64,000 nt of DNA, taken from NCBI RefSeq assembly GCF_006345805.1, contig NC_043008.1, positions 6,758,001 through 6,822,000 of the forward strand. The letters are read 5' to 3'. The translations under genes and the position numbers were made by a program. This stretch comes from Octopus sinensis (lineage: Eukaryota). How positions within the stretch are numbered: position 1 is the stretch's first letter; every line of letters starts with the position of its first letter. The notes under the pieces are model-generated. The model ran no database searches. It was not told the origin of the DNA and worked only from the letters and a program-made list of their open reading frames with translations. This document shows, piece by piece, positions 1-64,000 of the stretch.

Positions 1-1359
1 AGGCATTTATTCCAAATCTTTATGGAGTGTACCCCACCTCAGAGTCTCCAGGTTTATTTTTATTTTCGATAAAATCTTTCTCCATTAAGTGATTGAACAA
101 CAAACGAAACATTTTAAGGTGTAAGTCAAGCTAAGTGGTAACATTTTAAAGCCAGAAAAGCTGAAAAACAAATGCGTCAAAAAATATAACAAAAATGGCT
201 TTGGTGTAGAAGCAATTTTTCATTTTTGTCATTTTCGTAATTTTACCTTAAAGGAGAAAAAAATAACTAACATTTTACCTTTATGTGCTGCCGATAGATG
301 ACTCGTGTAAATATAAGCAAGGAAATTCAACTTACCTGCAATGGAAAACAAAAATCAAATGTCATTGCTTTTACATCAAAATAAACACATCATAAAAGAC
401 ATACATGCATGTGTGTATATGCGTGCGTGTGTGTGAGTATGTGTGCGTGTATATGCTTTTGTGTTGATATATGTTTGTACACCGGCGTTTCTGCAGGTGC
501 TTGTGTTGCTTCTGTTTATGTGAAAATGTTTGTTTGAGAAAGTGCACGAGTTTGTGTTTTTTTTTGTGAATTTATGTAGTTCTGAGTATACACGCTTGTT
601 TGTTCTATTCGGGCGTTCAAGGAATAACAAAATCTGGGTGATTGTGTGTGTATGTGTGTATGTGTGTGTGCGTGTGTGTAGGCATAATCATGTCTCCATC
701 ATCGTCAGCATCACCGTCGTAGCTTTCCTCATCCTCCCATTATTATTATTATGATTATTATTATTATGATTTTTATTGTTATTATTATTATTGTTATTAT
801 GATTATTATTATTATTAAAAATTATTATTATTATTATTATTAATGCTTTCGAGCATACAGTCGTCTCTCAAAGATAGCTCCAAGAATATTGGATAATTAC
901 CAAGTTGAATTGTAAGAAATATTTTCGCTTTTGGATTATTTTGCAAACAAGGAACTTCGAAACATCTCGACGTCTTTCCCAAAATCTTAAGTAGACAAAA
1001 CATAATTTTTTTTCCCAAAAACCTTCCTTGTGTTTGCAGTCTATTCAATATGGCTTCTTCTACGAGAAAGGTGATAGTAAGAAATATTATGAAGAAAGGA
1101 AGTAGTAACCGGACATGACTCCCCACGGACGAAAATTATGAAATAGATTTCTAATATACGAACACGGAATGATTGTTAAAGAGAATAATAAATAGATAAA
1201 TAGATAAACAGAAACACTGACAATGAGATAAATAGACTTACAGGGATGAGAAGACGATCACAGTTTGACACGCGAAGAATTAAATGTTCATGAAACGAAC
1301 GAGAATATTATCAACAACAACAACAACAACACAGACTTGTGCAATATTAATAAGAATAC

Positions 1360-1585
1360 CAAGACGGTGGGCAAGAAGGACCGTTAACACGCCAGGAAAA
1401 ATGCTTAGTACAATTTCTACTGTGTTTACGTTCTGAATTCGAATTCCTTCGAGGTCGACTTAGCCTTTCATCGTTCAGATTCGATAAAACAAGTACCAAT
1501 TGAGCACTGGGGTGGATGTAATCGACTACCTCCTCCCCCACCCCAGAAATTGCTGGTTTTGTGCCAAAATTTGAAATCAGTATTA
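1360..1585 (+). mobile_element. tRNA-headed SINE family A (A3 tail), diverged copy
   Basis: Matches the in-window family A body (gttctgaattcgaattcc..gaggtcgactt.gcctttcatc..gataaaacaagtacca..gagcactgggg). Tail aaattgctgg..tgtgccaaaatttgaaa also seen near 22500, 38345 and 39010. Confidence 0.8.
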
Positions 1586-1804
1586 ATAATGATGCTAACA
1601 AGGACTTCTATGCTAGCATCATTCCTTCCGGAATAATGCTAGCAAAGACAAAGGTGATCTTTGAGGGATTTTGTTCTGTGGTCAAATCTTAACAAAGTGA
1701 ATTTCCTTCCGGGGTCGATAACACTAGAACACCAGTCATGTACTGGGATCAATGTAATTGGCTACCCCATCTCCTAAAAAGAGTCAGAAGCCATTATTTA
1801 AGGC

Positions 1805-1859
<55 letters not shown>

Positions 1860-2529
1860 ATATATATATCTGCATACTCACACATGTATACCAATATGTA
1901 TGTGCATACATAAGTGTATAAAAATACATATATCTACGTGTGTATATTTGTGCATATATACACATACACACATGCACACATATATATATACACTGGCAAA
2001 TATATAAACAGGTCTATATATATGTACGAGAATATATACATACGTTGCACTCACACACATATATGTATACACATACACATACGCATAAATGCATACACAT
2101 ACACGCACACACACACACACACACGTCCACACACATGCTCATACGTACACACACACAAACACATGCACACACCAAATTCATTTCTTCCTCTTCTTCGTTC
2201 TTAGAATCCAAATATTTATTTCATATGTTAAAACAAATCCGCCTTCGCCGTGTTCCTGTGTTGCTAACTATGTTTGTTTTGGGATCTGTAATCTGTATCC
2301 TTATTTTAAAGGTCTCTCGCGAAGTAAACCTCCCTCATATGCCTGTTTAGTGGGAAAATATTTAGAATTACATAGAGGTAGATCTTCTGCGGTGATTCTT
2401 ATGTAAAAAATACCAACTAATATGATTAACGCATATGAACATCACTCCTATAGATAGAAACACATGTGTTTTTGTGGAATATCTTTGATAATGTATCTTC
2501 CAAATGTGTTATATTCAGTTGTAGCAGTT

Positions 2530-2720
2530 CATCCAGGTTTTTGTATCATAACCTTTTCTGACGACCTGGTTTCCTTTTCGCGCCATAACTAATTCATTTT
2601 ACTAACGCTGCTAACGTACTTGAAATATATCGCATCAGTGTGTATTATTTTAGTACATGGTCGAATCTATAAGGATGTATCTTCGTGTTTTAATATCAAG
2701 TGATTAGCGATATACTTAGA
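2530..2720 (-). pseudogene. Highly decayed RTE-like LINE ORF C-terminal fragment
   Basis: Minus-strand pieces IKTRRY / FDHVLK / GAKRKPGRQKRL resemble the RTE C-terminal 'R.L.W.GHV.R...G.R..GRP' pattern. Frameshifted. Confidence 0.4.
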
Positions 2721-3149
2721 TGAAATATCAATAGGTTACGTTTCTTAATTATTACTAAGTTCCGATTAATTATGCAAACTAGACGTCATTGGCAGCCATA
2801 TTGTAAAACGGATGAGTGGTATGTCATCTACAAAACAAGACTCCAAAACTTCTGTGATCTCTAGAGAGGAATAGAGCAACAGCTAACCACTTGCAGAATC
2901 TGTCTTCACTCCTAGCTACAACTAATTCATTTCATTAACATGGATAATATTTTTGAGGAAGACTTGAATGTCAAATCATCTCATACCACTTCTCTATAAA
3001 CTTGTGACAGACGTGGTACAAATGAAAAACAATGGCGAAAATCTTTTAACCTATACACCAGTTCTTGGTTACTAACCAATTTCACTTTTCAGCCGGTGAT
3101 CCAGCATGGCCGCAGCTCCCGAGTTGAAACTAGTAAAATGAAAATGTCA

Positions 3150-3610
3150 TTTTAATGCCATGAGTATGCTTAGACTAGGCCCGTTCACTGGGGTCATTTG
3201 TGTTACATTCACCAACCTTTTCGCAAAATTGCTGGGCGGCGGCATTTTCCTCTTCCCTCACCTTCCTTTCAGGTGAAACTGGATAAAGCTGATGAGGGCT
3301 TGGCCAAAGAGAAAATTATCTGCCTTTAGCCTTTTCAGTCTGGCCCACCACAAAACCTCTTTCGTTAAGGCCTCCAGACAAAGAAATACTGCTTGCCTTT
3401 TCCGGCCAAATGAAGACTGTGGAGCGATCTTCACGATGGAATTCGGCCGATAGCCGGATCTGTCCTTCACGCAACAGCAGGTATTCGATATAAACCTACA
3501 AGTCAATATTCAGGAACTGGACGAGAGCGTGCAGAACAGTTTCGTCGCTCTATGCACATCTCGGGCAAGCCACCCTTCTATCTTCTCAGTTAGGCGACGA
3601 AGACGACGCC
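3150..3610 (-). pseudogene. L1/Tx1-like LINE ORF2 C-terminal (zinc-finger) fragment, decayed
   Basis: Minus strand reads ACPRCA*SDETVLHALVQ and LTKEVLWWARLKRLKADNFLFGQALISFIQFHLK, homologous to the copy at 53276-54377. Confidence 0.85.
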
Positions 3611-5511
3611 ATTTAAATTTTAGTCTATATTTCGAAAAGAATTATTTTCCTTTCGAAATTTCGCCCCTTAGGGCAAATAACAATAACTTTTGCTCTTACA
3701 AAAAAAAAAAATAATAAAACTAGACTTATAACAATGAAAACAAGTCAATAACTCACGGAGCATTCACGACACGTCTCGTCTTGGCAATAAACAACAACAA
3801 CAACAACAATCATAATTATTCAATTGTTTAGTTTTATGAGAAATACAGTATATCTTTTTTTTGGGTGTTAAAAAAGCTTATCTTTGAGTTGTCACCTACT
3901 GCAAAACCTTCACCCAACGGAAAAAGTAATGTAGTTAAAATGAAATTACTAAAGATTAGTACAAAACCTCATCTCAAAAACATCACTATTTATCCTGTAA
4001 CTCTGATAACAGATCATAGAAAGACTTAATGATAACCTCTCCATCACTGGTCGGGCTAAGAATCGCAACCACAACCTCTTTTGATTGTAACAAGCATCGT
4101 CACTAACTAAATTTTATTCGTCCAAGATTCGAAAATATACTCTTTGTGTGTAGTCTGGGAATGTGAAATGTTGCAAAATGGTTAACTTTGAATTTGGGGC
4201 TCGGACATAAAATGAATATAACATTGGCAAATATTTCCAAATCATTTAGTCATTATCTTCTCTTGTATTAGTACACTGTGTAATGAATTAATTACATTAG
4301 ACATTTCATGCATAATAGAAACTCGAAAATGATATTAAAAAATTATAATCAAAATAGGATTTTGAATTAACATCGATTCGCATAACCAATTTCCGACAAG
4401 TTGAAAGAAACGTTTCTTTTTAGTATGAGAAAGAAAATGAATTCTAGTAGCACTTGAAATATTGGTTATTTAGTTTCGAAGAAATACGTTTCATCCCAGG
4501 AAATTCTTATTAATCAAATAAATGGGCGGGAAGTGTTGGAATATCCTATCAGATTTGTCTTTGTGTTTCAAATCCTACTTTGTCCTCTGGGGAAAGCATT
4601 TACGTATTTAGCATAACTGTTGACAGAGCAGAACTTCGACGCAGACATGGCTCCGGGCGGCGGTTCCTTTCCAGTAATCAGAACAGTTCATTATACACAC
4701 TTGAACTTGGTCTTTTAAGCATTTAAAATAATATATATAGCTGTGCAATGTTTGGTAATCTTTCAGTCATTAATCGATGTTGAAACTCTTTCTTGGTTAC
4801 ATTAAGTGCTACTTCTTTCTTTATTTTTGTTGCGATTATGAAACACCGTTCCTATTTCTGGAATCGAACCACTGTCCGTTCTGTCTGTAAACGTGAACAA
4901 AAACGTGAGAAAAACACATAAAAGACTGGTAACTGACAAATTATTTCTCTGTTCACTGTTACGTCTACATACTTGGTTTTATCAGGACAAAGCGGGATTG
5001 AATATAAAATAACAAATCAGATAAGGGTTTTCATCACAACCCGCCTCCCTACTTGATTAATAATAAAGAATTTCCGGGAAACTAAATAGACTATTCTTCA
5101 AGTGTTCCTACACTTCATATTCGTTCCCATACGAAAAAGTTGTTGTCGTAAATTAGTTGCTTGAATCAAAGTAAATTGACTCAAATAATTTTATTATTTT
5201 TTAATATCATTTTCAAATTTCTATTATCTTGTGGACGCTCGACGTAATTACTTCATTACAGAACGTACTAATACGAGAGAAGATAACGACTAATATGAAA
5301 TATTGTGTTCGTCTTCTGTTCCAATCCTAAATTTGAATTTAGTCAAAGTGCAGCACATCACGCATATACGTACATAAGTATCTGTATATATGTATGTGTA
5401 TAGATCAGCATATTTATACAAATATATATACGTACATAACTATATACATACACCTCCCATATATCTATCTATATATATATACATACACGTATATGAGTAA
5501 ATATTTATCCA

Positions 5512-5559
<48 letters not shown>

Positions 5560-5579
5560 ATATATAATGTACATGTATG

Positions 5580-5639
<60 letters not shown>

Positions 5640-6162
5640 CGTATATTTAGGTATATGTGTATTTATGCTTATATGTATGTATTTATATGTATATACCCAT
5701 GTATTTCTCGCTATCTTTAAGATTTGTAGGTACTTCTATAGAATATCCGTAGAAATAACTGTAACATAATTGTCTGTCTGTCTATCTGTCTATCTGTCTA
5801 TCTGTCTATCTATGTGTTTATCTACCTAAATATATGTGTGTGTGTGTATGCATTTATATATGTGTATGTATGTGTGTGTGTGTTTGATACTCTTACCACA
5901 ATCGAACAGTCCGGCATATCGCTATAGTTTACTTAATGCACCACCAACCACCCTCAGTGTTGACTGGCCGAGGGTACACAAAGTCTGGATCAACGATGTT
6001 GGACACGTATTACAAAACCCTTCGACGGAATACAGTGAGCACATCCTATGACCATGGGCGGAATGCATGCCTAACCATGCAGTATTTTACGGACCTACAG
6101 AACGTAATCGTATGGTCTTACCTTTGTGTAAGCCAAAACAAATAATCTACTAGTGTCTATGC

Positions 6163-6504
6163 CAGTGGTTCAGGAGTCCATATAGCTCCTGAGGATCCAT
6201 ATAAGATTCGGGGGGGGGGTGTTCACATCACAAAGCAGTAAATAGAAGACCCACAATAGTATTTTAAGGCCCCCTGAAGAAATTTTGCTTTAGATATAAG
6301 TGTTAGTATGTATTGCAACTAAGAACTAGGATTCTTCCTCTTGGAAGTTCAACCTACATAAATTATTTAAAAAAAAACGAAGTAGGAATTTTGAAAGCAG
6401 ATTCTATAAAACTAGTTTTGAACATTGAATGGTTATAAGGGTCCACCAGAATAAAATAGTAAGCATTGGGGTCCATAGATAAAAAAAATGGTTAAGAACC
6501 CCTG
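6163..6504. mobile_element. hAT-type MITE (non-autonomous DNA transposon)
   Basis: Ends CAGTGGTTC...GGTTAAGAACCCCTG form hAT/Charlie-like terminal inverted repeats. Internal ggggtccata-like repeats. Flanking 8-mers gtctatgc/gcaaatgc (5/8 match) may be a decayed target-site duplication (TSD). Confidence 0.65.
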
Positions 6505-7147
6505 GCAAATGCGAAGGCTTTAGATAGACCTAATGGTGTGCACAAGCGGGTATATGGTGGTAACTTGTAGCAGTGTTTGTGGCCATGTACCATGACGGAT
6601 AGGCCAGGTATGTTTGAGTAGGAGTGTGGGCCTGTGCTCGCGTGGGAGCATTGACGCTTGCATGTCAGCGGGTGGTGTATGTTTGTGGGTGCGTGAGACT
6701 AATTATGTATTGGGAGTGAGATGTATGAGCAAGCGTGCGTGTGTGACGCGTGTGTTTCGGGGCGCGTGGTGGACAACCTGCCGTTGCTGCCCAGAGGATT
6801 ACAAAATTGTTTATGGGTCTAAAATTCCAGACAAACGTGTGTGTCTAAGCGGACGAAATTTGAAAGTGATACCTTGAATCTGTCAGTAACCGACCTATTT
6901 TCTTAGTTTTACTTTCTGATATACACCACTGACTGTTCATAACGCAGTCGCTATCATACTTGCTATTAATGTTGTAGTAATTGTTGTTGTTGTTGATTGT
7001 TCGTCGCCATAGGCTTATTTCATTTTCCGCTCTGCACTCTACAGGGTATATACAGGGTGGCCCAAAAGTAGGCTTACAGTTATCAAGTAGGCACTTTAAA
7101 TTTCTTTTAAAGCATTTTATTAACATTTAAATTTCATATCTTACATA

Positions 7148-7382
7148 TGGCGTAGTGGTTAAGAGCGCGTGCTACTAACCCCAAGATTCCGAGCTCGATT
7201 CTAGGCAGTGAGCTGAGTAATAATAATAATAACAACAACAACATCGAAAAATACCTTAGGAATGAGAACCCAGGTTCGAAATTTCCCCAAGACACTTGAT
7301 GAAGGCTGGAGGGTATATCAGCCGAAACGTTGTGTTAACAAGAAAAAAGATGAGGACAAATATCCGTCAAATGTAAATAATG
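7148..7382 (+). mobile_element. tRNA-headed SINE with a Penelope-type hammerhead motif in its tail
   Basis: A-box tggcgtagtggttaagagcg, B-box-like gagctcgattct, AAT/AAC spacer, then the HHR motif at 7291-7336. Nested inside the MITE. Confidence 0.7.
7291..7336 (+). ncRNA. Minimal type I hammerhead ribozyme motif (core C3 reads T)
   Basis: gacac-TTGATGA-a-ggctg(gagggtatat)cagcc-GAA-ACGT-t-gtgtt. Stem I gacac/gtgtt, perfect 5-bp stem II, palindromic ACGT stem III. Confidence 0.6.
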
Positions 7383-7867
7383 TTCTATATTACAATTAAC
7401 GAAATTAGCATAGAATAATAATGGCTTCATAGTTTTTCATAATTAAGATCTAAACTGTTAATATATGAATGCGAAAGAGATAGGTGAATAACTGTAAACC
7501 TACTTTTGTATGCGTGTGTGTGTAAACATGGACGGAGGGGAGGTTTGGCCACCAACGTCCTCCTTTCATCGGCCGTCTGTCTATCTGTCTGTCTATCTGT
7601 CTATCTTTTCTTAATTCCATCTACTACTTCGCGCATTATTACTCTTTATTCTATTATACCAATTGATATCGAAAGCAATTTGCAGAGCTGGAATATGTTA
7701 TGGCGCGCATTTGCTGAAAAGGTCAGGGAAGTGAGTCGATTGTATTATGTTATCTGACCTATTGACTTCCTTGTGTGTGTGTGTATGCATGCATGTATGG
7801 ATGGATGTACGTCATTATTCAATTTTATGTCAAGATTTCTTGCCAGTAGAGAGCCAGTTTCTCTCTT

Positions 7868-7999
7868 TGTTTCTTTCTGTGGAAGAGCGTAGGTTCGAGA
7901 CTTAAAGACTTTTTCACTTCCCGGGAGTTATACTAATACATCTGTTTGTTGTCTACACCGGCTGTCTTCGTCTTTTGCTTTTTTTTTTGTGTGAATTCT

Positions 8000-8002
<3 letters not shown>
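7868..8002 (+). mobile_element. Family E: Penelope pLTR-like repeat with HHR-like core
   Basis: tctttctgtggaagagcgtaggttcgagac..actaataca..tacacc..gtcttcgtcttttg. Homologous to 50335-50460 and to the reverse strand of 47709-47850 and 48054-48183. 3' end abuts (TA)n. Confidence 0.6.
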
Positions 8003-8059
<57 letters not shown>

Positions 8060-8307
8060 GTGATAAATAAAAATATATGCATACATACAAACATATGTAC
8101 GTACCTACATCTACATGTATATATACATGCATATATAAATAATTATATGTGAGTACAGGACACCACAATAAGACGTAGAAACGGGAAAAACAAAAAAACA
8201 AAAAAAAAGAAAACGAAAAAAACAGTTACAGGACGTGCTACACAAGGAAAACAACCCCGTCATCAGCTGTCGCCAGTAGACTCAAGCATGTTTCGAAGGC
8301 AAATATT

Positions 8308-8338
<31 letters not shown>

Positions 8339-9803
8339 GTGTATATATATATATGTATGTATATAATGAGGGACACGTGTGTTTGTATGTTTGTGTAACT
8401 TTATTGACTAATAGTCGTTATAAATATTGGTCGTTTCGTTAGTAGATTTCGCCATTCAAGAGAGAGGGTAAAAATCACGCAGGGCGTTAACACAAGGTGT
8501 GTCGGATTAGTTCACGTATTAGGCTTGATGGGCGGCAAAGGAACGCCGCACACTCCCACAGTGTGAGAAAAAGAATCAGAAACGAAGGAGAGGAGTGGAA
8601 AGGAGGGAAAGGTGGAAGATGATGAGTGGGAGAAGGAGGAGGCGAAAAGGGTTTGTAGTATTTTTATCTAGCAATGAAAACCTATTTTCCTCATATGCTG
8701 TTTAAGATGATCGTTAGCAGAATAATATTATTATTTTTTTGCATTAATCACCAGAGTATTCGCTAACTTAATAATTTATGGCAAAGTGTTCCAAATGAAA
8801 ATACCATTACTGTTGCTACAATAATATTTAGACACTTCAACCACCATGCTGGTATCGGAAAATAAATATTTCTTGATACGAAACTCCCGTATATACACGC
8901 ATGGTAGGTGTGTTTATACTTGCCGATTCGATCGTATGCGACAACCTGCGAATATTCAACAGGTTCATATCGTGACAGAGACTTTCTGTTGAGTTTCTGG
9001 TGGAAACCTTTCATGTCTACCCATGTGTGTATGTATGTATGTATGTATATATGTATGTATGTATGTGTGTATGATGTATGTATGTAACTTTATATATTTA
9101 TATATATCTCTATCTATGCATACATATAACACACACATACACACACACACACATCACAATTTACGGTGTAATCCCGTGATACAGTAGAACCATACGCTGG
9201 TGCTGACAAGAAGTTCGTCTATTGATATAGTCTGTGCTTTTTAGCCTTTGTTCTCAACAGGAAATGCTTTCCCAGGACATTCCCCGCTGTCTAAAGAGTT
9301 CTAAATAACACATCCCAATTTAGGCTGGATGTGGCTGTAAATAGACAGAACTGAAGGCCGAGCTAGCGACGTATATCTGCCGAATATTTTGCCTCCAAGT
9401 CTAGTCTTGATGAGAGAGAGTTAGCTTCTGTTAAACTGTAAAACGTTACATGAAAATTGTGTCTTCCGTAACTAAGATTTAGTGAACACTTACCATTATT
9501 TTCGTCGAAATGTTTGCTTATAACTTTGTGTATTGTAAGTAATCATCATTATTGCCTGCGTTTTTATATTGCCGAATTCCATTTTATTTTGTTTTATATT
9601 AGAAAATTATAAAACACGTAAAAGATTGTCTTGCCGAGTAACGAAGTACGTTCAGGTGCCGTGTGAAGTTTCGATGTTGAAGTTAAGGATAAATTACATC
9701 TTCAATTTGATCTTGTTCTGGTTGACTAAAATAAACCCAGTCTCTTACCAATGGTTACACCTTTAATTGCGTTGGGTGGATACCCAGTTCGAGATGATGG
9801 CTC

Positions 9804-9806
<3 letters not shown>

Positions 9807-9884
<78 letters not shown>
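9807..9884. repeat. Pure (CA)n microsatellite, about 39 units
   Basis: Directly visible. Confidence 0.95.
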
Positions 9885-9886
<2 letters not shown>

Positions 9887-10418
9887 ACCATTGGTGATTG
9901 CATAGTGATATATTTAATTATAAACATTGGATTTGTATAAAGAAGAGGCGAAATTCAAGAACAACAACCGTAATTTTATTGCAGGTGTTTTCTGTTGGTT
10001 ATTATATACCATTTATAGTGTCTATAAATGCATATACTATTGTGTGTGTGTGTGTAAACAAACGTCGATTTTGTTTTGCTTAGCTCTCATAAGAAATAGA
10101 AAGAAAAACTCGTGGCATACGCCAAATCAACGCCTTTCAACAGGCAATAACTAAAGGCTGTCGTCTCCCCCACGTTGTAATAAGAATGTATTAATCCTAA
10201 TAGAAAACTGGGAATCCAGGTGAAGAGTGAGTCTGCTGCTGAAATCGCCGTATCATTCATTGTTTATGAGGCCATCGCTGATAAGTTAAAGAAAGTTTCT
10301 TACTTCTTTCATCACCAACCGACCGGGAAATTCAACTTGCTTGAAATAACAGCCACATCTGCTTCACTCAAGAACGCAGCTACCGTTTTCAAATATTAGG
10401 ATTTATAGCACAATATAA

Positions 10419-10788
10419 GGATTTATGACATCATTCGTGCGTTTGTACTGGTTTTAAGGTTTTAGGGATAGGGTTAGGGTTAAGGTTTTAGGGTTAGGGT
10501 TTTAGGGTAATCATAAATAAAAGTGACAAACGAAATATACACCGCCGGAAGTTCTCGTTGACAACCAACAACAGTAATTTTATTCAGCTGAATACACGTC
10601 ATTGATTGGTTGAAATTACCGAAATACGAGAAATTTAACGTGAAATAACTTCATAAATATAAGTTTTTCTCAAAAATGCTAAGACTAAAAGATGTTTTAT
10701 ATGACACATTCTACCAGTGTTCAAAGTTTGAAAGTGTTTAGTTACAAAAAATTATTTTTTAAATCTGTCGGTCAAAAGGTAAAGATCC
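10419..10788. mobile_element. Putative MITE with internal telomere-like TTAGGG repeats
   Basis: Flanked by an exact 8-bp direct repeat caatataa (10411-10418, 10789-10796). Termini GGAT...ATCC. Degenerate TTAGGG units at about 10455-10508. Confidence 0.55.
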
Positions 10789-10974
10789 CAATATAATCTG
10801 TACATTATATCATGGCTGCAATTCTTCTATCACGACAAGTTCTGGGTTTAAACAATAACAATTGAATTTATTGCATCGAGCGAATATTTTCTCGGCGTAC
10901 AAATAGTATTCAATCTCTGAGTGAACTTGGATCATATTCCACGTTTCTCCTGCATAAACTACCGTTGGAGGTAC

Positions 10975-11099
10975 AATCTCAATACGGTTACAAGATAATC
11001 TCGATACGGTTACAAGATAATCTCAATACGGTTACAAGATAATCTCAATACGGTTACAAGATAATCTCGATACGGTTACAAGATAATCTCGATACGGTT
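10975..11099. repeat. 22-bp minisatellite (aatctcRatacggttacaagat) x5.7
   Basis: Units start at 10975, 10997, 11019, 11041, 11063 and 11085, differing at a single A/G site. Confidence 0.95.
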
Positions 11100-11194
11100 G
11101 CTTGGCCCACATCTTGTTTATTTTGGGAAAATGGTGAAATCCAGCGCTAATTTCCAGAGGTGAAAGAGACGGTGGAAAATAGGATAGGAAAATA

Positions 11195-11365
11195 GGGGTG
11201 AGCTAATATCGGGCTGGTCCATATCTTGTATATTGTTTTACACACCCGATTTGGGAGTTAGCATCTGCTTTAGTGCTCTTCTCTGTTGCAATAGTGTTAC
11301 CCAGGTAGATGACGTTAATGGCGTGTACAAGTTCTTGATTCACTAGAATTCGCCTGTGTCATTGC
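11195..11365 (-). pseudogene. RTE-like LINE fragment (inverted part)
   Basis: Minus strand NQELVHAINVIYLGNTIATEKSTKADANSQIG then KIWTSP, matching the post-RT 'F.YLGS.I...D...RI.KA...IW' motif. Confidence 0.65.
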
Positions 11366-11366
11366 C

Positions 11367-11660
11367 CTTTGGTCTGCATCAAGCTCACCTACATGGGACG
11401 GAATCACCCATTTTGTAGGTCAGAGAAGAGCCAATATGTACAGCTTGCAAGAGACTGTAACAGAAAAAAGAAGTTTGATTTCTTGGTCATGTTTTCCAAG
11501 ACAGCTATACAATGGGTACGACCAGATGGACGAGGAAAGAGAGACACAAGAGGACATGGAGCGCCATCTTAGCATCACCTGGGAAGATGCTTGCGACTAT
11601 TCTCGAAGCCAAATGTCCCGGCCAACCGTACAAGAGGAACTGAGACAAGAAACATCGTTA
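11367..11660 (+). pseudogene. RTE-like LINE 3' fragment
   Basis: Frameshifted WDGIT / FLGHV / TAIQWVRPDGRGKR / TW / ITWEDA, the RTE C-terminal pattern. Confidence 0.65.
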
Positions 11661-11767
11661 GAGATAAACAAAAGTTCATAAAGAGAATTATTTTATTGAC
11701 AAGAAAGCGAATTTCACAGTATAGCTGTGAAAAACAGCTGAGTATTCTACGATTAAGCTAAACGTCA

Positions 11768-11840
11768 GCGGGCCGTTTATCTTAATGGTAGAGTATTCAG
11801 CCGTTATCTGAGGGGTACCGGTTCAACTCCCGTAGTCGCC
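11768..11840 (+). pseudogene. Decayed tRNA-like sequence (tRNA pseudogene or isolated SINE head)
   Basis: A-box-like taatggtagag, anticodon-like arm tcag-ccGTTat-ctga, B-box ggttcaactcc. The acceptor stem does not pair well. Confidence 0.45.
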
Positions 11841-12379
11841 TACTGACAACTTTTTCCCCGTCTTATAGAAATAAATACCAAATCTTTCTGCTGTTTTCAC
11901 GGCTGTGTTGCATTCGAAATTTACTTCCTTGACCGTAAAATAACAAACACATTCGACACAAAAATGAAATGTAAAATTATAGACCGGAACACACACAAAG
12001 AGAACTATTTGGAGGCAAACTTCAATGACAAATACTTCGTATCCATTGAATCTCAACGGCTTTTATCTTGTCTATTTGCAAACCAAAGTACTTCTGTGCG
12101 GATGGCGCGTCAATATCACAGATTGTTTTCATATTTTCTTCATAAAAAACAGGAAGGGGCATGCGCCTATCGTGTAAAATATCTTTTAGCGCAGTCGAGT
12201 TTGGATTGTGATGTGAGGCGGCTGTTGCCAGTTAAAACTGGTAGAGTAAATATTTAACAATCTTGACGAGAACAATTGAGTCACCGGAAGTTGTGGTGAA
12301 ACCATTAATCAGTTGAATGAAAGAGCATATTACCTCTACACACACACACACACACGTGTACATATATGTATAGAAACAC

Positions 12380-12380
12380 G

Positions 12381-12461
<81 letters not shown>

Positions 12462-12516
12462 ATCTATCTATCTATCTGCCTATCTATCTATCTATTTATC
12501 TATCTACCTATGTGTG

Positions 12517-12548
<32 letters not shown>

Positions 12549-12693
12549 TGTATGTATGTATGCGTTCGCATGCACTCGCGCTATGTACGTGTGGTGGTAA
12601 CTAAAAAAAGAAAGGTTAAAACATGTATAAAGAGACAAAATGAGAAAGAGACGGAGTAAGAGGGTTTAAACTCGAACGCACAGTTACATGAAG

Positions 12694-12727
<34 letters not shown>

Positions 12728-12847
12728 GCAGCGAGTACGGCAGTAGTTGTCTCTCCATGGCAAACTGTTTATCAGACGTTTTTGGATATATATTATCTGT
12801 GGTAGATAAATAGATAAATAGATAGATAAATAGGTAGATAAATAGAT

Positions 12848-12891
<44 letters not shown>

Positions 12892-12935
12892 TGATAAGTA
12901 GGTAGGTAGATAGGGAGGTAGGTAGTTAGACAGAC

Positions 12936-12995
<60 letters not shown>

Positions 12996-13055
12996 TGATA
13001 GAGAGATAGAGAGAGAGATGGAAAGAGAGACAGATAGATGGATAGAGAGATAGAC

Positions 13056-13093
<38 letters not shown>

Positions 13094-13123
13094 AGAGAGA
13101 GAGAGAGATAGATAGATAGGTAA

Positions 13124-13160
<37 letters not shown>

Positions 13161-13186
13161 TGGATAGACAGACAGACAGATGGATG

Positions 13187-13276
<90 letters not shown>
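12380..13276. repeat. Compound tetranucleotide microsatellites: (TCTA)n/(TGTA)n, then (GATA)n/(GA)n/(TA)n
   Basis: Directly visible. Source of the 'SIYL' ORFs. Confidence 0.9.
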
Positions 13277-13890
13277 GAAGTGACGGGAAGGGAGCAAAAA
13301 TGAAACGTAAGATTATAGACCAGAACACACACAACTCTGCAGCCCACACTTCTGTTGTCTGCGCGCCAAAAGTTCACATGCTTCGCCGAACTATTTAGCT
13401 TGTTGCCAAAACAGCAGCACAATACAAACATCATTCCACTCTGGGATTTCTCAGTCTTTCCTTTCACCTCTTCCCCCGTTCCCACCTCTCCTTTTTTTTT
13501 CTCTCTCTCTCTCTCTCTTTTCCACCTCTCTTTTTACCTTTCTATTTTATCTCATTTCTATTTCTTCTCCGACTCCTCTTTCTCTGTGATTTCATTTATT
13601 TATATTTGATAAAAAGAAAAGAGGATGGGGTTTCGAACTAACATGTCAATTACTTTGCTATTTTCACTGTAGACTTACCTCTTGTCATCTCGCTGTGGCA
13701 TATCCAGTTTTCATACGTGCATATGTATATATATCTATGCATGCATGATGTATGTATGTGTATGGGTGGATATATGTATATGTATATATATAAATGTATG
13801 TATGTGTGTATGTATGTATGTATATATATATATATACATATATATATATGTATATATATATAAATGTATGTATGTGTGTATGTATGTATG

Positions 13891-14012
<122 letters not shown>

Positions 14013-14538
14013 TGAATGTATGTATATAACTAAATAAATCCTGCGGGAATTGTTAATTACACAGGGAGAAAAGGATTCTGAATGTATTTTACTTTTTAAC
14101 TCATCAATGTTGCAGTAATTAAAATTAGAGTAATTAATTAGTAATTATACTAATTAATAATAGTAATTATAATTACACTCCCTTTTGTTCCTATCTTCAT
14201 GCTGAGATATTTATGAATAGATCAATTAAGTCTTGCAATTTATTCCATACTAATGAGGTCTAATTAGAGTGAAACATGCCCACAGTTGTGTTTAGATCAG
14301 ACAACCCCATTGAAATAACTCAAAAGGATTTAATTCATAATTTCTCGAGACATTTACATTTATACAAAACTGAGGTGCGCGTGTAGTGTTACGAACTCAG
14401 AGTGGTGCAATCAATAATTCGGAAAAATGGTCACCGATACAAACGTCACATGTATTCTAGTAAGGGACTCGCTAAGTTCTGATCAGTAATTAGCGTTTAG
14501 AATTATATAATGTTTGATAGTTATTTAACTCACTCCTC

Positions 14539-14972
14539 AATATTCTTTTCTACTCTAGGCACAAGGCCCGAATTTTTTTTTGGGGGGGGGGGTGGGGGGG
14601 GGGGGCAGTTGATTAGATCGACCCCAGGACACATCTAGTACTTAATTTATTGACCCTGAAAGGATGAAAGGCGGAATTTGAACTCAGAATCTAATGACAG
14701 ACGAAATAACGCTAAGCATTTCACCCAGTATGCTAACGTTTCTGGCAGCTCGCCGCCTTCACTAATGGTTATATTTTCTACTCTAGACACAAGGCCCGAA
14801 ATTTTGGGGATTAGATTGACCCCAATACGCAAATGGTACTTAATTTATTGAGCTGGAAAGGATGAAAAGCAAAGTCGATCTCGGTGGAATTTGAACTCAG
14901 ATCGTAAACACAGATGAAATACAGCTAAGCATTTCGCTCGGCGTGCTAACGATTCAGCCAGCTCATCGCCTT
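14539..14972 (-). mobile_element. Two tandem SINE A1 copies
   Basis: Both read ctctaggcacaaggcccgaa..gatcgacccc..ggatgaaaggc..ggaatttgaactcagaa..cagctcgccgcctt. The pair is bracketed by a 12-bp direct repeat tcctcaatattc (14534-14545, 14979-14990). Confidence 0.9.
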
Positions 14973-15385
14973 CCTAATTCCTCAATATTCCTACAATGAA
15001 AAGTGACGAGCTGGAAGTATCATTAGCACACCGGGCAACATATTTGGCGACATTTATATATATTAACGACAGAAGATGGAATTCACGAGAGTTTATTATT
15101 AATCGCAACGATTGTTTCGACACATCAAGCATTGATTCCTCTTGGGTGGGACACTCAACAACTGCTTCAGGGGCATCCGGTGGTGCAGATGTATCTCGTC
15201 GGGTGATAAATAAACACAACTCGTTAAAATGACTGTTCCGCAATGTAACTTTCCGTTTTGTAGAGAGAAGAGCAGCCAGACGGGGGAAATATCTTCATTT
15301 ATATAGAAGATAAACATAAAATCACAGATGGTAAAAAGAGAAATGAATATGCAATCCAGCAAAAAATTAAAGTATTATTAAAAGT

Positions 15386-15425
<40 letters not shown>

Positions 15426-16118
15426 TATATATATATTCTATGTATACACGCGCACGTACATATACACGCAAAAATGCATATATTCATAACGTAACACATA
15501 GCTGTGCAGTGTTCTTGGTTTGCGTCAACTGTTCCCACAGGAAACCAACGGCATAACGGAAGATAAAATGGTGATTCCACTGTCACCAATATTATTACAA
15601 TCTCCGCCAACGCCGCGACCACCACCACGACCACCACCTTCAAAACCGTAATAACTACAACATCAAGAACAAGAACAATCCTTTCCAGTAATAAACCAAT
15701 ATAGCTATCAACTATATTCCCAGCTTCTAAACGCTGATTATCTTCTTCGGTTAGCCACCCTACACTACATATACAAATTTCTCCCCACCTCAATTCTATT
15801 TAAGGGTGGATTTCATATCCGAGGCCCCTCCCTTGCACACCCAATATATCTCCATGTATGTCCTTATCCTAAGCACACAAAACATTTGACTATGTTCTTT
15901 TTTTCCTTTCATTTGTTTGTTTTTGACGTTACTCTGCATATTCTAATGTAAGACAACACAAAATATTTTTGGCTCTGATTTCTCTCTGAAATGTTTCCCA
16001 CACTTCTTCTATGTCATCCTCCCTCTCTCTCTCTCTCTCTCACTCCAGACCCTAACCCATCATTATTAACTACAACAGTAACACTAACCACTACTACTAC
16101 TACTAATAATAATAATAG

Positions 16119-16745
16119 TCCTTTCTACTGTAGGCACAAGAACTGAAAATTTGGGGGAGGAGATTACTTCGACCCCACTGCGTAGCTGGTACTTAATTTA
16201 TCGACCCCCAAAGGATGAAACGCGAAGTCGATCTCGGCGGAATTTGAACCCAGAACGTAGCGGCAGACGAAATACCTATTTCTTTATTGCCCACCAGGGG
16301 CTAAACATAGAGAGGACAAACAAGGACAGACAAACGGATTAAGTCGATTATATTGACCCTAGTGTGTAACTGGTACTTAATTGATCGACCCCGAAAGGAT
16401 GAAAGGCAAAGTCGACCTCGGCGGAATTTGAACTCAGAACGTAGTGGCAGACGAAATACCGTTAAGCATTTCGCCCGACGTGCTAACGATTATGCCAGCT
16501 AACCCTTTCTATTATAGGCACAAGGCCTGAAATTTTAGGGGAGGAGATAAGTGGATATCATCGACCCATTACTCAACTGGTACTTATTTTATCGACTCCG
16601 AAAGGATGAAAGACAAAGTCGACCTTGGTGAGATTTGAACTAAGCATTTTCCCCGACGCTAAGCATTTTTCTCTTTTAATTTTGTCCTGGGGCCAACAAT
16701 TTTGAGGAGAGGGACAAAGTCGATGGAATCGACCCTAGTAGTCGA
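16119..16745 (-). mobile_element. SINE A cluster: A1 with nested A2 module (from 16277) plus two further partial copies
   Basis: Family A body repeated. The A2 tail tatttctttattgcccaccaggggctaaac starts right after cagacgaaatacc. Confidence 0.9.
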
Positions 16746-16868
16746 CTGTTTCTTCATAGGATTGCCAATAGGTATTTTTTTTCCGATTCTCTCGCTATTC
16801 AACCAATCCATTTTTGTTTTCGCTCCGTCAGGTTTCCCAACCGTAATAACCACGTACTTAACTTATTA

Positions 16869-16934
<66 letters not shown>

Positions 16935-17064
16935 CTTAAACATATTTCTTTCCGCACATTAGCTTTTTTCTCCGAAGAACATTTCTCTTCTTTCATTACC
17001 TGTCAAAAATGCTGCGCCCATTACCTATCTATCCATTCCTCTATCTAACTATATTATGTATATA

Positions 17065-17135
<71 letters not shown>

Positions 17136-17179
17136 CATCCTTCTATCTATCAATCTATCTATCTATCTACCTATCTATC

Positions 17180-17219
<40 letters not shown>

Positions 17220-17430
17220 CCTGCTTGTCTGCGTGTTGTCCATCAGTCTACATAGCTACGCATCTGTCAATACATCTCTCCATCCACCCGTCTGTCTAAC
17301 TATGTATATACATCTACGTGTACCTGTCTGCATATACGTACACACACACACCTTCTGTTTGTCATTTTTGTATGTCAGTTTTCAGCCTCCTTTCCTCTCA
17401 GCTCATCCATTTCCTTCGCTTTAACATCGT

Positions 17431-17512
<82 letters not shown>

Positions 17513-17723
17513 ACACACACCTTATATCTTCCTTTTTATTTTTTCTTCCTACCTATATTATTTCACCTTTTCTATGTTTCCTTTCTCTACATTTTTACTC
17601 TCTGACTCAAGTTTCCGCCTTTTCTTTCAGAATGTTATCCATCTACATTCTGTAATTCACTCCGTGCATAGTTTAACATGTATGGAGTGGTGGTGGTGGT
17701 GGCTGACAAAATACATACATTCA

Positions 17724-17754
<31 letters not shown>

Positions 17755-17928
17755 AGGCGTAGGTGTGGCTGCGTGGTAGGAAACTTGTTTCCCAACCACA
17801 CGTTTCGAGGTTCAGTCCCACTGCGTGGAATCTTGGGCAAGTGTCTTCTACTATAGCCTTGGGCTGACCAAAGCCTTGTGAGTAGATTTGGTAGAAAGAA
17901 ACTGAAAGAAGCCCGTCGTGTGTGTGTA

Positions 17929-17960
<32 letters not shown>

Positions 17961-18203
17961 GTATGTATGTATGTATGTATGTATGTATGTATGTGTGTAT
18001 TTGTATCTGTGTTTGTCACCCCATCATTACTTGACAACCGATGCTGGTGTTTTTACGTTCCCGTAACTTAGCGCTTCGGCGAAAGACACCAACAGAATAA
18101 GTACTAGGCCTAAGAAATAAGTTCGGGCGTGGGTGGGAATAAAGTTGGTGCTCCAGCATCGCCGCAGTCAAATGACTGAAACAAGTAAAAGAATAAAAGA
18201 ATA
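17755..18203 (+). mobile_element. SINE family B (tRNA head + CORE-like domain + internal microsatellite)
   Basis: ggcgtaggtgtggctgcgtggtagg..ggttcagtccc..cttgggcaagtgtctt (MIR/CORE-like)..gaaactgaaagaagcccgtcg-(TA/TG)n-..gactgaaacaagtaaaagaata. Confidence 0.9.
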
Positions 18204-18689
18204 TATTCATGCATAGGTATTTACATACACATTGCGTTTGCGAGTGTGTTTCTGAGTGAGTGTGTATTTATGTGTCTACATTTTATGACCATATATGTAT
18301 ATATTATACACCCACATGCATACTCTCTTTACTTTCCTTAATACCTCTCTTTGTTCTGCTTTACCAGGCGATGTTTCACGATATTAGTTCCCCTCCATTT
18401 TCCTCTCCTACTCTCCGCTGTCTCTTTCACCTCTGGAATTCAGCGCTGGATTTCACCACTTTCCCATCTTAAAACTCTTCTACCGAGTAAAAAAATGCAA
18501 AATTCTTTGATTTTTTTTATTCTTTAAAAACACTTTTTCATTAGTTTTAGCCTTCTATCCTTGCTACTGTGTTGTACGACTTCACCTCCAATACTTTGTG
18601 GTTATATCATCACTGTTTTAGACTCTTCATCCATGCGTCTTCTAAGTGTTATTCTTCTCGCTTTTCCTATATATTTTTTTTACCTTTAC

Positions 18690-18800
18690 TATCTTTCTTC
18701 TGATGAAGGACCGGCCTCCAAAACGCCACAACTGTATCCCATCTTCTTAAGCATTAAACTAATACAATATTTGTTAAAACTTATCCCTCTCGTATTTTCT
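18690..18800 (+). mobile_element. Family-E-related Penelope pLTR-like fragment with degenerate HHR core
   Basis: ttCTGATGAaggaccggcctccAAAAcgcc, followed by agcattaaactaataca, which is shared with 50391-50407. Confidence 0.45.
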
Positions 18801-18842
18801 TTTAGCATTCATTGCCCGGAAAATGTGCAAGGATGTGCGTGC

Positions 18843-18945
18843 GGCCAGCTCCAATCAAACTATAAAGTGGGACCAGCTCCCATGAAACTATAAAGTGGGG
18901 CAAGCTCCGATGAAACTATAAAGTAGGACCAGCTCCGATGAAGCT
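18843..18945. repeat. 28-bp minisatellite (ggaccagctccgatgaaactataaagtg) x about 3.7
   Basis: Directly visible tandem units with a few substitutions. Confidence 0.9.
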
Positions 18946-19366
18946 TTGAGTTCACTGCTAAAAGTAGGGTATATATATATATATGTGTGTGTTTGATTCT
19001 ATTGAAAGCTTAAGACTTCACAAATCAGTACTCTGAATCTCATATTTCCGTTTTCATGCGCAAATTAGGAAAAATAGAACTTTTTAGGAGATATCTAACA
19101 GCAACCATAATCAAATATCAAAATGAATGTCGAATACTGAATGGCTGAACCTGGTCCACTGTACAAGCGTTCTCCTGATGAGTGGCTTCAGTTATAAACA
19201 GTCAGACAACGCTGGATTAAAGAGGCCACGTGTATCCAAGATACATCTTGCACACATGATGCTTTGGCTACAAAAGATGTTTGTGCTGTTTTCGACACTA
19301 CATTTTCAGCCATTAGCTCTAATCTAAGCTACCCAAATTTCTAGATCTAAGTGTCGGCGGATGGAT

Positions 19367-19830
19367 GTCTTTGCTAGTATATACGCAGTGAAGCTATACA
19401 CAATAGCGTCGTATTTATTACGATTGCTATTTACCAGTAAATATTGGTGCCTTGTTGTGCCATTTATCTACTTTTATATGTATAATTTTACCCTTATGGG
19501 CTATCTTTTACTAGAAAGTAATACATTCGTATTGCATTATTATTTTCATTGAAACTTCTTCACAGTTTTCGTTCTGTTAACGTTTTGGCGTTCATACGAG
19601 TATACTGGTATTGATGTGGCAACATTTGAAATCTTGTCTAGGTAAATGCAGCTGATGAAGACTAATCAAATTTACGTTGTCAAACGTATTTGAAGAGTCA
19701 GAAACCGGTCCTGCATTATCCAATTCTGGGTTGTCCATTTATCTAATGTTCTTCCTAGAGGTAAGACGAAATTATTTTCATGTTTGTTGCACACACGCGT
19801 CTTTGCTAGTATATACGCAGTGAAGTTATA
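19367..19830 (+). mobile_element. Terminally redundant 432-bp unit containing an HHR (Penelope pLTR/retrozyme-like)
   Basis: 32-bp direct repeat gtctttgctagtatatacgcagtgaagYtata at 19367-19398 and 19799-19830. HHR at 19645-19717. Confidence 0.6.
19645..19717 (+). ncRNA. Type I hammerhead ribozyme motif with palindromic stem III
   Basis: aatgcag-CTGATGA-agact..tcaaat.tacgtt(gtca)aacgta.tttga..agtca-GAA-ACCGGT-C-ctgcatt. Perfect 7-bp stem I, long stem II, GUC cleavage triplet. One mismatch or extra base at the base of stem II. Confidence 0.75.
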
Positions 19831-19842
19831 TATATATTTCAT

Positions 19843-20332
19843 GGCTCTCCGTCGGTTACGACAACTAAGGTTTCACTTGATCCGATCAACGGAACAGCTT
19901 GCTCACGAATTTAACATGCAAGTGGCTGAGCACTCCACAGACACGTATACCTATTTCTTTATTACCCACAAGGGGCTAAACACAGAGGGGACAAACAAGG
20001 ACAGACATAGGTATTAAGTCGGTTACATGGGCCCCAGCGCATAACTGGTACTTTATTTATCGACCCCGAGAGGATGAAAGGCAAAGTCGACCCCGGCGGA
20101 ATTTGAACTCAGAACGTAACGACAGACACGTATACCCTTAACGTAGTTCTTGGGGGAGATTCAGCGTGATACAGAGTGTGACAAGGCTGGCCCCTTTGAA
20201 AATACAGGTACAACAGAAACAGGAAGAAATGTTTTCGCTCCATAAACACTCACAGCACCTGGTCTAGGAACCGAAACAGCGATCCTACGACCATCAGTTC
20301 GCCGGCCTAACCACTGGGCCATTGCGCCTCCA
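19843..20332 (-). mobile_element. SINE family C head with tail D, interrupted by a SINE A2 insertion
   Basis: Head (minus) tggaggcgcaatggcccagtggttagg..gtttcggttcc. The tail matches the uninterrupted fragment at 55991-56145. Confidence 0.85.
19952..20121 (-). mobile_element. 5'-truncated SINE A2 with 15-bp target-site duplication
   Basis: Exact direct repeat acagacacgtatacc at 19937-19951 and 20122-20136. Confidence 0.9.
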
Positions 20333-21129
20333 CTATTATTCAACTAAAAGTAATTAATTAAAAATCATTCTTCATAAGCTAATTACTATCACACATGTTC
20401 CTTTTATAGTGTTTTTATGGATGTGCGTGCGTGTGTGAGTGTGTTACTGCAGCTTTGCGTGTATGAATGTGTGCGTGTTAATTAGAACATAGGTGTATAC
20501 TTATGTGCACACCTGTGAACTAAAGTATATGCATGCATTCGTATAGTTATATATAAGTATATGATTGTGTGTATGTTCGTGTGTCTAAGTGTGTGTGCGT
20601 AGTTTTATGTATGTGCGTGTGGTTGTGCAGATGTATATATATATATATGCAAGTGTTCTTTGAATGCAAGTAGATATACGTGTAGTACGTGCGTAAGAAT
20701 GTATTTACGTGTGTGCGTATGCGTACGAATATGTACTTGCGTGAGTGGTCCGTATGTGCATGGGTTCTTACTTGCATGTGCGTATATGTGCGTATATGCG
20801 CACGATGTGCGTGTGTGTTACGCAGAGGCTTTTGAAAGTGTTTGCTACACGTAGAGAGTCGCTAGTTTTCTCACGAAGATTTCCCTCCGAGATAAAAGTG
20901 TCTGCTTCAGCTGGTACCTTCGTCTCTCGCGTCTTGTTCTTTTATATTTTCTATCTCTCATTTTTTTTTCTGTGACGATTTAAACATGATCTTCAGACAA
21001 TTTTATTCACACAGTTGTTTGCTAACAAGCGTGTGAAGAACGTTTTTAGTGCATTATCGTATAAACACGTGGCGAGGATCCCTTGCCACGCTCCCTCAAT
21101 GCGTTTATGATAGCTTCTGTATATTTGCG

Positions 21130-21137
21130 TGTGTGTA

Positions 21138-21217
<80 letters not shown>

Positions 21218-21319
21218 TAGAAAAGAGAAAAAAAGGGCTAGATTGATAGGTCTAGGTATTTGCGTGCTTAAATATACGTATATACAAGCATATAAATATA
21301 TATACGTATATATACGTAC

Positions 21320-21374
<55 letters not shown>

Positions 21375-21963
21375 TGTATGTATATATATATCCATGTATA
21401 TATAAGTATATGTATGTATCTATATATATATATATATGTGTATATATGTATATATATATAAATATGTAGGTATATAATATATAAATATGTATGTATATAT
21501 ATATATAATATATATATATGTATGTATATGTATATATATATATATATATGCACATATATACACATGTATGTATATATACCCATGTATATATATACACATA
21601 TATGCATATGTATGTAAATACCCATATATATAGGTATATATATATTCATGCATATGTGTGTGTACGCATACACCTGCGGCATCATTAATATACACAGGAA
21701 TATATACGAACAGCCATACAACGAAATAGACGGATACAAATGCAGCTGTATACATACATATACACATGTGTGTATACATATATTAGAGAGATAGAGAGAT
21801 AGAGATGTAGATAGGTAGATGGAGAGAGAGAAAGAGAGAGCGAGGTAGGTATAGAGATAACGGTATAAAAATCTAGATAAAGATGTTGAATATTGCCTGC
21901 AAACATATCTCTGAGCATGTACATGCATACAGACACATTTAAGCAGACACTCACATACATATG

Positions 21964-22009
<46 letters not shown>

Positions 22010-22020
22010 CACACACACTC
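21130..22020. repeat. Degenerate (TA)n/(CA)n/(GA)n low-complexity block
   Basis: Directly visible. Source of the 341-aa spurious ORF. Confidence 0.9.
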
Positions 22021-22320
22021 ACAGAGGGAATATCAGTCATTGAAAGCGAAGGGGAAGGAGAAAGGGAAAGGAGAGAGGGGTGATAGATGTGAAGGTAGAG
22101 AGATATGGGTAGATTAATCTCTTGACACCGAGATATGTATCACTTCATACAGGCACACACACACAATCATTAATACACACACACATGCACACCCATATAC
22201 ACACACTGCACATACACATACACACACACCTATAAAATAAAATCCAGCAAGAAAAACTATAAATATATAAAGCACAAAATTATTTCTCTGTAATACTATC
22301 CTGGTTTTAAGACAGAGTTC

Positions 22321-22790
22321 TAAGGCGACGAGCTGGCAGAATCGTTACCGCGCCGGGCAGAATACATAGCGGCATTTCTTACGTATCTTAGTTCAAATTC
22401 CACCAAGGCCGACATTGCTTTTTATCCTTTCGGGGTCGATAAAATATGTACCAGTTGAGTACTGGGGTCGATGTAATCAACTAGACTCCTCCCCGAAATT
22501 GCTGGCCTTCTGCCAAAATTTGACACTAATATACAACGTTAAGACAGCGAGCCAGCTGAATGAATAGCACGCCGGGTTAGCGGCATTTCGTCTGCCTTTA
22601 AGTTCTGAGTTCAAATTTCACAGAGGTCATCTTTGCCAGTCAATCTTTCGAGGTCGATAAAATAAGTACCAGTTAAGCACTGGGGTCGATGTAAATTGCT
22701 TAACCCCTTTTTCTAACTTGCCAAAATTTGAAAGTAATATTATAGAAGCTGCTGTTCCGCCGAGGTCGGCGTTGCCTTTCGTCGTTTCGG
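22321..22790 (+). mobile_element. Two tandem SINE A (A3 tail) copies plus a short fragment
   Basis: aaggcgacgagctggcagaatcgtta..ttcaaattcc..cctttcggggtcgataaa..tgccaaaatttga, repeated. Confidence 0.85.
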
Positions 22791-23040
22791 GAGCTGGTGA
22801 CCATAGTCAAGGAGGTATTCGAAGATCTTCCTAAAGATATAGTGAGGAACGTATGCATCAGGTTCCGGAGCAACCCTAAGGCCGTGGTAGAAGCTGAGGG
22901 TGGCTACTTTGAGTAAACTGTTATCTCCCAGCCATAATCTAATTAATATGTTTTGATTTTTTAAAATGCTTTCATTTTTGGATGAGATATTGTGCTTTCT
23001 TATCCTTTGCTGAAAGCTGTCAAATTTAGACCCAAAAACT
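22791..23040 (+). pseudogene. Tc1/mariner-superfamily transposase C-terminus and right end
   Basis: ELVTIVKEVFEDLPKDIVRNVCIRFRSNPKAVVEAEGGYFE* (22791-22916), matching the 'C..FR.RL.AVV.A.GGYFE' ending of Tc1/maT-type transposases. Confidence 0.8.
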
Positions 23041-23136
23041 GTTTGCGTGCGCATTGTAATGCTGTTGTTGACTTTATTTCCGCTTACATTTCAGCGAAAA
23101 GCAGTTGGTCGAATTGAGTTCGATAAACTATGTATT

Positions 23137-23391
23137 CTTCTTCTTGCGCCCTTTTAAAGCCTAGCCAGTCTCATGGTCCTGGTTTCCCGGTTTCTATGGC
23201 GTATGTGTTCCCCAGCTGGACGGGACGCCAGTCCATCGCAGCGTCACTCATTTTTGCCAGCTGAGTGGACTGGAGCAACGTGAAATGAAGTGTTTTGCTC
23301 AAGAACACAACGCATCGCCGGTCCAGGAATCGAAACCACAATTTTACGATCATGATGCTGACACCCTAACCACTAAGCAACGCGCCTCCAC
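23137..23391 (-). mobile_element. Full-length tRNA-headed SINE with CORE-like and V-like domains
   Basis: Minus strand gtggaggcgcgttgcttagtggttagg..ggtttcgattcc..gtgttcttgagcaaaacactt..ctgcgatggactggcgtcccgtccag..(AAG)n tail. Exact 12-bp TSD aaactatgtatt (23125-23136, 23392-23403). Confidence 0.9.
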
Positions 23392-23772
23392 AAACTATGT
23401 ATTAGAGTGAGATAATCCCTATGGTTCCTATGGTCATTAACCCTTAATTGCGGTGCCCCAGCATAACCATAGTCCAATCTCTGAAACCACTAAATAAGTA
23501 AGTAAATAACTAAAATTAAAATAACACAGATAAGAACAAAGAAAAAAACCCATTTATTTCCCTTTCGGATTTCGTTTGCAGTATCGCACCACTTTTCACA
23601 CATCCATGTTCCTACATCCATAAATATTACTCGATGCTAGAACAAATAGTTATCTAACATTCTCACACTTATATTTATATAAGCATCGACTGACATCCAA
23701 GTATAAAGGCGCATCTATAACACATACACGAATAAATATGCACAGAGATAGACATATATATATATATATTAT

Positions 23773-23803
<31 letters not shown>

Positions 23804-24524
23804 GTCATGGAGTAAGTAAGACAGCTTCTGAAAAGGTTATTGGATATCAATTTTCTCGTCTGCTAGCATTCCATACCTTCTCCCTTTTCAGCAACACCCA
23901 ACATCTGCTGTTTCTAAGGAACTGGGCGCCCTTATTTCTCTCACCTCACCACACCTCATTTCATTTCATCACATTTCCGCCCCACCTTTCTTTATTCATT
24001 CATCTCACTCTATAAATTATAGCCTAAGTGCTATTCGTAGATTCCTGAAGCCTGATCTGGTTGCTAGAGAGAAGACTGAACGCGTATCTCCACAGCTTAT
24101 TAATTTGTCTGAACTCTCAAGCTTCACCAACGAGGAAGGCTTTGTTTTTCTTGCTACCATATGTGACGTAATTGAAGTGAACGCAGTCCAAATCGTTAAT
24201 CGAAACGTGTCGGCGGCTTTAACTTAGAAATGCTTCATCGTAACAGGACTCAGATGAGAAAGAAAATTTCAATAATTTACGAACCGGGAAATATAAAATT
24301 TTGAATGTTACAACTTTGTTTCATGAAATTTGTCAATTCAGTCAGATAAAACCTCCCGGATACCCTATTTATTTAGCTCATCCCACTGCTCGTCTGGGTG
24401 AGAAAAGCAAACTGTCAATGTATCGTATCGGTCACTGTCTGACAGATTGATGGCCAAACCCGTGGCAGAGGAAACTTCTGGCGTTCACGGCCCTCGGAAC
24501 GTATCTATGCTCACCGCTATCTGG

Positions 24525-24632
24525 ACACTTACTCAAGGAGCCACACGCAGTGAAACTGAACCCGGAACCATGTGGTTAGGAAGCAAGCTTCTTACTACAC
24601 AGCCACGCCTGCGCATATATATATATATATAT

Positions 24633-24673
<41 letters not shown>

Positions 24674-24674
24674 G

Positions 24675-24724
<50 letters not shown>

Positions 24725-25062
24725 TATATATACATACATATATATAATCTATTACTTGTTTCAGTCACTGAAAATATTTTAGTCAAATAGATTAGCCCTA
24801 CTACTACTTATTGATTTAAAGTCTGGTACTTAATCTATCGGTGTCTTTTGCCGAACTGCCATGTTACCGGAAAATAAACACACCAACACCGGCTGTCAAG
24901 CGGGGGCGGAGGACAAACACACACACAAACACATATATACAACGGGCTTCTTTCAGTTTACATCTACGAAATCCATTCACAAGGCTAAACCAAAGACACT
25001 TGTCCAAGGTTCCACGCTGTAGGACCGAACTCGGAAGGAAACTTCTTACCACATAAGCATGC
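24525..25062 (-). mobile_element. SINE B: head fragment (24525-24612) and decayed copy (24755-25062)
   Basis: Reverse complement of family B motifs. Confidence 0.8.
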
Positions 25063-25075
25063 ATGCACCAATATA

Positions 25076-25106
<31 letters not shown>

Positions 25107-25295
25107 CGTGTGTGTGTGTGTGTTAAGACAGTGTTTCTAATGGGGTAACTATAGAACTATAGACGATAATACCATGATCTAAGAAAAAATAACTCGATGC
25201 TGATGCAGAATAAATATTTAATATGTGAGATCTATAATTCCAGTTTAGAGCATTCTGGAATGCTTTCAGTTGGAACTAAAGATCCAACACTTTCC

Positions 25296-25334
<39 letters not shown>

Positions 25335-26099
25335 AAGAAAACGAGAGGAAGAAAAGAGAGAAAACGAAATGGCTGTATAGATAGATAGTGATTGTAAGTG
25401 GGGGCCATGAAAATGTCTGCTCATTGATTGATTGCGAAACGGAGAGCAAGATCGATGGGAAGGCAGGTAGAAATAGATAGAGGTGTATATATAAGGAGAT
25501 GGATAGAATAGAGATAAAGAAAGAAAAGGAGAAAGAGAGAGGAAGACAGGGAAAGAGAGAGAATAAGATGAAGAAGAAAGTGACGCCATGAAAGTGATAG
25601 AGTCTAAGGTTCTAGATTACAAAACGAACAAAGAACAAAGAGTCCGGAAGGAATGCTAAATGTTCTCCATTTGGCAAAAAAAAAAAAAAATAAAAATAAT
25701 AATAATAAATAAATAAAAAATAAAAATAAGAATAAAAACATCACTAACTATATAAAACTGAACCGAGAAGAGAAATTCCAGGAAACTGTTCTGAAAAAGA
25801 CTTACCATTTTTGTACAAGATTCAGCTTACTTGTCTATTTTCTTCGTTTTTAAGCTCTTACCTTTTCTTTGTTTGTTTATTAGCTTTGCGTTTGTTTGTT
25901 TGTTTTTGTTTTGTTCTGATATTCTCCTGTGGCAACGTAGGAGTATATACAGGTGGTGTGCGGGTGAGAAGGGGTCGCATAATTGATCGAATATACTATA
26001 TGCTCTATATAGATAGTATTATGTGCTCTTGTGTGTGTGGAGTATTTTATATATTCCATGTTGTTAGGATGCCGTGTGTGCATGCATAATAGTGAGTGT

Positions 26100-26124
26100 G
26101 TGTGTATATATGTATGTATATATA

Positions 26125-26172
<48 letters not shown>

Positions 26173-26232
26173 CCCATTTATTCACTTATCGCTTTCTTTC
26201 TCTTTCCTTCCCTGGGAATACATACATATAAA

Positions 26233-26301
<69 letters not shown>

Positions 26302-26401
26302 TATATATATATAATATACGTGTGTGTGTTGGCCGCCGTTTCATGTGGATCAGGATTTTATATATATGCTTTTATATATGTATATATATGCTTTTATATA
26401 T

Positions 26402-26443
<42 letters not shown>

Positions 26444-26469
26444 ATATATATTATATATATATATGCGTT

Positions 26470-26501
<32 letters not shown>

Positions 26502-26548
26502 TGCTTTTATATATATATATATATTATATATATTATATATTATATATG

Positions 26549-26592
<44 letters not shown>

Positions 26593-26650
26593 GCTTTTAT
26601 ATATATATATAATATATGTATGTATATATATATATATGTATATATACATA
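26100..26650. repeat. (TA)n block with recurring atatgctttt punctuation
   Basis: Directly visible. Confidence 0.85.
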
Positions 26651-27750
26651 ATTCACAACCAGGGTGTGTGTGTGTGTGCGCGCCTTTATTCCTTAAAATG
26701 TTTTTATACATGGAAAGCAAATATCTGAGAAGCATGCTCCATCAATGTATAAACTGTCCCATGAGTAAGATACCATAGAAGCATGCTTTATATTCAAAAA
26801 CTGATCGACTTGAGGGACGAAATGATAATTTAAACAACCCATTCCGTGTAAAGCTAGGCTGACTTATATCTATGTATTTATATATTTATGAATTGATGTA
26901 CGTGCTATTTTGATTGGCTCTGGTGCTTTTACTGGCCGCGTGCCTGAAGGTAATGTAAGAAGTAGAAGGTGCTTGGGAGAAAGATGGGAACGGAGAAAGA
27001 AAGAATATAGACAAAGAAAATATTATGTAGATAGTTATGTGCGGTAGAAATAACTAGATTTTTCCCATTTTCTTTGTTCAGATGTCCATTCTTCGTATTT
27101 CACGAAAGACTTCAGACTATTATCATTCTTCTTATGAGGTTACTTTGAAGTTTGTAAACTAAACAGATGAGTTTCAATCCCGTCAGGGTGTATTATAAGA
27201 TCTGACACTTCGTGTGGAATAGTTTTTTTTTTTCGAGGAAATGGACCATGGGAGTAAAATTTGGCAGATGGAATCAACGTGAAATATGCGATGAATGTAA
27301 AATTTAGCCATTCGATATATCGAACCAGTAAATCATGCTCTTTTTGTAGAACAACAGAAAACACAAATGTTGACTAATATGTCGAGTTGCGTCGCTCTGT
27401 GGCCAAAAATCGTTACTTACCAATTCGATAAATATAAATCAGTATCAAATATATGTATCGATATGATTGACTGAAGATATTGAAAGGTTGCCCCAGTATT
27501 CTTCAGTATTTTAGGCCCCAGTCCAATACAAAACTCATAAAATAAGAGATTAAAAAAAATCTGTGAATGAAAGTCAGCCATTTTTTAAAAGATATACTGG
27601 TTCGTGGCATCAGTAAGGTTTATAGTTTTTTGTTTCCAGACGTTTGCGTCGAATCTGGCTAATTAACCTCTGTAAGGATGGAACGTTAGAATTTACTATA
27701 ATGGTGCTAATTAGAAGTAGTCCTGATCTTCTGTTTATCCCATTAAGTCC

Positions 27751-27843
27751 CACTGCCCTATAAATAGGACACTAAATGAGAACATTGTCTCACATTATTT
27801 ATATCACATTGTCTCAGTGTCCTATTTTTTAGGACACAGAGTA
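27751..27843. mobile_element. Tiny Tc1-like MITE / inverted repeat
   Basis: tgccctataaataggacact ... agtgtcctattttttaggaca are inverted arms. The right end finishes in TA. Confidence 0.5.
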
Positions 27844-28861
27844 TTTCCTTTTCTACTTAAAGTAAAGGAATTTTAATAATTATTTTTTCTTTCATTTAAA
27901 CTTGTTTTCAATCAACTGTAAAAATTTAAAAGTAACATTCAGAAATTTAAGTATATGGAACTTAATGGGTTAAGATGTTTATTCTTTTTGTGAGTTTGAA
28001 ATATTTTTTCTTCTGAGAAGTGGCCAGAGAAACATGCACAAGAATTGTACTTATTGCTAAAGTACAATATAAATGAAATTCTAGAGAAGCTGTCAATACT
28101 GAGATATCTAAAGTACAACATAGAGTATCATGAGATTGTTATGTTGGCTTTTCTTCCTTCATGTTTCTCACGCGAGCGTAAACGGAACACAGCGTTGGAC
28201 GCAAGGACCCGCCAAAAGAAACAAGAAGCAAAGAAAGCGATAACACACAATCGATATAAAATACAATAATACATAACTACGTGTGCCTGTAAATGGGTAA
28301 ATGGGCTATGATTCGGAGAGGTGAGGCGAGGAAATATCTATTGAATGAATTATGAGATTACAGAGGAGAGATACCTGATAATATTGGATATAGATTATTG
28401 GTATTTAGATAGGGTTCGATTGGAATATATCGTTAAAACACCTTTGGAAAACAAGAAGTTTAATATACACTGGAATGAGCTAGTCGGGCTGATGTGGGGG
28501 GGGTGTATTATTTCTTCATTACGGAAAACATTCGTTCATATTACTATGTTCCCGCTGGCAGTGTTTTACATTGGAAAGTATTTATTACATGCGGATGCAT
28601 ATATTCACGCGTAGAAATAATATTATATACACCGCACACGTATATATACATAGATACATATATGCACAAACGCATATGTATATATATGTATATATCTATA
28701 TTCATTCATACATATATATATGCATGTATATATATATTTTCATACATGCATATATATACATGTATATATATTTTTTTTTTCATGCATGCATATATATATA
28801 AATATTTTCATACATACATACTTACATACATACATACATATATATTTTCATACATATATAC

Positions 28862-28950
<89 letters not shown>

Positions 28951-29141
28951 TCGTACATAATACACCGCAAAAACATTTATATGTATCTGTACATAGTTGA
29001 AGATATTCATGTAGATATACATATATGTGTGTGTATGTATCAATGGTGTGCATTTATGCATATTGTGTGTATACATATATACATACATACATGCATACGT
29101 GTGTGTGTGTGTGTGCACGTGCATGCCTGTGTGTATGTATT

Positions 29142-29973
29142 TTAGCAGCACCATTTTTCAATGTGTCTCACTACACCACTAATTTATTCCTCTCCTTTCA
29201 CAACCGTGATAATGGCGCTAAAATAAGATTTAGAATTTCAGGAAAAGATGTTCAATTTACGACGTTTCAATAGTAAATCAAAGACATTTCTGACTCTAAT
29301 TAAGGAACCTTTGTATGCAGACTATGCTGACTCTGTCGCAGAAACGCAGAAGAAGAGATGCAAGTCATAACGGACAAGTTTGCTGCAGCATGTTATGTAT
29401 TTGATCTAAATATAAGCTTAAAGAAAATACGAGTATCTGATGAACACTGTGTGGAGCCTAATATCTGTGTGAAGAACACTAGATTAGGAATGGAGGAGAC
29501 ATTTGCATATTTGAGAAAAGCGCCATCAAGAAAGGACAAGCTAATTTTGGAAATTGTGCTGAGAAGCTAAAAAGCAAATATGGTATTTAGAAAACTTGCG
29601 GAAAGGCTGTGGTTAGTGGCGTTACAGCTCATTCAAGCATCAATATTTACGAAAGTTGCATACATACAGCATTCTGGTATGATTCTGAGACATGGAATGT
29701 TCTTAGAAGGCATGTAAAAGTGATTGGAAGATTCCACTAAAACTGCTTCGGAAGAATACTGAAGGTACAATGGAACAATTTGTTATCAAATACTTGAGAC
29801 GGCAAGTTGTTTGTATTTTGAGTTTCAGTCATTTGACTGTGTCTATACTGGAGCAAGTCGACCCCAGGACTTATTCTTTGTTGACCTAGTACTTATTCTA
29901 TCGGTGTCTTTTGCCGAACCGCTAGGTTACAGGGACTTAAACACGCCAGTATTGGTTGTCAAGCGATGTTGGT

Positions 29974-30026
<53 letters not shown>

Positions 30027-30660
30027 CATATATATGAGGGGCTTCTTTCAGTTTCCGTCTACCAAATCCACTCACAAGGCTTTGGTCGGCCCGAGGCTAT
30101 AGTAGAAGACACTTGCCCAAGGTGCCACGCAGTGGGACTGAACCCGAAACCATGTGGTTGGTAATCAAGCTACTTACCACACAGCCATTCCTACGCTTAG
30201 TACAAAATAAAATGCGAATGGCAGAACGTCTTCGTTGATGTGTCGGATGTGAGACTGTCCAGGCAGCAATTGTGTGGATTGTTACAATTTGGAAAGCAAC
30301 TACAAGTTAAAGAACCGTACAATGTCTGTATTTATAAGAATTTAGAGAAATGAAAATTGAAGTTCGATTCTGGGAAGAGAACTGGATGGAGGTCATTGGT
30401 GAAGGAAATTATATAACTAGCCTTGAGCTAACCAAAAATCAGCCCTTTTAAAACGTAGTTTTAAAAAGAATGTTATCAGAGTTGCACCGAATGAGATTAG
30501 GAGTCGGAAATGCTGTCTTTTGTGACCAACATCTTCTTTCAAAAACTGGCTACATAAATTACATGAAATCACAAAATGGTTTGCAAAATCAAGATGCATT
30601 TAATAATAATTTTCTCCAGTTCTATCGCCATCTTCGAATCTACAGACAAGAAGATTACTT
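29142..30660 (+). pseudogene. RTE-clade (BovB-like) LINE, decayed RT and C-terminus, split by a SINE B
   Basis: LAAPFFNV / IRFRISGK / FNLRRFNSKSKTFLTLIKEPLYADYAD / MQVITDKFAAACYVFDLNISLKK / DSETWNVLRRHVKVIGRFH*NCFGRILKVQW. After the SINE: DVRLSRQQLCGLLQFGK. Multiple stops and frameshifts. Confidence 0.85.
29815..30197 (-). mobile_element. SINE B inserted into the RTE LINE
   Basis: Full family B motif set on the minus strand, with an internal (CA)n(TA)n tract. Confidence 0.9.
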
Positions 30661-31199
30661 ATTTCTTCCAAGACCCATTGGAATAAAATTTGATTATAAT
30701 ACTAACCAGACAAACATTTAATGAGCATATGCACTCATTCCGGGGTACCTATTTACTCCCTGCGTTTTTCCTCCTTCCATCTGGCCTTGTTCTCCATCCT
30801 GCAGTGGGGCGACATGTAGTTTCCCTCCACGCAAGAGTAGAAGAGTCACCAGTTTAGTGGGTGACGACTCGACCACGCAACAGGTTGTACTTTTGATTAA
30901 AAGCAGAAGTCGATGTTCGCTACAGGCAGCACGTATGAAGTTTATTCAACATATTGTTATATATATGTGTGTGATATATATAAATAAATAAATATATATA
31001 TATATAATATATATATACATATACATAAAAGCACACATGTATAGTGTGTATGTATGCATGTATGTATGAGTGTGTGTAAATGTGCATGTTGGCCAAAATA
31101 TGTGGATGTCTTCAATGATTTTCGGAGGAATGTGTGAGAGTGAATAGGAGGAGGTAACTTGAAACTAGAGCAATGATTAGATAAGACACATTGACACAT

Positions 31200-31566
31200 A
31201 TAGATATGTATTTACTGACACACATACACACATGTGCGCGCACCTGTATATGCCCACAGACATTAACAGATACACAGTCACACGCACACACACACACATA
31301 TATACATACTTACAGACATGTAAAGATTTATACAAACATATATAGATATATGCACACATAAATATGCACCACACACACATATGTATATACTATATGACGT
31401 GTGTGCATATATGTATATATATATGTATATATACACATATATATATATACATATATGCATATATATATACATATATACATACTTATATATACATATAGAT
31501 ATATACTTATATACATACATGCATATATATATATATATATACATACGTATACACATATATATACAA

Positions 31567-31611
<45 letters not shown>

Positions 31612-31718
31612 CACACATATATATACATATATACATATATACAAATATATATACATATACACACACACGCACATATATATATGTATACACACAAAGAGAT
31701 AAGTATACACAGACACAG

Positions 31719-31752
<34 letters not shown>

Positions 31753-31832
31753 GCAAGGAGAAAGAGAGGGATGGAGGGAGAAAGGGAGAGATTGAGAAGT
31801 AGAGAAATAGAGACAGAAACAGCTATCTCTAT

Positions 31833-31900
<68 letters not shown>
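31200..31900. repeat. Degenerate (TA/CA)n block followed by (GA)n
   Basis: Directly visible. Confidence 0.9.
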
Positions 31901-31907
<7 letters not shown>

Positions 31908-32312
31908 TCTTCACACAGCCTAATATCGTTATCAGAGAAAAAGAGTTTCCCCCATCGGAAATTAATATGTCGGATAACCTGTAGGATATTCATAGTTATA
32001 AGATAGATTCCATTTCATTTATATTTAATAACAAGTCAAATCTTACTCGCAGCAACCATGATCCTTCCTTTTTGCCATTTTTTTTCTTTTTCTTATTCCA
32101 TTGCTTTGACACTTGTTGGTTGCGGCAAAAGCAGATATTTGCGACACTTGTTTCTGATTAATTCTACCATTTCCCTTGTGAGGAAACATTAGTTCTTGCT
32201 TAAACATCGAAACCTTCCTCTTTCGCTTTCAAACCCCTCTCTGTTTTCTTTTCTTTTGTCTTTCTTTCGTTTTTCTTTTTTTTTTTTTGAAAAATTACTA
32301 CAGACTCTAAGA

Positions 32313-32313
<1 letters not shown>

Positions 32314-32372
<59 letters not shown>

Positions 32373-32726
32373 CACCACCACCACCACCACAAGTATTGCT
32401 GCTACAAGGATGAACACGACCACCACCATAACTACTACTACTACTACTGCTGCTATCACTACAACGACGACGACGACCATCGCCACCACCACCAGTACCA
32501 TCAGCGTCACCACTCCTACAACGACGACGACCCAACCACCATGATTACTACTACTACTACTACTACTACTATCACAACGACGACCACCGTGACCACCACC
32601 ACCGTAACCACCACCAGAATTACTACTACTACCACTACCATCACCATCACTACTACTACGACAACGACGACGACGGCCACTACCACCATCATTAACATCA
32701 TAGCTACCAGCACCACCACCAGCACC

Positions 32727-32766
<40 letters not shown>

Positions 32767-32822
32767 GTAATGGTGATAGTGGTGGTAGTAGTTGTTCCGG
32801 GGGTGGTAGTGGTGGTGGTGGT
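32314..32822. repeat. Compound trinucleotide repeat (CTA/CCA/CGA)n switching to (GGT/AGT)n
   Basis: Directly visible. The strand switch lies at actagt, about 32764-32769. Confidence 0.9.
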
Positions 32823-32882
32823 GTTTTTCTAAAATGCTTGTCTTTTCTACGTGTCTATTAATAATCAATGCTCTCTCTCCGC

Positions 32883-32926
<44 letters not shown>

Positions 32927-33536
32927 TCTGTGAGATTGAGTTCAAAGGCAGATGGAAATAAGACGAGAGATGTTCCTACATTTACCGAAGACATTAATAA
33001 TAATAAGTCGACTCATGTTAAATGGTTTGAGGTGGGAAGGCGGCGCGGGCGAGGGGCGGAGCGGGAGTGCAGCGATGCCGTTTCTCATATTAATTAAGGT
33101 GAGTGAAGTTAAAAGGTTACAAGCCTATGGTGGACTCAACTCGTTGGAGTGTAACTCAGACAGTTAAAATGGTGAGTGTTAAGAGTCCAGCACGTCCTGC
33201 CTTTGTAATAATAATCGTTAATACCTTCGATGGAGGCTATTAAATGAAATGGGTCTCCGTCAGTTTCGACGATCAGCCGAACTACCTAGTTCATAAAATG
33301 ACCTGTGGTTGACAGAATGCTCCCAAAGTAATGAATTCTGGGTACAAATGCTGGGTCGAATCAACTAGAGGAAATATGTGACATTCTTGGTAGAGTCACC
33401 CTGGTGGGTTTCCACACAGTCACCTTGCTTAGAAGTTCAGTCAAGAGTCATAGAAAGACCACGAGTCTACCGTAAAATACAGTGGCGCAAGATGCCACGC
33501 TGTAGGACCGAAACGAGAATTTACACACACACACAA

Positions 33537-33704
<168 letters not shown>

Positions 33705-33711
33705 GTAGGTA

Positions 33712-33950
33712 TAGCGCAGGAGCGGCTGTGTGGTAAACGGTTGCTTACAAATCACATGTTTCCGGGTTCGTATATATGTATGTGTGTCCGTGTTTGTCCT
33801 CCCCCCTTCAACATCGCTTGACAACCGATGCTGGTGTGTTTACGTTCCCGTTACATTAGCGGTTCAGCAAAAGACACCGATAAAATAAGTACTAGGCTTC
33901 CAGAAAATGAGACCTGGGGTCGATTTGCTCGATTAAAGGCGGTGCTCCAG
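33712..33950 (+). mobile_element. Internally deleted SINE B
   Basis: Head agcgcaggagcggctgtgtggtaa..ccgggttc joined directly to the second half catcgcttgacaaccgatgctgg..ggcggtgctccag. Confidence 0.8.
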
Positions 33951-33954
33951 GGCC

Positions 33955-34338
33955 AGACGATTACACTGACTCCAGTGTTTAACTGGTACTTAATTTATCG
34001 ACCCCGAAACGATAAAAGGCAAAGTCTACCTCGGCGGAATTTGAACTCAGAACATAAAGACAGACGAAATATCGCTAACAGTTTCGCCTGGCGTGCTAAC
34101 GTTTCTATTTCTTTACTACCCACATGGGGCTAAACACAGAGGGGACAAACAAGGACAGACAAACGGATTAAGTCGATTACATCGACCCCAGTGCGTAACT
34201 GGTACTTATTTATTCGACCCAGAAAGGATGAAAGGCAAAGTCGACCTCGGCGGAATTTGAACTCAGAACGTAACGGCAGACGAAATACGGCTACGCATTT
34301 CGCCCGGAGCGCTAACGTTTCTGCCAGCTCTCCACCTC
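33955..34338 (-). mobile_element. SINE A1/A2 nested dimer (junction at 34105/34106)
   Basis: The A2 tail tatttctttactacccac follows gctaacgtttc of the A head. Confidence 0.9.
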
Positions 34339-34944
34339 GGTACTGCAGCAATATTCTCTATCCAAAAATACCCGAGTGTTTATCGTTGCTTACATAACGT
34401 TACAACGTATTGGTAAGTTATTACTGTTACTGAAGATCCACTGATTCTGATGTTTTTCTTTGTTTCTTACCATTTTTGTTCGAAAACTTGATTCAATTTT
34501 TCTATCTGTTTCTTTCGTTTATAAGAAATTGTTTTGCAGTTTCCTTTGAATCCTTTCAATTTTGAACTGGATTTAATATATTTATTTTCATTTCCTGGGA
34601 AGTCGACTTTATCGTTCCAAACTCTATCATTCCATCTCGTAAATATTTAACAAAATAATAATGATAATAAAAAAAGAAATTCTAAATTAAATATAACTTT
34701 GCAGAGTGGTCTATCTCAATACAGAAGCAGTGAGATAAAAGTAAAGTGACAGGAATATTAAAAAACGAAATTAGAAACGACGCAATGATGTTTCTGTAAA
34801 GACAAGGTAACGAAATAAAATTGAACCAAATAGAAACCGCGCTGTAATGAAAATGTGCGGAACCAGTGTCGCGTAAATCGAAACACACGCACACACATAT
34901 ACACATATACGCATACATGCACACAGGCATACTTTTACGCATAT

Positions 34945-35168
34945 ATTCTTTTCTTTTTTTACGTGTTTGCAGTCATTTGACTGCGGCCAGGCTGGTGCAG
35001 CGCCGTTTTTTAGTTGGACAAATCGACCCAAGGACTTATTCTTTGTAAACCTAGTACTGATTCTATCGTTGTCTTTTGCCGAACCGCTAATTTACAGGGA
35101 CGTAAACACACCAGCATCGATTGTCAAGGGATGTTGGGGTTGGGACAAACACAGAAACACACACACAC

Positions 35169-35206
<38 letters not shown>

Positions 35207-35600
35207 GACTGGCTTCTTTCAGTTTCCATCTACCAAATCCACTCAGAAGGCTTTGGTCGGCCCGAGGCTATAGTAGAAGACACTTGCCCAAGGTGCCACG
35301 CAGTGGGACTGAACCCAGAAGCATGTGGTTGGGAAGCAAGCTACTTACCACACAGCCACTCCTACGCCTATATATATATATATATATACATTGTGGGTAT
35401 GTTTGTCCCCCACAACCGCTTGACAACAGGTGCAAGTGTGTTTACCATTCCATAAGGTAGCAGTTCGGCAAAAGTAACCGATGGAATAACGAGCCAGGCT
35501 TAAAAAAAAAGTACTGGGGTCTATACATTCGAATAAAAATTGTTCGAGACGGTGCCCCAGCATGGCTGCAGTCTAATGACTGAAACAAGTAAAAGATAAC
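34945..35600. mobile_element. SINE B full copy (minus, 34945-35369) plus SINE B 3' half (plus, 35395-35600)
   Basis: Family B motifs in opposite orientations. Confidence 0.85.
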
Positions 35601-36179
35601 AGATTTTTAATGCATTTCCCTCGTTATACACGACTCCGATTTGTACGCCAATCTCTGAACAAATCTACCATCTAACCCGAGGGCCACGAGAGAGAGAGAG
35701 AGAGAGAGATAGAGAGTGTGTGTGTGTACAAATGTCTGTATACGGGTGTCTGAGTGTGGGTGTATTATACACAGAGATACATATACGGATAAGATTTACG
35801 AGGGTAACTAGATGTTTTTCTGCAATTATTTGTATATCTGAAACAGATTAAGATAAATAATAAACAAATACGTGTACTTGTTTGTAGATATTAGCTGGAG
35901 ATAAAGAGAAAGAAAAAAATAAGATAAAAAGCATCTCTACTTTTTGCGTGCATTGTCACATCCATGGAAGAAATACTGGTTATTTGAAATCTTCAGAGGA
36001 AAGAGGTACTTCTAAGAGAAATACGTAACTCTATGAAAATGTTGTATATATCAAGAAATTAATATATGAAGGATGCCAAACTTTGGAATTCAGATAAATA
36101 TCAGAACCAATATATATTACGTGTGTTATTGTTACAATCATGTTTGTGCGTTCACTAGACAAAGAGGTCTACAGAGTCA

Positions 36180-36515
36180 ATTTATATATATATATATACT
36201 TATATAAATGTATGTGTGTGTGTGTGTGTGTATGTATATATATATGTATACATATGTGTATATATATATATATGTAAGTATATATATATATATGTATACA
36301 TATGTGTATATATATATATATGTATGTATATATATGTATATATATATGTATGTATGTATATATATGTACGTACATATATATATATATATGTAAATATATA
36401 TGTATGTATATATATGTGTGTATATATATATATATGTATATACATGTGTATGTATATATATATGTGAGTATATATATGTAAATATATATATATGCAAATA
36501 TATATGTATGTATGT

Positions 36516-36546
<31 letters not shown>

Positions 36547-36720
36547 GTATGTGTGTTGTGTGTGTGTATGTATATATATATGACACACTCATATGCATGT
36601 TTATATGTATGTACGTATATGCGGATATATGTATATATACATATATATATATAAACAAACATACATATCTATCTTTCTACCTATCTATCTTCTTACACAC
36701 ACACACACACGTATGTATGT
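36180..36720. repeat. Degenerate (TA/TG)n block
   Basis: Directly visible. Confidence 0.9.
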
Positions 36721-37124
36721 GTACGGGAATATATTAGATTTCTTGCTCTACAACATTGTCAGAAACTGTTTTATTTCGTTTAAGTCTTCCTCGTAAAGTT
36801 TAAAAGTAACTTAGTGCTTCTATGAACACAAACGAAATTATATGCAAAAAACTCCTAACGCGGTTTTTTGCTTTCTCTTATCCTCTACAAATATCTCCAA
36901 AGAATGTATATCTTAGATTTATCTTTTGACTTTGGGTAATATTTTAAGAATACACAATCCGTTAAAGAAATCAGTTTCTTTCGTAAACCTTTTTATTTTC
37001 AACCTTGGAACACGTTCTATCATCTATAATTTTTTTCCTCGCATTTTCCTAATCTAATCCATTACACACACACACATACACAGACACACAGGCACACATA
37101 CACAGAGACACAGACACACACAAG

Positions 37125-37322
37125 GGCGTGTTGACTTTAAGGGTTTCCTGAAAGACCTGGTTAAAGGCCCAACCTTCCGAGTTCTTTTACCAGGCATAGA
37201 AAAACTGAAGGACCGCTGCAATAAGTGAGTGAACCTGAGAGGGGAATAAGCTGAATAAAACCATGATTAACTGATCCTCCTGTATCTTCTCTTATCCAAA
37301 GCCAAGAACTTCTCAGCAGCCG
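37125..37322 (+). mobile_element. mariner-derived MITE retaining the transposase C-terminus
   Basis: GIEKLKDRCNK*VNLRGE resembles mariner 'GI.KL..RW.KCV...G.YVE'. The right end aaagccaagaacttctcagcagccc is complementary to the left end of the copy at 43597. Confidence 0.75.
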
Positions 37323-37411
37323 TTTGTGCAAATGTCTTGTGTTTTTCTCTTTTTTATTTCCAATTTGTCTAAACCACTAATCTCTTACCTAATAATCTAT
37401 CATTCTCTCTT

Positions 37412-37463
<52 letters not shown>

Positions 37464-38159
37464 GTAAACAAACACTCCAACCTTTACTATTTCGTTAAAT
37501 TTAACGGATGTTATTTGAAGTTTCCTTGATAAACCATAGAACCTATAAAAACTATTAGGAAAACCAGTTGCTATCTAGTTAAGACTAATAATGTCTTGAA
37601 TATCTCCGTTTCTTGTCCTTTTTTGTAAAATATCAGAAATCCAAGGGTAAAATAGTTGAGGAATTATTTCAAAGTTCAAACCTTACATCAATAGCTTAAA
37701 CGACCCTTAGATTTGTCTGAGGCTTAGTATTTGGAGGTGAGACGGAAATACGATGAAGTGAAGTCCCTGACTCTTGTGTTCGGTTTTAGCTTCAGCTACA
37801 AGTCAAAATGGCGGGCTGTTGCGACAGGATAATAAACATTCAGTTAGATAACTTAGACATGTCTTGGCTAAAGATTGGTCCAGGTCATGTCTAACTTAAC
37901 AGCACCACCTGATAGGATCTGTTAAGTCATTTCAAAGCAAAATTTTGTGGTATCGTGGACCATTTAAGTAGGATGTTGTTGTTGACCGAGATGTAACCAG
38001 ATAGAGATAACTGATCAGGTATCCCTCGAAGCAAAAGTGAAATAGTTCTTCTTCTGTATTCTATCGTCAGCGAATGTTAACCTTAGTTGTGATGACTTAT
38101 CAAAGACAGCAATGAAGAATTCACATGAGACTCACTGCTTGCAATAATTGAGCTCAATT

Positions 38160-39050
38160 TGAACGACGAGCTGGCAGAATCGTTAGAACGCTGGGAGAAA
38201 TGCTTCTCGGTGTTTCGAACGTCTTTACGTTCTGAGTTCAAATTGCGCAGAGGTCGACTTTGCATTTCATCCTTTCGAGATTGATAAAATAAATACCAGT
38301 TTAGCACTGAAACCAATGTAATTGACTTACCCACTTTTCCGAAATTGCTGGCCTTGTGCAAAAAAATTAAAACCAATATTGAGCTCGCTTAGAGGCAGCG
38401 AGCTAGCAGAATTGTTAGCATGCGGGGGAAAATACTTAGCGGTATTTTGTCTGCTAGCACGTCCTGAGTTCAAATTCCGCAGAGGTCGACCTCGTATTTC
38501 AACCTTTCAGGGTTGATAAAATTAGTACCAGTTGAAAGGCGGCGAGCTAGCAGAAACATTAGCACGCCGGGCGAAATACTTAGGGGTATTTTGTCTGCTG
38601 TTACTTCTGAGTTCAAATTCCGCAGAGGTTGTCTTTGCCTTTCATCCTTTCGGGGTCGATAAATTAAGTACCAGTTATGCACTGGAGTCGATATAATCGA
38701 CTTAATCCGTTTGTCTGTCCTTGTTTGCCCTCTCTTTCTTTAGCCTCTTGTGGGCAATAAAGAAATAAGAAACATTAGTACGCCGGGCGAAATGCTTAGG
38801 GGTATTTCGTCTGCCTTTATGTTGTGAGTTCCAATTTCGCAGAGCTCGTCTATGCCTTTCATCCTTTCGGGGATCGATAACTTAAGTACCTGTTGCGTAC
38901 TGGGGTCGATCTAATCGATTCCCCCCACCGCCAAATTTCGGGCTCTGTGCCTAGAGCGGAAAAGCATAAGTACCAGTTGAGCTCTGGGGTCAACTTAACT
39001 TCTCCACCGAAACTGCTAGCCTTATGCCAAACTTTGAAATCAATATTAAG
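38160..39050 (+). mobile_element. Head-to-tail pile-up of SINE A copies, including an A2/A1 dimer (38536-38960)
   Basis: At least four repeats of gagct.gcagaa..ttctgagttcaaatt..ttcatcctttc.gg.tcgataa. The A2 tail ends at 38767. Confidence 0.9.
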
Positions 39051-39510
39051 CTCGCTTCCACTCGTCATAATAATTCTGGAAGGAATGCTCTGCACCAAGC
39101 TGACCCACTTCTCCCTGTAGACTCATATGAAGGCAGTCTTTAATGGCGTACCCGTTACTCTGTGTGTTATTTACTCTTTCTTGCCACCTCATTCACATCA
39201 AAAGATAACCATTATGAACATTCACATTGTGTCTCTATTCTTTTAAATGCAAAGGTTGTTCGTGCGCTCTCCTCTTACCTGAGTCGTTGATGCACTGGTT
39301 GTTACGAAAGCTGATTAGAGTTTCGATTAATTCATCAAGAGAATGGCCAGACGATCAACAGAAGCGTTTTTGTTTATCATGTTTGCATCTTCTAAGTGAA
39401 ATATTTCGTTTGAATATGAGGATAAAAGATTGCTTTTTTTTATTATTTTCTCTGCGTCGCCGCTTAGTATTGATGCAAAATGTGATTAACATCAAAGAAA
39501 TATTCACTTA

Positions 39511-39925
39511 CAGGCGCAGGAATGGCTGTGTGGTAAGTAGCTTGCTTACCAACCATATTGTTCCGGGTTCAGTCCCACTGCGTGGCACCTTGGGCAAGTG
39601 TCTTCTACTATAGCCTCGGGCCAACCAAAGCCTTGTGAGTGGATCTGATAGACAGAAACTGAAAGAAGCCCGTCGTATATATATATATATTTGTGTGTGT
39701 GTGTGTTTGTCCTCCCACCATCGCTCGACAACTGATGCTGGTGTGTTCAAATCCCCGTAACTTAGCGGTTCGGCAAAAAGACATCGATAGAATAAGTACT
39801 AGGTCAACAAAGCATAAGTCCTGGGTGAGTGTGGTGGGGGTCGATTTGTTCGACTAAAAAAAAAGGCGGTGCTCCAGCATGGCCACAGTCAAATGACTGA
39901 AACAAGTAAAAGAATAAAAGAATTA
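39511..39925 (+). mobile_element. SINE B full-length copy
   Basis: caggcgcaggaatggctgtgtggtaagtagc..accttgggcaagtgtctt..gactgaaacaagtaaaagaataaaagaa. Confidence 0.9.
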
Positions 39926-40657
39926 AAAAAATATACCTATGTGTATACACAGACAGATACGTGTAGTCGTACAGAGAAGCAGACAGACACCCACACACAT
40001 ACAGATGCCCCACCCCTCAACTTTGTTTTTACAGCATCCTCATCAATTCCCCCTCGTCCCCTCCCCATTCTAAAGACGAGGAATACTCATAAGGAATCTC
40101 AGTGATTTCAGTTCTTGCCGAAATTAGATTTACTTGAAACGAAGCGTCCCATCTCATTAGAGTCTAACTGCTAACACCGTTGAGAGGGAGGCTTGCAGGA
40201 AATGGGCTGCATTAGCGTATATAAATGGATTATTAGAGTGGAGAGGATTATACCAAATGGGATGGGTTAACCACAAGACTTAACGATAAATAAATAAATC
40301 AGAGGAACAAAACAAAAACCCTTACGTTGCTCCTGTTGACTCTCATTAGTTGCAGCACGCTTCGATTACTACGACACACAATCTCTCACGCCTTCCCCAT
40401 TCACTCACTCATTGCTTTACTTCTTCTTATACACGTGACTTTTGTTTTTCCACACCTCCTCCTCCTCCTGTCTCTCTTCCTCTTCCTCCTACCGCCTTCC
40501 TTTTTCTTCTTTTAAATTCCTCTTTCTTCGCTGTTACCGATAAGTCTTCTTCTCGGTGGATTTTTAATACGAAGATATTTCTGAACTTGTAACTTTCCTT
40601 AAGACCGCTACCCGTCCTATGTTACTTTTTCTGCCCTTAAGACCATAATACAGATGT

Positions 40658-40693
<36 letters not shown>

Positions 40694-40737
40694 CACTACC
40701 ACCAACACCATCACCACCACCACCGCCACCACCACCA

Positions 40738-41080
40738 CGTCTGCCGCTACGTTCTGAGTTCAAATTCCGCCGAGGTCAGCTTTGCCTTTCATAGTTTCGG
40801 GGTCGATTAAATAAGTACCAGTTACGCACTGGGGTCGATATAATCGACTTCATCCGTCTGTCTGTCCTTGTTTGTCCTCCCTGTGTTTAGCCCCTTGTGG
40901 GTGGTAAAGAATTAGGTATTTCGTCTGTCGTTACGTTCTGAGTTCAAATTTCGCTGAAGTTGACTTTGCCTTTCATCCTTTCGGGGTCGATAAATTAAGA
41001 ACCTGCTACGTACTTGGGTCGATCTAATTGACTGGCTCCCCCCCCCCACCAAATTTCGGGCCTTTTGCCTAGTGTAGAAA
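40738..41080 (+). mobile_element. SINE A2/A1 dimer, 5'-truncated
   Basis: A2 tail ..gtgggtggtaaagaatta joined to ggtatttcgtctg at 40915. Confidence 0.9.
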
Positions 41081-42814
41081 AAAATAATAAGCAGTAGTAA
41101 TAATATGCCCTTCCTGTTGCTGTTATTGCAAGTGATGAGGCTGCAAGGGAAAAAGAACGTGAAGTCATTTCCCCAAAACTGTTTTCCTACCTCACTGAAT
41201 TTAAGTAACAAATGTACGCGACCCCACATTATAGGCTGGAAACGTATGACTACATGACACTCATACGTTTTCGGAGTTAATCTAATGGGAAATAAAACAG
41301 GAGCGCAGTTTCACCTCGTCAAATGTATAACATTCTTTATGCTCTGGCGCCAGCACTTCTGACTTTAACAACGGCGAACTATCTGATGTTTATGCATTTA
41401 TTCTGTAAATAATGTCTAATAGGCTTATTTGTTACCGAAGCGCCAGGCCTTAATTACAAGAAAGAGAATAGGAGAGTGCAGGGGATTTCCATCTCTTCTG
41501 AATGTCCGAAGTAAAGAGAATTGATATTTCTTTCGTTAAGTGCTTGCACTTTACTTTACAGCTCTCACCACGCGCTTGTGACAATAATAGCCATGAACAG
41601 AACCATGTATAAGTAATGTCTCATAGATCAGCAAATATCTAAACCGTTCTTTTGACTGGCAAGAATCATTGCTTAATCCTGTTTTGCTTCGCCTTCGGCC
41701 TTCGCTTCTATTCCAATATCTGACTACTTATTACAGCATAAATCTTTCCAAGAATTTCTAGTCACATACAGCATCTGACCATGCAAGTATATTTAAAGTG
41801 AAAGTTGCACGAGTGAATTATAAGAGTTGTGTTGTAATAATGTTGAAGCTGGAACGCAATTAAAACCCTGCCATGTCACATCAACCACCAAATGTGCTGC
41901 TGCCAACGATACAAATCTATTGCCATTATTGTGCAGACAGCAATTGAATGCCGAAATAGCTGCGGTACAGCATTAAATTTCCATCGTTTACAGCCGATAA
42001 TTACAATAAAATTGATGTATTTTAACAGAATAATCATTCACTATAACTAATATATTGAAAAATAGCTCTTCAAGCTTCCATTAGGATACTATCATTTGAA
42101 ACTATGACCAAATTCGTATAATAATAGAACAATTAGCTAAAACATTGCGATTACGCTAGCATATATTTCCGGTGTTAGGAAACGGTATTCTCGCTATCGT
42201 TACAAATTTAGAATATCTTCTGACATTGTTAATGTAAAAAACAGAAATGTAAAAATCATTTGTTTGCTTTTCGGCTACGTATACGCAGCCATAGTCTTTG
42301 TTGTTCATGCGCATCTATGGCTAATTAACTCAGAAATATCTCATGAAGACTATGTTTATAACATAGGCACTGGCACTCTGAATTATAGGAAAAGCGAAAT
42401 TACAATTGTTGATGTTTATGGCTTGTGAAGAGGATTATTGGTGGAAATGGAGCGAAATTGATTCAACCGGAAATCCACACCAGAAGTAAAGTATTCTGCT
42501 ATTGCTATTTTCAAACATTAAATTAACTCTAATAAACTCGCTACTCATTCAAGCTCATCTTTCACTAAATATCATTCGACTCTACCCCACCGTATTCAAC
42601 ACTTCTCTCCCTTAATTGTAGACATCCAAGTATGTTTACTACTATTCATTATAATGAACTCTCTAATTTCTTGAAATTATCTCCCCTTTTTTGGTGTTGG
42701 TGAGGAAACGGGAGATGGTAATAATTAGCACTAGGTTTTTGTTTTCTTTCTTCAACTAAAATGGATGTTTCAGTTAGTTAAAAACGCTTCTAAGTAGAAC
42801 GTCCTTGAGAGTCC

Positions 42815-42960
42815 TTTTATTTGTATGATTCGGGAGCGCCAGCTCAGACTGTTCGGCCATGTTGCTCAACTGTCGAGTAAGAACCTGCTTACCGTGTTCC
42901 CATCACTGAGGATCCGACTAGGTTGACGGTTCGAGTTGGTTGACCACATGCCACATTTCG
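42815..42960 (+). pseudogene. RTE-like LINE C-terminal fragment
   Basis: ICMIRERQLRLFGHVAQL, then after a frameshift PAYRVPITEDPTRLTVRVG*PHAT. Confidence 0.7.
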
Positions 42961-43596
42961 CGGCAGATGAGTAAAACATTTGCTGAATAAAGGACTCAAT
43001 CAGTGACATTTCGCTTCAGCTTAGCAATACAAGATACATAGATTTCATCAAGTTAATACATCATCGGATAGCATTTAGCCATTTCGCGAGGAATAATAAG
43101 TAAGCAACCAAAATCGGCTGCATTGCCAATATATTTCTGTCTGTTAAAACATCGAAATACTTTTCAGAGTGAATTATGAAGTTTATGTTCTCGTATTTAA
43201 CGTGATGAGCACGAAAACTTTTACTGACCGAGACTCTGTTTGTATCCTGTAGAAGTCAACGTTGCACTAAGACCAAGCAGACGACAATAAGACCAAGCAG
43301 ACGACACAGAAAACCATTCAGACGATACAGAAGCGACAAATTAAAACCAAAGAGAAAAGATAAATATCAATATGTAAAGTAACATGAATACGTGGCAGAA
43401 CTCCTTGTGGAATTGAACTCAAGAGGTGAGAAACCATAGCCTACCTATGATGCCACTTCGATTATACATTGATATCACAATACTAAAGTCTTTAGACACT
43501 GCAGTAGATTGCAAAAATTATGGATGTGACTGCAAAGGGCGATTTCAACTCCACCATTTTGTTTTCATTTTAGAAGCTAGCATATTTATATGCATT

Positions 43597-43722
43597 CCAG
43601 GGGGCGCTGAAAAGTTCCTGGTTTTAAGCATATCACAAACGGCCTGGTTGGAGGCCTTCTTGTTTTATTTTTTACAGCGCTTAGAAAAGCTGTAGGACCG
43701 CTGCAATAAGTATGTGAATCTT
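43597..43722 (+). mobile_element. mariner-derived MITE, second (3'-truncated) copy
   Basis: gggggcgctgaaaagttcctggtttt..agaaaagctgtaggaccgctgcaataagt, shared with 37125-37322. Confidence 0.75.
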
Positions 43723-43769
43723 GTGTGTGTGTAATTTATTTATAGAAATATACAAGCTTAGTTCCATGT

Positions 43770-43771
43770 GC

Positions 43772-43811
<40 letters not shown>

Positions 43812-44115
43812 GGAACTATATACACTAATACAAATACACACACACATACATAAACATATATATGCACACATAGGCATACAGACATGCATCTATATGTATA
43901 TACAGATGCATATATATATGCATACATATATATGTATATGCATATATATATACATATATATACATACATATATATATACATATATATATATATATACATA
44001 TATATACATATATATATACACATATATATACATACATATATATATATATATACATATATATACATACATATATATATATACATATATATATATATACATA
44101 TATAATTAAATACAC

Positions 44116-44146
<31 letters not shown>

Positions 44147-44279
44147 CATATAACATATATACATATATATACACATATACCTACATATACACATATATAT
44201 ATATATATATATACATATATACATAATGCATATATATACAAATACATATATACATATACATATATGCATATATATACAA

Positions 44280-44324
<45 letters not shown>

Positions 44325-44381
44325 TACATTTATATACATACACACATATATATCTACACATATATATACACACATATATAT

Positions 44382-44412
<31 letters not shown>

Positions 44413-44910
44413 ATATATATATATATATGGAACTCTACTTGTATAAATAAATTACATTTATCTTATTTATCTTTTACTACCATTGTCGTCCATTGATCAT
44501 CCCTGGCATATAAATGTCAAAAGAAGCCACGCATCATAATATAATAGACATATCTTTAAATAAAGATCGAAACGTAATGCTCCACATAGATTTGTGTTTC
44601 GGATCAGAGAATCGAGTAATCACGTCTCAAGAGTACATATTTTCCAATGCACTCAGGCGTATTATCCCTGTATAAATACTAAGGCTTTTAGATGGACGGA
44701 CAGACTAACTTTGAGTTAGATTTTCCATCTATTAATCCTAGAATCTATCTGTCTGTCTGTTTGTCTGCTTGCTTGCCTGTCTGTCTGTCTGTCTCTGAAA
44801 GTTTTAGATAGCGATAGAAACACACACAGCTATACGTTTGTAGATGGGTTACTAAGAGCTAGCGAAACCGGTATAGCCGTCTTAAAATATGTATGGTATA
44901 TATATATAAA

Positions 44911-44973
<63 letters not shown>

Positions 44974-45014
44974 CTATATATATTATATATATATATATAT
45001 ATATAAGTATATAC

Positions 45015-45045
<31 letters not shown>

Positions 45046-45059
45046 CATATATATATATA

Positions 45060-45111
<52 letters not shown>

Positions 45112-45323
45112 TAATACATATATATATCATAAATAAATATATAAATACATACATATATATAATATATACATATATATATATACCTATATATATATATACA
45201 TATATATATTATAATACATATATATATAGATATATATATAATATATAATATATATATATTATATATATACGTATATATATATAATAAATATATAAATAAA
45301 TACATATATATATATATACATAC

Positions 45324-45355
<32 letters not shown>

Positions 45356-45356
45356 C

Positions 45357-45387
<31 letters not shown>

Positions 45388-45410
45388 GTATATATGTAGG
45401 TATATATACA
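43770..45410. repeat. Two long degenerate (TA/CA)n blocks (43770-44430, 44895-45410)
   Basis: Directly visible. Confidence 0.9.
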
Positions 45411-45649
45411 TGTACAAATGCATGATCACAGGCATGTTCGATCTGTGATCACTTCGGTGATATCAATAGAAATTATTTAGGACACCATTACTTCTTCCCT
45501 CAGGCAATATTAAAGTTCGAAACACTGGCCCCTATGATGTTGAACCTCTCATCACCAACATCATTGTCAACATTTGTGTTACAGATCAAGCAGAAAAACT
45601 ATCAAGCTACCAATCAACTATTAACCCTGCCAAGCGCTACCAGCAGCAC

Positions 45650-46017
45650 TGGAGGTACAATGGCCCAATGGTTAGGGCAGCGGACTCGCGGTTTCGATTC
45701 CCAAGCCGGGCGTTGTGTGTGTTTATTGAGCGAAAACACCTAAAGCTCCACGAGTCTCCGGCAGGGGGTTGTGGTGACCTCTGTTGTACTCTTTCGCCCC
45801 AACTTTCTCTCACTCTTTCTTCCTGTTTCTTGTCCCCGACTTCCTACGCAACCGCTGAGCCTGTATGCGCATTCATCCATCTGTCGATGCTCTCGGTGTC
45901 AGGGGTTGACCTGATTTCTCTTCAGCGGGTCTTACGAGTAGCAAAGGACCACGTTTTCGGATTTCTCCCACTACAGCTGGGACGAAGACCGCTTCGCTCA
46001 ACAAACAAACAAACAAA
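45650..46017 (+). mobile_element. SINE family C head with a third tail type, ending in (CAAA)n
   Basis: tggaggtacaatggcccaatggttagggcagcggactcgcggtttcgattccc..gtttattgagcgaaaacaccta..tcttcctgtttct. Confidence 0.85.
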
Positions 46018-47602
46018 AGCAACAGCAGCCATTCAAGAATTTGGACCTGGAGATTTCCATTTCCAAAGACTTCGAGGGTCACCTGCCAGTGGTGTCGAGC
46101 GTCAAGGAAGAGCCCTCGACTACAAGACGACCCAAATTTTTTTCTCCAAGGTCTGGGGTCTCCCGCCCCTAAGCCATAGACCATCACCTAATCACCTTTA
46201 TCCATATTGTTGCTTAACAAAAACAACAACAACAACAACAACTGCAGCAGCAGCAGCAGTAGCAGCAGCACCCCACCACCATCAACAGCAACAGCAACAA
46301 CAACACCACTATACAGAAATTAGTAGAAACTCTGACTAATACACAACCCCCATACTCTAATTATCACCAAACTTTAGGGATTGTTATCCCTGTTGCAAAA
46401 TAACGAGAAAGTCACCAGGCAACAATGGAGCCTCAACGTGGTCCATTGCCTTACTAGAAATAACAACGCACTCTCCTTCAAGTCACATGTTACTGTTTTT
46501 AATGAAGTGTAGAACACAATCGTTAATGTAGTTCTACATATATACTGCTCGAATAAAAGGCGCATTTGATCGTTCCTTACTGACTCCAGATTAAATAACA
46601 ACAACAACAACAAAACAGCCATAACTCTTGCAACAGCAAACAAAACTGTCTACATCTCTACCATTACCATCGAAATTTATAATCCACATTCCCGCGGCCA
46701 CCACCAACACTACCAACAACAACAACAACAACAACAACATCTTCAGAAGATCCATCAACAACAAAAATAACTCCACTATCACTATGCTACCATAATATTC
46801 ACTATCTCTAATAGTTTAAACAAATAAAGCAGCTTTGAAACGAAACCGCACTGCAGTCAAAGAGATAAACGTCTCTCTCTCTCTTCACTAACAATTTGCC
46901 GAACGATGTCTACTTAGCGTTGAATTTCTTGCGTAGACAAGAAGAAAAAAATATGATGCGTGCCGGATGAATATATTTAACGTTAGAGATCACACGTTTA
47001 ATTCTTTGTTCTTTTATTTAAAACTGCACATTTTTATATTGTTATTAATATTGTTGTAGTTCTTGTCGTTAATATTTTCGTTTCTGTTGCAGCTTAGCAA
47101 CACACTGCCATATAACTTAGAGAAATGTTTCTGTGTATTTCTAGGTATTATTGGGTTATGTGCTAGTATAGATGCGATTATGCGGACCAGTGTGTGTGTG
47201 TGTGTGTGTGCATGTGTGTGTGTCTATATCTGTATGTGTGTTTGATCGTAACAAGGAGAGTGAATATGAGCCAAATATGGAGTGTGATCCTACACCAGAA
47301 AACAGTTTTAACTCTCAACGCGCTGTCAAATTATCGCCGTCACAACTCTCCGCAAACAACATTTATCACTGCTACCAACAACGGGCACCGCTCTGACAAC
47401 GATCAAAGCCGGCAACACCATCGAATATAAAAATGCAAATACAAATAAATACAAAATATAAAAGACAGCATAGAAATGAAAACAAATAAAGCGTCGTTGG
47501 TGAAGGGATCCATTCATGTTCTGTTTACGCGTGCACGTATCTCTCTACTATAAATACACAAATACATAGAGAAATACACACCAACACTTAGTCCTTATCT
47601 AT

Positions 47603-47641
<39 letters not shown>

Positions 47642-47648
47642 TATATAT

Positions 47649-48296
47649 GTCTTCATCTTTTGTTTTTCTGTAAATTTCAACTACATTATATTGTGTGTGT
47701 GTGTGTGGTAGTTGAAGTTTACAGAAAAACAAACGACGAAGAAAGGTGAGAAAGAAAGGTGTATAAACAGCAAGGAGGTGTGTATAGTTTGACGTTCGGT
47801 AAGTGAGGAAGTTCTTTATGTTCCGAGCCTACGCTCTTCAACAGGAAGGATCACGAGGAAATAAACAAGGGGAGAAAAAAAAAATAACTTGTGGATTTAG
47901 AATTAAAAACTTGTGGATTTAGCGATCCATGCATGCGGTGAATGCATGCATGCATGCATAAATACTACATATATATATATATATAATATATAGTCTTCAT
48001 CTTTTGTTTTTCTGTAAATTTCAACTACATATATATGTGTGTGTGTGTTGTGTGTAGTTGAAGTTTACAGAAAAACAAACGACGAAGAAAGGTGTATAAA
48101 CAGCAAGGAGGTGTAATAGTTTGACGTTCGGGTAAGTGAGGAAGTTCTTTATGTTCCGAGCCTACGCTCTTCAACAGGAAGGATCACGAGGAAATAAACA
48201 AGGGGAGAAATAAAAATAACTTGTGGATTTAGAATTAAAAACTTGTGGATTTAGCGATCCATGCATGCGTGAATGCATGCATGCATGCATAAATAC
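47649..48296. repeat. Tandem duplication (period about 344 bp) of a unit holding tail-to-tail family E sequences
   Basis: Units start at 47649 and 47993 and are near-identical apart from small indels. Confidence 0.85.
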
Positions 48297-48320
48297 ATAA
48301 TATATATATCTTATATATAA

Positions 48321-48363
<43 letters not shown>

Positions 48364-48364
<1 letters not shown>

Positions 48365-48525
48365 CGACGGGCTTCTTTCAGCTTCCGTTTACTAAGTCCA
48401 CTCACAAGGCTTTGGTCGGCCCGAAGCTATAGTAGAAGACACTTGGCCAAGGTGCCACGCAGTGGGACTGAACCCGGAACCATGTGGTTGATAAGCAAGC
48501 TACTTACCACACAGCCACTCCTACG
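48364..48525 (-). mobile_element. SINE B 5' half (head + CORE-like domain)
   Basis: cgacgggcttctttcag..aaggtgccacgcagtgggactgaacccgg..cacacagccactcct. Confidence 0.9.
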
Positions 48526-49295
48526 TCGCTGACTATTTCCGAATACATGAAGCTATTCCTGAGACAAGGAGACATAGATTATCGTGAAATGTCGACCGAA
48601 GATCCTCGAGTTACAGGTGAGGCCTAACAGACATTAAAATGTCTCTGCTTCCTCTCCCCGCTTCTCTCGCTCGCTTTTGAAATTTCAGACACACGGATGT
48701 GTTGCAGAGATGATGTGTGAACACTTGACACAGGTCACCGTGAGATTCAATTCTCCTCTATGTTTTTAATATTGCACGTATCACTACAACTATTCAACCA
48801 ATTCTTCCTTTGTTTAGTCGTGATGGTTGGCTTTCAATGCAGGCAGACGTCAATTGCTCTATATTTATAGTATATTTTTAAAATATATTTTTATGGTAAA
48901 AATCTATAGAAATTAAACTCGTGTGAACATGATATAAATTTAAACTGTATGGTGCTCAAAAAAAAATGTGAACCAAATAATAATTTAGAAATATTATTAT
49001 AGATGAAACCGTATATATGTGAATATAACTGAAAAACGCGCGCACACACGTTTGCCTATATGCACTATATATATATGTATATGCATATATATACACACAT
49101 ATACATATTTATAATTATGTATATTTACTTGTATGAGTGCGTGAACCTGTTTGTGAATATGCGCATGCGCGTGTGTGTTCGCGCGCGGGCGTATACAAGT
49201 ACGCTTTAACAAGAACATTAAATGCTAAAAGTAGATATATATATATATATTACCTGAAACTGAAATCATAATTCGAAGTTTCTCGTTTTCGATCG

Positions 49296-49700
49296 TCGGA
49301 GCAGAGAACGAGAAAGGAACACATGGAGTGGAGCAGAGAATAAGAAGACATGGAGTGGAGCAGAGGATGAGAGGGAACACATGGAGTGGAGCAGAGGATG
49401 AGAAGGAACACATGGAGTGGAGCAGAGAACGAGAGGGAACACATGGAGTGGAGCAGAGGATGATAAGGAACACATGGAGTGGAGCAGAGAACGAGTGTGA
49501 ACAAATGGAGTGGAGCAGAGGATGAGAGGGAACACATGGAGTGGAGCAGAGAACGAGAGGGAACACATGGAGTGGAGCAGAGAACAAGTGTGAACACATG
49601 GAGTGGAGCAGAGAATAAGAGGACATGGAGTGGAGTAGAGAATAAGAAGACATGGAGTGGACCAGAGAATGTGAATAAGCACATGGAGTGGAGCAGAGAC
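49296..49700. repeat. Purine-rich minisatellite, 27-31 bp variant units, invariant core atggagtgga (13 copies)
   Basis: Directly visible. Confidence 0.95.
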
Positions 49701-49902
49701 TGAGAGGGAAGTAAAAAAAGAATAGGCGCGAGAGATGAAAAGGAAATTAAACAGCAAATAGAAAAGCATGAGAGAAAATGAGCAACGGTAGTAAAAAGGA
49801 GGAAGAAGAGAGAAATACGGTTTAAAGAAGTGTCATTGTAAAAAAAAATATACATACACCTACGCACGCGCGAGCTCACAGTAAGAGAGAAAGAGAAGGA
49901 AC

Positions 49903-49933
<31 letters not shown>

Positions 49934-50219
49934 AGAGATATTTACATATATAAATGGGAAAGGTGTTTGAAAAAGCATCTAAGAAGGTTTCTAAGGGGAA
50001 AATAAAATATAGTTACAATCAAAATTTATATTGAAGTGAAATTAAAAGAGGATTAGTAAGTGTAAAGGGGATTAATAGATCTAAAGGAATAAGGGATTTG
50101 AAGGAGTCTTTTGAATTTTGGAGATGAAAAAGAAAATAAGCTGAACAAAGGGCGGATGTACGGAATCCTCAAACGGAGCAAATGTGTAATTTGAGAATGT
50201 CTATGTATGCGCGTGTGTA

Positions 50220-50275
<56 letters not shown>

Positions 50276-50334
50276 TGTGTGTAAGTGTGTGTGCATATAT
50301 ATATATATATTTTATCTCTGTTTGTTTCATCGTG

Positions 50335-50460
50335 TTTCTTTCTGTTGAAGAGCGTAGACACGAAACATAAAACACTTTCTCACCTTCCTGAGCATTAAAC
50401 TAATACACATTCTTGTTTATACACCTGTCTTCGTCTTCTGTTTTTCTGTAAATTGCAACT
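50335..50460 (+). mobile_element. Family E pLTR-like repeat
   Basis: tctttctgttgaagagcgtagacacgaaacat..tttttctgtaaattgcaact, running directly into (ATCT)n. Confidence 0.65.
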
Positions 50461-50468
50461 ATCTATCA

Positions 50469-50635
<167 letters not shown>

Positions 50636-50651
50636 GCTATCTATCTATCTA

Positions 50652-50740
<89 letters not shown>

Positions 50741-50784
50741 ATACTTACCTATCTACACACACACGCGCGCAATCCAGTATACCC

Positions 50785-50975
50785 ATTTTTTTACTACCCA
50801 CAAGGGGCTAAAAAAGAGAGGGCAAACAAGGACAGACAAACGGATTAAGTCGTTTACATCGACCCCAGTGCGTAACTGGTACTTAATTTATCGACCCCGA
50901 AAGGATTAAAGGCAAAGTCGACCTCGGCGGAACTTGAACTCAGAAGGTAAAGACGAAATATCGCTAAGGATTTCA
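50785..50975 (-). mobile_element. SINE A2, 5'-truncated, solitary
   Basis: A2 tail ttactacccacaaggggctaaa..caaggacagacaaacggattaag, preceded by gtataccc. Confidence 0.85.
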
Positions 50976-51079
50976 TACATATACATATATATACATACAT
51001 ACATACATACATATATATATACATATATATATACATACATATACATACATACATACATATACATACATACATACATACA

Positions 51080-51111
<32 letters not shown>

Positions 51112-51115
51112 CATA

Positions 51116-51176
<61 letters not shown>

Positions 51177-51356
51177 AGCTTAGAGAAGAGGAAGAAACGA
51201 AACGAAACCAAACGAATCGACGCGAAGGCGCTCATATCGTTAAGGCGTACAACAAACATTAAAGCAAGGAAAACGTCTCAAGTCCTATACAATATTATAG
51301 GAAAAAAATTAGATCACATGTGGACTAAACCCCCATACTTTGTATACTTTATAATA

Positions 51357-51409
<53 letters not shown>

Positions 51410-51965
51410 GTGTTAGGCATACATGTACCTAAATGTGTGTATGCAATTTATTTTCATGTACAATACACCTGCAAGTATTTGCATGAACATACGAAACTTA
51501 CAGATTCGCATGTAGCTTAGATATGCACGCGCATGCTCAAAACGACAATTGCTCTTACAAGTTCTTACATGATAACTCGTAAAAATAAGCATCCAAGTCT
51601 CTCTGCATTGCATAGCGAAAGTTGGGAGGTAGGCGTTTATATTATTAAGATGGCAACAGCTTCATTATTCCTTTGCCAACATGCAACTTCAACAGCTATC
51701 TCAGACTAATTCTCTCCAACATGCAACATATCGTACATGCATATATATATATATATATACGGGTACAATAACATATACATATATATATATGTAAATGTAT
51801 ATGTGTGTGTGTGTACTAATATATTTTAGTACACACATACAGGCATATGTACATGGGTGAATGTGTGTATACATACAGCCATATTTGAGTACTTGCGTGT
51901 TTTAATATATTTGTTAAAGCACACATATAAACACTTGTTCCATACACATTCGTGCGCAGATATTC

Positions 51966-52004
<39 letters not shown>

Positions 52005-52057
52005 CATATATTAATCTATATTTATGCATATATATATATGTATATAATATATATATA

Positions 52058-52102
<45 letters not shown>

Positions 52103-52337
52103 CAAGTATCAATGCATGTATATATATATACACATATATAGATGTATATATATCTATATACATGTGCATACACATGCAACGGTACGTGTGCATCTGATTG
52201 TCCTGCATATAAATAATCCTTCAACAATAACAAAAAGCCACCGATATCCGCATCTACAGACACATTATTGTGGACATATACGCATGCGTGAGTTGCGTAA
52301 AATATAGACACAATCACACACACGTGTTTGTGCGCAC

Positions 52338-52384
<47 letters not shown>

Positions 52385-53184
52385 CTTAACTATTTCATAT
52401 ATTTATGTTTATTAACGTCTATATATTTACTTATATATATACCATTATATATATATATTATATAAGGCTGTATATATATGAATATAAATATGTATAGATT
52501 GTAGTATATAAAAACACGCACACACACACACTGAGATGCGGCTAATTGCAACTCTCATCACTCGACTCCCAGCACGGCTTGCGTGATAGTTGAATGATAG
52601 TGTTGCAGATTGATTTCAGAACGTTTTCTGTAAAGAACAGGTTAGTAATAGCATTTAGTACAATCCGTGGTTATTTGCGGTAAACAAGCTACTATTGCAT
52701 AAACTTCTCACATTTTATTTTTCCTTTGCTTTCATCTGCTGGCATCCGGTTAGATTTGATCGGAACTGTTTGGTTTAGTATAGAACTAACCGAGACACGC
52801 GCTATCATTGAACCGAACTCTGCTTTAGAACGGAGATCCGAATCTCGATTAATCTATGTCAAACACTATTAATATTTGAAACAAAAAGAGGTGCGGACAC
52901 ACAGACAGACAGACAAATACACTCACACACACATAGACGCACAGACATAGACACACGCGCACGCAGAAGTCAAAATGTCGCTCAAAATGATATCGTCTAA
53001 GACGTACACTTTGACAAACACACTGGAATTTGCAACCCAAGAAATGCAATCATACTTTCGCAATTTCAAGAATTTATAAATCCCTCTTTCTCTTTAACTC
53101 TGAGTCTCTTTTTCCCTCACACACACATAAATACACATATTTATATCTTCATTGCTTATATAGGTATTTATGTATTTGTGTACG

Positions 53185-53275
<91 letters not shown>

Positions 53276-54377
53276 CGCGAGTGTCGCGTTGCTCTCAAGC
53301 AACTCTGCCGCCGTCCTGGGTCGACCTTAGTGACTTCAACACAACCAAGCATTCTATGGGGTTTAGTGGAGGGGAGGTACGACGACGAGCTCGGGGCGAA
53401 CCTGACGTCGACGAGGAGTACCTGACCCGCCTGTTCGGGACGACTTTTCGGGCCAGGGCCCATGGACAACTTCCAGAGATCCCTGGCCTGGCAGTGCTAC
53501 CGAGAAGCGCTACCCGTTCGGGATAAGCTCTACAGACACGGCTCGAGAAACACGGGGCCGACCTGCCCGAGATGCGGTCAGAGCGACGAAACCGTTCTGC
53601 ACGCACTCGTTCAGTGTCCAACATTTCCGACCTGTGGGCTTATGTCGAACAACTGCTGTCACGTGTGGGACGAGTCGGTTTATCAGCTGAGTCTATCGTC
53701 AATATTGTCACGCGCCTCCTTCCTTCAAACGGGAAGAAAGAGCTATTTTCATCATCCTTGTGGCTATGGCGAAAGAATGTATCTGGTGGACGCGTCTGAA
53801 AGGATTGGAGACAAACACTTTCCTCTCTGGTCAATCTCTCATCAACTTCTTCAAGTACCACTTGAAAAGGAAAGTGAGAGTAGAGAGGCAAGTTTTGTCT
53901 AGCGAATGTTTTAAAAAAAAGATGGGTGAATGTAGCAAGAATGGCACGTATGAATGACGAAGCCACCTTGAGCATAGTCCTATGAACCCAGAAATCGAAA
54001 ACAGAGAGTTGCTTATTTGCAAAAAAAAAAAAAAAAAAAAAAAAGAAATATAAAATGTGACTTCATTGACCAAGGTTACCGTGGTCTTTTCCGTAGGCTT
54101 TTCTTTCACGGGTAAACCTCACCTGTCCTCCCCTTTACACTTCATATTGACATTTCTGTGATAACGATCCTTATTGATCAATTTTTTTTTCCTCTCCCCC
54201 TTTTTTTTTTTTTTAACCCCCCTTTTTTTGTCCTCTTTCTCTCCTTTTACGATCCCTTTTGATCGAAACTCCCCCTTCCTTTTTTTTTTTTTTTTTTTTT
54301 GTTTAAACCTTCAAAAGAAAAGCTCTCCTTGTAATTTGTTCTATCTGTGTGCAGCCCTGTGTGCTAATAAAGAAACA
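53276..54377 (+). mobile_element. 5'-truncated L1/Tx1-like LINE (ORF2 C-terminal zinc finger + 3' UTR) inside (ATCT)n
   Basis: SLAWQCYREALPVRDKLYRHGSRNTGPTCPRCGQSDETVLHALVQC (CCHC, zf-RVT-like), then AKECIWWTRLKG. Frameshifted. T-rich UTR ends aataaagaaa. (TCTA)n on both flanks. Confidence 0.9.
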
Positions 54378-54409
<32 letters not shown>

Positions 54410-54461
54410 ATCTATCTATCTCAGTATATATATAATGTGTGTGTGTATTTTTTTTTTTATT

Positions 54462-54754
54462 TTGCGCCCTTTTCAAGCCTAGCCAGGCTCATGGGCCAGG
54501 TTTCCCGGTTTCTGTGGCGTATGTGTTCCCCCCAGCTGGACGGGATGCCAGTTCATCGCAGCATTACTCAAGAAACAGGAAGAGAGAGGGAGAGAAAGAA
54601 TACAACAGGGGTCACCATCACCCCCTACCGGTGCCTCGTGGGGCTTTTAGGTGTTTTCGCTCAATAAACACACACAACGCCCTGTCTGGGAATCGAAACC
54701 GCGATCCTCCGACCGCGAGTCCGCTGCCCTAACCACTGGGCCATGGCGCCTCCA
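54462..54754 (-). mobile_element. SINE with family C head and the V-like tail of the 23137 element
   Basis: 54462-54562 aligns with 23144-23242. 54600-54754 aligns with the head at 45650. Confidence 0.9.
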
Positions 54755-54755
54755 T

Positions 54756-54793
<38 letters not shown>

Positions 54794-55539
54794 GGTGCTG
54801 CAGCATGAACGCAGCCGCATGGCTGAAATGAATAAAGGAATAAAAGAATGCATATTCAAGCATGCATACATTTATTCATACATGCACGTAACACGCGCGC
54901 GCGTGCACACACATATGGGTATGTGTGTATATGCATGTATATATATATATATATGTATATATATACATATATACATATGTCTATGCATGCCTGCGTATGC
55001 ATATATGAGTGCAGCTCTGCATGTCTATATCTATACATCTATGCACAAGACATTTGCAAATTCTTTCTGATTTTTCCGGTTGACTTTGCCTCGGATTTCG
55101 CTTCCATGTTTGCAGCGCGTTTGCAAGACGATATTTACAGACTCAAGTTTCCTAACGCTGCGTCACGCATGCATACGTATCCACATCCACGCGCACAGCC
55201 ACACAGCCACACAGCCACACAAACACTCAAACGCATAACTAGTTATATTAGCATGTTGATAGGTTCGCACGCATGTCTCTGCAGGAATGCATAACAGAGG
55301 CCTAAATTGATTAATACCTCGAGAGAAAGATAGCCGAGACCATAGCATCAACTAACGCTAAATGATTAACCTTATGTTTGTAGGTTTTGGAAAATTCTCA
55401 ACGTTAGAATATCTAACATACGGTGTATATCTACAGACTGTGCATAAAGCGATTGCTGAAGATGCTGTTGGTCTGGAATCGGACTGCTCTGCCAAGCAGT
55501 TCAGGCATTTAACAGAAGGCTGATAATTATCTCTTTCTC

Positions 55540-55598
<59 letters not shown>

Positions 55599-55931
55599 TA
55601 TCCAAGAGAGTTAGAGGTTGTGAACCCACCAAGTAAGTGATAATATCTATCCAATATACTGCTGCTGGTAGAATACCCAATTATCAATACACAGGTGTTT
55701 TTTATTGCATTGTAATTACATTACCGAGTGTACTAAATGGGTGAGAGTAATAATTACTGGTATCTATATATTTTATTTGTAAAGCATAATATGTTATACA
55801 TGTATGTATATTCTTGTAATTGTCATTTTAGTAAATAAATAAATTGACATAATATAATGTCTAAAAGTTGATGAACCACTTATTGATCCCCTCCATTTTC
55901 TTAATACTCTTTCTCTCTCTCTCTCACTATA

Positions 55932-55977
<46 letters not shown>

Positions 55978-55990
55978 ATATATAGTTGTT

Positions 55991-56145
55991 GGTACTCCGT
56001 CGGTTACGACGACGAGGGTTCCATTTGATCCAATCAACGGAACAGCCTGCTCGTGAAATTAACGTGCAAGTGGCGGAGCACTCCACAGACACCTGTACAC
56101 TTAACGTAGTTCTTGGGGAGATTCAGTATGACACAGAGTGTGACA
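55991..56145 (-). mobile_element. SINE tail D fragment (uninterrupted)
   Basis: Colinear with 19843-19951 plus 20137-20185, without the A2 insert. Confidence 0.85.
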
Positions 56146-56154
56146 GATATTATG

Positions 56155-56335
56155 AGAAGGGAAGGTAGTCGGTTAAACCATTCCAAGTATCACACTGGTC
56201 TTTATTTTATGGCCACCGATGAACTGAATTCAATGTTGACTTAGGCTGGAATTGAACTAAGAACGTAAATAGATGGAACTACAATAGCACAACGCACTTA
56301 ATATGGATACTTTATCGATTTTAACACTCCACTGC
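56155..56335 (-). mobile_element. Old, decayed SINE A-like copy
   Basis: actggtctttatttta..ggaattgaactaagaacgtaaa resembles family A. Confidence 0.5.
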
Positions 56336-57934
56336 CTTTCAAATTTACGAATATATTATCTAACACATGCTTATGACGTCCAATTCTGCGTGGTTTCTCC
56401 TTCTGATTATATTATTATTATTATTATTATTATTATTCAATGAAGTGGTCTTTGCATGCAGCATTCAATGTAGTATAAAGCTATTCACTACATATATAGA
56501 GAACACCTCCTTCTCTACCTTTCATCACAATGCAATAGAGCGTTATATATATGTACATATAATATATATATATATATTATATATATATATATATATAATA
56601 TATATATATATAATATATATATATTGTATAAGATGGAGTCGTTTGTATATTTCTGTACTCCAAGTTGATGTTAGTGTCTGACTCAAGATGGCGTCCAACT
56701 GCGATATTTCAATATTTCTATATTAACTACAAGATAATTTCTCTATCAACCTTGCTTTGCAAAAGAAGTGGGGACGTTGCTAGACAAGCTACCGATGCTG
56801 CTACTAACACTACTGCTACTGTTATTGTTATCATGGTGGAATTTGGTGATATTGTTGTTGTTGCTTTTGCTATGCTATATACTATTTGATGGTCAGGTAC
56901 ATAATTATAAAGCGGTTTTATTAAATTCCTTTACTGTTAAGCAGCCATTTGCCGCTAACCGAAACACTAAATGGAGAAAAATTTTCTTTACAACCACGTT
57001 AGCCTTGCAGTAATCAGAAAATCTTTGCTTCTAAAGATGTTAGAAGCGAACAAAAATGAGAGAAAGCAAATTATAGAATGTCGAGAAGAAACGAAGAATT
57101 GAAAGAGTGAAAGAAATATCTTCGAAGACAAGAAAACAATAGTTAAGAATGTTAATTCTACCATAATTGCTAATAATTATAATTTCTTAGGTCTTGTTGT
57201 TGTTGTTGGTAGGAGAGCTGGGTTGGCGACAAATGTGTAACTTGCGGTGTTTCTTGAGAAACAGTGCTATGTTAACATTCTTCTTACACAGTTATGGATA
57301 AATTCATCGGCATCGAAGTACTGGGCTTTGTGAAATACTTCGTAGGTTCTTTTACCCTTTCCTGCCACCCACTCAGGTCGTTTCTTTTGACAGACAACGT
57401 TTGCAATTTATAGACTGTAAGTGTTGTTGGTGTTATTGTTGGTGCTGTAATTTCTATTCCGTAGATTTTTACCATTTAAATTAAAATTCCAAATACTATT
57501 TCCCTCGCATTTTCTCTTCAGAAATCAAGTGTTTATTGATTTTCTGTTTATATATATTTCATAATTTCGCTGCATTTTGTGTGCTTTAAAATTTCTATTT
57601 TCTCTTCTTTTGTTAAAGATAGAATTGGGACCGTGTACTTTGACTGCACAACCGCAGCGGCGACGCTCTTTTCCAGCTACCTCTGATCCATTCTTGCAAC
57701 ACGTGTAAATATAACGTGATATTTTGCATCCCCACCTCACAAAAAACCCCAGCTGGGTTACCTAAAAATAACCTTTCTTCCTTCCTACTGAATGAGTCAG
57801 ATCGAAAAATTTCATTCAGTAAAATTCTCTTAAAATCTCTTTATTCACAAGGGAATCTGATCTAAAGTTATTCTATTCACAATGCTCTATCAGATACTTT
57901 TGTTCACTTTAAATAATAATAATAATAATGATAA

Positions 57935-58477
57935 TTGCCCTGATGCAGTACCAGGCACTGGCTCTCATGGCTTCTGATCTTAACTGATTGGAAGTGTTAG
58001 CATGTACATTGTTTTGTCTTGGTATAAAAGATGAGCTACAGCAAATATTCTGCTCAATACCACAGATTTACTTGTCAGCTGCTTGACCATAACCAGTTGA
58101 GCATGTTCTTTGTTCAATTTTAATCACAAGCAGAAATAGTGGGGGAGCATCATAGCCCTGTGTTAAGAGGAATTCTTTGGAGTTTGAATAAGTCATCTCT
58201 GGAAACATGGGTGTTTCGTTCAACATCTTTAAACAACCTTTATTTAAGGACCTTTTGAGCGGGTTGGGCTACTCGACCCGAAGAAAAAATTCTAACTGGG
58301 CCCCACCTGCAAGGTCATGCGCTATTAATCTTGATATGAGATCACCATGTCGCACACATATGGTTATGATGCATGTGCCTGGTGTACCCTTATCAGACGG
58401 GTAGTCATGATGGGTATACTGGGCTTCGTATATTTTACCCCAGTATCACTTTGATGGCATGCACTGCTCTCTCACTC
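57935..58477. mobile_element. Unclassified 540-bp insert bounded by (AAT)n on both sides
   Basis: Sharp boundaries with (AAT)n, higher GC than the surroundings, several hairpins near the right end. Single copy in this window. Confidence 0.45.
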
Positions 58478-58529
58478 AATAATGATAATACTAATACTAA
58501 TAATGGCAATAATAATAATAATAATAATG

Positions 58530-58565
<36 letters not shown>

Positions 58566-58732
58566 GTGATGACGATGGCTACATCCATCGATTTCGATGT
58601 GTGAGTGCTTGAAGGAAAGGATGATATATATATATAAGGATTAAAAAAAGAAGCTGCATCTATTTGCAATAGATATGAGGATGTAATTTGACTCCGAGCA
58701 TGGATTTTGCTGATAATAAAATAATAATAATA

Positions 58733-58784
<52 letters not shown>

Positions 58785-58785
<1 letters not shown>

Positions 58786-59205
58786 CGTAGATTATAGATA
58801 TTGCAATACCTGGAGACGCACGCATACGGGACAAAGAAAAGATTGAAAAGTACAGGCTACTAAAAGACGGAATTGCAAGAATATAGACTATGTGGAGAGT
58901 GTCTTTTGTTCCAGTGGTTGTAGGGGCACTCGGAACCCTAACAACCAAATTCGAGAAATATGTCAAAGATATCGGAATTGACATGGGAGCAGAGCAAGCC
59001 CCCCAAAGTGCTCTCCTGGAGACAGCTAGGGTTTTGAGATTGGTACTTCGATGTTGAATGCCTTCCACGATAATTAACAACCAAGTATCAAAGCTTATAA
59101 TGTGCGGGAAGTGATGCTGTGAGACCTCTGACAATAGGCTTCTGGCTGCTCTCGCAAACTCAATCAGAGCAAACAAAACAGAGCGCTCTGAGAAGTAAAA
59201 CAATA
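58785..59205 (+). mobile_element. R4/Dong-clade non-LTR retrotransposon 3' end (restriction-like endonuclease C-terminus)
   Basis: 58791-59057 reads IIDIAIPGDARIRDKEKIEKYRLLKDGIARI*TMWRVSFVPVVVGALGTLTTKFEKYVKDIGIDMGAEQAPQSALLETARVLRLVLRC*. Flanked by (AAT)n. Confidence 0.9.
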
Positions 59206-59217
59206 GTAATAATGGCT

Positions 59218-59830
59218 TTTTTCTTTATTGGCCAGAAGAGCCAATAAAAAAGTACTGCAAACATAGGCAGTATGCAAACCAGGAAAACACAGAGTTTGCT
59301 CATATACACAGATTTACATAGATAAACGGAAAACAAAAATGTAATGCGGTAACGAGGAGGTTTATCAATGAATACTTCCCCAAAAGGTGTGAGGGGCGTG
59401 ACTTTGATGGCTAGCCCTGGAAATCCTACAAAAGCATGGTTATCCTGGCCTTTTAAGAAAGCGCTTTTCCCATTCTATCCTTTTAAAATATAAAAGCGCA
59501 TGCTCAAAGCAGGCACGTTCACTTGAATAATGATCGCCACTCTCATTCACATTTAAACGGATTTGCTGGATGACAGCACATCTCTCTTCGCCCTCACATT
59601 TTTTTTTGAATTGAAATCTGAAAAAGTTGGTGTGAGTTTGACCAAAGAGGAAAGTGTCTGCCTTCAGCCCTCCCAGTCTCGTCCAGCATACAGCCTCTTT
59701 TTTCGATGTGGCCAACAGACAGCAAAAGGCATTTTGACTCGTAAACTTAACTACTGACTGAATCGACTTTGCAAGCACTCAGTAATGAAGTGGACAATTG
59801 TCTCCTCGTGCTGATTATATAACCTGCATT
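59218..59830 (-). pseudogene. L1/Tx1-like LINE 3' fragment, third copy
   Basis: KEAVCWTRLGGLKADTFLFGQTHTNFFRFQFKKK is homologous to the 53760 frame. The minus-strand 3' end is ggccaataaagaaaaaa. Confidence 0.8.
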
Positions 59831-61039
59831 TGATCCTATCTTGTACCGTATTTTTGCTTTTTCGCTTTAATGCTAATGGTGGTGATGGCGGTTTTTAGCG
59901 TTTTCTGACATGTTTACTCCAGCTCCCTCAACGTCGTTTAGCTTTTAAATTTTTACATGAACATGCCTGTTTACAACCCAAGTGAGATTTATTTGTCACC
60001 TTAGTTAAAAAAAAAAAAGTAAAAAGAAACAGAATTGAAATTTTAGAAATTTTTTTCTTTGTTCGACATGACATCGCTGGATATTAGCGCTTCCTTCCGA
60101 AAATGAATATTTTTATATGTTGAGTCACGTAAATTACTTTTAAAATGCATGTACAGTTTATTTAAACTATTTTCGCCCCACCTTCTCGAAAAAAGAAAGA
60201 ATTTTATTAGAGATATTTAACTTTAGTTTGATTTGATTTAATTCAATGGCCGCAAATCAACAAGGAAGGCCCCCGCCGGCAACAAACATTCCAGCGGACC
60301 AGAAGCCAAAAATCATGACAAGACCTGCATTGCAACCACCCATTCACGATTTAGAAACGGAAAACATTGAGTTTTCCGCAAAAGGTCACAACGACAACCA
60401 CGCTAACACTCACAGACTGACCATTTCCTGGAAGAGAACTACACAAATGGAGATAGATTTTTTCCCCAAAATTTAATCCGATATTAAAATTTTAAACATT
60501 GTAAAAAAAAAAAGCACAATTCAAACTGGAGTTTTGACAAAAATTTAGTAAATAAGAACTCCATGTCTTGCACGGTATTATGTTTGTGGCACGATATAAG
60601 CGGCCAATAAATACAGAATTAACAATGACTGATGTGGGTGGTCGGTTGTTGACTACATTATATGATTATTCTTTTTGGTTTCTCAAGATTAAAGAAAATG
60701 TTCCCCGAAGAGAACGCTGGTGTAAAACGATGAAATTAGTGATGCACGGTAGAAAGCTCAATTATTTCACTAAAGAGGCCAAAATTCAATAGTGAATTTT
60801 GCTACCCGAGGAACTGGAAAGATAAAGAGAGAAGGAAAAAGCAGTATAGACAACTGTACCAGTAGCACCACCAGTCGCACAATCGGTTGCAGCTCCGAGA
60901 GTAACTGGTGAACCCGCCTCGCAGCAGCACCATTCCATGGTCTTCTGATGATGATGATGAGGATGAGCGCGACTATGATGGGCAAACCACTAACGAGAGA
61001 GCAGCAAATGTGAAGAAAATTGTAAGATGCCATAACAGA

Positions 61040-61415
61040 AGTCGAGGCTGTGCGGTAAGAAGCTTGTTAGCTGCAGCGTACTGCTGGTAAGAAAGTTGCT
61101 TCACAACCACATAGCTATCGGTTCAGTCCTACTGTGTGGCACCTTGGGCAAGTATTTTCAGTTCTATCCTAGGTCCGATCAAAACTTTGTGAGTGGATTT
61201 GGTAGACAGAAACTGAAAGAAGTCAATTGTGTGTGTCTTTGTATCTGTTTGTCTCTACCACCGCATGACAATCTGTGCTGGATTGTTTATGTCTCCGTAA
61301 CCTAGCGATTCGGCAAAAGAGATCATTAGAATAAGTACCAGGTTTCAAAAAATATACTGGTGTTGATTTATTCGACTAAAATTTCTTTAAGGCGGTGCCC
61401 CAGTATGGCCTCAGT
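61040..61415 (+). mobile_element. SINE B, diverged
   Basis: ggttcagtcctactgtgtggcaccttgggcaagt..gaaactgaaagaag..ggcggtgccccagtatggcc. Confidence 0.85.
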
Positions 61416-61656
61416 CCGTAGATTATTTGCTACGGGCCCGCAAAGAAATAATTAACTTGTTTAAAATTATAGATCAGCTAAATTGAATATTGGACTAAAA
61501 CTTTAAAATATTTGTTTAAAATATTCAATATTCATCTACTCAATATTATCTTTCATATCTCTAAGTGTATTTCATAATTAATGTATATCCTTATAATTAA
61601 TGCATATTTTACGTCTTACTTTATTATCTATCATAACTGTAAACACATTTTACAAT

Positions 61657-61710
<54 letters not shown>

Positions 61711-61930
61711 TATATTATTTATTTCCGATAATTTTCAACTAATTTTCTAACCCCAACTAATTTTCCGATTTTAAAGAATTTCGGTGCATGTGAGTCAAAA
61801 GATTACATACTTTTTCTTCTTTTAATAAATTGATCTTTTTAAAATTATTGCTCATTTCATCGAAATGTACTTAAATTACACATATGTACCACTACCGGTC
61901 CGTGGCATAGTAAAAGGTTGGAGAATACTG
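61416..61930. mobile_element. hAT-type MITE, right-hand portion
   Basis: Ends ccggtccgtggcatagtaaaaggttggagaatactg, a Charlie-like terminus. The left end was not found. Confidence 0.5.
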
Positions 61931-62180
61931 ATTTGAATGAAATGCACAAGGAATTTAAAGTAGACAAATCCTAATAGGCTTCTGTTATTTAGAACATATT
62001 AGGGACAAATTAATCGTTTATCTGCTGCAATGTGATAACTAGAACCAAGACATGAAGACGATGATGCCCGTTCTGACAGTTGAGGCTTTAGCGATCTGTT
62101 TCTAGACGCCAAGTCATCGGTAGTTAAAGATGTAAGCGTTCAGAGATGATAGAGATATGGAGTGTTATGAAACAACATAG

Positions 62181-62563
62181 TTTCTACTCTAGGCACAAGG
62201 CCCGAAATTTTGGTGGAGGGGGCCAGTCGATTAGATCGACCCCACTACGCATCTGGTAGTTAATTTATTGACCCAGAAAGGATAAAAGGCAAAGTCGACC
62301 TCGGCGGAATTTGAACTCAGAACATAAAGACAGACGAACTACCTATTTCTATTTCTTTACTACCCACAAGGGGCTAAACACAGAGAGGACACACAAGGAC
62401 AGACGAACGGATCAAATCGATTATATCGACCCCAGTGCGTAACTGGTACTTAATTTATCGACCCCGAAAGGATAAAAGGCAAAGTCGACCTCGACGGAAT
62501 TTGAACTTAGAACATAAAGACAGACGAACTACCGCTCAGCATTTCGCCCGGCATGCAAACGTT
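62181..62563 (-). mobile_element. SINE A1/A2 nested dimer (junction at 62343/62344)
   Basis: cagacgaactacc occurs on both sides of the A2 module. Confidence 0.9.
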
Positions 62564-64000
62564 TGGAGGCAATACAATTTTAAGCATGTGTTTTAGCTAT
62601 TTTGTGTTTTGCCATACAATTACCAAAGTTTAAATTCTGTCTGTCTGTCTGTCTGTCTCTCACACACACATAATTGGCTTATATACAATATACACATTTG
62701 TGTGTGCGTGGGTGCCTTTTCTGCTTAAATATGTAAACATGCACTAATGAAATACTAATATAAATATATATATTATATGGTGAAATGTGTATATGTGCAG
62801 AAAGAAGTGTGTGTGTTTGTATGAGAGAGTAAGAGAGAGACAGAGAGAGAGAAAGAGAGAGAGACAGAGAGAGACAGAGAAAGAGAGAGAGAGAGAGAGA
62901 AATAAGGAGAGAAAGAAAGAGATGAACGAATGAGATGGTGTAAAATTGTCTGCAGCCAAGAGGAAGGAGAATGCATGTCTCGAATGATTTGCGATATAGT
63001 ATTTAGGTTCGGGAGATTGGTTATTATATCGAACCAGCAAACGATGAATTGTAAAACAGAACCAAAAACATAGGAGAAGAATAACAACATCAACAAAAGC
63101 GGGATATTTGAAAAAAAAAAAGAAAAAGTAAAGAAAAATCCCCCTCCTAAATTGCGAAGTAAAACGGAGGTGTCATGATTACTTCCGGAAATAATGCGAA
63201 ATTCACTAAATTCGTGGAAGGTTTAATTTGAAATAAATTAACTGAGTTATAAAACATTTGAGAACAATTGTGACTATTATGAAGATTTGAATATGCAATA
63301 AATATGAGTTTGGTTTAATAACACTCCATTTAAAAATCTTTCCTTTTGTAATTGAATAATCAGTTTAAATATTCAAATAAAAATGAAATAATTACGTGAT
63401 TTGTTTTTGGTATAATGTTGCGTTTAATTATAATTAAGCGAAATTATAAAAAATGCAAAAAGTAGTCCAAACTTTGGAACGATGTAGTGACACACAGCGT
63501 ATAACCATATTGACCCTTTATCTAAAGAGATGGCTATTGGTCTTCTTAAATATCTCTCTGCCTTCCCATGCCCTCTGTCCCCCTCTCTTCCCTCTCAGAT
63601 ACATAAATACAAACGTACAGAAGAATCGTTTGAAAGTCATAATATCCATAATCTCCCGTTCCTCTAGATTAGAGGTGCACCCTCTTTGCTGTAGATATAA
63701 TACATAGCGTTTGATTGAAAGCCATGAGTTCAATCGCATTTTCTCGACATCTTTTATCACAAAACAAGTCATTGACTTTCATCCAGAGAAACTATGTCGT
63801 TCACCGATATATGGCCAAATAGTTCTACACACACACACATTTATTCATTCATAAGCCTGAGGGAGAGAGAGAGAGAGATGGGAGGAGGAGGGGGTATATA
63901 TCGTTCAGAGATGAGAGAAACGCAAATGTACCCTACCACATATGTCCATTTTAAGAATGAATATCCGAGTGAAACAAGAGTAAAGGCCTGGGAAAGCCAC

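Follow-up and report, generated by a model that had tools for sequence, protein, structure and literature searches.

Results

The window that we analyzed, a stretch of 64,000 nucleotides from Octopus sinensis, contains at the flagged locus a 170-bp 3' piece of the SINE A2 that lies on the minus strand within SINE D, a separate SINE with its own tRNA-like head (Table 1). The piece is bounded by two exact copies of ACAGACACGTATACC, a repeat of 15 bp and no longer that occurs nowhere else in the window, as the sequence-only reading had it. This A2 copy is a member of the youngest lineage (A171/C173/A175, A221), and the GTCTG of the 5' TSD copy matches A2 positions 56 to 60, which amounts to a microhomology at the truncation. 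What had been read as the empty site is a paralogous D copy with a diverged site rather than an orthologous empty allele. The usual D site is GGTAC, with 13,595 exact degenerate matches genome-wide that, among the matches listed, mostly read GGTACACGT. With 47 exact A2 junctions in the whole genome for 13,595 intact exact sites, this site is hit about as often as any GGTA. The D insertion had been put forward as a case of a general logic, with microhomology at the truncation, and this did not hold up: 27 of the 30 D-site junctions that we read are full length or nearly so, starting at A2 position 10 or earlier, and the GTCTG truncation was found only in the window copy (1/30), a one-off that we rejected as a rule. 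The flagged locus is thus a true nested insertion, but an atypical one.

All seven A2 3' ends in the window read as previously described. They are followed by GGTAT at 16277, 19952, 40914, and 50785 (where the boundary is uncertain by one base), by GGTAG at 62344, and by (A)GAAACRTTAG at 34106 and 38767. It had also been claimed that six of the seven lie inside another SINE, which is correct except at 40914, where A2 is followed by A1 but is not visibly inside it since the copy is 5'-truncated and no host head can be seen. In the element at 38538, AGAAACATT and TTAGGGGT are read in both copies (shared variants), and in the dimer at 62177 the tail contains GAAATA twice.

Table 1. SINE features in the window (positions are those of the window)
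Feature	Position	Strand	Remark
Host SINE D, 3' part (tail)	19827..19936	-	
TSD, 3' copy	19937..19951	-	Begins GGTAT
5'-truncated A2 SINE, consensus 62-231	19952..20121	-	Ends precisely in AAAGAAATA
TSD, 5' copy, 15 bp	20122..20136	-	Reads GGTATACGTGTCTGT on the minus strand
Host SINE D, 5' part (tRNA-like head and body)	20137..20335	-	5' end approximate
Paralogous D copy without insert	55991..56145	-	Site diverged
Seamless head-A2-A1 dimer	16120..16500	-	Junction 16277/16276, head site 48
Full A2, then A1 from head site 15/16	33900..34336	-	Junction 34106
A2, then A1 from head site 15	38538..38985	+	Junction 38767
5'-truncated A2, then headless A1 (site 48)	40739..41085	+	Junction 40914
A2 at a non-SINE GGTAT site	50785..50973	-	
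Head-A2-A1 dimer, host variants common to both site-48 copies	62177..62564	-	Minority TSD-like type

A2 Is a Short, Noncoding SINE

The A2 consensus (231 bp, the majority of 138 near-full-length copies) represents a short, noncoding, dispersed family of high copy number, with 72,574 exact 24-mer tails genome-wide. Exact patterns were counted in the entire 2.72-Gb assembly, and about 2 Mb of stretches were analyzed, 810 kb of which lie at random positions and the rest around listed matches, mostly on contig C1; the samples are biased to this contig and to young, exact-tail A2 copies. The 3' end of A2 is precise and fixed, with no variable tail, its TSDs are 11 to 23 bp long in 63 of 65 cases (32 bp in the other two), and 76 of 87 insertions in foreign DNA with a TSD are full length, the family showing some 5' truncation. 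In copy number, variable-length TSDs, fixed 3' end, and occasional 5' truncation, A2 is as expected for a tRNA-derived SINE using TPRT. Positions 11 to 21 and 73 to 85 are what we take, by eye, to be A-box-like and B-box-like sequences; ARAGORN reported 0 genes in the window, and Rfam gave no match at 33900-34400. Five short A2 motifs had no match in one MetaSINE supplement of PMC4824008, where alignments may be pictures, and the A2 family itself has very likely been cataloged already.

A search for a partner LINE with the A2 tail found none among 275 tail matches in 1.4 Mb and none among 50 of 59,986 candidate RT loci, these 50 belonging to a few families. The tails differ from that of A2 both in the young CR1/L2-like family and at the RTE-like loci that we inspected, with clades named by eye. 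The tails of A1 (GGC-CTTGT-GCC) and A2 (GCCC-CTTGT-GGGT/C) each form a short hairpin with the loop CTTGT (e.g., window 16120-16300), a candidate signal for one partner LINE. The best RT matches (L311-L340) are all on unplaced contigs and are distinct from the LINE families of the chromosomes, one being followed by rRNA-like sequence, and these are possibly DNA of another organism in the assembly. Another set (L341-L360) represents a young LINE family present on many chromosomes, with copies 94 to 99% identical, open frames of up to 958 aa, and an (ATT)n tail.

A2 Insertions Are Biased in Foreign DNA and Concentrated at Two Family Sites

The target bias first noticed in the window extends to the whole genome, where 44,270 of the 72,574 exact A2 tails are followed by GGTA. 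As many as 25,765 continue as GGTATTTYRT, the sequence at family position 48, so that a single family site accounts for 35% of exact tails. When 251 A2 ends were sampled, 117 ran into sense family sequence (96 of them at register 48) and 132 into other DNA. Junctions picked by their flank were excluded from the register counts, as well as from the lineage, foreign-target, nearest-relative, and random-sequence counts.

At foreign ends, we detected TSDs without using their first four bases, which yielded 65 TSDs at 131 ends (null 8/2,596). The four bases are nevertheless identical in both TSD copies in 57, 60, 59, and 63 of the 65 cases, respectively, which shows that the motif belongs to the target; GG was rejected as a fixed part of A2 because it is present in the upstream TSD copy. 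A larger foreign set gave TSDs at 87 of 182 ends. Excluded from these sets were low-complexity TSDs and ends without a TSD of at least 7 matches (66/131 in the smaller set and 95/182 in the larger). The upstream TSD copy starts with GGTA in 24 of the 87 (109-fold over a background of 0.25%), so the enrichment outside family A that the sequence-only reading had asked to be checked is present. Where the TSD copies differ in bases 1 to 5, the GGTAT base is in the 3' copy 19 times and in the 5' copy 8 times, which is borderline (P = 0.052). Beyond GGTAT, foreign targets resemble site 48 weakly (next base in 19/37 vs. 36%, the one after in 11/19 vs. 43%), and the T excess near -10 is slight (42 to 43% vs. 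32%). A broader motif, NRTA, fits 52 of the 87 foreign TSDs. Since this core is common to A1 and A2 TSDs, much of the motif may be the endonuclease's. Two A2 insertions (L017 and L192) occurred independently at the same GGTATGCATGG site of another repeat.

Within the family, targeting is much narrower. In sense family sequence continue 143 of 329 A2 ends, all at register 15/16 (10 ends) or 48/49 (133 ends). A second sense GGTA, at A2 position 217, occurs in 247 units and has more homology upstream but was used in 0 of 329, which implies that motif and homology are insufficient for targeting. The random 810 kb contain 41 intact site-48 GGTA with 21 junctions (a figure somewhat inflated by local duplication), 84 antisense GGTA of these elements with 0 junctions, and approximately 4,000 other GGTA with 8, site 48 being roughly 250-fold more occupied than the latter; 17 of 131 family elements carry a site-48 junction. 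A single A1 host (L269:1724-2200) was struck twice, in sense at site 48 and in antisense at a core GGTAC.

One explanation of these data is that the endonuclease alone chooses the target, i.e., that one or more partner LINEs recognize longer cutting motifs (C|GGTATTT, AGAAAC, and TATAT) that the SINE head happens to contain, with different lineages having used different LINEs, so that nesting would be real with no RNA guide. The NRTA core is in line with this idea, as are the similar AATA/ATTA starts that follow A1 tails, and cutting might be helped by the position of site 48 on the 3' arm of an imperfect palindrome, a 12-bp hairpin with a predicted -7.3 kcal/mol as DNA. However, foreign targets constrain little beyond GGTAT, and yet site 48 has the large excess of occupancy given above. 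This, together with the lineage differences that follow, leads us to consider targeting by the endonuclease alone unlikely.

Target Choice Tracks the A2 Sublineage

GGTAT describes the target for only part of the family. Copies with T219 are followed by GGTA in 61% of cases and use head site 48, and copies with C219 favor AGAA and head site 15. In the first 100 listed of 18,551 exact C219 ends (hand tally, with a pattern that does not allow C at five flank positions and with some overlap with loci sampled elsewhere), we counted AGAA 39 times (21 at head site 15), TA 23 times, and GGTA 8 times. The same differences are seen at TSD-verified foreign targets, which start with GG in 18/26 and AGAA in 0 for the youngest lineage, with GG in 1/24 and AGAA in 6/24 for the C219 lineage, and with TA in 6/11 for the CCT lineage (permutation P = 0.0002 for the lineage effect). 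In other words, the motif that each lineage uses in foreign DNA is identical to that of its favored family site. Three of the four lineage groups are similarly diverged (4.7 to 5.4%) yet differ in target start, and both observations argue against a role of the endonuclease alone. Nearest A2 relatives within 2% have a start class in common in 14 of 15 pairs, compared to 4.0 when shuffled, a result that may be driven by one young GG lineage. CpG decay was rejected as the cause of the lineage differences, the 3' copy following A, not C. Instead of read-through, the source of the AGAA starts could be repetition of the tail unit AGAAATA, which is doubled at 62344.

A common A2 variant, T43G/G48C, alters both sides of a predicted head hairpin pair; positions 43/48 read TG in 94 copies, GC in 55, and the mixed combinations TC in 5 and GG in 1. 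Because the change destroys the GGTA site and just 3 of 136 site-48 junctions read CGTA, copies carrying it may be largely immune to self-insertion.

A2-A1 Dimers Are Very Probably Nested Insertions

The A2-A1 elements had been interpreted as A2 insertions in preexisting A1 copies rather than as offspring of a dimeric master, and the ages of the two halves bear this out. Divergence in 50 head-A2-A1 dimers is 9.1% for the A1 half, about threefold that of the insert (3.3%), with no correlation between them (rho 0.03, n = 50), the partner being older in 32 and the insert in 10. The A1 partners have three host tail types and are star-like, with no clusters and a mean pair distance of 0.151. The GGTA at T50 was kept by 29 of 30 partners, as opposed to 46 of 86 lone A1. 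A fixed two-part master is expected to give halves of the same age, one partner type, and clades, and A2 departs from such a dimeric SINE on each count.

We weighed against this the scenario in which dimers move as units, descending from a dimeric master or from many nested sources by 3' transduction or template switching, so that the A1 half did not preexist. Tail type a is over-represented among partners (10/14 vs. 11/52 monomers), which counts against nesting; about half of the heads are wholly A2-type, the copy at 40914 has no host head, and 29 of 53 dimers have outer TSDs, some of them perfect. Outer TSDs had been named as a possible refutation of nesting, which is invalid because a host keeps its own TSD after insertion. 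Perfect outer TSDs are actually less frequent in dimers (9/26) than in A2 monomers (37/59; P = 0.02), and for both of the A1 partners searched, which come from dimers with perfect outer TSDs and are the strongest transduction candidates, the best other match is 89% among 40 scored candidates each. Considering also the older, diverse partners, movement as units seems very improbable. At one dimer locus (L272), contigs from 4 of 21 listed runs (3 other organisms) included none that spans the element, which is swamped by paralogs, the family being abundant in those runs.

Arrays tell a similar story. Of 40 head-(184 bp)n arrays, 28 end in a unit older than the first and 6 show the opposite order, which again runs counter to movement as units. 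Among 93 adjacent A2 pairs in arrays, the tail haplotype differs in 62 and private changes are common to both units in 15. As most arrays mix lineages and are younger at the 5' end, they point to repeated insertion rather than duplication; pure local duplication was rejected as their origin, with the 15 pairs looking locally duplicated. An example of local amplification is a locus on contig C1 (G000:C1:8970099-8971807) with 10 A2 units that have changes in common. Together, these findings make it highly probable that A2-A1 dimers are nested insertions.

The Crossover of the Seamless Join Usually Lies Upstream of the Nick

Classical nesting, in which the insert brings a second head, is rare (2/94, 3/56, and 54 exact matches genome-wide). 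The seamless junction had been attributed to annealing within the identical 13-nt target, which seldom fits: in hosts reading T61/T63, the left copy retains both host alleles in 3 of 40 rows and has those of A2 in 30 (1 of the 40 is a misaligned duplicate), and the crossover usually lies upstream, in the 47-nt head. In 10 hosts of types that usually have T19 and A36, the head keeps T19 in 5 and A36 in 0, placing crossovers in hosts with diagnostic heads 5' of position 36, and the A2-specific G43/C48 pair is found in the heads of 4 of 10 diagnostic-host dimers. Head divergence fits a host/insert mixture that is 45 to 65% host-derived. On the basis of these head alleles and head divergence, the crossover is usually upstream of the nick or the whole head is replaced; head-body linkage among A2 lineages is too weak for crossover mapping.

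We prefer annealing of the cDNA at integration as the cause of the join because the youngest inserts (1 to 2 changes in 152 nt) are already seamless. Tandem heads are, however, unstable, and in an alternative scenario a full-length A2 at site 48 would create two tandem heads of approximately 65 bp that are later collapsed by slippage or single-strand annealing. Later collapse would replace only the annealing step and is compatible with RNA-guided priming. Of approximately 30 double-head loci, 7 have expanded to arrays of 64- to 67-bp heads, which keeps this route in play, and the mixed heads and the predominance of full-length insertions in foreign DNA are consistent with it. It is nonetheless the less likely route, given the seamless youngest inserts, the 54 exact double-head matches against 25,765 site-48 junctions (pattern stringency differs), the lack of expansion in most survivors, and the retention of host A36 in 0/10, below the prediction for uniform crossovers. 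Minisatellites of 64- to 67-bp SINE heads (G000:C3430:1376-2204, C1:195358959-195359247, and C7:15322788-15323081) were apparently born from double-headed nested insertions.

Discussion

We propose that A2 piles up at sites 48 and 15 of its own family because the flank on read-through RNA pairs with the nicked target, which we regard as somewhat more probable than not from the junction sequences. In such a scheme, 1) a partner LINE would nick at a loose NRTA(T)-like motif, and 2) Pol III would continue past the end of the element into its 3' flank, which is GGUAUUUCGUCUG... for a source at site 48 and AGAAACGUU... for one at site 15. By established Pol III rules, an A2 transcript would carry its flank since the A2 consensus has no TTTT, and neither do 98 of 136 site-48 flanks within 120 nt; read-through transcripts would extend into GGUAUUUCG or AGAAACG flanks. 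Then, 3) the flank would pair with the primer strand, over a long stretch at family sites and with a resulting bias of 2 to 5 nt at foreign ones, and 4) the cDNA end would anneal to the homologous head of the host upstream of the nick, yielding a seamless join with loss of the host sequence between crossover and nick. Because the A-like and B-like boxes flank site 48, the seamless join yields a complete A2, and 5) with A box, B box, and the same downstream flank, it would become a new source with the same preference. This loop would be self-reinforcing and build head-(184 bp)n arrays, sometimes extended by local duplication.

The landing site would be inherited because read-through RNA pairs with the nicked target, as in R2, and we lean, by a modest margin of belief, toward a target choice that is RNA-guided and passed on. 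More tentatively, and with slightly less than even confidence, we suggest that each SINE lineage uses, as a 3' read-through guide, the sequence of the site where its ancestor landed, and that it targets this site again in its own family, regains a complete promoter by exchanging heads, and passes the preference on, which would make it a natural programmable guide-like loop with tens of thousands of events.

Both pairing steps of our proposal have a precedent in R2, as far as the sections consulted of the two papers go. In R2Ol and R2Bm, the read-through RNA carries downstream target sequence whose annealing to the target improves both accuracy and efficiency (PMC6795142). Upstream cDNA homology has been proposed to form a heteroduplex that makes the 5' join precise and whose failure occasionally results in tandem duplications (PMC3774820). 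R2 differs in being autonomous, with a site-specific endonuclease and one fixed target (28S rDNA), while A2 is nonautonomous and without coding capacity, follows a loose motif, and lands in its own family at two lineage-dependent sites, and elsewhere about half the time (132/251 ends at nonfamily sites). By analogy, A2 may thus work partly like R2 and is not a member of that group. In RTE-related Tn-TA SINEs, according to the portions compared of Nishiyama and Ohshima 2018 (PMC6007223), TSDs are 10 to 20 bp long with a biased start that correlates with the RNA 3' sequence, via pairing or cut-site selection; self-nesting is absent from those portions. A2 is not an RTE-related SINE of this type: it has no variable microsatellite tail and a slight T excess near -10, its TSDs start with G in 49%, and its bias spans 4 to 5 nt and is lineage specific. 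Squamate SINE-derived satellites are tandem arrays of SINE parts, as described in the part of PMC10702118 consulted. A2 resembles them in the 15/93 adjacent pairs with common private changes and in its 65-bp head arrays, and is unlike them in that most adjacent pairs (62/93) differ in tail haplotype and arrays are younger at the 5' end.

Other precedents are more distant. Chimeric L1/Alu elements, in which the cDNA is joined to an upstream homologous element, are rare by-products, and self-nesting Zepp in Chlorella and Tx1-clade elements that target other repeats are autonomous and enzyme specified. A2 has in common with these systems insertion in preexisting copies and a 5' join driven by homology, in which part of an older copy is replaced, and differs from them in the 35% of exact tails at one family site. 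Octopus SINEs are mentioned only in passing in the parts consulted of PMC4758252 and PMC4824008, and our literature search, with most subscription papers beyond its reach, found no account of such targeting or self-nesting in cephalopod SINEs.

The relative weight of the endonuclease and of RNA-DNA pairing in target choice is an open question, posed in PMC6007223. A2 makes it testable from genome data alone since it offers tens of thousands of events and sister lineages with the same tail and different targets. If the guide effect is true, it would be relevant to RNA-templated gene insertion tools. Repeat libraries will mis-call A2-A1 dimers as families, and seamless nesting hides insertions and distorts age estimates. 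Nesting of this kind is a route to dimeric and multimeric SINEs and to chimeric heads without a master copy.

What the first reader, a model, noticed from the sequence alone, without database searches (positions are those of the whole stretch)
54327..54380. SINE A2 shares its 3' tail with the L1/Tx1-like LINE: candidate SINE-LINE partner pair
Seen: LINE end ccttgtaatttgttctatctgtgtgcagccctgtgtgctaataaagaaa. A2 ends are ccttgtttgtcctccctgtgtttagccccttgtgggtggtaaagaa (40867-40912) and ccttgtttgccctctctttctttagcctcttgtgggcaataaagaaa (38719-38765). Established: SINEs borrow the 3' end of the LINE that mobilises them, mostly L2/CR1/RTE, and many Tx1-clade elements are sequence-specific. Inference: A2 is mobilised by a Tx1-like family, which could explain its target bias.
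Basis: partly seen in the sequence, partly recalled or inferred. Interest (0 to 1): 0.75.

Follow-up and report, generated by a model that had tools for sequence, protein, structure and literature searches.

The report
SINE tail shared with Tx1-like LINEs
An abundant ~230-base SINE in this octopus-like genome ends in a ~50-base tail that matches the 3' end of a group of related L1/Tx1-like LINEs, so one or more of these LINEs likely copies it, but the LINE in this window is not clearly the one, because the two insert at different kinds of sites.

Summary
The LINE 3' end (54327-54377) and the A2 SINE ends align co-terminally: 38 identical of 47 aligned bases plus one 3-base gap. This is z = 10 against dinucleotide shuffles, and z = 4.6 with AATAAAGAAA removed. 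In a 664-kb random genome sample, the best non-A2 matches to the A2 tail are the two copies of this LINE's end.

- The LINE has an APE endonuclease, an RT and a zf-RVT domain. Its closest solved structure is human L1 ORF2p. It sits inside (TATC)n microsatellites, as Tx1-clade microsatellite specialists do.
- At least eight related LINE families, most of them in other microsatellites, share the tail: a TG-rich stretch, a 4-bp hairpin with compensatory changes, then AATAAAGAAAYA. So does a 0.9-kb non-coding retroposon.
- A2's tail is about equally close (81-83%) to several of these families. The window's young family is not the closest (76%).
- Target sites differ. None of 107 A2 copies lies in (TATC)n. 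A2 inserts before GGTAT, and 11 of 37 random copies sit at one site inside other SINE copies.

Verdict: real tail homology, and a new SINE-LINE pairing of a known kind. Which family drives A2 is unresolved.

The parts
53276..54377 (+). 5'-truncated copy of the L1/Tx1-like LINE, called 'LINE-(TATC)' here: the ORF2 C-terminal part plus the 3' UTR
   Evidence: 96.4% identical over 1125 columns to positions 2761-3875 of a full-length natural copy, L042. tblastn hits to ORF2 residues 911-1145.
54327..54377 (+). LINE 3' terminal module: TG-rich stretch, hairpin AGC(C)/loop/GCT, then AATAAAGAAACA. This is the finding itself.
   Evidence: This window copy lacks one G of the 3' stem that 18 of the 20 copies have.
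53185..53275 (+). (TCTA)22.8 microsatellite directly upstream of the LINE's 5' junction
   Evidence: Tandem Repeats Finder. The same arrangement is seen in 12 of 14 copies with a resolvable 5' junction.
54378..54421 (+). (TATC)11.2 microsatellite directly downstream of the LINE tail
   Evidence: 18 of 20 copies start TATCTATC after the tail.
38535..38767 (+). Full-length A2 SINE copy. Its tail is 38719-38765, then TA.
38768..38918 (+). Remainder of the older SINE copy that the A2 at 38535-38767 sits in. It restarts at AGAAACATTAG and repeats private variants of the upstream part.
40738..40914 (+). A2 copy with tail 40867-40912. It is followed at 40916-41033 by the target SINE resuming at GGTATTTCGTCTG.
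34106..34337 (-). Full-length A2 copy of the young subfamily (CCCCATGTGGGTAGTAAAGAAATA). It is followed by SINE remainder at 33955-34106.
   Evidence: Five other genomic copies are 100% identical and 34 are 98-99% identical over 83 nt.
16277..16500 (-). A2 copy (GGGCAATAAAGAAATA variant), followed by SINE remainder at 16162-16275
19952..20127 (-). A2 3' part inserted in a different repeat, with a duplicated GGTATACGTGTCTGT on both sides
50785..50974 (-). 5'-truncated A2 copy in non-SINE DNA. The downstream flank starts TGGGTATAC.
62350..62564 (-). A2 copy whose tail end GAAATA is repeated once, followed by SINE remainder at 62225-62342
59218..59772 (-). Remnant of a more distant LINE relative carrying the same 3' module (GGCTCTTCTGGCCAATAAAGAAA)
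   Evidence: tblastn 39% over 66 aa, E 4.7e-7. Sequence.

Best explanation
SINE A2 carries at its 3' end a ~50-nt module (TG-rich stretch, 4-bp hairpin, AATAAAGAAAYA) that it shares with a group of related L1/Tx1-like LINE families, including the (TATC)n-resident LINE at 53276-54377. A2 is likely mobilised in trans by the reverse transcriptase of one or more members of that group, which is predicted to recognise this module.

Shown:
- The homology, its co-terminal position and its conservation across LINE families.
- A2 is a retroposed element with target-site duplications and 5' truncations.
- Both A2 and the LINE have very young copies.
- The LINE lies inside (TATC)n.
- A2 inserts before GGTAT, often at one site inside other SINE copies.

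Inferred:
- The module is the RT recognition element.
- The module passed from LINE to SINE.
- A2 depends on this LINE group.

Unresolved: which family supplies the enzyme. A2's tail is about equally distant from several families, and its target motif matches none of those sampled.
For: 1. Co-terminal similarity: 38/47 identities plus a 3-nt gap, z = 10.1. The best place in the whole LINE on either strand is its 3' end, z = 8.0. Without AATAAAGAAA, z = 4.6, with 2 of 2000 shuffles reaching the score.

2. Smith-Waterman scan of a 664-kb random sample, both strands. After 51 A2 copies and 2 truncated A2 tails, the top hits are the two LINE-(TATC) ends (scores 40 and 37). Low-complexity partial matches follow (33, 31, 29), level with the tails of two other families of the same group (29, 29). 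No other repeat scored higher.

3. The module sits at the 3' end of ORF2-bearing relatives that are 33-86% identical in protein: L153, L154, L145, L110, L083+, L078 (a more diverged form), win59587 and LINE-X. It is therefore ancestral to the LINE group, which argues for LINE-to-SINE transfer.

4. Hairpin: 34 of 36 cells pair across nine 5-nt-loop sequences, and 2 of 4 pairs show changes on both sides (GC/AU/GU; GC/CG). 3 of 500 shuffles reach the covariation score, and slid controls pair at most 50%.

5. A2 behaves as a retroposon. TSDs of 7-21 bp occur in 12 of 15 full-length, non-nested young copies (11 scored, plus L049 by eye in the output). TA follows AAAGAAA in 35-36 of 37 copies.

6. 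Overlapping activity. Full-length LINE copies are 98.1-99.1% identical, with an intact 1149-codon frame. A young A2 subfamily is 98-100% identical over 83 nt in 40 copies.

7. Precedent. Tx1-clade LINEs are often target-specific, including for microsatellites, and are thought to mobilise SINEs (passages of PMC4494074).
Against: 1. Target profiles differ. The LINE is followed by TATCTATC in 18 of 20 copies and preceded by (TATC)n in 12 of 14. A2 is in (TATC)n in 0 of 37 random-sample copies and 0 of 70 copies in the young-copy loci.

2. All 28 genome-wide matches to a GGCT-stem tail joined to the SINE hot spot are A2 variants. None is a LINE.

3. The window's young family is not the closest tail. 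LINE-X scores 50 (39/47), L153 49 (35/42) and L154 48, against 40 (38/50). The non-coding F157 retroposon is closest at 47/55.

4. LINE-X, the best-scoring autonomous family, is followed by GGATG in 22 of 30 copies, not by A2's GGTAT.

5. Folding energies of the tails are not better than shuffles (z from -1.8 to +0.65). The minimum-energy folds of A2 and F157 do not use the hairpin.

6. No experiment shows trans-mobilisation.

7. The survey of LINE families was partial. Other clades reported as active in octopus (RTE, CR1, Dong-R4; PMC13282606) were checked only through the random-sample scan.
Confidence: 0.6

Rival explanations
1. The window's (TATC)n-resident LINE family is itself A2's current driver. 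The sites differ because target choice would be set largely by pairing between the 3' end of the template RNA and the nicked DNA. That end would be (UAUC)n read-through for the LINE and UA-GGUAU... for A2.
For: - Among the families sampled, it is the one with clearly intact and near-identical full-length copies: 98.1-99.1% identity and a 1149-codon frame. It is therefore contemporary with the young A2 subfamily.
- Its two copies are the best non-A2 hits in the unbiased sample.
- Non-autonomous elements have flank motifs of their own. F157's tail is 44/46 identical to LINE-X's, yet it lacks LINE-X's GGATG flank. So the flank motif need not report the partner's endonuclease.
Against: - Tail identity is lower (76%) than for other families.
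- No A2 copy is in (TATC)n (0 of 107), although such arrays should be good substrates.
- For APE-type site-specific LINEs the endonuclease is described as the main determinant of target choice (passage of PMC4494074).
Confidence: 0.22
2. The tail similarity is historical only. A2 took its tail from an ancestor of this LINE group but is now, or was during its main expansion, mobilised by an unrelated LINE clade such as RTE, CR1 or Dong-R4.
For: - Other clades are reported as recently active in a related octopus (Table 1 passage of PMC13282606).
- Most SINE copies with the same body carry other tails. 123 of 190 body hits end at positions 150-179 instead of the A2 tail, so tail exchange happens in this SINE lineage.
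- The A2 target motif matches no sampled member of the group.
Against: - The A2 tail is conserved along its length, including the hairpin with compensatory changes and TAAAGAAATA in 35-36 of 37 copies. This suggests selection on the module in source copies.
- No other repeat in the 664-kb sample matches the tail better.
Confidence: 0.12
3. The direction is the reverse: the LINE captured an A2 tail, for example through an A2 insertion at its 3' end.
For: A2 is far more abundant. There were 37 A2 tails and 2 LINE-(TATC) tails in 664 kb, so insertions of A2 into LINEs are frequent.
Against: - The module is present in LINE families only 33-65% identical in ORF2, each with its own surrounding 3' UTR.
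- None of these LINE ends carries any SINE body sequence.
- AATAAA is a plausible polyadenylation signal for a Pol II transcript. It has decayed to AGTAAA in young A2.
Confidence: 0.04
4. Chance resemblance of two T/G-rich ends that both carry AATAAA.
For: Both tails are compositionally biased.
Against: z = 10.1 and z = 4.6 against dinucleotide-preserving shuffles, the co-terminal position, and intermediate families.
Confidence: 0.01

Closest known systems
Stringent-type SINE-LINE pairs that share a 3' tail. The principle is stated in PMC4494074 citing Kajikawa and Okada 2002 (passage). The classic examples are recalled, not read here.
   Same: A short non-coding retroposon whose last ~50 nt are homologous and co-terminal with the 3' end of a LINE in the same genome. 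Both have young copies.
   Different: - The LINE side is a whole group of L1/Tx1-like families with one conserved module, not a single L2/CR1/RTE partner.
- The terminal repeats and target sites are not shared.
- No assay has been done.
SINEU and Tx1-Mar in crocodilians (Kojima 2015, PMC4494074; abstract and passages read)
   Same: A SINE proposed to be mobilised by Tx1-type LINEs. It has a strong preference for inserting into another repeat family.
   Different: - There the link rests on a target preference shared by SINE and LINE. Here the link rests on the shared tail, while target preferences differ.
- The A2 head is not snRNA-derived.
Kibi and Koshi, Tx1-clade LINEs specific for (TC)n and (TTC)n (Kojima and Fujiwara 2004, as described in PMC4494074)
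   Same: APE-type LINEs of the L1/Tx1 kind, found inside one microsatellite type on both flanks.
   Different: - The target here is (TATC)n. Sister families lie next to (TA)n, (ATT)n, (ACT)n or (CAT)n, or before GGATG.
- The host is a cephalopod rather than a fish.
- Clade placement was not tested on a tree.
Octopus tRNA-CORE SINEs such as OR1 (Ohshima and Okada 1994, as cited in PMC4824008; 'tRNA-Core and tRNA-Deu' as the main octopus SINEs in PMC8967140)
   Same: An abundant octopod SINE about 230 nt long, with a B-box-like GAGTTCAAATTCC.
   Different: I did not compare A2 with OR1 or a CORE consensus, because no reference sequence was available. Rfam and ARAGORN found no tRNA in A2.

Membership tests
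SINE-LINE partner pair with common 3' tail | The SINE 3' tail is homologous and co-terminal with the LINE 3' end, beyond chance | tested here: met
   38/47 identities plus a 3-nt gap, z = 10.1. The best site in the whole LINE is its 3' end. z = 4.6 without AATAAAGAAA.
SINE-LINE partner pair with common 3' tail | This LINE is the best match to the SINE tail among the LINEs of the genome | tested here: not met
   LINE-X scores 50 (39/47), L153 49 and L154 48, against 40 (38/50) for the window's family. Within a random 664-kb sample, however, its two copies are the best non-A2 hits. The survey of families is incomplete.
SINE-LINE partner pair with common 3' tail | Same terminal repeats or target-site profile | tested here: not met
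   LINE: TATCTATC downstream in 18 of 20 and (TATC)n upstream in 12 of 14. A2: 0 of 37 and 0 of 70 in (TATC)n, with the flank starting TA-GGTAT. All 28 hot-spot junctions with a GGCT stem are A2.
SINE-LINE partner pair with common 3' tail | Overlapping periods of activity in the same genome | tested here: met
   LINE full-length copies are 98.1-99.1% identical. A young A2 subfamily is 98-100% identical over 83 nt. The bulk of A2 is older, with median 91.1% identity to the majority sequence, n = 37.
SINE-LINE partner pair with common 3' tail | Trans-mobilisation of the SINE by the LINE protein, dependent on the tail | not testable with these tools
   Needs a retrotransposition assay.
Tx1 clade of non-LTR retrotransposons | L1-group architecture: N-terminal APE endonuclease, RT and a C-terminal zinc knuckle | tested here: met
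   Pfam Exo_endo_phos 8.2e-16, RVT_1 1.1e-30 and zf-RVT 2e-07 on the 1149-aa frame. Human L1 ORF2p is the best solved relative over residues 6-877, E 2.5e-53, against R2 at 3e-20.
Tx1 clade of non-LTR retrotransposons | The RT domain groups with Tx1 references rather than L1 in a phylogeny | not testable with these tools
   No named Tx1 or L1 reference sequences could be brought into the tools. Homologue and Atlas searches returned unnamed or 'hypothetical' proteins. Indirect support: octopus L1-like LINEs are annotated 'L1-Tx1' in PMC13282606 and PMC8967140 (passages).
Tx1 clade of non-LTR retrotransposons | Sequence-specific insertion (frequent in the clade but not universal) | tested here: met
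   (TATC)n on both flanks. Tandem LINE copies lie within one array (L041).
SINE | Short, non-coding, high copy number, with a defined 5' end and TSDs | tested here: met
   About 230 nt. 37 tails in 664 kb, which extrapolates to roughly 150,000 per 2.72 Gb. TSDs in 12 of 15 copies.
SINE | Head derived from a tRNA, 7SL or 5S gene with an internal Pol III promoter | tested here: inconclusive
   No Rfam match at E <= 1 and no ARAGORN tRNA in a full-length copy. A B-box-like GAGTTCAAATTCC is visible in the sequence.

The most novel reading that the evidence does not exclude
In this LINE group, target choice is carried by the template RNA rather than by the endonuclease alone. Every family sharing the one 3' module has its own short motif directly after AAAGAAAYW, and that motif starts the target-site duplication:
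- LINE-(TATC): TATC repeats
- LINE-X: GGATG
- A2: GGTAT
- F157: AGTAG-like

This holds even for the two families that encode no protein. Read-through of that motif into the next transcript would let it pair with matching nicked DNA. The result would be a heritable 'target memory'. It would also explain why A2 keeps nesting at GGTATTTCGTCTG inside SINE copies and builds ~184-nt tandem arrays.
Probability: 0.2. Interest if true: 0.75.

Novelty: new member of a known kind. Interest (0 to 1): 0.5.

Why it matters
SINEs make up about a tenth of octopus genomes (11.6% in O. vulgaris, passage of PMC13282606) and most are listed there as unclassified. My three literature searches with octopus terms (and 41 for Tx1 and microsatellites) found no paper that names their LINE partner.

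Tying one major SINE tail to an L1/Tx1-like LINE group gives a concrete, testable candidate for what drove that expansion. It would add a stringent, tail-sharing partnership on the L1 side of the LINE tree, where poly(A)-based relaxed recognition is the textbook case.

The family-specific flank motifs of protein-less members offer a way to ask how much of a site-specific LINE's targeting comes from RNA pairing rather than from its endonuclease.

Tried and rejected
- **MAFFT alignments of all 15 tails.** These put the length difference at the 5' edge instead of in the loop, so 6-nt-loop and 5-nt-loop hairpins fell out of register. I counted pairs only on the nine 5-nt-loop sequences. The five 6-nt-loop LINE-(TATC)-lineage sequences were left out of that count. 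By eye they read AGCC/GGCT in 3 and AGCC/GGCC with an A-C mismatch in 2.
- **Thermodynamic folding.** It gave no signal.
- **Rfam and ARAGORN.** Neither gave a tRNA head.
- **Clade label.** The Atlas and homologue searches gave no clade label, and an RT tree with named L1 and Tx1 references could not be built.
- **Earlier-findings look-ups.** All returned nothing.
- **'Dimeric SINE' reading.** I considered that 'A2' might be one half of a fixed dimeric SINE, because it is so often followed by a partial SINE. I rejected this for three reasons: the downstream restart point varies (GGTAT or AGAAAC), A2 also occurs with ordinary TSDs in unique DNA and in another repeat, and in the copy at 38535 the duplicated segment carries the target's private variants on both sides.
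- **TAGGTAT as part of the A2 element.** I considered this and rejected it because TSDs begin right after TA and include GGTA(T/G) (L072, L073, L066, L049).
- **F157 as the missing autonomous partner.** I rejected this because it is about 0.9 kb with a defined 5' end, its longest open frame is 105 codons, and it has no ORF2 similarity.

Full report
**What is at the coordinates**

The quoted sequences are where the finding says.
- The LINE end runs from 54327 to ...AATAAAGAAA at 54375, then CA. A (TATC)11 array follows from 54378.
- The LINE fragment itself spans 53276-54377. It is 96.4% identical to the 3' 1.1 kb of a full-length natural copy.
- A (TCTA)22.8 array sits directly upstream, at 53185-53275.
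- The genome is 2.72 Gb.
- The closest named protein hit to the LINE's ORF2 is from the octopod Argonauta hians, at 67% identity.

**The LINE**

The 131-nt 3' end has more than 1100 first-look candidates in the genome. The 40 that were scored are 95-100% identical. An RT query gave 46,118 first-look candidates. The 116 scored include frames of 1149 codons without stops.

Four fetched copies are 98.1-99.1% identical over 3.6-3.7 kb. The 1149-codon frame carries Exo_endo_phos (E 8.2e-16), RVT_1 (1.1e-30) and zf-RVT (2e-07). An upstream 470-codon frame has only a sub-threshold zf-CCHC hit.

Human L1 ORF2p is the best solved relative over residues 6-877 (E 2.5e-53), against 3e-20 for R2 proteins. 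The element is therefore of the L1 group.

I could not test L1 against Tx1 on a tree, because no named reference sequences could be brought into the tools. Two octopus repeat papers annotate the L1-like LINEs of octopus as 'L1-Tx1', with 13 recently active families in O. vulgaris (passages).

**The LINE's insertion sites**

- All 20 tails examined end ...AATAAAGAAACA, and 18 continue TATCTATC.
- Of the 14 copies whose 5' junction lay inside the fetched locus, 12 have (TATC)n directly upstream. The other 6 ran to the locus edge and were not counted.
- One locus holds two copies in tandem within one array.

This is the behaviour described for microsatellite-specific Tx1-clade elements such as Kibi and Koshi (passage of PMC4494074).

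**Is the similarity real?**

The A2 tail aligns to the LINE's very end with 38 identities over 47 aligned bases and one 3-base gap (score 40).
- 1000 dinucleotide shuffles give 14.6 +/- 2.5, max 25, z = 10.1.
- Against the whole 3887-nt LINE on both strands, the 3' end is the best place. 300 shuffles give 20.6 +/- 2.4, max 34, z = 8.0.
- With the last 14 nt removed, the score of 26 is reached by 2 of 2000 shuffles, z = 4.6.

I fetched 60 random 10-kb stretches plus the window, 664 kb in all, and scanned them by Smith-Waterman with the A2 tail. This found 51 A2 copies and 2 truncated A2 tails. Next came the two LINE-(TATC) ends (scores 40 and 37). Low-complexity partial matches followed (33, 31, 29), level with the tails of two other LINEs of the same group (29, 29).

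**The tail is a group property**

Other ORF2-bearing relatives end in the same module: a TG-rich stretch, a short hairpin, then AATAAAGAAAYW. Each has its own surrounding UTR and its own flank.

| Family | ORF2 identity to the window's family | Flank after the tail |
|---|---|---|
| L153 | 86% | (TA)n |
| L154 | 73-76% | (TATC)n |
| L135, L152 (same tail and 3' UTR type as L154; no ORF2 hit in the 1.5 kb fetched) | - | (TATC)n in L135; unique DNA in L152 |
| L145 | 39-65% | - |
| L110 | 33-55% | (ATT)n |
| L083+ | 37-46% | (ATT)n |
| L078 | 59% | (ATT)n; its module is more diverged |
| Window 59218-59772 | 39% | - |

Further truncated elements with the module lie next to (CAT)n, (ACT)n or (ATA)n. 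The pattern GGCYAATAAAGAAATA occurs 428 times in the genome, against 9 for its reversed control. Of the first 30 places, 20 are A2 variants, 6 are the LINE-(TATC) lineage and 4 are other families.

One of those 4 led to F157, a ~0.9-kb non-coding retroposon.
- It has at least 235 candidate copies and a defined 5' end.
- Its longest frame is 105 codons, and it shows no ORF2 similarity.

A pattern from F157's tail has 141 matches. The first 30 split into 17 F157, 11 copies of a further autonomous family (called LINE-X here) and 2 truncated copies. LINE-X's ORF2 C-terminus is 50-57% identical to the window family's.

**Which family is closest to A2?**

Scored the same way, the A2 tail gives:

| Compared tail | Identities | Score |
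|---|---|---|
| F157 | 47/55 | 66 |
| LINE-X | 39/47 | 50 |
| L153 | 35/42 | 49 |
| L154 | 36/44 | 48 |
| Window's young family | 38/50 | 40 |
| L110, L145 | - | 31 |

F157 and LINE-X are 44/46 identical, so they are an obvious pair. A2 is thus about equally distant (81-83%) from several autonomous families. The window's family is not singled out. Older A2 copies read GGGCAATAAAGAAATA. This shares AATAAAGAAATA exactly with the older LINE subfamilies, whereas the young LINE has ...ACA and the young A2 has AGTAAAG.

**Structure**

Directly before A[AG]TAAAG, every family can form a 4-bp stem with a 4-6-nt loop. On the nine sequences with 5-nt loops:
- 34 of 36 cells pair.
- Two of the four pairs change on both sides (GC/AU/GU, and GC to CG in A2).
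- 3 of 500 shuffles reach the covariation score.
- Slid registers pair at most 50%.

The five 6-nt-loop sequences were left out because MAFFT would not place the gap in the loop. Folding energies are no better than shuffles (z from -1.8 to +0.65). The hairpin is in the minimum-energy fold of four of the six tails folded, but not of A2 or F157. The structural evidence is therefore modest.

**A2 as an element**

- The SINE body gives 190 hits covering 3.9% of the 664-kb sample. 37 hits carry the A2 tail and 123 end at positions 150-179 with other tails.
- A2 tails are 83-100% identical to the majority sequence, median 91.1%.
- A young subfamily exists: 40 copies are 98-100% identical over 83 nt.
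- After AAAGAAA the next two bases are T in 36 of 37 copies and A in 35 of 37, so the element ends ...AAAGAAATA.
- TSDs of 7-21 bp start right after that TA in 12 of 15 full-length, non-nested young copies. Eleven were scored by the script and one was read by eye from its output.
- Rfam and ARAGORN find no tRNA in A2.

**A2's target bias**

The bias is real but is not the LINE's. None of the 37 random-sample copies lies in (TATC)n, and none of the 70 copies in the young-copy loci does.

The flank after TA starts GG in about two thirds of copies and then TAT. Eleven of the 37 random-sample copies sit at one position inside another SINE copy (...TAGC^GGTATTTCGTCTG), and two more at ...GGC^AGAAACG. 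With at most 190 such sites in 664 kb, uniform insertion would put well under 0.1% of copies there.

In these nested copies the sequence upstream of the site runs on seamlessly, as expected if the 5' junction forms by homology. Repeated nesting or unequal exchange gives arrays with a ~184-nt period (L071, L057, L050).

A search for a GGCT-stem tail joined to the hot spot found 28 places, all of them A2 variants. LINE-X is followed by GGATG in 22 of 30 copies, with TSDs starting right after its terminal TT. F157 has AGTAG-like flanks. Two of its 18 distinct copies, and one more, lie in SINEs at A2's two hot spots.

**Reading**

- Shown: a homologous, co-terminal, conserved 3' module shared by A2, F157 and a diverse L1/Tx1-like LINE group, and retroposon hallmarks for A2.
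- Inferred: the module is what the group's RT recognises, A2 took it from a member of the group, and A2 is mobilised by one or more members.
- Open: which member. This is open because tail distance does not discriminate between families and target motifs do not match.

Even protein-less members have their own flank motif. F157 shows this clearly, with a tail nearly identical to LINE-X's. That suggests the template RNA's 3' end may help choose the site. I rate this idea at about 0.2.

**Novelty**

Tail-sharing SINE-LINE pairs, Tx1-mobilised SINEs and microsatellite-specific Tx1 elements are all known (PMC4494074, passages). My searches found no paper naming a LINE partner for octopus SINEs. Supplements were not examined. 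This is a new member of a known kind, of moderate interest.

Noticed in passing
L165-L186, e.g. L177:1062-1971 (minus strand); not in the window: F157 is a ~0.9-kb purine-rich, non-coding retroposon with at least 235 candidate copies and a defined 5' end. Its tail is 44/46 identical to that of LINE-X and 47/55 to A2. Its flanks are AGTAG-like. A few copies lie at A2's two SINE hot spots.
   Followed up: partly
L217, L224, L228, L231, L233, L234, L237-L239, L241, L244, L245-L274: LINE-X is an autonomous relative of the window's LINE (ORF2 C-terminus 50-57% identical). It is not in microsatellites. Its tail ...AAAGAAATT is followed by GGATG in 22 of 30 copies. Seven of the 30 share the flank GGATGTAGAGGGTTTGTTGGACACAG, which suggests a preferred site in another repeat.
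   Followed up: partly
L071, L057, L050; window 38164-38918: Tandem arrays of A2 3' units have a period of about 184 nt. Each unit ends ...AAAGAAA(T/C)AG and restarts at GTATTTCG. Units within one array share private variants, so unequal exchange as well as repeated nesting may build them.
   Followed up: no
window 1361-1527, 14607-14972, 22322-22714, 38164-38533 and others: SINE copies have the same head and body as A2 but a different 3' tail (…GGCCCCCTCCACCAAAATTTCGGGCCTTGTGCCTAGAGTAGAAA). 123 of 190 body hits in the random sample end before the A2 tail. The SINE lineage has therefore swapped tails, and the other tail may point to another LINE partner.
   Followed up: no
window 3159-3567 (minus strand): Remnant of another LINE relative (42% over 103 aa to the ORF2 C-terminus). 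No recognisable tail module lies within 900 nt downstream.
   Followed up: partly
window 33780-33840; L097:5629: The start of a different repeat, TGTGTGTC(C/T)GTGTTTGTCC...CAACATCGCTTGACAACCGATG, partly matches the TG-rich part of the A2 tail (scores 28-31).
   Followed up: no
window 19850-19950 and 20128-20170 (minus strand): Another repeat (…GGTATACGTGTCTGTGGAGTGCTCAGCCACTTGCATG…) was hit by an A2 insertion at a GGTATACG site with a ~15-nt duplication. Its head resembles the SINE region around the hot spot.
   Followed up: no
window 50400-50850, 53185-53275, 54378-54421: Long (TATC)n/(TGTC)n arrays are frequent in this window and next to LINE copies elsewhere. The LINE may both use these arrays and help spread them.
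   Followed up: no
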